A stretch of 64,000 bases of DNA from Octopus sinensis. Taxonomy: Eukaryota. The DNA lies in NCBI RefSeq assembly GCF_006345805.1, contig NC_042999.1, positions 132,742,001-132,806,000 on the forward strand, given 5' to 3'. The stretch's first letter is position 1. The number at the start of each line of letters is the position of its first letter. The translations under genes and the position numbers were made by a program. This document shows, piece after piece, positions 1-64,000 of the stretch. The notes beneath the pieces are model-generated. The model saw nothing but the letters and a program-made list of their open reading frames with translations. It searched no databases and was not told the DNA's origin.

Positions 1-258
1 TTAGACACCAGAGTAATATTGAAAACTGTGTTTCTGTACTTATGTTTCACCATTCTGTTTAGTCTAACACCGTCAGCAATAAAAATAGCAAAAATAATAA
101 TTTCTTAGAAAATAGTACATTTTGAGGATAAGTTATTGTTAGTATAATCTATCTTCTTACTTTACTACTTCACTTGTACTTATGATTTTTAGTCTGGAAT
201 TCCCAGGAAAATAAGCAAAAGAAAAACGAATTTGTAGATGGTAGGGTATTAATCTTAG

Positions 259-606
259 AACCACATGCTTCCCAACCACTGTGTGACACCTTGGGCAAGT
301 GTCTTCTACTATAGCTTCAGGCCGACCAAAGCCTTGTGAAACTGAAAGAAGTCGTTGTATATGTGTATATATTTATGTGTGTGTGTGTGTTCCTTTGTGT
401 CTGTGTTTGTCCCTCACCCCACCATCGCTTGACAACCAGTGTCGGTGTGTTTACGTCCACGTAATTTAGCGGTTCGGCACAAGAGACCGATAGAATAAGT
501 ACTAGACTTACAAAGAATAAATCCTAGGTTCGATTTCTTTGACTAAAAAGCCCTTTAAGGCGGTGCTCCAGCATAGCTGTAATCAAATGACCGAAACAAG
601 TAGAAG
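259..606 (+). mobile_element. SINE family A (tRNA-derived, internal TA/TG microsatellite), 5'-truncated
   Basis: CACCTTGGGCAAGTGTCTTCTACTATAG...GACCGATAGAATAAGTACTAG...GGCGGTGCTCCAGCAT; about 20 related copies in the window. Confidence 0.85.
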
Positions 607-724
607 GGCATTCTATGAAGCATTCGATCCAATGATCTTCCGATTCACTAGTCCAACGCCCTAAAATTACAACCATCGCTAAAATTACAGTCACTAGTAA
701 CACTGCCAACAATAAATGCAAATA

Positions 725-990
725 GAAGAAGTCCCTCCGTGGTCGCTCGACTTGCTAAAAGTAACTGCTAAGATATCCTCAAATCATATTCAGCCGTCTT
801 AGGAAATGCATGCTGGGTAATGTTGAGCCCAGTTCTCTGTTCACAGGAAAAATATGAGATAGCTACGGCATTCCAAACATGACCATCTCGTATTTCTATG
901 TTTCCTTAAATCATAGGTTTACTTCCTCAGGACTACACAAGGGTTAAGCAACAACATCAACAACAACACAACAACAACAACAACAACAAA
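725..990 (+). repeat. Old interspersed repeat (family E) with (CAA)n tail
   Basis: GTCGCTCGACTT...CCTCAAATC similarity to 42150-42360 and reverse-strand pieces near 36500 and 47060; ends in CAACAACAA. Confidence 0.45.
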
Positions 991-1628
991 AAGAAGTTGA
1001 ATTAATAATAGCAAAAATATCAACTGAAACGATTGCAGTAAATCATCTAGCTGTTTATTCATTTGTCATTGCTTGCAGCCGTTCTCCTGTCGTTATCCCC
1101 TACACTACACCAATACCCGACTAATCTTCACATATACATACGCAAGCGCACGCAGTTCATATATATTATAAGCATACACCGATTCTTTTTCTTAGAACAA
1201 AACAAAATAGCAATAGAACATAACTCAACTTTCCCCGCAGTGATCCGTCCTTTTGTCAACACTCTAATTCTTATTGCAGATGTTTTACTTACCGAATTTG
1301 TATGGAACTGCGGTAAATCAGACCAGCAGATGCAAAACCGGAAACAAGTGTCTTAATCTAGCCGGCTGTATTTCCAGATTATTTGCTATCCCATAATTCA
1401 ATTGGCAAGGAAATGACGTTGAGTGGCTGTGATGTCCAGAAAATGAGGAGTTATATTATGACCATCGATTATAACATGTTTTTTTAATTTTATTTTTGCA
1501 CTTACTTATAACAATATCATTTCAGGAAGCAACAAATTTATTCTTAACCCTCTATGAATATGGATGTGTGTGTGTGTATTAGTATGACTGTCTGTCTCAA
1601 TGCATCAGCTGCTTATTTACTCATGGAC

Positions 1629-1630
<2 letters not shown>

Positions 1631-1659
<29 letters not shown>

Positions 1660-1814
1660 TGTATGTATGTATGTATGTATGTATGTATGTATGTATGTAT
1701 GTTTGTGTGTATGTATGTATGTATGTATGTATGTATGTATGTACGTACGTACGTACGTACGTACGTACGTATGTATGTATGTATGTATGTATGTATGTAT
1801 GTATGTATGTATGT

Positions 1815-1849
<35 letters not shown>
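1631..1849. repeat. Compound (TATG)n/(TACG)n/(TA)n microsatellite
   Basis: Direct reading. Confidence 0.95.
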
Positions 1850-1852
<3 letters not shown>

Positions 1853-2419
1853 TATAATGATATATATTATAATTCCCCTATCACTCCTTTCTCTGTGTGT
1901 ATATAGTATATAGTATGGATAACATGAAGCTTTGCAAAATAGAATTAAAATTGTTTTAGGAAGTCACGACAATATATGTCTACTAAATTCACTCAATTTA
2001 CTCGCAAAGTATTGAACACACTTTCCCAAGGAGTTGTGTAGTGTGAGTGAATCCTAAACCTAGAGGTTGTAAAGCGAAATTCCTAACCATGCAATCAAAC
2101 CTGTGCTACATTTATAGCTTTTCGCCTATTCTGTATGCAATAGGAAAATGTAAACACCATTCCTCTATATACAGTATCATCATGAACAAAAGAACGAAAA
2201 AGAAAAAGAAAATCCAGCTGAATGTCCAACCAAATAAAAAAGTGAACAGCTTGACCAGTTTCACTCACGTGTATAAATTTTATCAGGTATCTAGTTCTCT
2301 CTTTAACTGTTAACTGAAAAGTTGTTAATAAGCACGCTATAACTAAGAGTTTAAATAAATTGAACAGTATACTTTGCATTAGATAACCCATTCTTTGGAG
2401 CTCTTTAGTGTAAAATATA

Positions 2420-2990
2420 AAATTGTGGCAGACGATGAATATGCGCCGAGATATGGACGCTGAAATCTCTAGGAGAATAAGGGTAAAATGGAAGACATTT
2501 ATCTTGATAAATGATGTGCTCAATGCAACGCTGGACAAGACTCTGTGTGCTAGTCTCTTCAATAGCACAGTCCTAGCATCGCTCTTATCGCAAGGGAGAC
2601 ATGCGCTATTGCGAAGAGGAAAGAATATACATTGGCTACGACACAGAACGCCATGGAAAGATCCATGCTGGCAATATTATAACCGAAATAAGGGGATTTA
2701 TAAACGAAGCGAAGTGAGCAACGGTATCGCGGAATATCGAAAGCATAAGCTCTGTTACGTTAGACATGTCACAAGGTTCATAGACAATAGGTCGATGGAC
2801 CTATGTAGTTGCTGAGTGGTATCAAAGAGATCGGGAAAGACTACTCAGAAGTCCTTCACGACGATAGGAAGAGGATTTAGCAAAACAATTTGGGCCAAGA
2901 TGGAGAAGAATGGCGTAATCAAGAAAAAGGGGAAAACGCAGTATGCCCAGCGGTGTATAACAACACCCGATAGTCAAGCAGTTGTAAGTG
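2420..2990 (+). mobile_element. RTE-clade LINE ORF2 C-terminal relic
   Basis: EISRRIRVKWKTF...LFNSTVL and a downstream WYPR-like region; frameshifted. Confidence 0.7.
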
Positions 2991-3692
2991 ACTGGAAATA
3001 AAATAGATACACTGTCACATTACCTGATAAAATGGAGTTTTACGTGGCAGTAGGGTAGACTTTATGACATCACTCGATCTTCTAGGAATATCAAAAACCA
3101 ACCATAATCAACCACTTTAAACATGGAGGCATTGGTAACATATAGTGTAGACTAGACAATGCATAGAAAGAAAATGGTGAGATGGTCATCACAGAAATGG
3201 TTTTGATTATAGTTATACTCGGTCAGGGCCGCCTTGGAGAAAACCAAACATAGCGTTATTTTTTTTATCATCATAGGAACAATTCTAATTATGATGGGAG
3301 TGGGATTCAAATATATACTCAAATAAATCGACCCTGGTAAAAGGCCAAGTTGACACCATCACGATATGAACGCAAGACGACAAAACTCATAACTAAATAT
3401 CGCAAGACATTATGCCTAACAATCTCTCGCCCTTTACGTCACGCAATAATATTTTTTAACAAAAAAATGGAATTTCTTTCCTAAAAAATAAAATAAAAAG
3501 TTTAAATGACAAACATACGTATTCATCCTTGAACTGATCTGTAATTACGAGGCATTAATAAGTGTGCGTGCATGTGTGAAGGCACAAAGCACATATATAA
3601 TACATATGTTGTATGCATGTATGTATATTGTATATATATATAGTATATTGTATAGTACTATTTATATATATAATTCTATATATATTATATAT

Positions 3693-3771
<79 letters not shown>

Positions 3772-3773
<2 letters not shown>

Positions 3774-3999
3774 CTTTACTACCCACAAGGGGCTAAACAT
3801 AGAGGGGACAAACAAGGACAGACAAACGGATTAAGTCGACTACATCGACCCCAGTGCGTAACTGGTACTTAATTTATCGACCCCGAAAGGATGAAAGGCA
3901 AAGTCGACCTCGGCGGAATTTGAACTCGGAACGTAACGACAGACGAAATACGGCTACGAATTTCGCCCGGCGTGCTAACGTTTCTACCAGCTCGCCGCC
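3772..3999 (-). mobile_element. SINE family B (tRNA-derived, Meta-like central domain), full length
   Basis: Minus strand GGCGGCGAGCTGGTAGAAACG...GAGTTCAAATTCCGCCGAGGTCGACTTTGCCTTTCATCCTTTCGGGGTCGATAAATTAAGTACC; near-identical to 31805-32040. Confidence 0.85.
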
Positions 4000-5177
4000 G
4001 TGTGTGTGTGTGTGTGTGTGTTGTGTGTGTGTGTGTGTCTGTGTGTAATAAATATACATAAATATATATATATATACATATATATTATATGTATACGCAG
4101 ACATATAAACATATATATGCATATACATACACACGCACGTATATACATGTATATATGTTTATATAGGTATATGTATATGTTTACGTATATCAATATAGGT
4201 AGAATAACAAATTCATATATATATATATATATAATATATATATATATATACACACATCCTTACATGTATGTATGTGGTTGTGTACATGTGTGTGTATCTA
4301 TAAACATTTTGATCCTCTTCTCTCATATACATTAATCTCAAAACTATAATGTATTCGTATAGACTGAAATTGATGAGTGAGTGTATATATGTTGGTTTAT
4401 GTATATGTATGTGCTCTTGTATTTGTGTTTATATGTTTGTATATACCTCTGATTTGTATATTGGTCTCTGTGTGTTATGTGTATTAGTGTGTATATGTGT
4501 GAGTGTCTGCCTGTGTGCGAAGTAAATGCCCTAGAGAGTCTGCAGAAGTCACGAAAGTAAGTAGTTAGAACGAGAATTATGAAAATGATTCCGTATTTAT
4601 CATATGTGTCTTCTCTTTTTAATATTTGGTAATAATCAGTATGAAAGTAAAATGGCGTAGAATACCGATAAGCTGAGGGGTATTTGGAGAAGATTTGTTG
4701 CCGAAGATTAATGTAGAATACTCAATAAAGAAATATATCAACACTCTTTCATCTGACAAAAATTACAAGGAAAAAAACTCCCTGTTTTATGACATCATAA
4801 CTTTGGAGCGAGGTCCAATAAACAATCAATAGCCGTTTCTGTGCTGTTTCATAGCGCCCTCTATCTTCTTTACTAATAAGAACATCAGCTAACCCTTTGA
4901 TCGTCTGCTTCATGTTGGAGAGCTATATTCATTGTATTCCCTTATTCAAAAGACACTTTTGCTTTAATATGAACACTGAATTTACATACGGTCTTTGAGG
5001 ATAAAGTCGATGGGTCAGAACAGAATTTTTATGAGCTAACTATTATCGCTATTGGTTAATATTGAAAATGTATAGATGTATTTGTCAGTATTCATATTGA
5101 TCATATACTAGACACTATGTCACTATAAATACACAAAATATGGGGTGTGCATATATATGTATGTCTGCGTTGCTGTT

Positions 5178-5210
<33 letters not shown>

Positions 5211-5312
5211 GCATACGTACATATACATATATACATGTGTATACATAAAAGCATGCATACATACATATATATATATATACATATACTTACATACACACAT
5301 ATATATATATAT

Positions 5313-5385
<73 letters not shown>

Positions 5386-5559
5386 CACATGGATATCTAT
5401 ATGTAGAAGTGATTTATATGGTTATTAACTAGGAACATATATTACCAGCAATATCAATATAACACGATCTGATTAAATCTGCGGTGATTATAATTTCTAT
5501 AATCCACAGTTTATTAAATATCAACGTTATACAAGGAAATATAACTTTATTTTAATAAT

Positions 5560-5940
5560 TCTGTCCTTCTATGAAACAGTCTCTGTCATGTCTGTCATAA
5601 TCATCATGAGAATCAAGTAGATTATTTAGATGCGTGTCTGTTCTTCGTTGATTCTTATTCTAAGAATTCTAAATTACAATCCTTTGTGGTTAATAAATGT
5701 ATTCTTAGAACCTTCCAATGAAATTGCAACAATCCATAATATAGCTGGAATCGACTCGTCATAAAATGTACTTAAGTTCACTTCAAAGACAATAACACCA
5801 AAAATTACTGGAACAATGAGAGTAACAAGGGTGGCGGTGCGATGGGTCTGTATTAGAAATACAGTCAAGTGAAGTCGATGATAAACCATAGGAACAGTGT
5901 TGTACAATTACATGTGAATGTTAAGAAACTTCGTTAGAAT
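5560..5940 (-). mobile_element. Possible highly decayed Penelope-like GIY-YIG endonuclease end
   Basis: Minus-strand FTCKLYNT..YG....LTV resembles YKFTC..C..YIG.T.R.L; very degenerate. Confidence 0.25.
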
Positions 5941-6086
5941 AGATTTTCTATTTCTGTCGACTGAAAAAAAAAAAAAAAAAAATGTGGTAGTAGCTTTCAT
6001 AATCATGTGTTCGAACTTCCCACTTTCTCTCACTCTGTCTCTCTCTCTCTCATCGTTTCCCTCTTTTCCACAAGTCGCTCTCCCCG

Positions 6087-6133
<47 letters not shown>

Positions 6134-6147
6134 ATTCTCTTTTACCA

Positions 6148-6369
6148 TCTCTTACATGTTTCAGTCATTTGACTGTGGCCATGCTGGAGCACTGCCTTTA
6201 GTCGAGCAAATCGACCCCAGGACTTATTCTTTGCAAGTTTAGTACTTCTTCTATCGGTCCCTTTTTGCCGAACCGCTAAGTTACGGAGACGTAAACACAC
6301 CAGCATCGGCTGTCAAGCGATGTTGGGGGAACAAACATAGACACACAAACATATACACACACGCGTACA

Positions 6370-6408
<39 letters not shown>

Positions 6409-6562
6409 TACGACGGGCTTCTTTACCAAATCCACTCACAAGGCTTTGGTCGGCCCGAGGCTATAGTAGAAGACACTTGACCAAGGTGCGACGCAGTGGG
6501 ACTGAACCCGGAACCATGAGATTCGTAAGCAAGCTACTTACCACACAATCACTCCTACGCCT
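6148..6562 (-). mobile_element. SINE family A, full length
   Basis: Complete head (GGCGTAGGAGTG...GGGTTCAGTCCCAC) to tail on minus strand. Confidence 0.9.
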
Positions 6563-6894
6563 ACATATATATATATACAATGCGCACACTCATATGTACG
6601 CATACAAACATAGACACAAAAACGGACCACATGCGTACACCTCAAACTGACTGATTTGATTTCGTTTCGACAATGACATGGATACGTGATATCAGGAAGG
6701 TGCAAGAATGGCGAAGTACGTACCGGTCGATCTCATGACAACTTCTGGAGTTATTTCGTTTCGACTAGCGTTGAAGAATATTCTGCTTTTTAACACAATA
6801 CATTTATAAATGGATTTTTCCCCGGATGAAAATCTCACCAAGGGGCTTTTTCAAGTAGGAATATACGTTAAGCATCTTATATTGAAAAGGCTTT

Positions 6895-6897
<3 letters not shown>

Positions 6898-6940
<43 letters not shown>

Positions 6941-7019
6941 TAATAATAATGATGATGATGATGATGATCATAATAATAATCATAATAATAATAATAATAA
7001 TAATAATATAATAATAATA

Positions 7020-7061
<42 letters not shown>

Positions 7062-7067
7062 GAAGAA

Positions 7068-7098
<31 letters not shown>

Positions 7099-7128
7099 AA
7101 GAAGAAGAAGAAAGATAATAATAATAAT
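6898..7128. repeat. (AAT)n/(GAT)n/(AAG)n trinucleotide array
   Basis: Direct reading. Confidence 0.95.
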
Positions 7129-7599
7129 GTTCTGATGCGATGCCAGGCAGTGATTCTCGTGGCTTTTGATCTAAGCTGATTGGAAATGTTATCATGTACA
7201 TGTTTTGTCTTGGTATAAAAAATTAGCTACAACAAATATTGTGACTAATTCTACATATTTGCATGTTAGTTGCTTGACCTTAACCAGTTGCGCTTAGTGG
7301 CTTACGATATGTGCATCTTTCATTACGAGCAGGAGTAGTGGAGGAACGCCATAGCCATGTCTTGTGAGAAATTGTTTAGGATTTCACCGCTGAAAAAATA
7401 GGCGTTTTGCTCATCATCCTTAAACAAACCTTATTCAGGGACCTTTGAGCGGGATTGGTTACTCAACCTGAACAAAATTCTCTACTGGTTCCTACCTGCA
7501 AGATTATGTGCTGTATATTTTAATAGGAGGTCACTATGTCGTGCATATATGATTGTGATGTATGTGCATCAAATGCATAACAACAATATGTGCGTGATA

Positions 7600-9335
7600 G
7601 GTAGATCCCACCTTCATGGATAAGTGAATGTTTGAGTATATTCAGTATAGCAGACAGCATAAGAAAACTAATTAGCTTTAGTATGAAGAAATGGAAGATT
7701 AATCTCTACTCAGGTGAAACACTCTTAGGGAAAGTTAATATCAAAAGAATTTTCCATGGGGACTCGTTGTACCCTTTTATATTGTCTTATGTTTGATCCC
7801 CGTTAGATTAGTACTAAAGAAGGTTAAGGCAGGGTATCAGTTCAGAAATAGTAAGGGAAAAATTAACCATTTGCTCTACATGGATGATCTGAAGCTCTTT
7901 AGCAAGAATGAAAAGAGATAGATTCCTTAATACAGACTGTAAGACTCTTCAGCAAAGACATAGGCATGGAATTTGGCATAGATAAGTTCGCAATATTAGC
8001 TATGAGAAGGGGACTAGTAGTCAACAGCGAATGCATCCACTTTTCAGATAGCCAGACATTAAAATTATTGAAAGGAGAGAGTTATAAGTATCTAGGAGTA
8101 TTAGCATCTAACAGAGTACTAACTGTAGAAATGAAAACAAAAATTGAGAAGGATTACAGAAGGGTGAGGAAGATAATGAAGTCAAAGCTAAATAGTTCGA
8201 ATCTAGCAAAGGCTGTAAATATTTGTGTATTATCATTACTTGGATTACTCAGCAGCTTTTTTAGATTGGACTAAAACTGAATTAGCAAAGATAGACAGAA
8301 AAACTAGGAAAGAACTCAATATGAATGGAGGAATCCAAAGGCAGGAGTAGCAAGATTATACTTACTTAGAAAGGGAAGGGGAAGAGGGTTAATATCAGTA
8401 GAAGACTGCGTGGAGTTAACTAGAGTAGATATAAACTCCTATGTAGGTTATAGTAAAGAAAGTTTATTAAAAACTGCTATAGCCACAGCAATTCATAGGG
8501 AAACCAAAAACCTGAAATAAGTTAAAAACTAGAAAAATGAACAGAAATTATCTGACTGGCAGGAGAAAGCGTTGCATTGAAGATACCCAAAGACAGTTGC
8601 AGCAAATAATAATAGTGAGACATGGCTATGGTTGCAGAAAGGAAAACTGAAAAGAGACACAGAAAGTTTGTTAGTAGCTGCACAAGATCAAGCATTAAGG
8701 ACTAATTGGATAAAAGCCAAGATAGACAAAAACCAAGTAGATTCTTAATGTAGCTTATGCAAATCAAAAAGGGAGAGCGTTACTCATATAGTAAGTGAAC
8801 GTAGTATGCTGGCACATAAAGAGACAACCTAGGGAGAGTAATCCACTGGGAGTTATGCAGAAAGCTAAGATTTGAACATACTAATGGATAGTATGAGCAT
8901 GAACGTAGTAAAGTACTAGAAAGGAAGAAATACAAGATGTTGTGGAACTTTAACATTGAGACTGACAAAGTAATAGAAGCTAGAAGGCCTGATTTAGTAG
9001 TAGTAGTAGATAAAGAGAATAGAAAGCGTCAGATAATTGACTTTACAGTCTCAAATGATGAAAAGATCAATATGAGAGGTATAGAAAAAATAGCAAAGTA
9101 CCAGGACCTAACCATTGAATTACAGGAACTATGGAGAGTGCGAGTAAAATGTATCCCAGTAGTTATAGGTACATTGTGAAAGATCTGAACAGTTGGATAA
9201 AGGAAATAGGCATAAAATCCAGTTTAGTACAACTCCAGGAGCAGTGTCATTAGGGACGGCTAGGATACTTAAGAGGGTTACTTGTTGTTGCCCAATGTTA
9301 GGATTTTGTTTTTTCTAACAGTCTAATCTGTTGTG
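7600..9335 (+). mobile_element. R4/Dong-clade non-LTR retrotransposon, 5'-truncated pseudogene (RT, CCHC knuckle, REL endonuclease)
   Basis: INHLLYMDDLKLFSK (YMDD at 7877-7888), MEFGIDK, CSLCK..ESVTHIVSE knuckle, LWNFNIETDKVIEARRPDLVV...KIAKYQDL...IPVVIGTL PD-(D/E)xK domain; multiple stops and frameshifts. Confidence 0.9.
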
Positions 9336-9340
9336 TGTAT

Positions 9341-9369
9341 ATGATGATGATGATGAGATGATGATGATG

Positions 9370-9433
<64 letters not shown>

Positions 9434-9450
9434 TTATAATAATAATAATA

Positions 9451-9481
<31 letters not shown>

Positions 9482-9546
9482 GAAGAAGAAGAAGAAGAAG
9501 AAGAAGAAGAAGAAGAAGAAGAAGAAGAAGAAGAAGAAGAAGAAGA
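9341..9546. repeat. (GAT)n/(AAT)n/(AGA)n array at LINE 3' end
   Basis: Direct reading. Confidence 0.95.
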
Positions 9547-11468
9547 AATTCTCTTAAATTCTACAACAAACTTGGGCAACATTTTTCTAGCAATAAGCCA
9601 ACAAAGAAATTAATTTAACAAATATTGTATGATGTACAAGTTGTGTCATTCCCATAGGATTCCCATAGGATTGTGTCTGCTGTTGGGGTCCTCGATCATT
9701 TTTTGCCACCGATTAATCAACCAGTCTGGTATAGAATTGTAATGCCGTATTTTATTCGTGTTTCATTAAGTTCATAAACATGGTGGCGTCCATCACTTCC
9801 CTAACGTATGGCTGCCAATAAGGGAGCTCCACCGCCCTTGACAGGTGTTTTTTTAAAAATCTGTCTGGGTGGGTACATGCCCTCTTTTCTGAGCAAGTTT
9901 AGTAGTTGGACGGTTTCGAAAGCTGAAAACGCGATCATGTCTGGTTTTAGATTAAATGGTTGTTTGTAGCATATATCGAATAGCCTATGACATATTGGTG
10001 CTAACTTGAGTTGTATAGATACAGAAAAAGACCATATATTACTCAAAGAAAAAGACTTTATATTACTCAAAGTAACTTCCTGAAACTCCACTTTTCCCAC
10101 TAATCATAAGGTGGGAGAAAAATTAAACCTGAACATTATCTTTACATAGTTAGCCAATTCTCCCAAGGTAGGAGAACGTTAAAAAAATCTCGGAACTGCG
10201 TCTTTTGTTCAGAATAGTGTATCAACCGATAAAAAAAAAACTAGCCATTGAAAAACATATTGCAACAATGATGAGTACATTTGTGTGTGCGTATGTAGCT
10301 TTGTAGCTTAGGGAAAGCGGTGGTGATTATCAGAAGAAACTTTCTGTTGTTCTCATATTACTTCTCCAAAAACTAAAAACTTTAGTAAAAACCAAAGGCA
10401 AAAAAAGACCAAAAAAACATCAGCCAGTCAAAAGCAGAACAAGAATATTACATTGAGATGAATCGATCTTCGACTTCTGATGATTATACAACATGATGCC
10501 TGCCACAATCACATTTACTATCATGCAATGAAAGTCGAAAATATTTAAACTCTATTTTATCTTGCTCTCTATCACAACTGACTAGTCTGCTACAGTTAAG
10601 ATGATGATAAGTTATGAAAGTGACTTTAGCATTTTGGTCAGTGCCTTACGTAATCCGCATCGTTGAATGGTTTCAATGCAATGCTGGCTACTTCGTGTCA
10701 TTTCCTGATTTTCCTATCCCAAGATATTTCCGAAACTCATTTTTCTCTTTGATTCTCTGTCTATTCAATATCTGATTCGTACTGACAAAACACTAGAACC
10801 TCAACATCACCTTTTTATAGACGTCCATACTTTTATAGCAGATTCGTAGATCTTACTTTCTTCTTTATCGATTCCCCTCTATAATGACATTGCATGTCTT
10901 ATATAAGTTCAATTACTTATTTTTACATTAGCCTTCCTCTTTCCATTCCTCTCAGCTAATCTACTTCCTCCTCCTACCTCTACCATTCACTTCACTTCCT
11001 CTTACAATCCACACATCGTACTGTTCTCGGTATCTATCTTCCAATTCTTTCCCTTTCAACCACTCTACTACTGTTATTACACAATAAATGCGGCGATTTA
11101 CGGTGAAAAGAGAACAGAAAAATACAATTTTTTTGTGTCTAATGATATTTCAGTGCCAAAGAAACAGGTTCGATTTCCGGATATGTCTCTTCCAGTATTA
11201 TGTTTGTTATTGTTGTTTAGGTCTAGGTGAATCTTCTCAAGCAGCTCTATTTATAATGTGTATATCAATTCTTTCCTATATTCCCTTGTGTCTCTCTTCT
11301 CAGTGAGACCTCCAGTATGACTGTCCTCTGCCGGAAATAAAATTCTTTCACACGTCTGTAATTTCTCATCGATTAAAATATTTGGCGAAAATATTTTTAG
11401 CTGCTCTTGCTATCAGTAAAACCAATGGATGTTTTACACATAACTGCTTAGCCTAAGCAGTCATATAA

Positions 11469-11687
11469 GACGGGGTGCTGAAAAGTTCCTGGCTTTGGGT
11501 AAAAGAAAATACAGGAGGAACAGTTAATTAGGATTGTATTCGACATATTTCTTTCTCAGACTCACACACTTATTGCAGGAGTTCTTCAGTTTTTCTAAGC
11601 CCTGCAAAAGAACTCAGAAGATTGGGACTCCAGCCAAGCCTTTCGCGATACCCTTAAGACCAGAAATTTTTCAGCACGCCTTCGTGT
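11469..11687 (-). mobile_element. Mariner-derived MITE (~220 bp)
   Basis: TIRs GGTGCTGAAAAGTTCCTGG / CCAGAAATTTTTCAGCAC; second copy inverted at 40884-41107. Confidence 0.75.
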
Positions 11688-11829
11688 AGCGTCTACTAAG
11701 CTTACATCACTCGGTTTTTATGCTTGTTTTCGGAAAAGTAGCAGAGTTCATAGTCCTTGCAGGCTCTAGGATTTGCAGCCAGGTTATTCTGTTGCAGCGT
11801 ACTTCTATAAAACCTTCTCAATTACGTCT

Positions 11830-12202
11830 TTTTCTTTTACTTGTTTCAGACATTTGACTGTGGCCATGCTGGAACATCACTTTGAAGGGTTTTTTAATCG
11901 AACAAATCAACCCCAAGACTTTTTACTATTAGCCTAGTATTTATTCTATCAGTCTCTTCTGCCGAACCGCTAGTGTTACAGGGACGTAAACAAACCAATA
12001 TCGGCTGTCAAGCGGAGATGGGGACAAACACAAACGCAAAGACACGCACACACACTTACACCCACATATATATATATACAAGGGGCTTCTTTCAGTGTCT
12101 GTCTTCTATACTAGAGGACACTTGCCCAAGGTGCCACGCAGTGAGACTGAACTCTGAACCACGTGGTTGGGAAGCGAATTTTTTACCACACAGCCACGCC
12201 TG
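11830..12202 (-). mobile_element. SINE family A
   Basis: Head and tail motifs on minus strand, internal deletion. Confidence 0.85.
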
Positions 12203-12539
12203 TATATATTTTTATTCTGTACATTAATAATTTTCACGTTGTCATTCCAACAGCACACGCATTCTTTGTAGGGGGTGCCATTTTTAAGTCCACCTCGATG
12301 TTCCGCAGATTAGCTTCATTTCCATGTAAACCAGGCATCTCGCCACAGTTTTTCATTGCTTATATTGAATAGTGATCTCGACAACATCCTGTACTGCAGA
12401 TATAACAACCTACTCTTCTTCATTGATACTAGTACACACCTACAAGTACACAGAAACAATTTTCTAAACAATGAAAGTGTAGAATGAAATAATGAAAACC
12501 CCACAATTGCTGTATACCTCAAAGGAACCATCTATATCT

Positions 12540-13074
12540 TTTATCTTTTCTTTTACTTGTTCCAGTCACTTGATAGTGGCCATACTGGGGCACCACCTTG
12601 AAGGGTGCTAGTCGGACAAATCGACCCCTCGGGACTTATTCTTTGTAAGCCTAGTACTTATTCTATTGGTCTCTTTCGCCGAACCGCTATGTTACGAGGA
12701 TGTAAACACACCAACACTGCTTGTCAAGCGATGGCGGCAAACAAAGACACACACACACACACACACATTAAAGTACAAGCGAGAATATATAAACCTCTGA
12801 AGGATAGAAATATCCAAGATTAAACTGGTTGAGTACCCTATAATATAGGCATATATAGGGAGAGTTTACGAAAAAAACAAAAGACGAAGACAGGTAGTGT
12901 ACACAACAAACAGATATATTAGTATAACGCCCAGGAATAGAAAAAGTCTTTTACATTTCGAGCCTACGCTTTTCTACAGAAAGGGACACTGAAAAAACAA
13001 AAAACAAGGAGAGAAACAAGGAGAGAAAAAATGTGTGTAGTGGCTAACGAGCTATCATGGCCTATATATGTAGG

Positions 13075-13108
<34 letters not shown>

Positions 13109-13195
13109 CGGCGAGCTTTTTTCAGTTCCCGTCTACCAAGTCCACTCACAAGGCTCAAAGCTATAGTAGAAGACACCCAAGTGGGACTGAACCTG
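12540..13195 (-). mobile_element. SINE family A split by an insertion in its internal microsatellite
   Basis: 3' half 12540-12765, 5' part 13105-13195. Confidence 0.7.
12856..13062 (-). mobile_element. Short Penelope-like element with decayed minimal hammerhead (12948-12983)
   Basis: Minus: CTTT CTGTAGA A AAGC GTAG GCTC GAAA TG TA AAAG; similar layout to 62080-62114; TA-flanked; related fragment at 35810-35885. Confidence 0.5.
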
Positions 13196-13469
13196 AGAAT
13201 CAGTTTTAATATAATCATGAAGGCCACAAAATATTTCAGATTTGATTTGATGAGTGACTTCTATAAATCTTATTTATAGAAGTTCCTTATTTGTGTATTG
13301 CACATATTCATGATGCAAGGTTGCCCGTACACTTCCCGTCGACTTAAATCTACCGGAGATCTGCTTTCATACGTTACACACTTGCTACACATACACACAC
13401 ACCTTTCACACTAGACTACACGTTTCACCAGCACGCTAAAATTACTATTCTACAAATCTTCTATTCTAT

Positions 13470-13750
13470 CTATTCGATTCCTGGACCGGGAGACGGGTTG
13501 TGTTTTTAAGCAAGACACTTCATTTCACGTTTCTCCAGGCCACTCAGCTGGCAGAAATCAGTAATCCTACGGATTTCTATAGCGGGTTAGTGGAATTTAT
13601 ATCACACAATATCCTGGGGGAGACCCTAGCTTCAATGGAAATCAGTTGATCAACCTGTTCAGGAGAACTTTCGGGCCGGAGTATCTGGATAATTCCTGGA
13701 CCGGGAGTTATGCTTTTAAGCAAAACACTTCATTTCACGTTGTTCCATAG
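13470..13750 (+). mobile_element. Two fragments of SINE family D
   Basis: TTCCTGGACCGGGAG...TTAAGCAA(G/A)ACACTTCATTTCACGTT at ~13478 and ~13693; matches 49440-49780. Confidence 0.6.
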
Positions 13751-13896
13751 CCAATTTATAAAATAAAGAAGCTTGCTTCCCATTCACATGATTCAGGGTT
13801 CAGTCTCACTGCGTGGCACCTTGGGCAAGTGTCCTCTACTGTAGTCCGACCAAAGACTTGTGAGTGGATTTGATAGACGGAAACTGAAAGAAACTC

Positions 13897-13924
<28 letters not shown>

Positions 13925-13927
<3 letters not shown>

Positions 13928-14355
13928 AGAAAATTAAAAACGGAAAATACGCACACTTACATGGTTATAGTATAATTTTTAATGTATCGACCGGTTTCGC
14001 AATCGCTATTCATGATACAATGTTTAATTTATATGAAAATATATTTTTTCTTAAGAAGAAAATGGGTCCATGTTGTTTATAATGAGATTCACTCGTGAAT
14101 CTCATTATAAACAACATGGACCCATTTTCACTCGTGAATCTCATTATAAACAACATGGACCCATTTTCTTCTTAAGAAAAAATATATTTTCATATAAATT
14201 AAACATTGTATCATGAATAGTGATTGCGAAACCGGTCGATACATTAAAAATTATACTATAACCATGTAAGTGTGCGTATTTTCCGTTTTTATTTTTCTTA
14301 TATACATTACAATCCACTACGTCGGGACAACCGAAATTCCTCTTTTCTGTTACTA
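13925..14355. mobile_element. Foldback Penelope-like element (~170-bp near-perfect arms) with hammerhead motif in each arm
   Basis: 13925-14092 is the reverse complement of 14134-14303; extra 39-bp duplication at apex; 3' extension to ~14355. Confidence 0.8.
14207..14243 (+). ncRNA. Minimal type I hammerhead-like motif, A3-U8 variant (mirror copy 13983-14019 on minus)
   Basis: TGTATC ATGAATA GTGATTGC GAAA CCGG TC GATACA: 6-bp helix I, short helix II, palindromic ACCGGT helix III, GUC site. Confidence 0.6.
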
Positions 14356-14371
14356 CTACTATATATATATA

Positions 14372-14438
14372 CCAGGTGGTGCTATTAAGTTAGACATGGC
14401 CTGGGCCAATAATGGCCGAAACCTATCAAAGTATCAAA

Positions 14439-14440
<2 letters not shown>
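14372..14440 (+). mobile_element. 70-bp 3' tip of the CR1-like LINE at 49950-50930
   Basis: TGGTGCTATTAAGTTAGACATGGCCTGGGCCAATAATGGCC matches ~50861-50901; ATCAAAGT repeat tail. Confidence 0.75.
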
Positions 14441-14499
<59 letters not shown>

Positions 14500-14500
<1 letters not shown>

Positions 14501-14826
14501 TAGTGAATTGAAGAAATAGAGTTGAACGAAGATTGAACAGAAATCGTTTTATTGCATTCTACACGTGTTTCGAAAGCCACAATTTACCAAATTCCGATTG
14601 AATAAGGAGACCATATTGTGTCTTTCTGTTCAATCTTCGTTCAACTCCATTTCTTCAATTCACTAATAATATTAAAATTCAATTATCCGCACCAACGCAC
14701 GGTTGCAACACCATATGGTTGTACCTCCAACCGTGCTGTCTTCTGCTGTGATTTTTGCTACCAAGGTATCGGTTAAACTTTTGATTAATCTGCAACAAGA
14801 TTATTCATCTTTCTATTTCACCAAAT
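14500..14826. mobile_element. Foldback Penelope-like element with partial hammerhead
   Basis: Arms 14501-14543 / 14623-14665; minus-strand GAAACACGTGTA; 3' part recurs at 62880-63025. Confidence 0.65.
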
Positions 14827-14828
14827 AC

Positions 14829-14861
<33 letters not shown>

Positions 14862-15185
14862 ATATATATATACATATGTATATATGTATGTATGTATGTA
14901 TGCATGCATGCATGTATGTATGTATGTATGTATGTATGTATGTATGTATGTATGTATGTATGTATGTATAATGTTTGTGTGTTTCTCCCTCCACCATCGC
15001 TCGACAACGGATGTTGGTGTGCTTACGTTCCCGTAACTAAGCAGTAACTTAGACCGATAGAATAAGTACTAAGCTTACAAGGAATAAGTCTTGGGGTAGA
15101 TTTGTTCGACTAAAGGCAGTGCTCCAGTGTGACCGCAGTCAAATGGCTAACAAAATTAAAAGAATGAGCGCAGGTGTGGCTTATA

Positions 15186-15570
15186 GGCGCAGGAGTGGCA
15201 GTGTGGTAAGTAGTTTCTTTACCAGCCGCATGGTTCCTGGTTCAGTCCCACTGCGTAGCACCTTGGGCAAACGTCTTCTACTATAGCCTCGGGCCGACCA
15301 AAGCCTTGTGAGTGGATTTGGTAGACGGAAACTGAAAGAAACCCGTCGTATATATATATATATGTGTGTGTGTGTATGTGTGTGTGTGTATGTGTGTGTG
15401 TGTGTTTGTCCCTCCAACATCGCTTGACAACTGATGCTGGTGCACTTACATCTCCGTAACTTAACGGTTTGGCAAAAGAGACCGATAGGTTAAGTACTAG
15501 GCTTACAACGAATACGTCCTGGTGTCCAGCATGACCGCAGTCAAATAACTGAAACAAGTAAAAGAATAAA
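15186..15570 (+). mobile_element. SINE family A, near full length
   Basis: GGCGCAGGAGTGGC head to GAAACAAGTAAAAGAATAAA tail. Confidence 0.9.
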
Positions 15571-15594
15571 TGAATATACATACATATATAAACC

Positions 15595-15657
<63 letters not shown>

Positions 15658-15664
15658 TATATAT

Positions 15665-16225
15665 AATTTCAACAATTGAGGGTAAAATTAATTAATTAAT
15701 TAATCAATTTCACCAAGTATTCAGTATGCAAAGGGACCATTTAAGGCAAATTCAAATTATTACATTATATAAAAGGGCTTAGTAAAATAAATTACTTTGC
15801 CGCATACTGAACTCGTTAGAAATAGCAGCTAAAAAAAACTATTTCTAACACTTAAAGAAAACCTCTCTCATATAGTGCTTGCTCAATTCAACCCAAGAAA
15901 GTATGAGGGTAGAGACATTAAAAAATCAAATGCAAAGGTTATTTGAGTACGTACGTTTCAAGATTAGCCAAATTCGACCCTTCTCTCATCAGAAGGGCAT
16001 TCTGAGCTGATGAGAGAAGGGTCGAATTGGCTAATCTTGAAACGTACGTACTCAAATACCTTTGCATTTGATTTTTTAATGTCTCTACCCTCATACTTTC
16101 TTGGGTTGAATTGAGCAAGCACTATATGAGAGAGGTTTTCTTTAAGTGTTAGAAATAGTTTTTTTTAGCTGCTATTTCTAACGAGTTCAGTATGCGGCAA
16201 AGTAATTTATTTTACTAAGCCCTTT

Positions 16226-16233
<8 letters not shown>
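15665..16233. mobile_element. Foldback Penelope-like element, ~228-bp arms, in (TA)n
   Basis: 15764-15992 is the reverse complement of 16007-16233; 14-bp spacer; ~100-bp one-sided extension. Confidence 0.85.
16003..16054 (+). ncRNA. Type I hammerhead ribozyme, intact core
   Basis: TGAG CTGATGA GAGA..TCTT GAAA CGTACG TA CTCA; helix III ACGTACGT palindrome; predicted cleavage after A16050. Confidence 0.75.
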
Positions 16234-16265
<32 letters not shown>

Positions 16266-16664
16266 TCACATATATATGTATATACATATATATGTGTGTG
16301 TGTGTGTATTGAATGTGCGTGGACGTAAGCGTTTTTACGAGTGTTTATATGTGTGCTGTATGTATATGTGTATATGCCTGTGTGAAATGTATGAATAATG
16401 TGTTCTTTAGTTCGATAGAATGTATGGGTTATCAGGGCAAGCTGGAGCACTGCTTGTGTATATGTAACATACGTGTGTAGGAGTGTGTGTTCATTGTAGT
16501 GAAGAAAGTGCATACATTCATGGAATTTATGGTGTAAAAATAATGTTCGATCCACCATTTTACAATAACGTCCATGATTAATTCGAGGGTCACGAAATGA
16601 GGTCAGCATTGCGGTAGCTCTTGCTGTTACTTCTCAATGAGTCTTCTGTCATATAGGGGCTGAC

Positions 16665-16817
16665 CACTATGATGACCATGGCGACGATGACGACGACGGC
16701 AATGACGGGAACGACGAAGATGCGATGATGACGATGATGATGATGAAGACTAAATACGTGAGGACGATGATTTGACGCTGCAAGTAGATGATGACGACGA
16801 CGTTGACGATGACAATA

Positions 16818-16880
<63 letters not shown>

Positions 16881-17330
16881 ATGGTGGTGGTGATGATGAT
16901 GGTGATGATGATGGTGATGATGACGATGATGATGACGAAGACGATGATGACAGCATTGATGATTACGATGATGATGATGGTAAGTATGGTGGTGATGACA
17001 ACGACTATGAAGATTAGGGATGATGATTATGATGATGGTGAAAACTAAAATGATGTTCATTTGATGCTGATGATGAAGGTAATATGATGATGACGACGAC
17101 GACGACGACTATGATGATCATGGTAGTGGTGGTGGTGGTGGCAGCTGACGATAATGTTCACGAGGATGATACAGATGGAAGTAATGGTGGTGGTGATGCT
17201 GATGGTGGTGGTAGTGGTGGTAGTGGTAACGCAGGTGGTGGTGGCGAAGATGATCATGATTTGTTAGGGCGATGATGTTAAATGACGGTGATGCTGTTAC
17301 CGCCACCGCTACAACTAATGATAATGGCGG
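16665..17330. repeat. Degenerate (GAT/GAC/GGT)n low-complexity tract
   Basis: Direct reading. Confidence 0.9.
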
Positions 17331-17461
17331 TTCCAGTTGATGACAGCCCGGTGAGTTACGACTGTTGACCTCTTCGACTCACACCAAGTAATCATTGCTT
17401 TCTACATCCTCTTACCGCTTCTGCATCCTCTTACCTTTTGTCTGCTTGGCTGGCTGTCTCT

Positions 17462-17506
<45 letters not shown>

Positions 17507-17866
17507 CCTTTCTCTCATTTTCACTCTCTCAATCCTCTCCTACTCTCTCTACCACTTTCTCTTCGCCTTGCATTTCTGTTCCTCTCTATTTGCTCTATTT
17601 CCTTTAGACATCTCTACACATGCCATTCCAAGAATGTCAATCGTTCTCTCACTCTCTTTCTCTCACACACACATGCACGCGCAAACACACACGCACGCAC
17701 ACACACGTACATCTACACACATATGTGCACACACACACACACACTCCCGTTATATATATATATATTGATAGAAATGGTAAGACAACACAAGAATGAAAGA
17801 GACCTCGCTATTACGTAAATAGAGAAATTTATCTGTAAATATATGTGACAATTATTCGGTAGCCAT

Positions 17867-17926
17867 GATAAAACTCCGAGTTTCGGATGTCAGGACAGAA
17901 AACCACGCCGCTATCTCTTCAGTTAT
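17867..17926 (-). ncRNA. Type I hammerhead motif
   Basis: Minus: ATAA CTGAAGA GAT...ATCC GAAA CTCGGAG TT TTAT. Confidence 0.6.
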
Positions 17927-17998
17927 ATGGCCATCGAAAAAAATGCATTTTTTTCGATGGCCGATAACTGGAGAGATGGCATTTTTTTCCGATGGCCC

Positions 17999-18059
17999 GA
18001 TAACTGAAGAGATGGCGGCGTGGTTTTCCGCCCCGACATCCGAAACTTGGAGTTTTATC
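17999..18059 (+). ncRNA. Type I hammerhead motif
   Basis: GATAA CTGAAGA GATG...CATCC GAAA CTTGGAG TT TTATC; GUU site. Confidence 0.65.
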
Positions 18060-18096
18060 ATGGCTACCGAATAATTGTCACATATTACTCCCACCC

Positions 18097-18162
<66 letters not shown>

Positions 18163-18166
18163 CACA

Positions 18167-18231
<65 letters not shown>

Positions 18232-19162
18232 ACAAATAATATGGGTGGCTTATTAGCAATTTAACAACCTAAGGTCGGTTTGACTTTTATTTCTAGCAGT
18301 ACCACTTGGTACTCTCTATTACGTTAGTGACATATATAGACACATGCAATTACGGTCCGATTCTCCTTCCATTCTACTCTTTCTCTTCACCATGTCTCAC
18401 TCTCTGTATCTGTCTGTCTGTCTAAATCTCTGACATCATTCAACTACTGTAGTAGTTGAACAATATTCATTCTTAAGACCGCAATTTACTCACACGCAGC
18501 ATCTTTCAGAGCTTGTCACTATTTCAGTTCTTAACCAAATTGAAAACTGTTAACATTTTTGAAGAGGACTAGTCCTTAGCTACATTTTGGCCTAGAAAAT
18601 TGAGATTTGATCCAGTAGAAAAAAAGTTTACATCAAAATTTGTAGCCATGTTATAGGAGAGTAAGTAACACCACCAATCAAGTTTAGATCTAAATAACTT
18701 TTGTATTTTAAAAGCAAAATATATTCATCTTAGCTTGAATAATATCAGAATGCATGAAGAATTTCAGTTTCGTTCCCATACAACAAAAATTTGTATTAAA
18801 AAAGGTGTGGGTTAAAATATCATGAAAAATATAAGCAAAAAATTGGATTGAAATATAATTAACTTTTTTCTTTTAAAAACAAACTATATTTTAATTAAGC
18901 TTTCATGATAGAGCTCAATTGGAGGAATTTCATGGTATCGATCTCATGCAATGAAGTTTTAAAAGAAAAAAGTTATGAGTGTTTATCAAATTTGAGGGCG
19001 ATACTATAGTTCTATACTTTTTTATGAATATAATTCTATAAGGGGACTTTTAATATATGTCACCGGCGTCATTGCGGTAAGGATAAAATTATCAACGACA
19101 CGGCTAATTGACACATTTTACACATTATTAATTAGTCTAATAGTATAGCATGAAAAAACATG

Positions 19163-20038
19163 GATTACATGGAAAAATGCGAGCAAGAGAAATAATATTC
19201 TGAAGATTATAAACCTGGAAAATTACAGGACAAGTTATTATACATTGAAAAGTTCGGAACAACTTATTACATCCGGTATTGAACAGAACAAGAACATTTT
19301 TACTTAAAATAATGCAGCTAAGGATAAAATTTAAATATTAAAAATTTTATGTGATTTTAATTTACAAAGTAACATTATAATTAAAAAACGATACCATCAT
19401 TTTGTTAAAATATTGACACATTAGAATACTTAAAAAATGAGAGTCAGAAGTACTAATATAGCTAGAGTTTTATGCAAAGTAGGATAGTATATATGGTAGG
19501 CAAATTCATTATGTAAAAAATAGGCATTGGGTCAAGATTTAAAATGTGAAGATTTGGCAATAACTTAGGCAATAACTCAAACAAATTTTACTGACTTTGT
19601 TGTTATCGGTAATATTGTTAGTGTAATATATAACTAATTTTTGTGTTATTCTATTTGTTTTACTAATTAATTGTGTACTATTATTTTTTATAACCTATTT
19701 TCAAATTTCTAATCATTAATTAATAATTTAAAAAATGAATTTTTTTAAAGTGCAAAAAATATTTTGAGCTATTTTTTATTTTTCATACAAGTGACAAGTA
19801 ATAAAAAATAGAAGTAATAACTTGTAATAAAAATTTTAGTTTTAATGAAAGGTAATATTTTCTAAATTTAAATATTTATTTGAAATTTTATCCTTAGCTG
19901 CTATTCTTTAAGTAAAATTTTTCTTGTTCTGTACTTTACCCGATGTAATAAGTTTTCCAAGTGTAATAGCTTGTCCTGTAATTTTCCAGGTTTATAATCT
20001 TATCTTAAGATTATAAATGCTCGCATTTTCCGTGTAAT
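19163..20038. mobile_element. Non-autonomous DNA transposon with ~180-bp TIRs
   Basis: ATTACATGGAAAAATGCGAGCA...CAGCTAAGGATAAAATTT (19163-19345) inverted at 19865-20038; AT-rich interior, no ORF. Confidence 0.75.
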
Positions 20039-20104
20039 ATACTTATGTGAGCATATATATAAATATGTATGTTTTTATTCTTTCTTTATTCCTTTTTAAA
20101 TTCA

Positions 20105-20403
20105 TTTTTTCGTTGTTTCAGTCATTTGACTGCGGCTGTACTGGAGCACCGCCTTAAACGGTTTTAGAGAAGAAATCGACGCCGGGACATATTCTTTGTA
20201 AGCCTAGTACTTATTCCATCCGTCTGTTTTGCCGAACTGCTAAGCTACGGGGATATAAAAACACCAGCATCGGTTGTCGGGAGTACACACACACACACTC
20301 ACTCACAAATATATACACATACGACGGGCTTCTTTCGGTTTCCGTCTACCAAATCCACTCACTCGAGGCTATAGTAGAAGATATTTGCACAAGGTGCCTC
20401 ACG
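20105..20403 (-). mobile_element. SINE family A, partial
   Basis: Tail and central motifs on minus strand. Confidence 0.85.
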
Positions 20404-21099
20404 TGCATATATGTCTCGTTTTGCTCCGACTTTCTTGTTCTCAGTCATTAGGCACTGTTCGTAGATAAGCAATGGGTAAGAAAAAACTGAGCCGCAGGTC
20501 AGATTGCTGCCCACTTTCGATACCAAACTGTAATGCAGGACTTTGATGGATTTGCTAGTTGCATGTGCAACAATAAATGCAAGTATATAAAAAATTCCAC
20601 TCTTTCTTCTCACTCTAACGCTTAACAATTAACGATTTACGACGATATAATCCCCGCCACCTAACAAAAAGTTGCATATCCCATGAATGCATTTTAAACT
20701 GTTAAGTATTTTCTCTTTATAAGAAACTTGATTATCTTTAAAAAATGCTTAGTTTAGCGTAATTTATTTGCCTCGGTTTATGCTGCGTTGAAAGAATGAT
20801 AAAATAGCGCTATACACGGCTACCAACAAGCGGAAATTTTAAGAACTTTTTAATGCATATGACAAAGTAATATAAATGTGTATGTATACCTATGTGTATA
20901 TCCGCTCCATCTTCTTCAAACTTCGAACCGCTTCTCAACTTAAATTAATGTAGAAGAGATTGTCTCCCCTGTAATTGTAGGCCACCAGGAGTATAATACG
21001 TGAATAAAAACACTGTTCAATTGTTTAAAATTTTGCCCGTCTTCTAAGATTTCGTCATTGCTTCAAACAATGGTCTTCTTTTGAAATGTATAGAATTAA

Positions 21100-21953
21100 T
21101 TTCTTTGCAAAATTTATTGATGGCAGCACACGGTTACGTGCGCAGTGAGAGCTAGCAGTGACCTTCATGAGGAAGTGAGCCGAGTGACATCACTGTGTTT
21201 ACTTTGCAAGTTGTGGAGCTTGTGTTTTTGTGATCACATGTAAGCTGTAGTCTGCGATTTTGTCATGGACAAGAACAAACAGTTAACGTGAAATTTTGCG
21301 TCAAATTTGAAAAGTCTTCTACAGAGACATTGAACATTTTTCGGCAAGCTTATGGCGACGAGGTAATGTTTCGAGTTGCACAAGTACTTTAAAAGCGGAA
21401 GACGACGAGCGATCTTGAAGACCTGCCACGTGCGTCATCCCCCGGAAATGTGAAGAAAATTCACCAGCTTGTGCATGAGGATCGTTGGAGGACAATCAAC
21501 GACGTTTTGAAAACGTTTGAGGGAGGAGATTCCTCGAAAGCGACCGGATCTGTGATGTGCGAAGAATTGGATTCTTCATGACAACAATGTATCATGTCAC
21601 CGAACTCACCTGACTTGTGAGTTTCTCGCCAAAAACAACATGAGGTTGCTTTTGTACCCACTCTGTTCGCCAGATTTGGTACCTGCGGACTTCTATCCCT
21701 TCTCCAAGAGGAAAAGGCAGCTGAAAGGTCACCGTTTTAACACCGTTGTTGAGATCCAGAACGAATCGCAGAAGTTTCTCGACTCGGTTACGGAACACGA
21801 CTTCCGGGCTGGATTCCAAAAATGTAGAAACTCTGGGACCGACGGACTGCTGCGCAAATTGACTATTTCGAAGAAGATGGTGTTAAAAGATTGGTAAACA
21901 TACTATTTTTTATTAAACATAACTAGTCTAGGAACCTTTTGATACCACAACGT
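21100..21953 (+). mobile_element. Mariner transposon relic
   Basis: VNVKFCVKFEKSSTETLNIFRQAYGDEVM, WILHDNN, CSPDLVPADFYPF (YSPDLAP-DF motif); TIR-like 3' end GGAACCTTTTGATACCACAACGTA. Confidence 0.9.
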
Positions 21954-22199
21954 ATATTTTCATTGAAACAAATGATTTTTTTTTCAGTTTGATTTAGTGA
22001 CGTTTATTGCACGTTTATATTTGTTGTATGTGAATGCTCTACCAATTATTGTGATTTATTTTATTTTAATGAACATCAGTGCCCAATTCTTTTTGATATT
22101 TTTAATACACTTTGATTATCGATATATTTTATTTAAATTTTAAGTCTGCCTTTTAAGAGGATTACGTCCTTTCAGCTTGAACATCAAGTTCTTAATTGA

Positions 22200-22800
22200 T
22201 ATCCGGTGAGCCAAATGGATATCTTAGTAAGACAGGATATTCTTGTGAAGTGCTGATCTACACCTTATTTTGAACCCTGTGCAGTTAATTCTGTAATGTC
22301 ATTTGGTCAATGCATATTGTAGGTGTCACCTTTAGATTACGAAAGAATTCTGTATTGTTTGTGGAGCAACGATCCGCAATGTTGTTGCCTTTGATTGGGT
22401 AAATAATTATTTCTTCCGTGAACTGCTTATTGGTGAGGTCAAACAGATATCTTGCCTTTCTTCGGTCATGGTGCGTAATTTCTATGATAATGTGTTTCTC
22501 TGATCATTTGAGCTTATAAAGATTGACATCACACTACAGGAATACATTGGAATGTTGATGCAATTTGGTTAACACCTCTTCTATCTTTACGAGTGTTCCT
22601 TTAGATATATATCATAATTTAACGCATCTCGTGAGCGATATGCTTGTATACATATGGTATGGTTGCTGTTGATGATGTTTAACTCTGTGTTGGTCTGTTT
22701 AAGCCAAGTCATAATTAAAGGCATTCCAAAATGCATTCTAAATGTAACCATTCCCATATTTACGTCGAGGTATTGTAAACCATAGATTACATTATGCAAT
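22200..22800 (-). mobile_element. Decayed CR1-like APE endonuclease region
   Basis: Minus: VFL*CDVNL (GDFNL-like) and KGNNIADRCSTNNTEFFRNLKVTPTICIDQ (GNNILDL.FTN...SDH-like). Confidence 0.5.
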
Positions 22801-23357
22801 ATGTTTTTCTATCTTATGAGTGTTTTTTTAGGTGAATTTGGTTGTTATTTCTAGCACAAAAAAGTTTCCTCTGTATCACTTAATGGATTTGTATTTCCGT
22901 GTTTTACTTGTTTATTACTGCTCTTATTTTAACCCATGTCCATTGTCCGGAAATATTTCGTCACACATCTCTGACCTCTCCACCGACACTTTCCATCTTC
23001 GTGTGTGCTCCTGCTCCGCTTAGTCCATTCTGTTCCACTGTGATGTGTATTTCATTGGCTATTAGTGAGTCCCAAAGCAAGTGTACTTTGTGACAACAAA
23101 ACCGAGAGTGCTACATATTTATTAATATATATAGAAAATTCTCCATCACTTTCTTCTTACCTATCAGCACATGGTACGACATATTTTAGTATGCTTATTT
23201 CTGTATCAGTTATGTTATTTGATAGATGAGTTTTCGTAGGAAACATGTCAGTGAAATGGGTGTGCCCGATAGAATATCTTACGATGGCACGTTGTAGGTG
23301 ACGTGAAGGCCAACAATGTTTTACATCCCTTAGGTACAAGCCAAGTTCTGATGCAGT

Positions 23358-23464
23358 TTCTTCTTCTTCTTCTTCTTCTTCTTCTTCTTCTTCTTCTTCT
23401 TCTTCTTCTTCTTCTTCTTCTTCTTCTTCTTCTTCTTCTTCTTCTTCTTCTTCTTCTTCTTCTT

Positions 23465-23512
<48 letters not shown>
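23358..23512. repeat. (CTT)n + (CT)n
   Basis: Direct reading. Confidence 0.95.
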
Positions 23513-23629
23513 GTCAGAATCGACTACGGGAAGATGCCAAATAAGAGTCACTCACGTTCACAGCTTCACCAATCCTTTCCCTGTGCTCTGTTAACACCAT
23601 CACAATCGACACATTCAACCAAGCTAAAA

Positions 23630-23669
<40 letters not shown>

Positions 23670-23673
<4 letters not shown>

Positions 23674-24002
23674 GCAAAAATTGAATATTAATTTAATATC
23701 AGTTGAAACCAGTGACCTAGCATATTGAAAAAATCTGAAGATTCAGAAAAATTATATTGCATGCATATAAGAGGGATGATCACTAAGTGGACATCCAATA
23801 TGCTAGATGTAGACCCCATATGGTCTGACCACTAAGAAAATATTATTCTCAAGAAAATTCAGCAAACGCCAGAACGTAAGCGAGCAAGACAAAGGAAAAG
23901 ATGTAAAATATAATGATTAGTCACATACCAGGTTTCATTGTTGCCATTTATATATTTACATACGTAAATATCCGCAACTCATCAGTGTGACCGTCATAGC
24001 AA
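23670..24002 (-). mobile_element. Short Penelope-like element in (TA)n
   Basis: TA-flanked ~330-bp insert carrying a hammerhead near its minus-strand 5' end. Confidence 0.65.
23920..23991 (-). ncRNA. Type I hammerhead ribozyme, intact core
   Basis: Minus: GTCACA CTGATGA GTTGC...GCAACAAT GAAA CCTGG TA TGTGAC; 6-bp helix I. Confidence 0.75.
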
Positions 24003-24399
24003 AATATAATTATATATATATATATTGTCTTATTGCATGTAACAAAGCTTCTAAGTTAGGGAGAGGTTGTTTGTTACTCGGCTGTATTAGGCTTCTGATA
24101 TTTAATAAGAAAACTGGTGTCATATCCTTAGAGGAGTGTATGTGGTAGCCCCTCAACGTTATTACTTGTGGTAATTATTGATGCGTGTGACATTGTGTCT
24201 ATGCATGCTGCAGGCAAGTTAGTTTCTTTGAAAAGTGACTTTTCCTTGCTCGGTACTGCACCTTGTAGCATTTGCCTTTCATCCTCTCGGGTGAAACCAA
24301 CGTTGGTGTACCTATCTGTAGGTTAAACTTTTCTTGAATTCTTAACAAGGGTTTGTTTGAAATAATCAACCCCTTTATTGAGACAAAGCTTGGAATGAA

Positions 24400-24700
24400 C
24401 ATCATCATCATCATCATCATCATCATCACCATCATCGTCGTTGTCGTCGTCGTCATCGTCATCGTCGTCGCTGTCGTCCTCATCGTCATCGTCGTCATCA
24501 TCATCATCCTTTGACGTCTATCCTTCACGCTGGCAGAGGTCGGACGGTTTGACAGGAGCTAGCCAGCCAGAGATCTGCATAGGCTCCGATTGTCTGATCT
24601 GGCATGGTTTCTACGGCTGGATGTCCTTCCGAATACTCACCACTTTACAGAGTGTACTGGGTGCCTTTTACTCTAGCGTGACACCAGCAAGAGTACTTTT
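24400..24700 (-). mobile_element. SINE/RTE-type 3' end with (GAT)n tail
   Basis: GGCATGGTTTCTACGGCTGGATGTCCTTCC adjacent to (CAT/CGT)n tail. Confidence 0.55.
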
Positions 24701-24927
24701 TTCTAAGTGGCACTGGTATAGTAAGATAAAGTTCGATTGCAATTATTAGCAGTAAGAGCGACTACGATGAGACTCCTTTGTTAAGATGCGGTATATTTCT
24801 ATATACATTGGTATAGATATGGTATACATGTGCTCTATATGTGATCAGTAGGTGATGTTTACATAAATCATTTCAGTGAACCACAAACCAAATACAACCA
24901 AATGCAGCTAACCAAATATTAACAATT

Positions 24928-25060
24928 TTTTTACTTGTTTCAGTCATTAGACTACGGCCATGCTGGGGCACCGCTTTGAAGAATTTTTAGTTGTGGATGT
25001 ATCGATCCCAGTATTTAATTTTTTTAAAGCTTAGTACTTATGCTACGGTTCTCTTATTGC
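24928..25060 (-). mobile_element. SINE family A 3' fragment
   Basis: TTACTTGTTTCAGTCATTAGACTACGGCCATGCTGGGGCAC. Confidence 0.75.
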
Positions 25061-26224
25061 TGTCTATTGTTGTTTTTAGATGACCATTGTTGAGGAAACC
25101 ACCGAAGCGCTTGTTCAAACTGCATAAAATTATAAACATGAAAATAAAGATTATCATAAACTATTATTATTCCGTGAGAGAAATTCCAACAGAACTGCAA
25201 CATTTATCGCAATAAACAAGTCGAGGAGGTTTATCAGAAAATATTTTAATGTTGGCACCTATTATCTCTATGAAATTACCATCATACACAAATACATCTT
25301 ATTTTATACAAATCCCATGTCCAAGTGACGTAGAACGTGCTTTAAACGGCTTAAATATTGCTTAATGAGATCCAGAAAATAAAGTATGCTTTGGTAGAGA
25401 CGGGCGCTGATAACCGGGACCTTATTTTCAACCCATAATTTCATCCCATCAATGTCTATAAATGTCAAATTACTGGCAATTTCTAGAAGGATCCATCTTG
25501 ATGGTGTACAGAGAAATTGGAAAATGGAGTGTAATTAGATGCAGTGCAATATAAGATATCTATAAGCTGCTTCCACCACAAGAGCTGCACCCGAGAGTTG
25601 CAAATGATGAGACTAACTGTGATAGATGGTTTGATGTGACACTAATACAAAATTATCTAGATGCTATCTGCTCCCAAATAAATCATCATAAACTAGCACA
25701 TATGCTCACTGTTGTAGTTGTAGTTGTTGTTGTGGCTCTTGTCGTCGTTACTGATGTTCCAGTTGTTAGTTTTTCTTGTTACTGCTACCATCGTTGTCGT
25801 TAATATTGTCGTCGTCGTCGTTGTTGTTGTTGTTGTTGTTCTTGCTGTTACAGCAATTCTTTTCATCTTGATGATTTTGAGAAATAAACACCTCCCTCAG
25901 CTTAAAGCTGCTGCAGCTGCTACTGTAAATTCTTCTTCTTCTTCTTCTTCTTCTTCTTCTTCTTCTTCTTCTTCTTCTTCTTCTTCTTCTTCTTCTTCTT
26001 CTTCTTCTTCTTCTTCTTCTCCTAGAAATATTTGCTATATCTTTATTGCTAAAAAGATATTAGCAATATCTTTATTATTCCATGTTTTATTCCAATATCC
26101 TTTTTTTCAGTTTTTTTTTCTTCTCAAAACGAGATATTTCTGCTTCGGTCAAATTACGCTGAACAGTGCGTTGTTGGTTGACTGTCATTTCCCAGGAATA
26201 TTTGGTCTATACTAGTACTCTTCA

Positions 26225-26420
26225 GAGTTTCTTTCAATCGGAATAAAACGACAACGTAGGAAAGACTGAACAATTCACCTCACAACCAGCACCTACAATC
26301 AAATGCGATCCTTGCAATAGGTTGTTTAGAGCAAGAATTGAGCTTATTATCCCATACAGCACATATGACCCTCTTCTCCCTCCGGCCGAAATGTACTAAA
26401 TACTCGGAAACGAGACTTTG
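26225..26420 (+). mobile_element. RTE LINE 3' end relic
   Basis: APTIKCDPCNRLFRARIEL resembles the C-terminal C2H2 motif of RTE/BovB ORF2. Confidence 0.55.
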
Positions 26421-26499
26421 TCAAAAAAGAAGAAAGACGACGACGATTTCTTAATGATTTCAGAAACCTAAATTTAAAACGTTTATAGATCAGGATAAC

Positions 26500-26915
26500 A
26501 TCTAAGGTTGTTCAGATACAAAAGATATGCGGCCCATATAATATCAGGACAGTATTCAAGAGTAATACAACACTTCACAAATATTTCCTTCCAGTAAAAC
26601 CACCAATAGAAGATGATATAACCAAAGACTGCGTACTCCATACCATGCAGTTGTTGTAGTTTATACAAAGGCGAAACATCCCGTCCCCTCAAAACAAAGC
26701 TGTGACACGAGGAGATATTGATAAATCGGGTATAACTGATCATGTATGGAAAAACGAAGACCACCTCCCCTTGTGGGATGAAGCTAAAATAAGACAGAGA
26801 GAATATGAAAACTAGCAGAGGCAGCACATATGTTAGGACATAATAACCTCGTAAACAGAACTAGTGCAGATATGAGTAGCATATGGGAACCGGTACTAAG
26901 GAAGTACAGGGAAAT
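26500..26915 (+). mobile_element. Penelope-like GIY-YIG endonuclease relic
   Basis: QKICGPYNIRTVFKSNTTL...DCV/YSIPCSCCSLYKGETSRPLK...KSGITDHVWK...EAAHM; frameshifted. Confidence 0.8.
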
Positions 26916-26951
26916 ATTAGATTTATAAGCCCTAAAATTCGCACCATAATT

Positions 26952-27023
26952 GCCCAGTGGTAGTGGTTAAGAGTGCGAGTTACTAACCCCAAGATTCCGA
27001 GTTCGATTCCAGGCAGTGACCTG
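26952..27023 (+). mobile_element. tRNA-derived SINE head / tRNA pseudogene followed by (AAT)n
   Basis: A-box-like TAGTGGTTAAGAG, B-box GAGTTCGATTCC at 26999-27010. Confidence 0.5.
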
Positions 27024-27099
27024 AATAATAATAATAATAATAATTAATTCTTTTTATTGGCCACAAGGGCTAATATGGGGCTACTTGTCACACGGCTAA

Positions 27100-27370
27100 A
27101 ATGACTCAAGATTTGTTGGTTGAAGCATTAAAAAGCTTCGATGGCCAAACCAGTCTCCATATAGAAACCCTATTGAACACATCTGGGACATAATGAACCG
27201 GGCACTTCATAAAAACAACAAGAAAGTCTCTTCAAAAGCCAGATCTTTTGAAATTACTGCATGAAACTTGGTAAGAAATTCCCCAAGAGAATATTCGTCA
27301 TCTGATCAGTAACATGCCTGATAGGGTCCTTGCATTGAAAAGTGGAAAAGGCATGTCTACCATATATTAA
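27100..27370 (+). mobile_element. Tc1-like transposase C-terminal relic
   Basis: WPNQSPYRNPIEHIWDIM...IPQENIRHLISNMPDRVLALKSGKGMSTIY (WPSQSPDLNPIE motif). Confidence 0.85.
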
Positions 27371-27554
27371 ATATTCACATTATAACAATTGATAAATAAC
27401 GTGAAAGTATAATTTCAGATTTATACAAATTTTAATGATTATAAGGATGTCTATTTACTTCTGTCGTGTGTGTGTATATATATTTGTATAAGATCTAAGT
27501 GATATGATATATATATAAAAAATGTAATATATAAATAAATATCTGTAAATATAA

Positions 27555-27853
27555 ACCATCCGATCTTCTGATTACCTCATTTCTTCTAATATATAATACC
27601 TGTACATCATCTCCAAACCTTCCAATATATATATATATATCTGTATTTACTGCATTTTTTGTAGCTTATTAAAGATGTCCTCGTACGAAACAATTGTACC
27701 GAGATTTTAATCCATTCTTGTTGCTTTTTTCCTATTTGTAATCACCCCACTTGTCGTATGGTTAACACCATATAGATTTCCGGTGCATCCTAGTTAAGGA
27801 CCATATTCATGTGAATTGATTAGAATTCACTTGAATCTCAATTACTTAAACCG
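27555..27853 (+). mobile_element. Penelope-like 3' end with partial hammerhead
   Basis: GAAACAATTGTA and AATCACCCCA..TATGG..ACCATA..TCCGGTGC shared with the 35036-35720 element. Confidence 0.5.
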
Positions 27854-28139
27854 TATATATATATATATATTATATATATAGATATATGTATGTAGGCATA
27901 TATATATATATATACATATATACACACACAGATATTGATTATTAGATGGATATATGTATGCGTACCAAGGCAACTGTAAACATTCATGAATTCTTTGTAT
28001 GTATGCACGCAGGCATAATGCATGCATAATCACATGCATACATACACACATACATACATGCATACATACATGCATACATACATACATACATGCATACATA
28101 CATGCATGCATACATACATACATACATACATAAAATATT

Positions 28140-28560
28140 TTACCAACCAAATGGAAAGGGCGTTCCGTCACAACCTTCAGCAGCAGCCACGACCCGACTC
28201 TCCTTAGGATTTCTTTATGTGTGACATGGTCCCGCCAGATGACCCTTAGGCTTCCTTTGAGATACCTTTGATGAACTACATTTAGTTTCCCATCCGTCCC
28301 CAACACGTTCCCCCAAGTCTTGCACACACAGATTGTAACGATAGGATAATGTAGAGGAAACTTCACAACAGTGCTGACGTCTGACGCCGCCGGATGGAAC
28401 GCTTATATTGGAACACTGCTGTCCCTTTTACAATACCGCAGGTCCATGGCCAACCCGCCCCATAAAAAAACTGCCCAGATAGCTGTACACCTGAGAAGAT
28501 TATGGCATCTGGTTATGTGACAAACTGCCTCAACATCAGTCCCGTGAAGTCAGACTTTAC
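28140..28560 (-). mobile_element. RTE LINE relic
   Basis: KLNVVHQRYLKGSLRVIWRDHVTHKEILRRVG...ERPFHLVGK. Confidence 0.7.
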
Positions 28561-28915
28561 TTAAACCAAAAGGATACGGCTCATTTGAAGTTATAATTAC
28601 AGGCTATTACAAGATCCGAAAAAGGTATGTAAAACACTCCGGATGTTTAGTCTGTAATAAGTGTGAAAACACAGATATAAGACAAAAGAACGTATAGGTA
28701 TGATAACAAGCATATATCAAAACATGGATACCCACCCACGCAATAACATCCCAGCTTCTACACACATATATATGTACGTAGATCATACATACATTACTGT
28801 AGTTGTATACCTGCATACATGTATGCATACATGTATAACATTTGTCTGTGAGAGTGAGTGTGTGTACGTGCATGCACCCGCGTATTTGAACGTGTTTTTA
28901 CGAAGTTAAAGCATA

Positions 28916-28991
<76 letters not shown>

Positions 28992-29121
28992 TACATAAAT
29001 ATACACACATATATATGTATGTATGTCAGTATGTATAAGGTGTATATATGTATATATATATGTATTTAATTTATTGTTTGTATATATATAAACATACAAG
29101 CACTTATACACAATATATACA

Positions 29122-29172
<51 letters not shown>

Positions 29173-29834
29173 ATATATATGTATGTATGTCTATATACAT
29201 GCATTTATTTATCTATTTATTTACATACACACATACGTACATACCTACATACATATATACATATGGCACGTCGTTTAAGGGATCATATAATTATATACAC
29301 ATGTTCATACACACACACATATAAACGTATAGACTCGCACCCCACCCACCCACGCACTCATCCACACACGTACAAACATCTAGACACTTTACAGGAAGAG
29401 AAAGGTTACCGCTAATTAATAAATGTCAATAGTTAGAAGGTGTGAAGTAATAAAGGTGTAAAGTAGAGCAACAATCCTGAAGAGATAACTTAATATACTT
29501 TGTCAATCTCGTTTCCACCTGTCTGCTGCCATGTCCAATCACGTATAACAACACATCCATCATAAATACACCTAACTTCCTGACAATTTTCGCCGCAAGC
29601 TGGCTCACTCTTCCCTATTCTTAACCACTATTTGGTTTTATTGATTGCACATGGAAAGAGAACGTTTCCCGTTCAGAGATATATAGCAGAGGACTTTGGT
29701 GTTGTGTCATTGAAGCCCCACCCCCGCCTCTCTCTCTCCCTTTCTCTCTCTCTCCCTTTCTCTCTCTCTTTCTGTCTATCGCTTTCCTTCTCTCTCTCCT
29801 TTTCTCTCTCTCTCTCTCTCTTTCTTTCTCTCTC

Positions 29835-29868
<34 letters not shown>

Positions 29869-30296
29869 TCTCTCTCTTTCTCTCTCTCTCTCTCTCGCTC
29901 GCTTGCTTGCTCTCTTGTCTTTCTCTCTCTCCCCATCTCTCTTTATTGCTCAATAGAATTAATGGTGTAATTGATGGGAAGTGACCTCAAACGGGAATCG
30001 AAACCGTGTCACTCATCCTGATCTCTTCACCCTTCTAAACCAGTAGCTACTTTTATTGATTTCACATTGTGACAGAACCCATTCACGTAACACGAATTTG
30101 AATGGGCTTTACTGCTTTGACGTTCTAGCTTTGTTTCTATCTGACTCCCTCCCTCCCTCTCTGTCTGTCTGTCTATCCCCCCTCTCTCTCTCTCTCTCTC
30201 CCTTTCGTCTTTTCTTTGTCCCTCTTTCTTTCACACTCTGTTTCAGTCTCCCTTTCCTCTTCTTTTATTTTGTCTCTGTCTATCTGTCTGTCCATC

Positions 30297-30349
<53 letters not shown>

Positions 30350-30583
30350 AATTAATTAACAACGCTAATTGATAGTTCATAATGGAAACCGATTTCCACC
30401 GGGAATTGAAATACTGAAACGATCTCTGTTCACCACGTCTCTAATACGACGCGAGCAATACTTAAACCATTGTTGTAAACATCTTGTGAACTTAGTCTGC
30501 GTGCGATCTGGGTTCAATTCTTTGCCACGGAAAAATCACTCTCTTTAGGAAAGATTCATATACTATACAACAAAGTTGTTAAT

Positions 30584-30584
30584 G

Positions 30585-30631
<47 letters not shown>

Positions 30632-30693
30632 GTTGCTGCTGCTGCTGCTACTACTACTACTACTACTACTACTACTGCTACTGCTGCTACTGT

Positions 30694-30734
<41 letters not shown>

Positions 30735-30739
30735 ACTAC

Positions 30740-30773
<34 letters not shown>

Positions 30774-30800
30774 ACTACTACTTCAACTACTACTACTGTT
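30584..30800. repeat. (CTA)n/(AAT)n array
   Basis: Direct reading. Confidence 0.95.
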
Positions 30801-30904
30801 GCTGCTGCTGTCGTTGTTATTTAGTCCCGCAGATGTAGTATTCCAAATTTTGTTATAAGATATATGTTGTACGTAGATTATGTGATAGTTAAAATATTTT
30901 GTAT

Positions 30905-31620
30905 CTATCTAGGTCGTCCCACAGGACTCCCCAAGACTGTTTCCACACGTTTTCCACTTTCATCTCGATCTTCGATAATGATCCTCAGCTCCTGTACCCC
31001 TTCCATACCCGTATCTTCCAGCAAGTTGTCGATATAGATCGTCTTCCCCCTTCCTCTCTTGGTTCTTCCTTCTGTTGGTTGCCTGAGCACTAGCTTGTTA
31101 GCAATTTCATCGGTGTGTCTGATGCAGTTTCCAGTTAGCCTCATTCTTCTATGCTGTATCTTCAGTGTTACTTTTGGTAGTCCATGGTATAAGTCGGCGT
31201 TTGTTGTATGACTCTTTCAAGAGACATTGAGTGCCATTCTAAGCATCCTCGTATAACAACCATCCAACTGCTTCTTCAATGCTTTAGTAAGCGTCCATGT
31301 TTCAGCCCCGTATGGAAAAACAGACTCCACCGTTGCCAGAAACAACCCCACTTTCAATTTCCTTGCTAACTTTGAACTCCATACCTTTCTCAATTTATGG
31401 CATGTGCTCCAAGCAAGAGGTTTCCTTGTTACAATGTCTTTTTCAGTACTTTGTGTCTACACACCAAGGTATTTGAAATTTTCAACTACTTTCAGAGACT
31501 TACTGTCTCTCACTTTCACTGACACTGACATTTCGTGGTTGAATACTTGCAGTTGTATTTTCTTTGCGTTGCAGCACAATCCTACCTTCCTCGATTCCTC
31601 TTTTAATCTGCTCAGCATCT
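30905..31620 (-). mobile_element. RTE LINE ORF2 C-terminal relic
   Basis: FKYLG, LFLATVESVFPYGAETWTLTKALKKQLDGCYTRMLRMAL, MRLTGNCIRH...RGRGKTIYIDNL. Confidence 0.9.
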
Positions 31621-31629
31621 GTGCCCGAT

Positions 31630-32040
31630 CTGTCGTCTTTACGTTCTGAGTTCAAAAGCCGACGGAGTCGAATTTGCCTTTCATCTTATCAGGGTCGATA
31701 AAATAGGTACCAGTTGAGCACTGGGGTTGATTTACTTGACTTACCCACTCCCCCGAAATTGACCTTGTGCCAAAATTTGAAACCAATATTTCTTAACAGA
31801 ATAAGGCGGATAGCTGGTAGAAACGTTAGCACGTCGAGCGAAATGCTTTGCCGTCTTTCGTCTGCTGTTACGTTCTGAGTTCAAATTCCGCCGAGGTCGA
31901 CTTTGCCTTTCATCCTTTCGGGGTCGATAAATTAAGTACCAGTTACGCACTGGGGTCGATGTAATCGACTTAATCTGTTTGTCTGTCCTTGTTCGTCCTC
32001 TCTGTGTTTAGCCCCTTGTGGGTAGTAAAGAAATAGGTAT
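31630..32040 (+). mobile_element. Two tandem SINE family B copies (partial 31630-31790; full 31805-32040)
   Basis: GAGTTCAAATTCCGCCGAGGTCGACTTTGCCTTTCATCCTTTCGGGGTCG. Confidence 0.85.
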
Positions 32041-32757
32041 TTTGTGGCCAGTCAATGTATATACGTTTGTCTATTGTTTATCCCCTTCATACTGTTAATT
32101 CCTCGAAATTTTTTTCTGTCACTTATCGGATTCATGACGAGAGAAAAATTTTGAAATTTCATATTTGATCAAACCATTTTGATATTCACTGATACGAAAT
32201 TTAAAATTACACCATATCAACAAGCAAGTAGGCCGAGAGGCTTGAAATGAATTACATAATTTAAGAGAGGATGGAAAATAAATTGGTGTCATTAAATATA
32301 AATGGGTCGTTGATATTCATTTAGGAAACTTTCCATCAAACATTATACGTTGAATTTTATGAAATATTCTATGAATTATTTATTAAACAATCCATCAATG
32401 AAACGTAATTTGTTGAATCTTATGTAAGATTATGTAACATTTATGAAAAATCATAAAGTATCCATGAAACTTCCACGAAAAACATCCGTTTATGAAAATC
32501 TTTGGATCATTTATGAACCTCTTTGAAACGTAATTTGTTCATAAAACATAAATAAATCGTCAAGAGTGTCAACATTACGACCAGATCAACAGGCTGGTTA
32601 TAGACATCATGTATCAAAAAAGTATCTGTTAACCTTATAATTGTTGTAGTGTGACGAGCTATTAAATTCAACACTCACACCAATATGCACGTATGTGCAT
32701 ATATATATATATGTATGTATACACACGCGCGCATGCGCATATATACAATATACATGC

Positions 32758-32968
32758 TCTTTTCTTATTTTGGTACAAGGTCAGTATTTCTGGGGCGTAG
32801 AGAAGCCGATTAAATTGACCCCAGTGCTCAACTAGTACTTATATATGAAAGGCAAAGATGAAAGGCAAAGTCGACCTTGGCGGAATTTGAACCTAGAACG
32901 TGAAGACGAACGAAATTCCGCTAAGCATTTTGTTTGACGCTGTAACAAATCTGCCAGCTCGTCGCCTT
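32758..32968 (-). mobile_element. SINE family B
   Basis: GATGAAAGGCAAAGTCGACCTTGGCGGAATTTGAAC...CCAGCTCGTCGCC. Confidence 0.8.
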
Positions 32969-32984
32969 ATATACTTATATATAA

Positions 32985-33380
32985 CTAGCAGTATCGCCCG
33001 GCGTTGCTCGGGTTTGTGAGGGAAATAACTATATAAGCATTTTTAGAGATGCAAAGTATAATAGCCATCTCAATATGGCTAACCACAAAGGGGGGGGGGT
33101 TACTGTAGCTTTTTACGTTCTGAGATTTAATAATACATTTTTAGAGAGTCACTTCCCTTATATATGCCAAAAATGCATTAAAATGGAAAAAAATGATGGT
33201 AAATTTTATTTAAAATCGTAGACTCATCGTAGACGCGCGCTAATACCCAGAACGGCTCGATATGAATCACGACCATAAGATACCCGCTTTTGGTTAAACT
33301 GCACCGCAAAATGTGGGAGTAGTTAGGAATCTAAATCGTAGGGGACAGACACCACACAACCTCACTTTTATATATATAGA
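32985..33380 (-). mobile_element. Non-autonomous Helitron (396 bp)
   Basis: Minus: 5' TC...3' hairpin CCCGAGCAACGCCGGG then CTAG; inserted between A and T. Confidence 0.85.
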
Positions 33381-33534
33381 TGAGAAAAAAAAAGACACGG
33401 TCGTGAACTTGCTAGTCCTTTATTATATCTGTTAAATATGTTTCGGTATTCAGTAATTAAATGATGTCACATTATTGATGCAATGCATAGATACAGCTTG
33501 TGCAGCATACTTAATCAAAACTGGGCACTTCATT

Positions 33535-33912
33535 GGCTGTGTGGTAAATTGTTTACCAACCACATGGTTCCAATTTCAGTCCTCCAGCGTGGCACCTTGG
33601 GCAAATGTCTTCCACTATAGCCTCGGGCCGGCCAAAGCTTTGTGAGTGGATTTGGTAGACGGAAAATGAAAGAAGCCCGTCGTATATATGTATATATATG
33701 TATGCGCGTGTCTGTTTGTGTGTCTGTGTTTGTCCCCCTAGCATTACTTGACAACCGATGCTGGTGTGTTTATGTCCCCGTCACTTAGCGGTTCGGCAAA
33801 AGAGACCGATAGAATAAGTACTGGGCTTACAAAGAATAAGTCTCGGGATCGAGTTGCTCGATTAAAGGCGGTGCTCCAGCATGGCCGCAGTCAAAATGAC
33901 TGAAACAAGTTA
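33535..33912 (+). mobile_element. SINE family A, near full length
   Basis: All diagnostic blocks present. Confidence 0.9.
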
Positions 33913-33997
33913 AAAAAAAAATGTGAGTATCATTTTGCCCTACAATTCTTTTGGCGCCGCACCATTGTAGAGGTTTATTTGCAGAATATGCTAAAAA

Positions 33998-34407
33998 GCG
34001 TGGCTGTATAGTAAGAAGGTTGCTTCCCATCCACATGGTTCTGGATTCAATCCCACTGCGTGGCACTTTGGGCAAACGTCTTCTACTATAGCTTCGGGCC
34101 AACCAAAGTCTTGTGAGTGCATTTGATAGACGGAAACTGAAAGAAGCCCCTTGTATATATATATGTATAAGTTAAAGAAAAACAACTATTAGGTCATTCA
34201 AACAATGATAGACATAAGCCATATCATATAGAAAAAATAAAATATATGATAAAAAAACTTATCTAGATCACAAAAAGTACATAATAATAAATAAACACTA
34301 TATAATAAGTAAAAAGACTACGTAAGTTTCGTGACTATAACTTCAATTCGAATTACAATTAAATTTAAATTTAATCCAAGTAAATTTGGAGTTATACTTC
34401 CTAATAT

Positions 34408-34443
<36 letters not shown>

Positions 34444-34632
34444 GTGTGTGTGTGCGTGCGTGTGTTTGACCTCCACCTATCGCTTGACAACCGTCGTCAG
34501 TGTGTTTAAGTTCCCGTAATTTAGCGGTTCTGCAAAAGGGGGCGATAGAATAAGTACCAGTACCGGGGTCGATTTCTTTCAGTAAAAATTTTCAAGGCGG
34601 CGCCCCGGTATGACTGCAGTCACATGATTAAA
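33998..34632 (+). mobile_element. SINE family A split by a Penelope-like insert (34165-34410)
   Basis: 5' half 33998-34152, 3' half 34455-34632; insert related to 61682-62010, with minus-strand GAAACTTACGTA. Confidence 0.7.
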
Positions 34633-34771
34633 AGAAGGTAAAGATAAAAAGAATTGCAGTTACAAGAGAGTAAGAGAGAGAGAGAGAGAAGTCGAGATTC
34701 ACTTTGTTGGATTCCAATAAATTATACTGTCACACGAACACACGTATTTTTACATAATTCTTTATGTTTGA

Positions 34772-35000
34772 ATTGTTTCATTTGTGAAAGTGCGGCCATG
34801 CTGGGGCACTACTTTGAAGAGTTTTTAGTCTTATGAATTTATCCCAATCCACTTTTTTTTCTCTTTGTTAATCCTGTACTTATTCTCTCGGTTTCTTTTG
34901 CCTAACCGCTAATTTATGTGGACATGAGGATAGCAACACCCGTAGTCAAGCGGTGGTGGGGGACGAACACAAACATAAAGACACACAGACGCACACACAT
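34772..35000 (-). mobile_element. SINE family A 3' half
   Basis: GCGGCCATGCTGGGGCAC...GTCAAGCGGTGGTGGGGGAC. Confidence 0.75.
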
Positions 35001-35035
35001 ACACACAAGTACACACACACACACACACACACATA

Positions 35036-35715
35036 TATAATCAAAATAAGCAACAAGGATATCCAAGGTAGTGTATTACAATTGTTTCATGCTACTTAAT
35101 TTTATTAAACGCTGTAAGTATTACATCAGTTTTAAAATGTCGAGCAATCTTCAGCCACATATAGAATTTTTTAATTAAACGGACAATGCACATTCTTATA
35201 CTTATTTCATTTGCCAGCATTACAAAGAGGGTAGATATTTAGACAGAGAGGTTAATTTCATCATTAAGAACAGTGGTAGTATGTTCTTCTCCATCTGTAG
35301 ATTTTTTATCACTGAGTTCACTTTGTTATTTAGATCTATCAGTGGGGAGGGGGTTTCTATTCTTGGTTCAATGGAGACAAACAAGAATTTTTTTCTATTT
35401 ATAGATTCTCCATGTCTATATATCTACCTTCTTTGTAATGTTGGCAAATGAAATAAGTATAAGAATGTGCATTGTCCATTTAATTAAAAAATTCTATATG
35501 TGGTTGAAGATTACTCGACATTTTAAAACTGATGTAATACTTACAGTATTTAATAAAATGAAGTAGCATGAAACAATTGTCCTACACTACCTTGGAAATA
35601 TTTGCTGCTTATTTTGATTATAATCACCCCATTTGATTTATATGGATAATACCATACAAAATTCTGGTGCCTTTAACTTAAGTAACGTATTCGTCTGAAT
35701 CTAAATTTTGCTGAA

Positions 35716-35720
<5 letters not shown>
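35036..35720. mobile_element. Foldback Penelope-like element, ~215-bp arms, hammerhead in each arm
   Basis: 35036-35250 vs 35408-35623 inverted; arm consensus TGTGG CTGAAGA...GAAA CAATTG TC CTACA (35072-35159 minus; 35499-35586 plus). Confidence 0.8.
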
Positions 35721-35779
<59 letters not shown>

Positions 35780-35904
35780 CATACATACATATATACACAC
35801 ACATACACATATACTAAACTAATACATCTGCTTGCTGTTCCTATACCTTCGTCTTTCGTTTTCTGTAAATGTGAAGCATATATATTATCTGTATGAGTAT
35901 ATAT

Positions 35905-35966
<62 letters not shown>

Positions 35967-35994
35967 GTGTATGTATGTACGTATATATATATAT

Positions 35995-38231
35995 ATATAA
36001 GATCCATTCTGTTTGTGCGCTTATAATTCGAGTGTTGTTCATCCGATCGCGCTGAAATTTTAAACATGGATACATGAGACAGCGTAATCTGAAAAGATTT
36101 TCAAAATTATTAGTTTCAAAATGAGAATCGCTATTTTTGTAATCTTTTTTTCCTGTCTGTTTTGCCATTAAAAGCAACGTGTTTGCTCAGACAGCCGGCA
36201 CATACCATTTCGCGAGCAACAAAGGGAATGCAGGATGACAGTCAGCCAAAACCGTCGCTATGCTGTCTCTCTTTTTTCCTCTCTTTGTCTCTCTAATGAT
36301 GCCCGATTCTACTTGAAGTTGTATATATATTGTGTTAAGATTCGTTATCCATCAATTATCCTTATTGAGAAGAACGAGTCAAAAGTAACCACCACATACA
36401 ATCACTAAACATCTCCACTACTTAACACCGTCCAAGTTTGGAGTTAATAATCTTAAGCTTTAGTTACAGTTTCTCATTAAAGCTACATAATAGGCAGAAT
36501 TGTTGGATTAAGACAGTAGGGTGGTTTGAGGGAGATTTTGCTGCTAATTCTACCAGGTCTAGCTACCATGTAGAGGTCTCCCTCATTGGCTCATACATAC
36601 ATATATACATACATATATACATAAAAACGAATGAAAATACTTAAAGCAACAGTCGTCAAATATAAAAGCCAAAGTCCATGCTGTGGCACGGGCCAAATAA
36701 AATTCCAACTTCTTCCCTAATGTGAGCCCAGAGCAATCTCCTATCTCTTGCACTGTTTCAGTATTACGTTTCTATTGTAATGTGAGATAATACTTTCAGT
36801 TTGTCATATATATATATATATATATACCTTATGCATTCCAAAACCGAGTTACAGATTTTGACGTATGGTGTATCAAAAGATTCAGTACTATTTCGGCTAC
36901 AAATTAAACTTAATTTCCATTCACATATTTGTATTTGAAAAAATTAACGTTATAAACTTTTCCATAAATCAACTATTATAAGCATTTTATACGATGACAT
37001 CACGTTTTCTATATGTGTGTGTACCTTAAAAGACATCAATCATCATGAAACACACCTTCACTCACTCGCTCACTCTATTTCTCTTTTTCACTCTCTTTCT
37101 CTCACTCACATATATGCTCATGCACGCGCGCGCACACACACTCACACGCGTCCATTTCATATAGACGTACATTTATCTTTCACTTTCTTTCTCTGTACTT
37201 TTCGCTTTCACTTCTTTCAATTTCTGCTAACTTCAAATAAATTTTTACAGAATGAGCGAGAGAAACACAGAAAAGACGTAACCTCTCCAGAAACAAGTAT
37301 AAAACAAGGAGGATTGTAGAAAACCGAAGGCAAGTGTCTGAAGAGAGATGAGATTTTCTCAAGATCAGCAAATGCATGTTGCAGCACTTAATGCTGGATC
37401 ATTAAATCAATGTTTTAATAATTAGAAAGAGGTCCAGTAGAATAGCTCTCAGAAACAGACGACATACAAGTTCTTCACAACTCCTGAAGCTGTTTTCAGA
37501 TATGATCTATCCCATTCTTATAAAAATGATAACTCTGTCCAAATTGGTGTGCTAAACGCAAATTGTTGTTTCTGTGGAGCTTTAAATTTTTCAGATGAAA
37601 CGAATGGTATGTGATGTTCAGGCGATCAGGTAACATTGTCAGCATTACCAGCTCCTTCTCAACCTCTTATGGATCTTCTAGAAAGCACTTCCATCCAGTC
37701 AAACGATTTTCTGAATAATATCAGACAATACAACTCTGCATTTCAAATGACATCGTTTGGTGCATTTAAGAAGATAGATAAACATGAATTTTCGCCGACG
37801 TCAAAGTTCAAGGGCAAGTCTATTAACTCATTGGTTCCTTGTTACCCACAAATGAACAACCACAGTTCCTCCAAATTTACTTTATGAGTGATGTAGGAAA
37901 ACAACCCCGAAGGAGGGGTTAAAATTTCAGATGATGGGTCGTGTTAGACACAGCGCCGACTGCTGCAAAAGAGAGTATATCCACTGGCAGCTTTTCGGTG
38001 CGTTAAAAAATCACTTAACCCCTACCTCCAATTTTCCATGACAGGTTAGGGTCTGAAATACTCCAGACGGACGCATAGCATGTTGCTTAGTCGAATTAGT
38101 CCAGTATTTACTCCACAAATGTTTTGTTGTCAATGCTGCATTTTCCCATATCACCTGTTTCGACATAACTAATATATTATATACAAAACTATGCCATTTT
38201 AATCCCGAGCAACGCCGGGTATCTCTGCTAG
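35995..38231 (+). mobile_element. Composite/deleted Helitron with Rep fragment
   Basis: Helitron-type 5' end, 3' hairpin CCCGAGCAACGCCGGG and CTAG (38228-38231); 5' boundary uncertain. Confidence 0.6.
37525..37890 (+). pseudogene. Helitron Rep/helicase N-terminal fragment
   Basis: CCFCGALNFSDETNGM*CSG...FLNNIRQYNSAFQMTSFGA...FKVQGQVY..IGSLLP...PQFLQIYF. Confidence 0.85.
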
Positions 38232-39259
38232 TATGTATATATATATATATATCTGTATGAATATATATATATAATAAATGCACAAATGTACTGCAAACAG
38301 GAGCGAGAAACAGGCAAATGTATATGTCCCACCTACAAACACACGCAAAGAAACAAGTCAATGTGTAAGTGTGTCTGAAATTTTTAATGTATTGTTGGCC
38401 TCTCTCCTTTGTCGGCTATGAAATGTTTCAAATTACTGTATATCTGACAGCCTTTCCTACCCTGAAATTATAGGCTTTTCGATATTCTTCTTCACACCTC
38501 CCCATAACCGTTGTTTGTTGATTCGGCACCGAACCGAGAAGCATTGTCATAACCATATTTATAAACGTTTTGATTTTTCTGTTAGGAAATTAAAGGTTCC
38601 GCCATTTTTTTTTTACGCCGATATTAATGAATAGAAATTATATTGTTTAAAAATGTGCGTTTTTTTCCCTTCTTCTAAAAGTTTATTGCTTTCGCTACTG
38701 ATATTTTACACATCCACCAACGCTGACATCAATGCCATAACGATACAGTCTTATACACTCTAAATCTTTCCCTCTCACAAAACAACAGACACAACAACAG
38801 TTTTATCATATTTTCTTTCTCACCAATAGTTTTATCATATTTTCTTTCTAATCATTCCTCGGTTGCTTTACAATTCAGAAAAAAAAATGATGGGAGGGCA
38901 TGTAAGACATAAACACGTGAGGCGACTAATAATTGCTTGGGTTGAAAACGGTTAGTTTAAAGATTTCTTTCCTTTGCACCGCTGGCAATTTTATTTTTCT
39001 AGAAATCTTTTAAATTATAGTGAGCATTTTCTGTCTTCACTTTTTCATGTCTTTGATTTTCTTCACTTCTGACGAATAAGAATATCAGTATTTATCCAAG
39101 TTACATATCTAGATGAGATTTAACAGACATGCAAAAATCATAGTATAATACCAAAAGAGAGATATCATACGCCTACAAAACTATGTACATCTTTCAATAA
39201 ATAGTTTTGTAGTTAATCGACTTGATACGTACATAATAAATAGGAATATATATATATAT

Positions 39260-39799
39260 ATATATATAAAACTGTGAATGTGTGTGTGTCTGTCTGTCTG
39301 TCTGTCTGTGTGTTTCCCTAAAACTTGAGAACTACACAACCAATTTCATTCAAATTTTACACATACCTTACTTAGGGTCCATGTAGTTTCATGGGCAAAA
39401 AAATGTTCATCTTCTAGCCTAGGGCGAGCCCATAGCAATATCATATCTTCACCACTATTTCAGTATTACGTGTTAAAAGTGAAACAAAAACATTTCTCTA
39501 TTTTATGTCAGATACTTTCACTTTAACAATAAAAATTAGAGATAATAATAACAATTGAATTATATGTAGTAAGTAATAATTAAAATCGAACTAAAGTATA
39601 ATATAATCGTAACATTACAAAAGTAAAAATAGCAATTGGTATAAAATTGCATCAATGACTTGAACTTGAATAAGTGGTTTCACATGAATGGGAATAAATT
39701 AAAAATAAAATTAGCGTGCAGAAATGGAATAGTCCAGATGGGGCTGTGCACATACCGTTTACCACGGCTTTTACATTAGATTATCTGCTAATTAGCTAG
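39260..39799 (+). mobile_element. Non-autonomous Helitron-like element
   Basis: TATAAAA..(GTCT)n 5' region, block shared with 36700-36800, CCGT..ACGG hairpin and terminal CTAG. Confidence 0.6.
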
Positions 39800-39859
39800 T
39801 ATTAAGTATCTATATGAAGTTTGGCTGTATGTAATGTCTGTTTTCTCGAACAGCCGCTT

Positions 39860-40665
39860 CTACTGAGTAAAGGACTATAGGTTCAACTGCGTACTGCTTT
39901 TTGATTCACCGTAAGGTTTGTTGTTATTATTATTACTGTTCAACTATTGTTATCACGTTTGTTGGTTCCTCGTAAGGGAAACGTTGTTGTGTTTCATTTG
40001 TTAAATAATTGTAAACTGTAACCCTCCCCCTTTGGGAGAAGGAGCTTTGGTTATTGTTTGAAAATTGAATTGTGTCCCTGTTTGGAGAAATTGACAATAT
40101 TTTCATCGTTTACACGGAAGCATTTTTGTTAGAATGCCTTCGATAGAAGAAAGTCCAAAAATGAATTTCGCTGCAGCCGTCGGCGGGCGCGAACTCATTA
40201 AAATTAAAATGGCAGAAAAACAAACCTATTTCGGATTGATCACCGACAAAGACGGTGAATCTAGGATAACACCACCAAACGAAATAAAAAATTAAATTAA
40301 AGAAAAGACTATTGTCTATAAAGTATACAACGAAGAGAAAAAAAAAGATTTGAACACCTGGAGGAAAGCACCATCGAAAAGTGTCTTGGTGCGACTATGA
40401 AAGATATCTAACCAGAGGCGGTAAATTCGCCACAATAGAAGTAAGGTTCGAGTTAACGGAGCGTGCAAGGGAGTACTCGACTCGAACCTTGCAAAGTGGA
40501 AATATTTTATTTTTACCTTTATATCTGGGACATAGGACATCCCGGATAAAAATTAGAAATGTCCCCCCAGAAGTAGAGGTAGGCTGGATTGTAGCCACAC
40601 CTCTATACAAGCGGGAGGACAAGATACAATTGATCGAAATTGCAAGAGACGGGCCTACAATTCCA
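39860..40665 (+). mobile_element. L1/Tx1-like LINE 5' UTR and ORF1 relic
   Basis: ATG 40134 MPSIEESPKMNFAAAVGG...; RRM-like PLYLGHRTSRIKIRNVPPEV; stop and frameshift, truncated. Confidence 0.5.
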
Positions 40666-40841
40666 GTCTGTTATATATTTTGAGTATTGTTATCACTAGC
40701 GATATCAAGATATAACTTTGTATTTTGCATTTTACGTGTAGATGTATATATATAGATGTACATGTAATATGTACACACATATATATACACATATATGCAT
40801 GCACTAGCACTATGACTCGGCAACGATGGGTCATAATGCTA

Positions 40842-40883
<42 letters not shown>

Positions 40884-40887
<4 letters not shown>

Positions 40888-41107
40888 GTGGGATGTTGAA
40901 CCGTTCCCGGCTTTAATGGTATCACGAAAGGCTTGGCTGGAGGCTCAACGTTTCGAGTTCTTTTACAAGGGCTTAGAAAAACTGAAGAATCACTGCAATA
41001 ATTGTGTGAATCTAAAGTGGAGAATGTGTTGAGTAAAATCCTAATTAACTGATCCTCCTGCATTTTCATTTACGCAAAATTTAGGTATTTTTCAGTACCC
41101 AATAGTA
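40884..41107 (+). mobile_element. Mariner-derived MITE (second copy)
   Basis: Reverse complement of 11469-11687; carries transposase tail EFFYKGLEKLKNHCNNCVNLK. Confidence 0.75.
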
Positions 41108-42911
41108 TATTAATATCTTGATTTGCAAACTATCATATGAGAACCGTTAAAAAAAGACAGCACTCCTGACTTTATCTTAACCGCTACGTCAAAACGTAGT
41201 TTAACAGCATACACAGAAAGCAGTTAATTTATTCCAAAAGTTACTTCAATGGAAAATCTTATTTGTCCAGTTCAACACTTGTTAATGTTTCAGCTGGTCT
41301 GTCTTCAGATGTGAATGTCTGTGCAGTAGCCACTTAACTATGGATAAATAATACTTGGATCAATAAATGTTGCTTTACGTTGATCACCGGACGATAATTG
41401 ATCCAAAACATGCAAATGAATGGGTTTATCAATGAATAGCATTTCATCAAACTTTGAATCGCACTTTAAAAACTATAAGCGGGATACTAAAATGAAACCT
41501 GAGAGTCTATGTGTAGCCTTAAACAGCAAGTTGGCGTGAATGGCATGTAACATATGTAACAAAGCTGCCAGGAAGCATGAAGTAGTAATTAATATCACAT
41601 AAACGCTGAGAATAGAAGAAAAGTGACTATAAAGGGCAGGTCCAATAGCGTATAGCTGTTCGTTGTAGATACTTTCTTAACACAACATAATCAACCAAAC
41701 TCAATCAACCAAACTCAATCCAAAAGAAAAACTCGCAGAAGCTGATGCCTCCAAAGATTTTACCGTCAACAGCTTACACCAGAGACGACAGGTTGTCATA
41801 GATTCAGGGTACTATAAAATGCACATAAGTTACGGCCCATTCATTGTTCTTGTGTCATTGATACACTCCACTGTTACAATCTCCGACAGATTTTGCCATT
41901 CTTATTATTTAGATACAATCATCCCAAACACACAAGCACATTTATATCACAACATCGCAGAAGACTAACATCACGTATATACGCCCCAATAAATGCAGAG
42001 AAACAAAATCACATACAAAATTAACAAATGTATGAATAACTTAATTAGTCCGAACTCTATATTCGGAAACATACCATTAAATGTGTAGAAGAGCAATTGA
42101 AAGGATTCAGGAAGAACTTGGCCATCACAATGTTTGAAGCCAATGAAGGAAACTACACGTTGTCGCTCGACTTAACTTCAATTGCAGTCAAATCTCCCTC
42201 AAATCTAACCCCTAGAATGACAGAATAAAGATACATTGCACAATTAGTCCTAGATATGCAAAAAGACATATTGTTTGCTGTTGGAAGGTCATCGATTGTA
42301 ACTGTGGCTAATCAAAGATGGTGGGAATAAACAACAGCAGCTACAACTCAAACAACAACAGGATTATGACACAGATTGGAACATACAGGAAATGCTAACC
42401 TTAATATTACGCGTACCCTAATATAAACCATTGCATGTGAGGAAGCTGATAGATAATCCGCTAATTGTATTCAATATTTGGAGCACTCGCTCTGTAGTTT
42501 CCTGCAGTGGTTAAACCGACTCAGTAGTTCCCTGTAGTGGTTAAACTCGCTACAGCATTATTTTTTGAGCGATGACCAGGACAAATCAATAAACACGCGC
42601 GCTCGCGCACAACAACATACGCACACACATGCACACTCATACACACGCATAGGCTACGCTAAACATCGACCTTACGTGTCCCCAGCCATGAGAAAACAGA
42701 ATTAATGCTTTCGGATTTCAACAATACTGCAATCGACAACATGGACACTGTGTAGTACAAACACTGGAACTCATAATTATAGACGCATCCGCATCAAACA
42801 ACTACACAAGGAAATAGCAATAAATAAATAAATACATACATAAATAAATCACAGAAACATGAAACTGGAAAGCATAAACTATAACACTACTATAATTAAC
42901 AATAATGAAGG

Positions 42912-43030
42912 CAACAAACTGGCAGAATCCTTAACGCATCAGGCAAAATGTTTAGCAACATTTCTTCCGGCTCTTTACGTTCTGAGTCCAAATTTGACTT
43001 TGTCTTTTGAGGATCGATAAATTAACTACC
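42912..43030 (+). mobile_element. SINE family B fragment
   Basis: AACTGGCAGAATC...TTACGTTCTGAGTCCAAAT...GATAAATTAACTACC. Confidence 0.65.
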
Positions 43031-43233
43031 AAGTCAGCAAGCTCTACAATTGCTTGCCTCGTGTCGTTATTAACAACAATGGCTATACCTCACTCCATAC
43101 CACAGTAACAATCTCAAATATTGCACTAACACTGCGGTACCGAGCAGGCGTCGTTAATAGGCAAACACGAATCAAAGAAGATAGCAACACAAGCGAAAAA
43201 TTTATTCTCACGCTCTGACATGAGGAAATTAAG

Positions 43234-43284
<51 letters not shown>

Positions 43285-43739
43285 CATAACGAACAGAGTG
43301 ATTTGTAGACTAAAACGGAGGTAAATTGTAATGTAAAGTCTAAAATATAAAATATATAAAAATCTAACATTTAAAATATATAATTTCAAAAATATATTTA
43401 ATTTTTTAAATATGACGAAAATAAAAAAAATATAGAAGTAAATATATGTATATATAATTTTAGAATATGTAATATAAAATAGAAAATTAATAAATACAGG
43501 AAAATATCTAAAAGATATTTGAAATATTTTAAAATATAAAATATTAAAATTAAATATTTTAAAAATATTTAAAATACAGTTGAGAAATAGAGAAGGAGAG
43601 GAAGGAAGGTAAAATATAGGAGTTTAAAGTGGGGAATATAGCAGGTGAGAGACAAAGAAAGAGGTGAGTGATCGATGAATAAATGGGAATCAGTTAATAG
43701 AGAGTAATTGCCGTTTAGCTATGCTGAGTTGATAGTGAG

Positions 43740-44940
43740 GAATCTACATGTGCTATAGTTTGCTTCAAGGTAAGAAAATCTAGTATCAATAACTTCGATA
43801 TTACAATGGACTCTTCGGATTCAGCACAAGTCACAGACCATGCTGGTTTATTCCTCCTAAATGAAATACGCAAACATTTTTCAAAACTGGGTGGAGGTAT
43901 ATGAAGAGACAATTGTTTGAGAACTATTAAACATTCTTCAGTTACCAACGTTGAAAAGAACTTGGAGTAAACTTCGCAAATCTTTCGAGAGAATTTTATA
44001 ATGATACAAAGATCGTAAACATGTTAACTGTTACATTGGATATAAAGACATGTCTCTGCTTCCCATATCATAAACTTAATGATAATCTAGACTACATAAA
44101 ATTTCCATCCAAAATCAATGGATTTATTAAAAACATCTCAATTCGAATATCAAATTGATTTGCTAATATGGACGTATTCAGTAAGACTGCTTGGGATTAC
44201 ACCGATGCATTACGTAGGAGTGGCTAAAATGAATACATTGAAAATACTAATTTCACCACCGCTATCAGCAAAGATATAAATGAAATGAATACCCCAGCAT
44301 GGCCACAGTCTAATGACTGAAACAAGTAGAAGATAAAAGATAAGGATACTGTACAAAGAGAACCACAGAAAGGACACAAACGATATAGATAACCAGTATA
44401 GAAAAGCAGGTCTCAACACTAATTAAATACGTATTTATGATAATAGAAAAACCATCAACAGGATTGATAAAACAATCACAAGTAAAACAGACGACCCCCA
44501 ACCTAAGAACTAACCAGTCAACGAATGGTAATGACATTAACGCAAATATGTTGACAATAACACTACCAACCGACCACTTAATGCAACTAAAAATAAAAAG
44601 AATAGTACAAAGAAACGTAATATAACATGTTTCAATCTCCCTTACCACAAAATATTCAACATATCTACAACCAAACTTTCGTATCCGACCACTCCAAATC
44701 TAGCGAACAGTATAGCAGCCGCAATTAGCCGGAGTTATTTGTTGCCGAAACTAAAGGGTCAATCTACATTCTACATTTTGGTATTTTTTCTCTGAAACAA
44801 ATTTTAAAGTTTAATTCACCCGAAGAAATATGTGTGTTTTTTTTATGATGCAATCGGAATATTCATCAATAAAAACATGTTTGAAACAGCTGTAGTGAAA
44901 CTTCAGCCATTTGTTTTCTTTCTTTCTCTCTTTCTACTTT
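43740..44940 (+). mobile_element. Penelope-like retroelement relic (RT, linker, 3' hammerhead)
   Basis: FDITMDSSDSAQVTDHAGLFLL...GGGI*RDNCL (FDVTMGSYDGAE...GLYRDDGL-like); KRNITCFNLPY (KRNIIWFNPPY-like); SINE A fragment at 44290-44342. Confidence 0.75.
44815..44899 (+). ncRNA. Type I hammerhead motif, U4C variant
   Basis: TTCAC CCGAAGA AATATGT...ACATGTTT GAAA CAGCTG TA GTGAA. Confidence 0.65.
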
Positions 44941-44989
44941 CTTGCTTTTTATGTATGTATATATGCATATATGTGTGTGTATATATATC

Positions 44990-45206
44990 TTTGTTCTGTG
45001 TTTGTCTCCCATCACTAATAGACAACAAGTGTTGGTGTGTTTCGGCAAAAGAGACTGATAGAATAAGTCCGTTCGGCAAAAGAGACCGATAGAATAAGTA
45101 CCAAGCTTTTAAAAAAGTAAGTACTGGAGTCGACCCATTCGACTAAAACTTCTTCAAGACAATGCTTCAGTATGATCACAGTCGAATGACTGAAACAAAT
45201 AAAAGA
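44990..45206 (+). mobile_element. SINE family A 3' half
   Basis: Duplicated TTCGGCAAAAGAGAC(T/C)GATAGAATAAGT block. Confidence 0.75.
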
Positions 45207-45334
45207 TTTAAGTATTTATTCAATTTTATTTAATCTTTTAATAAATTATTTCTCACTTTTTACCAGTACGATAAGTTATTTATCGACGAAACTGATCTTT
45301 GGGAGAAAGTATGTCATATTCATAGTATATGTGA

Positions 45335-45445
<111 letters not shown>

Positions 45446-45484
45446 ATACATATATATATATGTATATATATATGTATATGTATA

Positions 45485-45555
<71 letters not shown>

Positions 45556-45595
45556 ATATATACATGTATGTATATGTATATATATGTGTGTGTAT

Positions 45596-46170
45596 AAGGG
45601 AAAAGAAGAAAATGGAGAAGTTACAATTTCATAACCTATGGATATTATCTTGGAATTGATATGTTTACCGTTTCTTATTATTTTTATTTTATCATTTTAC
45701 TTTACTTCACATGTTTCATTCTTACTCTCCGATGAAGCTTTGAGGCTTAATTATTGTCCAACCGCTGTCCAATTTTTGTCCAACATGTGTACAATCTCTA
45801 AATAGTTTTGGTATGATGTGCCAACTTTGGCGGGACGGACCCCCAAAGTAGAAATAGATGTAAGAGTATAGTACTATTCATTCGTTTATTCTTATTTATT
45901 TATTGGTACATATAATTGTAATAAATAAATAGATCCAACTGATGTTTGCAGGCTGATGTTTGTCAATTAACTATCTTCTCCATATTCTTCTTTGCCTTAT
46001 AAATTCTGGGTAAATGTTTGTTTACCCTCAATCATACCTATTATTCAATTGTGTTATTGCCTTACAACAATAAGTATTTGGATATAAATACATAGCTATA
46101 CATCCAGTAGTATATTGGATATTTATTATCCCTTAGATGGTTGTTTAACCTCTAACTCATACAGACGTAA
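45596..46170 (+). mobile_element. Penelope-like element with short inverted 5' copy, in (TA)n
   Basis: AAGGGAAAAGAAGAAAATGGAGAAG inverted at ~45975-45999; internal hammerhead. Confidence 0.6.
45723..45868 (+). ncRNA. Type I hammerhead motif with long helix II insert, U4C variant
   Basis: TACTCT CCGATGA A GCTTTG...CAAAGT A GAAA TAGATG TA AGAGTA; perfect 6-bp helix I. Confidence 0.55.
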
Positions 46171-46188
46171 ATATATATATGTATATAT

Positions 46189-46598
46189 ATTGATAGAAAT
46201 GGTAAGAAAACAAAAGAATGAAAGAGACCTCGATATTATTTAAATAGAGGAATTTATCTGTAAATGTAATATGTGACAATTATTCGGTAGCTATGATAAA
46301 ACTCCGAGTTTCGGATGTCGGGGTGGCAATCCACGCCGCCATCGGTATTACGCGAATGCTATAAACATTTTTACCCCCTTACTTTTACTCCCTCCCCTCA
46401 CTTAGCGGTCATGCAAATAGCTCTTTAGTTTTAATAACGGTCAATCACACAGTAATTTCCCTTTGTTTAACGGTCATCTTCATAGCATATTTTCTGATGG
46501 CTGGATAACTGAAGAGATGGCGGCGTGGATTTCCACCCCGACATCCGAAACTCGGAGTTTAATCATGGCTACCGAATAATTGTCACATATTACATTTA
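46189..46598. mobile_element. Foldback Penelope-like element, same family as 17765-18088
   Basis: Shared left end TTGATAGAAATGGTAAG; hammerhead 46504-46564 plus, truncated mirror 46295-46343. Confidence 0.85.
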
Positions 46599-46641
46599 CA
46601 CACATACACACACACAACACACACACACACACACACACACA

Positions 46642-46675
<34 letters not shown>

Positions 46676-46678
46676 GTA

Positions 46679-46750
<72 letters not shown>

Positions 46751-46772
46751 TATATATATACACACACACAAA

Positions 46773-46930
46773 CGGCTCCTTTCAGTTTCAGTCAACCCAA
46801 ACTACTCACAAGGCATTAGTCTATCTCGGTCTATAGCCGAAGACACTTGGCCAAGGTGCCACACATGCAATGGGGTTGAACATGGAACCATGTATTTGGG
46901 AAACAAACTTCCTACCGCATAACAATGCCT
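46773..46930 (-). mobile_element. SINE family A 5' half
   Basis: ACTCACAAGGC...GAAGACACTTGGCCAAGGTGCC. Confidence 0.7.
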
Positions 46931-47334
46931 GCTAAAATAAAATACCGATGTCATCATTAGATTATTAGCCGGTGCCATGACGAACAATGCATTATGGGAA
47001 ACATCCTCTGTCGAGCCGAGTGGCGATTTATTCTAATTCAAGTTTTTCTCTTCTCTTCTCGATAAGATGTGATAGAATGGTATGCGTAGGATTTGACTGC
47101 TAATTCTCGCAGATCAAACGATTACTTAAACATCCTTTTGTCGGCTAATTTATTATGTAGCTGTAGTGGTTGTGGTGATGGGTGGGGGTGGGATTGGGGT
47201 AATTGGTAGAAGGAAAAAATGATGTGGAAGCTAGACTAATGATCGTTTCATAATCATTATGAAATGATTAACAAATAGGTATGGGTGTGAGGAAGAAAGT
47301 AGCAAAGAGGATAAAAAAGAGATTAGCTGGCGTA

Positions 47335-47371
<37 letters not shown>

Positions 47372-47770
47372 TGGAGTAGGAGCGGAAGATAGAGAAGGGG
47401 AGAGAGAGTGTGTGTGTATATGTGTGTGTGCGTGTGTGTGTGTATGTACGGGACATGTGATAAATAGAATAAAGCTATTGACTATGATGTGAGAGATTTT
47501 ATTGAAGAAGAATTAGGCGAGAGGAAGTGAAGGAAATAGAAAAAGAGAGAGAGAGAGAGAAAGAGCGAGAGTGAGAGAAATAAGTCAAGAAAGATAGATA
47601 GAGAGAAAAGAAAGGGAAAGAGAGACGGAGACAAACAGGAAGACAGAGAGTTAGTGAAGTAGTCGGAAAGAAAGGGACGGTGAGAAACGTGTGGATAAAA
47701 TAGGAAGAGAAAGATAGTCTGGTATAAAGTGAGTGAACTACAGGGTGAAGGGAGGAGATCGAGATCGAGA

Positions 47771-47848
<78 letters not shown>

Positions 47849-49115
47849 CAAAGGGGAATAGTGAGAGAGGGACTGATAGAGACAAAGAGAAGAGGTAAGA
47901 AAGGAGAGGGGAGAAAGTGAAACTGAAAGTAGAGATGTTTTATTGCGAGTTCAATAATGAATACACTGGGAGATCATATATTTCATTGCATACAAACATT
48001 CATTCATACATGCATACGTACATTCATTCCTACATACATACTACATGATTACATACATATATACATACGTTAATACACACGTACACACACACATATATAC
48101 ATACATATATTCATATTTATATAGTCGTGTTCGTCTTGATGTATGTGTATATGCGTGTATTTGTGTGTGCATGTACATGCACCGACACACTGAAACACAT
48201 ATATATATATATATATGTATACATATATACGTATGTATAAATGTATATATATATATATATGTATGTATGTATGTACGCATGTATATATGTATGCATGTAT
48301 GTGTGTGAGACTATAAGTTATGTGACCATAGATTACGAGCCCGTGACGTAGTAAGCTTCTCAAAGTGTGGGAGGTTTGCGTGTGTGTGTATGTGTGCATA
48401 CGTGTTTGTATGTGTGTGTTTGTTTGTGTGTGTGTGTGCTTATAAGTACATGTGCGGGGGTAGAGATAAGCGAAAGCTATAGGAACGGAATGGCGGAGAT
48501 GCGGAGGAACGGAAGCGGCTGAGTAACGGTAAAGTTGGGGTTGGTGATAATACAATAATATGAAGATGCCCGTTTGAATGGTATTCATAAACGACCTGGC
48601 AAATGATTTAAAATGTGATCTATGGCGAGAAAGACAGGGAGAGAGAGACAATGGCGAGAGATTGAGAGATTGAGAGAGAGAGAGAGAGAGACAAAGGGGA
48701 AATAGTGAGAGAGGGACTGATAGAGACAAAGAGCGAGAGAGAGAGAGACAAAGAGGAGATAGTAAAAGAAAGAGAGGGATACAGATAAATAGATAGATAG
48801 ATATACAGAGAGGAAAATAAGAACGAGATAGTGGTGTTGAGTTGGCACGACAGGAGATATATAGAAGCGTGTGGTGGATGTGTAAAGCTGCATTGGAAAA
48901 TATTTTTAAGCAGCATATACGTGAAATGTGATTGGCTCCTCCAGTTTTGCAATTGCTCATATGCATGTATGTGTGTATATGCACATGTGCACATGTAATG
49001 TACATCATTTACATACTCTATGTGTCTGTAGATATGTATGTCTCTATATGTGAGCGTATGCATGCGTGTGTGTAGCTGTGTGTGTGTTAGTCAATATATA
49101 TTGTGTGTATGTGTG

Positions 49116-49410
49116 CCTTTTACTCGTCTCAGTCATTGGACAGCAGCCATGCTGGGGCAGTCGACTTGAAGGGTTTTAGTCAAACGAATAAACTGCAGTA
49201 CTTATTTTGTCCCATTTGTCTGCTACTTACACTGTCTCTTTTTATACTGAGACCATGCTGAGGCATCGAACGAATAGATCCAAAATAAAACTTAATTGTC
49301 ACTTCTTATCTAACGTCTGGTATTCATTCTTTCGGTCTCTGTCACTGAACGGCTAAGTTAGGGGGGGGCGCAAACAAACCAATACCGGTTGTCAAGCGAG
49401 ACAAACACAC
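49116..49410 (-). mobile_element. SINE family A 3' half (rearranged)
   Basis: CAGTCATTGGACAGCAGCCATGCTGGGGCA...GGTTGTCAAGCG. Confidence 0.65.
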
Positions 49411-49439
49411 ACACATACACTATATATATATATATAATA

Positions 49440-49780
49440 TATGACCCCTTCGGTCATGAATGACCGTGGGATTGCACTTAGAAAGTTCCCTTGTGGAGCA
49501 CAGGGCTGGGCATTTTTATTTATGGAAGATCAGCAGTCGCCCAGGCATACCAGCGTCCACTCTCCATGCCACCGATGTTATCCAAGCGAAAGGCAAAGGC
49601 TGATACTGGTTGGCACCATTGACTCATTTCGACAGCAACTCATTTCTACAGCTGAGTAAACTGGGGTCAAAGTGAAGTAGTGTCTTGCTTAAGACCACAA
49701 CACACAACCCGAGCTGGGAATCGAAGTCATTAGCTCAGGATTGTGAACCCGATGCTCTAAATATTGAATCATGCGCCTTC
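49440..49780 (-). mobile_element. SINE family D (tRNA head)
   Basis: Minus: GAAGGCGCATG..TTAGAGC..TTCGATTCCC..AAGCAAGACAC..CAGTTTACTCAGCTGTAGAAATGAGT. Confidence 0.7.
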
Positions 49781-49781
49781 A

Positions 49782-49864
<83 letters not shown>

Positions 49865-49949
49865 CTTACATACATACATAGATACATACATACATACATA
49901 CATACATACATACATACATACATACATACATACATGCATATATACATAC

Positions 49950-50930
49950 ACAGTAACATCAGATTTTTCGCTGATGATTCCAAGCTCGAGAAGGTCATGA
50001 ATGGCGTGGATGACCGGATAAGCCTTCAGTCAGACCTACTGGCTGTTGTCCAATGCGCGGAAAAGAACAACATGTTGCTAAAAGAAGACAAATTCGAATT
50101 GATCCGCTTTAGACGCTCTGAAACTCCCATACTCCTTTCCTTCTGGTGAAATTCTCATGGCATCTAACAACAGCAGACACTTTGGAGTAACTGTGGACAA
50201 CAATATAAGCTGGGCTACACATATAAGCAGCACAGTTGACATGGCCCGCAGAATGTGTTCCTGGATTCTCAGAACCTTCCAGTCGGGAGATTCTCACACC
50301 ATTATCCTTCTCTTGTCCACTTTTACCCGACTCCACCTTGAATACTGCTGTCCACTGTGATCTCCCTACACGAAACAAAACATGAAAATTGAAGCTCTCC
50401 AAAGGTCAATCACGAAAAAGATAGATGGCATGTCAGACCTCGACTACTGGGGTCAACTAAAAAATCTGAAACTCTATTCACTCCAACGACGCCGTGAATG
50501 CTACATTATTTGTATGATGTGGAAAATATTCCATCAGCACTGTCCAAATGATATTGGCATCACCCTCAAAATACACCCAAGACTTGGACCCCGTGCCATC
50601 CGTCCACAACAAAAATCTAAATCGCATCTCAACAACAATACGGCACAATTATTTCACCTCAATTGGCCCTGCTCTCTTCAACATTATACAAGGACACGTC
50701 AAAACAGAAACTGACCACACAAAGTTCAAGAAGTCTTTGGACAAATTCCTCCAAGCAGTCCCGGACAAACCACCCACATCTGGATATGTCTCCGCAAGCT
50801 ATAACTCTCTTCTCGAATGGGCCTTGGTGCCCAAATCCTGAAGTGAAAGACTTCGCCATGTGGTGTTATTAATTTAGACATGGCCTGGGCCAATACTGGC
50901 CAAAATCTTTCTAAGTTATTTTAAGTTATA
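49950..50930 (+). mobile_element. CR1-like LINE, 5'-truncated pseudogene
   Basis: IRFFADDSKL, LQSDL, FGVTVDNNISWATHI, LEYCCPL*SPY, IEALQR, LKLYSLQRRRE; 3' UTR intact. Confidence 0.9.
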
Positions 50931-51228
50931 TATACAGGTATGTCATATTTTCCGTTTATTGTCTTTTTATTCAATCCTGAAAAAATCTACACATATAAAT
51001 TTGGCATGGGCGATTCTTTCTTGTCTTGGGATTCACGGTCAAACAGCTGCGTGGAATTGCGCCAAAAATTACAGAGATGTGTATAATGATCCGGTGTTGT
51101 TGCTAGGCTTTGTATTTTTTCATATCTGCCATGGTTTTTCATATCTACATCAAAAAGGTGAAGATGAACTCACCTGGAAATGGATGCGTGGCATTGAAAT
51201 ACATACAAATAATAAATAATATATATAC

Positions 51229-52245
<1,017 letters not shown>

Positions 52246-52255
52246 GGAATAAAGA

Positions 52256-52286
<31 letters not shown>

Positions 52287-52307
52287 CACACATACATATA
52301 CACAGGA

Positions 52308-52805
52308 TACAGGGTCTCAAAATTAAGGCAATCGAAGTTTCGGGCTTCAATATCCATCAATAAATGTGATAAAATATGAAAAATATACATCATTATACAA
52401 GCTTAGCGTGTCTTCTTTTTTTTTTCAGACTAAATAAATTCATTGCCCGAGATACAATCATAACTCTCCACAAAGGACGCGAAAGTAATACAGCTATAGC
52501 AAAAAAACATAAAATTAACCCATCCACAGTCCGGAAAATTGTCAAGAAATTTCAAGAGACTGGGTGAAATCCTCGTCGTTCTGTCAAAAAACTGGCCTCC
52601 ACGGCAAAAGTAAGTCGAATATCGATGTATCGAGTGCTGAAGGAGGACTTCTGGACCCACCCCTAGAAGATGATCCACTTTTATGAGCTCATGCAAATTG
52701 ATAAGGCCATGGAACTGGAGAGAAGCCGTCTTATACTGCGTCAGATTGCTGAAGGTGCGCTGCCCAACCTGGTGTTTACTGATGAAAAGAAATTTGACAT
52801 CGAAT
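52308..52805 (+). mobile_element. Tc1/Tc3-like transposon relic
   Basis: TACAGGGT terminus; HTH ARDTIITLHKGRESNTAIAKKHKINPSTVRKIVKKFQETG; LVFTDEKKFDIE. Confidence 0.8.
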
Positions 52806-52824
52806 AGACAGTATATATATATAT

Positions 52825-53050
52825 ATTCTTTTATTCTTTATGTCTTTCTGCCATTTGACTGTGGCCATGCTGGAGCACCGCCTTTAGTCGAACAAATCGA
52901 CCTAAGGACTTATTCTTTGTAAGCCTAGTAATTATTCTATCGGTCTCTTTTGTCGAACCGTTAAGTTACGGGGACGTAAACACACCAACATCGGTTGTCA
53001 AACGATGGTGCGGTGGGAGAATCACAGACACACACACACACACTCACACT

Positions 53051-53089
<39 letters not shown>

Positions 53090-53220
53090 CACGACAGGCT
53101 TCTTTCAGTTTCTATCAACAAATCCACTCACAAGGTTTTGGTTGGCCTGAAGGTATAGTAGAAGACACTTGCCCAAGTTACTACGCAATCGGGTTAAACC
53201 ACACAGTCACACCTGCGACT
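52825..53220 (-). mobile_element. SINE family A
   Basis: Diagnostic blocks on minus strand. Confidence 0.85.
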
Positions 53221-53999
53221 GTATATATGTATTTGAATATTTGAATATATGTTGCTAAAGGTGGTGCCCAATCATAGCCATTCTTTAGACTGAAACGCAT
53301 AAAAGAATGAATAGGTCACTCAAGTGACTAACATGAGGATCGTATCTTTATTGGTTAGAGTGCAGATGGAGTCTTGTAATTGACAGGAAATGTTGTTTTC
53401 GATTTTTTGTCTATTTTTGGCTTCTTGTCTTTGTTGTTGTCTTGCTCCAGATCAGCCCTGATTGAGGAAATTTATGATCAAATGCAATCCTAGTCTGATT
53501 AACCAGCCTCTCTTAGAGCAATCATGGGCAGTGCGGCTTGCGGGACTTCCTAAATGGCACGCCGGAGAATAAAATTATTTGAATTTTTCTTATTAGGGCG
53601 GCCTGCTTGAACACGTGCCATATCTGATGCAGCCCGCTTCAATACTATCATCGCAACTGCTTGCACTACTCTCACCACCGCTAGCACAAGTACTACAACA
53701 CCACCACCAGTGCCACCACCATCACCACCACCACCACCACCACCACCACCAGGTGTCGGCTTTTTTTGTAATCCGTTACAATTATGATTCAGTTGAATTA
53801 GATACTTAATTTGAGGCACCTTGTTTAGGTCGGAGTAAGATACACACCCAAATGATATTAAGTGAATAACAAATTCAGTGTAGAAGTGCCAGCACCTGAT
53901 ATTCTTGCAGTGTATGCAGATAATGCAACCCAGCCTAATATAGAGATCCTCTCTTGGCTATTCAGATTTTACTTTACATTAAAATACTTTCTATAATAT

Positions 54000-54327
54000 T
54001 TCCGAAGCGCAGATTTTAGGATAGGTGAATAAAGTATAAATAAGTAACAAAGAGGTGCAGGTAACAATTCATTACGGCCGTTTCAAGCGATTCCTTTAAT
54101 TGATTAATGAAAACATTACATCATTGCAAAGAAATCTTTTTTCGTCAGATGACTGCGTGAGCTTCAAACATAAAGGACAATTCGACTGGTTTAACAGTCA
54201 CAACTCCACAGAGGAAACGGTTTCTTTGCAATGATGTAGTGTTTTCACTCATCAATTAAAAGAGTTGCTTGAAACGGCCGTAATGAATTAACACCTCTGC
54301 CTCTTTGTTACTCATCTATACCTTATA
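54000..54327. mobile_element. Foldback Penelope-like element with hammerhead
   Basis: Arms ~54030-54136 / 54220-54326; minus 54069-54152 TCAT CTGACGA..GATTTCTTT..AAAGGAATC..GAAA CGGCCG TA ATGA. Confidence 0.75.
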
Positions 54328-54329
54328 TA

Positions 54330-54453
54330 AGTGGCTGTGTGGTAAGAAGCTTGCTTCCCAACAATATGATTCCAGGTTCAATCTCACTGCATGGCACTTT
54401 GGGCAAGTGTCTTCTACTATAACCTCGGGACGACCAAAGCATTATGAGTGGAT
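54330..54453 (+). mobile_element. SINE family A 5' fragment
   Basis: GTGGCTGTGTGGTAAGAAGCTTGCTTCC... Confidence 0.8.
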
Positions 54454-55330
54454 GTGGTGGTGGTGGTGATTGTAATGATGTGGTAGTTGTGGTGATGGTA
54501 GTGATTGTGGTGGTTGTGGTTGCGATGATGATAGTGGTGGTTGTGGTGATGGTGGTGATTGTGGTGGTGGTGATGGTAGTGGTGGTGGCAGTGGTGGTGG
54601 TTGTGGTCGTGACGGTGGTGATGGTGATTGTGGTGGTGGTGGTTGTGGCGGTGGTGTTTGTTGTGGTGTTGGTGGTAGAAATGAAAATTATGGTTGTAGT
54701 GGTGGTGCTGGCTGCAGTGGTGGCGGTGGTGTATGATAGTATTTCTGCTAGTAGAGGTCATAGTAGTGCTAGTGGTAATTGTTGTTGCGATAGCAGTATT
54801 GATAATTGTAACAGGATTATTGGAGGTGGCGGTGGGGGTTTTGTCGTGGTGGTACCATGGTAGAGTAGTGATCGTGATCGGGCTAATGGCGAAAGTAGTA
54901 GTACTATTGATAGTGGTGGTAGTATCAGTGGCAGTAGTAGCCGCGCATTGGTTTTTGTAGTAGTAGTAGTAATTGTATTAGTAGTTGTAATAGTAGTTGT
55001 ATTAGTAGTAGTAATAATAATAGCAGTAGCGACAGTAGTAATAGTAATAATTGTAATAGTAGTAATAGTAGTAGTATTAGTAGTAGAAACAATAGTAGTA
55101 ATACCAGTAATAGTAGTAGTAGTAGCAGTAATTGTATTAAAAGTTGTAATAGTAGTAGTAGTAGTAGTAGTAATAGTAATAGCTGTAGCAACAGTAGTAA
55201 TAGTAATACTTGTAGTAGTAGTAGTAGTAGCGCTGTAAATGTATTAGTAGTTGTAATAGTAGTTGTAGTAGTAGTAACAGTAATAGCAGTAGCAACAGTA
55301 GTAATACTAGTAATTGTACAAGTAGTAATA

Positions 55331-55370
<40 letters not shown>

Positions 55371-56110
55371 CAGCAGCAACAGTAGTAATAGTAGTAATTG
55401 TAGTAGTAGTAGAAATAGTGGTCGTAGTAGAAGTAGTAGTGGCAGTAGTAATAGTAGTAGTAGTAATAGTGGTCGTAGTAGTAGTAATATTAGTAGCAGT
55501 AGTAGAAATAGTAGTAGTAGTTGTAGTAGTAACAGTAGTAGCTGAAGTAGTAGTTGTTGCGATTGAGTAGCGTGGTTTTAATGGTGGTGGTGCATAGTAG
55601 TGGCTGTTGCTGTGGTAGTGCTAGTATTATTGGTGGTGTGGTGATAGTATTGGCGGTAGTAGTATTGATGTCTCTACTCTAGTAGTGTCGTTATTGTTGT
55701 CGTTGTTGTTAATGGTGTTTAACGTATTCGTAGTGGTGGTGGTGGTGGTGGTGGTGGTGGTGGTGGTAGTGGTGGTAGTTGTTGTAGTGGTGATTGTGGT
55801 GTATCACATAGTTGATGATGATGATCATCATGTGCTTGTTGATGATGATAATGATGAAGATGATGAGGATGAGGGGGATGATGATGATGATGATGGTGAT
55901 GTTCATAATGATGTTCATGTGATTATGAAGACGTTCATGATGATGATGATGATGATGATGACGATGAGGAGGAGGAGGTTAGTTGTCAGACTGCGTCGTT
56001 GGTTGTAGTGGTGTGGTATAGGTGGTAGTGGTTACAAGGGTGGTGGCAGCAGCATTGATAAAGATGTCGGTTGTCATATTGACGGTGATATTGGCGGTGG
56101 CCGTTGCGGT
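54453..56110. repeat. ~1.6-kb degenerate (GTG)n/(GTA)n/(GAT)n tract
   Basis: Direct reading. Confidence 0.9.
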
Positions 56111-56511
56111 AGCGAAGGAGAAAGTTTATGGATGAAAGAAAGGAGAATAATTGAGAAAAGATATGTGAATTTGTGTGATTAGGAAAAAGGAAGAAATAAT
56201 ATAAGGTGTAATAATATCGTAAATTAACTAGCATCTTGCTTTAGAGGAAGGAAAATTTAGTAAAGAACCTTGCTTATTGTCAGCGGACGAAGATCTTATC
56301 GTAATGCCGACGATTGAAAAGACTAGAGCTATAGGAGGACAAGCTGTGCTCGTAAAGTACCCAATTTATATGTCACATTCCAATTACAAACACAGACACA
56401 CTTATTCCTTGCCAAATTTGGTTCTCTCTTAGATTTGCAAACAAATTCGAAACATAAACAAAAAGAACTACAGAGTTTTCGAAAGAAAATGAAGAGAAAC
56501 TTTGAGAGCGA

Positions 56512-56550
<39 letters not shown>

Positions 56551-56604
56551 GGGGGAGGGAGAGAAGACAGAGAAGAATGAACAAAAAGAGAGACGATGAA
56601 AAGC

Positions 56605-56639
<35 letters not shown>

Positions 56640-57701
56640 AGTGAGTGAGTGAGTAAGTGAGAGGACGAAGATAGAGAAATTGGAATTGAGAGAGAGTTTG
56701 TGAAAGATGGAAGCAAAAAGAAGACAAAAAATGGCAGCAGTATTTCTTTCTGGAGAAATATTTATGAGAGGAGAGTCCATAACTTTTCCATAATGGTTTC
56801 TGTAAATCAAAACCTGTTTTGCAAGCTAAGAAATTGTTTTGGGGAGGTGGTGCTGTCTTAACATTTGTGGGGATGGCTGGTGCAGATGGTTTATAGTAGA
56901 AGTGGTGGTGCCTTCGAGAGGGAGGGTGGAGCAGAGGCAGATCGCTGCTGGTGGTGGTGGTGATATTGGTGTTGGTGTTGGGGTTGAGTGTGGCGAGAGG
57001 GCGGGGCGGCGCGGCGCGGCGCGGCGAGAAAAGAAGAGAGGCAGTCTTGGCATTTTCTTTCATATAAATATAAGAGAATAGTTTGGTGACTGTTGTTGTT
57101 GTCGTCGTTGTCGATGTCGTCGTCGTTGTTGTTGTGTTGTTGTTGTTGTTACTATTTGTGTGTGTTTGGTGAGAGGGTTGGGTGTAGCGGCGGGAATTGG
57201 TACAGCGATGGAGATGGTGTTGGAGAGGAGAGGGAATTACGTGATGATGATGATTACGGTGGTGGTGGTGGTGGTGCAGTTGCTGCTGCTGATAGCGGGG
57301 TTTTGGACATAAACGACTCGGAAGCAAATGAAATCGTTTAGAAATAGAAAGTAAGAGACAGAGAGAAATAAACGGGTGAGGAGGTGAGGTGGGGAGAAAA
57401 TGAAACGCTAGGAGTAAAAACAGAGGGAGAGAAGGAGAAGGTAGAGGGGAGTGAGAGAGACAGGAAGTACGGGGATGAGGATAGAGAGCGGGCGATAGTG
57501 AGAGAGTGGAAAAGAGGAGAGAAGTGAATCGGAGAGCGGGAGAGATAGACAGATTGGCATATAAATAGATAGATAAATATATATATATAGATAGATAGAT
57601 AGATAGATAGATAGAGAAGAGAGAGAGAGAGAGAGAGAGTTATGGAAAGTCATTATATATATACATATGTACACGCATACATACACGAACTAGCACCACC
57701 C

Positions 57702-57754
<53 letters not shown>

Positions 57755-57759
57755 TAAAT

Positions 57760-57797
<38 letters not shown>

Positions 57798-57836
57798 AGA
57801 AAGAGGGACATATATATTATGTATACACGTACATAG

Positions 57837-57936
57837 NNNNNNNNNNNNNNNNNNNNNNNNNNNNNNNNNNNNNNNNNNNNNNNNNNNNNNNNNNNNNNNN
57901 NNNNNNNNNNNNNNNNNNNNNNNNNNNNNNNNNNNN
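57837..57936. other. Assembly gap (100 N)
   Basis: Run of N. Confidence 1.
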
Positions 57937-57964
57937 ACATACATACATACATACATACATACAT

Positions 57965-58085
57965 ACAAACAAACTAAATACCCTGTCGTTGATGTTGAAA
58001 TTCCAATGAAGGATCTTTGGATCTAGGTTAGAAACTGGTTATTTCTATGTTGTAAGAAATCTTGACAGAAACTGAATGATTACTA
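57965..58085 (+). mobile_element. Short element with decayed hammerhead-like motif (57997-58045)
   Basis: GAAATT CCAATGA...GAAA CTGG TT ATTTC, between (TACA)n tracts. Confidence 0.35.
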
Positions 58086-58181
58086 CATACATCCATACAT
58101 CATACATACATACATATTATAGACATATATATATATATACATCATATATATATATACATATATATATATACATATATATAT

Positions 58182-58244
<63 letters not shown>

Positions 58245-58245
58245 C

Positions 58246-58309
<64 letters not shown>

Positions 58310-58312
<3 letters not shown>

Positions 58313-58470
58313 AAATCCCAAAACGAAATATGTCTATTATGTATATATATATAACAAATCCCAAAACGAAATATGTATATTATATGTATATATATATATA
58401 ACAAATCCCAAAACGAAATATGTATATATATGTATATATATATATAACAAATCCCAAAACGAAATATGTA
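58310..58470. repeat. Four-copy tandem of CAAATCCCAAAACGAAATATGT with (TA)n spacers
   Basis: Period ~43-47 bp. Confidence 0.9.
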
Positions 58471-58754
58471 TATATATATGTTATATATATATATATATAT
58501 TATAATATATATATATATTATATATATATATTTGTGCAGATACACGCATGTGTAATAGTATATACATATTAATACATATGTGTGTTCTTGCATAGATATG
58601 AATATAGATATAAATCTGTGAAATGAATGATGTACTGCTATTGATGGCCATGTTTTAGACATTCGCTATCAACTCGTCAGGATTAATTATATCTTTCATA
58701 AAATATTACTAATAACTTGAAGCTCGCGAAATTGAACTAGAGCTAATATCACTT

Positions 58755-58890
58755 ACAAATTTTGGCACAAGGTCAGCAATTTCAGGCAAAGTCGACCTCG
58801 ACGGAATTTGAACTCAGAAAGTAATGACGGACGAAATGCCGCTTAGAATTTTGCCCGGCGTGCTAACGATTCTGCCAGTTCGCCGCCTTA
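58755..58890 (-). mobile_element. SINE family B, internally deleted
   Basis: GGCAAAGTCGACCTCGACGGAATTTGAACTCAG...GCCAGTTCGCCGCC. Confidence 0.8.
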
Positions 58891-59924
58891 ACCTGAGGTA
58901 ATATCACCAGTAAACCAGGACTGCTACACAGTTTCTAACCCTACTTGAAGCTATTCCATTTAATTTTATTGATGTTGCTTTTGAAAAAAAACAAAAAAAA
59001 AACGTAAGAGTTCCTACTTTGTTAGAATTTCCACGAATTTCGTTTGTCGTTAAAAGCTCCCCAAATACCTGCTCATTAAACCCATATCATTATCACATTA
59101 GTTCATGCACCACTCCTCGAGTAATCCACCTAAACACGAGTCACACTGACTTTATCCAATTGTCTGCCAACCTAATTTCCAAATAAAGGGGCATATTTGA
59201 TGCTATGACTAACACTTACAGTGAGGCATGCTCGCTTTTATGGGGTGTCAATAAACTGAACTTACTTGATAGATGATTTATAAACGACTTAGATTATTAT
59301 AAACGTCCCGAATATTTATATGTATTGTGATATGATGGAAGTATGACTCACAGACGCTTATGAGATCGTCTGAGTAATTATGTTATCTAGGCATTCTCTG
59401 TATTGCATTAGATTGATGTATATGACCCTCGTTAATGTGGACTTTTCAAATGGGCTAACTATAATCCCCTATACTATCTTCTGTGGGTATTTCGCCATTA
59501 TGAAATTTAGTATATATGTGTGTGTGTATGTGCATATGTTGAATATGTTTGTGCATATGCATGCATGCATAATATATATATATATATATATGGGTATGTA
59601 TGTGTATGTATATGTTTATATTTATATATATATATTGCTATGTGCGTGTGTATATATATATTGATATATGCGTGTATAGATAAATAGAGATAGATATATC
59701 TTTATATATATGTATATATATATAAATGAGTGCGTGTGTGTGTGTGTGTCTGTCTATATTAATTTCTTTTTCCATCTCCCTCCCTTTCTCTCTCTCGTTT
59801 TCTCTCTCCCTCCATACACACACAAACACATACATACACATATAAAGGGAGAAAGAATGAAAGAGAAAGAGAGGGAGAGAGAGAGAAAACGAACGAGTGA
59901 GAGAGAGAGAGGAAAGGAAGAGAA

Positions 59925-59956
<32 letters not shown>

Positions 59957-60580
59957 TAGTGTGTGTCTATGTGAGTGACTGAGTGAAAGGGAGATAGAGG
60001 TAGATAGATAGATAGAGAGAGAGAGATAGAGAGAGTGTGTGTGTGTGTGTGTGTGTAAGTGATGGAGTGGAGAGTGAGATCTGGACAAATGGGAGTTGGT
60101 TAGGAGGACTGGGTTAATGCAGTTGTGCTTGGCTATGAAGAGATAGAATATGGAGTAGGGAAAAAAAGCTTGAAAACTGTCGTTATACGTCATCTATATA
60201 TTTCATCTGTGCAACAGTCCGATATGTGAACTGGATGGATTCAGTGGCTCGTCGAGGGATGCTCGTCTTCTCATAAGTCATTTCTCTTTTGTTTTTTTTT
60301 TAATAGCAAATGGATAGTTTGCTACGATAAACGTGTTACTGTTGAGAGAGATGTGTAAAGAGATGAATTATTATTTCACCGAGATCTTTTGTATCATATT
60401 CATAGTACGAATATTTATATATATATATATACATACACACACACACAAACACACACACACACCACACACACACACACTCAGACACATATAAAAACACACG
60501 CATAACATGAATATATTGATGTATATGCATATCTATCTATCTATCTATCTATCTGTCTATCTGTTTATCTGTCTATCTGT

Positions 60581-60663
<83 letters not shown>

Positions 60664-60948
60664 GTAAAATGAGGCACATGTCTATCTATGTATGTAAGTG
60701 TGTATACGCCTGCGTATGAGAATATATATTTGTATTTTTTTAGTGTGTGTATGCTTGTGTATATTGACGATTCAAATTTATATGTACGCTCACCATAGAT
60801 TCACAAGCATGCTCATACACACCTATATATATGTATATATGTACATGCATTTATATATGTTTGCATGTACATACATTTATATATGTCGTTTGCAAATATA
60901 TACGCATGTATGCATATACATATATATGTGTGTGTGTATGTGTGTAAG

Positions 60949-60979
<31 letters not shown>

Positions 60980-61350
60980 TGTAGTAAGTAGCTTGCATAC
61001 CAACCACATGGTTCCGGGTTCAGTCTCACTGCGTGGCACAGTGGGAAAGTGTCTACTACTATAGCCTCAGGCCGACCAAAGCTTTGTGAGTGGATTTGGT
61101 AGACGGAAACTGAAAAGAGCCCGGCGTATATATATATGTATATGCTTGTGTGTCTGTGTTTGTGCTCCACCATCGCTTTACAACCGATGTCGGTTTATTT
61201 ACGTCCCTGTAAACTAGCGGTTCGGCAATACAGACCGATAGAATAAGTACTAGGCATTCAAAGAGTAAGCCTTGGGGCTCGATTTGTTCGACTAAAGGTG
61301 GTGCTCCAGCATGGCCGCGGTCAAATGAATGAAACAAGTAAAGGAATAAA
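60980..61350 (+). mobile_element. SINE family A
   Basis: Diagnostic blocks present. Confidence 0.9.
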
Positions 61351-61351
61351 A

Positions 61352-61385
<34 letters not shown>

Positions 61386-61681
61386 CCTTCGAAACACGCC
61401 TGAGTTAACTAGCGACAGCTGATGACGGTGGATTTTTCCTTGTGTAGCTTGTCCTGTACTTGTTTTCTTGTTGTAAAAAAATTTTTTGGATTTTTCCTTG
61501 TGTAGCCTGTCCTGTACTTGTTAAATTTTTGTTTTTCCCGTTTCTACGTCTTGTCGTGGCGTCCTGTACTTACGTATATTTATTTATATATGCATGTATA
61601 GATACATGTAGATGTAGGTACGTACATATATGTTTGTATGTATGCATATATTTTTAATTATCACATATATATATATATAAT

Positions 61682-62010
61682 AAAATATTAGGGAATAAAT
61701 CCAAACTTACAGGGAAACATCAGATTTAGGATTAAATCCAGTTTTATAGTAAAATATATTATATTATATTATATTAAATTAGAGATAAAACCACTATTAG
61801 GCAAATCAAACAATGAAAAACATAAGCCAATACATAAAATTGATTAATTTATATTATTTTAAATATATATCAAAAGTATTAAAAGTTTAGTAAAAGATAA
61901 AGAGTAAAACACTACGATCGTTTCATGGCTGTACAATTCGTAATAATTCGAGTTATGGTTACAGTCAATCTTCAGGTTAATTGAAATATTTATCTTAGCG
62001 AGGTTATATG
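61682..62010 (-). mobile_element. Penelope-like element with hammerhead (61907-61980)
   Basis: Minus: AAC CTGAAGA TTGACTGTA...TACAGCCAT GAAA CGATCG TA GTG; relatives at 51675 and 34165. Confidence 0.65.
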
Positions 62011-62014
62011 TAAC

Positions 62015-62215
62015 CTCGTGAGCACCGCCAGCAATTTTTTCCCTCTGTCTTCCCTTCTCGGGATCTTTCCTTCTCCTTTGTTTCCGACGAAGAGCTCCGC
62101 TCGAAACGTTAAACCCTCCTTCTTCCCTCCTTTCCTGAGCGTCCAATAATACTTTATTTGTTCCACGTCCTCGCGTTGCTGTGTTTTTTTGTGTTTTCTT
62201 GTTTGGATTAACTAT
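62015..62215 (+). mobile_element. Short Penelope-like element with minimal hammerhead (62080-62114)
   Basis: GTTT CCGACGA A GAGC TCC GCTC GAAA CG TT AAAC; ends in (TA)n. Confidence 0.65.
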
Positions 62216-62824
62216 ATATATATATATATTTATATATATATAGAGAGAGATGTATATATGTATATGTAGACCGATAAGTAGATAGATAGATAGATATATA
62301 GATAGATAGATAGATAGACACATCTATCTGTTTATCTGTCTCCTATCTATCTATAGGTGCCTCTCTCTCTCCCTCTCTCTCTCACACACACACACACACG
62401 CACACACACACACACTCTCTCTCTTATATCTATTTATCTAAATATACATACACTCTCTCATACATGTATATGAATGAATGTATATATATGTATGTTTGAA
62501 TCTTTGAGTATCAGTACGTTTATGCACTTATAAGTATTTACGATGTTATTTAAATCCTATCTGTATAAATTTATCAGACTTTTGTCGTTGCTCCCAGGTC
62601 CCTATATCTTAATTTATCATTATCCAGTTATTAAGCGCTTTTGTGATCTTCTGTTTCGGATGAGACTAGAGTATATCATATTTAAATTTCATATGTCGAA
62701 TGTCACCCCGACGCACACAAACATGCATACATAAATACATACATACATATAGACAGAAAGACAGAAATAAATACATAATTACACACGTAATCACACACAC
62801 ACACACACACACACCACAGACATA

Positions 62825-62879
<55 letters not shown>

Positions 62880-62884
<5 letters not shown>

Positions 62885-63025
62885 CCGCGCCAACGCACGG
62901 TTGCAACACCCTATGGTCATAACTCCAACCGTGTTTTTTCTGCTGTGATTTTTTGCTACCCAGGTATCGGTTAAACTTTTGAATAATCCGTAACAAGATA
63001 ATTCATCTTTCCATTTCAACAAACA
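62880..63025 (+). mobile_element. 3' end of the 14500-14826 element family, in (TA)n
   Basis: TCCGCGCCAACGCACGGTTGCAACACC...GGTATCGGTTAAACTTTTGA matches 14685-14825. Confidence 0.8.
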
Positions 63026-63409
63026 TATATATATATATATATATCTATATATATATATATATATATCTGTATACACTCACACAGTGTGGGTGTGTTCTAT
63101 CTATTTATCTCTCTCCATACACACATACATACACTGTGTGCCCAGTGTGTGTGGGTGTGTATGTACATATTTGTGTGTATAAGCATGTACATATGTAGAT
63201 ATATATGTGTGTGTATATATATGTTTGTGCGTGAGTGTGAGTGTAAATGCTTGCGCATGCGCATATCTGAATGTGTGTTTATGGTATATGTGTGCAAGTG
63301 TGAGAATATAAATGACACATTGGAGGTGAATCAAGCGACATGATTTCAGGATAGACCTGTACTCGTCATTCAAAGATCGGTTAACCAACAACATATGTTT
63401 TATATATGA

Positions 63410-63812
63410 TAGGTGCAGACGTAGCAGTGTAGTAAGAAGCTTGCTTCCCAACCACATGGTCGTTGGTTCAGTCCCATTGCGTGGCACAGTGGGCAAGTAT
63501 CTTCTAGCATAGCTTCGACCCGACCAAAGCCATGTGAGTGGATTTGGTAGACGGAAACTGAAAGAAGCATGCTATGTGTTGTTTATATCTATGTGTGTAT
63601 CTTTGCGTCTGTGTTTGTCCGCCCATCACCGCTTGAAAACCGGTGTTGGTGTGTCTTTACGTCACCGTAACATAGCGGTCCGGCAAAAGAGTCTGATAGA
63701 ATAAGTACTAAGCTTAAAAAAATAAGTCCTGGGGTCGATCTGTTCAACTAAAACACTTCAAAGCGGTACCCCAACATAGCTGCTGTCATATGACTGAAAC
63801 AAGGAAAAGAAT
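63410..63812 (+). mobile_element. SINE family A, full length
   Basis: Diagnostic blocks present. Confidence 0.9.
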
Positions 63813-64000
63813 ATAGTACAGTCGTGAGTTTAAGAATTTCTCACTGCACTACTTGGTTCGAGATACGAACTCATTGCACGACACCTTGAGCAAGTGTTTT
63901 CTACCATATTCTTATTTTATAGACTCGAAAGGATAAAAGACAAAAGATGACATCATTAGGATTTGAACTCAGGGCATAAAGCGCCGGAATATATAGCGCA

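Follow-up and report, generated by a model that had tools for sequence, protein, structure and literature searches.

A3-U8 hammerhead motifs at the end of a PLE family and covariation of core positions 3 and 8 among related families

Our analyses place a minimal type I hammerhead motif at the end of a Penelope-like element (PLE), a retrotransposon, and comparisons at the sequence level establish its PLE context, the presence of A3-U8 throughout its family, and the covariation of both core positions 3 and 8 and helix I. We consider it likely that the motif represents a family of PLE pseudo-LTR hammerheads whose A3-U8 master copies keep the 3-8 tertiary pair, so that dimers would be able to cut themselves slowly after C17. 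The comparisons also tip slightly in favour of a broader scenario, in which the active-site 3-8 pair of one PLE clade underwent at least three to four exchanges, passing through all four Watson-Crick pairs as well as U·G and reaching A3-U8 twice.

In the window, i.e. the whole stretch of 64,000 nucleotides that was analysed, the core ATGAATA flanked by the helix I strands TGTATC and GATACA could be read in both arms of an inverted repeat (Table 1), exactly as the initial annotation had described. The core order helix I, N3UGAN N8 A, helix II, GAAA, helix III, UH and helix I' is present, and the literal C3 and G8 of the CUGANGA consensus are absent from both motifs. The arms (13919-14099 and 14127-14307) are 181 nt long and 97% identical, with five differing positions, and since they are copies of one element they do not constitute independent observations. 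Helix II of the minus arm, GCGATTGC, is typical of the family, and that of the plus arm carries a private G-U at 14221. The 3' half of the motif, GAAACCGGTCGATACA, had 159 exact matches in the 2.7 Gb of genome searched vs one for the reversed control, so that the motif represents more than a chance resemblance.

Table 1. Window coordinates of the PLE insertion, its hammerhead motifs and its flanks
Feature	Position	Strand	Remarks
Plus-arm motif, 5' parts	helix I TGTATC 14207-14212; core ATGAATA 14213-14219	+	A3 = 14213, U8 = 14218
Plus-arm motif, remaining parts	GTGATTGC 14220-14227; GAAA 14228-14231; CCGG 14232-14235; UC 14236-14237; GATACA 14238-14243	+	
Minimal type I hammerhead motif	14207..14243	+	core A3-U4-G5-A6-A7-U8-A9, 2-bp helix II, palindromic helix III ACCGGU
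Predicted cut, plus-arm motif	between 14237 and 14238	+	from hammerhead numbering
Second motif copy, inverted arm	13983..14019 (reads 14019 to 13983)	-	A3 = 14013, U8 = 14008
Predicted cut, minus-arm motif	between 13989 and 13988	-	from hammerhead numbering
PLE 3' end (pseudo-LTR and ~50-nt tail), 5'-truncated	14127..14359	+	97-98% identity to L007 and L003 3' ends
Inverted 5'-truncated copy of the same PLE end, without tail	13919..14099	-	
39-nt tandem duplication at inversion junction	14088..14165 (14088-14126, 14127-14165)	+	
(TA)n microsatellite, left flank	13900..13927		
(TA)n, right flank	14360..14371		

Longer copies of the family encode an RT-like ORF with a YLDD motif, a C-x4-C-x2-C linker (seen in L002, L035 and L066) and a GIY-YIG domain (PF01541, E 4.3e-06), the hammerhead motif being located ~265-310 nt downstream of the ORF end. 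Pfam gave no match for RT fragments of the window's own family, despite the presence of YLDD; RVT_1 was found on a relative, P0001 (76% identical), and on the sister element L243. Both L007 and L003 are RT/GIY-YIG-encoding copies, and the 3' ends of 92 loci cluster at L007 position 1728 (42 loci) and at 1675-1678 (33 loci), ~50 nt apart. A (TA)n tract is found at the end of most family copies, and the left-flank tract is likely to be the insertion target of the window element. An inverted truncated copy and a tail at one end are both present, and in conjunction with the PLE proteins these features identify the insertion as a PLE end, assigned by sequence features to the 5'-truncated, inverted end of a Neptune/Nematis-type element. 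The Neptune and Nematis PLEs described by Craig et al. (2021, PMC8557442) are alike in their RT, CX2-5CxxC linker and C-terminal GIY-YIG, as well as in inverted 5'-truncated copies, one-end tails and microsatellite targeting, a likeness in domain layout, linker and insertion features. Unlike non-LTR retrozymes, which are non-coding ~300-bp tandem units with one hammerhead each, the family constitutes the end of a coding element. A search for motif-less PLE copies that started from protein brought up nothing but decayed members of the family and fragments whose shortness or age precluded a judgement.

The window insertion is 98-99% identical to the family majority, from which copies differ on average by 4.2%. 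This copy is probably dead, given that it has no ORF, that its motifs lie on opposite strands and that read-through would bury the motif in a hairpin, the whole insertion folding into a single one (-270 kcal/mol) in which every base of the motif is paired. A splice-donor-like GTAAGT (window ~14265-14270), ~27 nt downstream of the hammerhead, occurs in 43 of 48 copies of the window's subfamily. At L067 3040-3200 the 5' ORF follows directly on this end, which might point to an intron in the 5' UTR.

Whether A3 and U8 are private changes of this copy was assessed by means of a core-blind pattern, which produced 98 matches, three of them unrelated. Among the 95 family copies left, A3 was found in 94 (the exception carrying G3), U8 in all 95 and C3-G8 in none; likewise, in loci picked by the 3' half alone, 28 of 30 keep the core, with A3 in 27 and U8 in 28. 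ATGAATA is consequently the family state, and the reading as private mutations, which the initial annotation had proposed to check against the family consensus, can be discarded. In contigs from four public runs bearing four organism labels, which drop rare variants and include only sequence at least 80% alike, no variant of 2% or more was found at position 3 or 8, and one helix I pair varied on both sides, from G-C to A-U.

All combinations of bases at positions 3 and 8 were then counted genome-wide as exact matches to the architecture N3-UGAN-N8-A, G10.1-C11.1, GAAAC-SS-GUH, with reversed-pattern controls, a design that leaves out hammerheads with other helix III forms and that fixes the remaining core bases and the H at the cleavage site, so that their invariance is built in. 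U3-A8 was by far the largest class (6994 matches; control 10), followed by A3-U8 (887 + 181 = 1068; controls 4 and 7), C3-G8 (102; control 4) and G3-C8 (82; control 5), the consensus pair thus accounting for 102 of 8246 Watson-Crick matches. The other 12 combinations, covered by four overlapping searches, amounted together to at most 658 matches: 147 for R3R8 (control 25), 58 for Y3Y8 (control 19), 272 for K3K8 (control 30) and 181 for M3M8 (control 29). Except for U3·G8, the non-Watson-Crick matches listed (at most 100 per class) were mostly scattered single mutants of abundant families, and among the 100 listed per mismatch class there was no abundant purine-purine, pyrimidine-pyrimidine or A·C family. 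Two young U3·G8 PLE subfamilies, nested among U3-A8 families and with copies mostly 91-98% alike, made up ~60 of the 100 K3K8 matches listed out of 272. Since the U3·G8 wobble is a family state there, the constraint appears to be on pairing and not strictly on Watson-Crick geometry. Loci L234-L239 belong to these subfamilies, many of them being long copies with inverted ends. As to the C3-G8 class, 88 of the 100 matches listed correspond to a single ~360-bp tandem repeat with no PLE protein match.

A second PLE lineage provides the closest view of a change of pair. In a core-blind survey of this lineage, the 100 matches listed of 195 comprised 84 A-U and 11 G-C, the remainder being two A-C, two A-G, one U-C and no G-U. 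Sister subfamilies with G3-C8 and A3-U8, represented by seven copies each with the same helix II length, showed group-level differences at seven of 799 columns, positions 3 and 8 among them; from -186 up to where the compared sequence stops on its 3' side, these two positions are the sole differences. As the groups were defined by their bases at 3 and 8, what is informative is how few other differences, and how few intermediates, there are. Once position 3 has changed, a second change at 8 among five other substitutions would be expected by chance with a frequency of ~0.6%.

In a DNA tree of the second lineage (46 of 60 loci kept, columns 3 and 8 masked), the G3-C8 families were basal under midpoint rooting (SH 100 and 99). 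In endonuclease trees four groups were supported: two are U-A, one is the second lineage with both G-C and A-U, and one is the window lineage, which is A-U throughout. A single A3-U8 clade was rejected (p-AU 0.0003, 26-row endonuclease tree). Two origins of A3-U8 are likely from these alignments, a conclusion which depends on how the second lineage is rooted. If an older, long-branched C3-G8 family serves as outgroup, the number of double changes required is about four. For the later protein trees, whose two rootings differ, 26 and 25 rows were picked by hand out of 55 plus additions; the first, quick protein tree omitted L165p1500, whose endonuclease is part of an adjacent element.

Helix I, which was not part of the search patterns, behaves as a helix. 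In 20 hand-picked family representatives both sides had changed at all six pairs, with 87.5% of cells paired, a score equalled in none of 500 shuffles, and pairing over the whole structure reached 90.5% vs 24-38% in slid controls, figures to be read bearing in mind that relatedness inflates covariation scores. In one common subfamily, an A·C in the distal part of helix I is left uncompensated. A3-U8 was kept throughout lineage-A subfamilies that share just ~64-67% identity in their endonucleases, while N7 and helix I changed. By comparison of sequences, then, the 3-8 pair covaries among related PLE families, which bears out the compensatory reading of the initial annotation, and this covariation is likely to reflect selection for an active fold, the evidence for selection consisting of about four inferred double changes, in which copies do not count as independent events.

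The same annotation had considered helices I to III intact, which somewhat overstates the case. Helix II comprises just 2 bp, with a predicted energy of +0.7 kcal/mol for the isolated hairpin, which rises to +2.8 with the private G-U of the plus arm, and helix III has no loop and requires a partner. The palindrome ACCGGU would form a duplex of -8.3 kcal/mol, so helix III can pair between two copies. The monomer fold is no more stable than shuffled sequences (z -0.06 and -0.12), a result that is uninformative. The annotation's expectation that CUGANGA searches would overlook the motif proved right, as both CUGANGA descriptors and Rfam miss it: no hammerhead family was present among the 22 Rfam matches at E <= 10 in 13900-14400. 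These matches, with scores below gathering, were dismissed as hairpin and microsatellite artefacts.

The literature regards PLE hammerheads as ribozymes that act slowly and as dimers (PMC4209133; PMC6765202), and they have also been suggested to be mere parasites of the elements (PMC4209133 and PMC8557442). In the mechanism proposed in PMC6155905, G12 would act as general base and the 2'-OH of residue 8 as general acid, so that in principle another base could stand at 8, provided that it is still paired. We propose that in full or tandem element transcripts two same-sense motifs would pair through ACCGGU, forming helix III, that the A3-U8 pair would hold ribose 8, with its 2'-OH, beside the unchanged G12, and that cleavage after C17 would release or trim element RNA. 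Reportedly, Przybilski and Hammann found in 2007 that all Watson-Crick 3-8 pairs are active, to varying degrees. Cleavage by A3-U8 motifs would probably take place slowly and as a dimer.

Different scenarios might nevertheless account for the conservation of the pair. The fold could be selected while A3-U8 cleaves little or not at all alone, the motif being an attenuated ribozyme, one that depends on host or element proteins, or a structural or dimerisation signal. Such a situation, which we regard as unlikely, would agree with the poor cleavage shown in vitro by metazoan PLE hammerheads, dimers included (PMC4209133), and with the full pairwise mutagenesis of a type III hammerhead, in which strong rescue was obtained for the G-C swap alone and all other double changes in the region left little activity (PMC9901934). 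It would also fit the 2-bp helix II, the lack of a stable monomer fold and the missing footprint of 5' ends at the predicted cut: none of the 92 loci, chosen by sequence upstream of the cut, starts there, and a targeted search found no excess, one of six non-C17 copies starting at the cut and five being C17U variants. Against it, the C3-G8 pair is present in the tertiary-stabilised active structure and absent from minimal ground-state crystals (PMC3884650), so that retention of a 3-8 pair points to selection on the active conformation, and its repeated natural compensation provides indirect evidence of selection on catalysis. Moreover, every family found carries H (C, A or U) at the site of cleavage, though this is imposed by the pattern.

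A more radical possibility, and to us an improbable one, is that the hammerhead is vestigial, a master copy having carried A3 and U8 along as two neutral changes whose pairing is coincidental. The steps from G3-C8 to A3-U8 and from C3-G8 to U3-A8 each amount to two AT-increasing transitions in an AT-rich genome, the independent events are few, the two young U3·G8 subfamilies transposed without a Watson-Crick 3-8 pair, and Naiad PLEs proliferated without canonical hammerheads (PMC8557442). Neutral drift of the two positions is, however, difficult to reconcile with the absence of abundant purine-purine, pyrimidine-pyrimidine or A·C families from the matches listed (100 per class), with two of the seven sister-subfamily differences falling on precisely the paired positions, with the persistence of A3-U8 across lineage-A subfamilies despite changes at N7 and in helix I, and with the covariation of helix I itself. 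Slow dimer cleavage by A3-U8 masters remains the reading we prefer, although the mutagenesis result, the missing footprint of 5' ends, the uncompensated A·C of helix I, the U3·G8 subfamilies and the Naiad PLEs weigh against it. Two further explanations were dropped: that purine 3 avoids a 3-17 misfold with A17, since U3 occurs together with A17 in the families with the most copies, and a partner-specific dimer code, since a single strand contains both position 3 and position 8.

The motif resembles the minimal type I hammerheads of metazoan PLEs (Cervera and De la Pena 2014, PMC4209133) in its pseudo-LTR location, type I order and G10.1-C11.1, in a short palindromic helix III with presumed dimer activity, and in copies on opposite strands 100-700 bp apart. 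It differs in its purine 3 (A3-U8 here, G3-C8 in the related lineage), not seen in the Fig. S3 rows examined from that report, in having no extra nucleotide between 9 and 10.1, and in a helix II of 2 bp vs 4-8. The same authors describe natural U3-A8, with ~1,300 matches in Schistosoma, as well as a single U3·G8 example (Fig. S3). The natural U3-A8 variants of Perreault et al. (2011, PMC3088659) are alike in their compensatory 3-8 change, but those in the available portion swap within pyrimidine-3/purine-8 alone, whereas here purine and pyrimidine are exchanged. Nothing further on the core was present in the available text of bioRxiv 10.64898/2026.07.22.740005 and PMC7229834. The advance is hence incremental, natural U3-A8 being already published, and no natural A3-U8 or G3-C8 was found in the literature searched. 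Lunse, Weinberg and Breaker are said to have described PLE-associated small hammerhead variants with a diminished stem III and dimer cleavage, a collection that may contain them.

The low share of C3-G8 in the genome-wide count indicates that descriptors should use a paired N3-N8; if the picture is correct, CUGANGA-based censuses would miss ~99% of the hammerheads of such architecture in such genomes. Repeated swaps, if real, would constitute tree-resolved evidence of selection for the catalytic conformation and not of passive carriage, and the near-isogenic natural G3-C8 and A3-U8 motifs are well suited to direct ribozyme comparison.

Other hammerhead-bearing sequences were encountered in the course of these analyses. 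The dominant U3-A8 family includes a 748-codon open RT and GIY-YIG frame (L243 2473-4716), which suggests recent activity. Loci L079-L108, L113, L121, L128 and L138 contain ~355-360-bp tandem repeats with type I hammerheads in C3-G8 and U3-A8 versions; the repeats of L079-L108 have no PLE protein match and resemble non-LTR retrozymes. Within the window, a short inverted repeat of a dispersed family (14495-14670) shows GAAA, a CACGTG palindrome and UA on its minus strand, with no contiguous core. A candidate C3-G8 hammerhead with a 4-bp helix I and the palindrome CGTACG is found at 16007 (plus strand), inside an inverted repeat (15761-16236, 179-nt arms, 99%) that has relatives in L091, L100, L172, L189 and L190.
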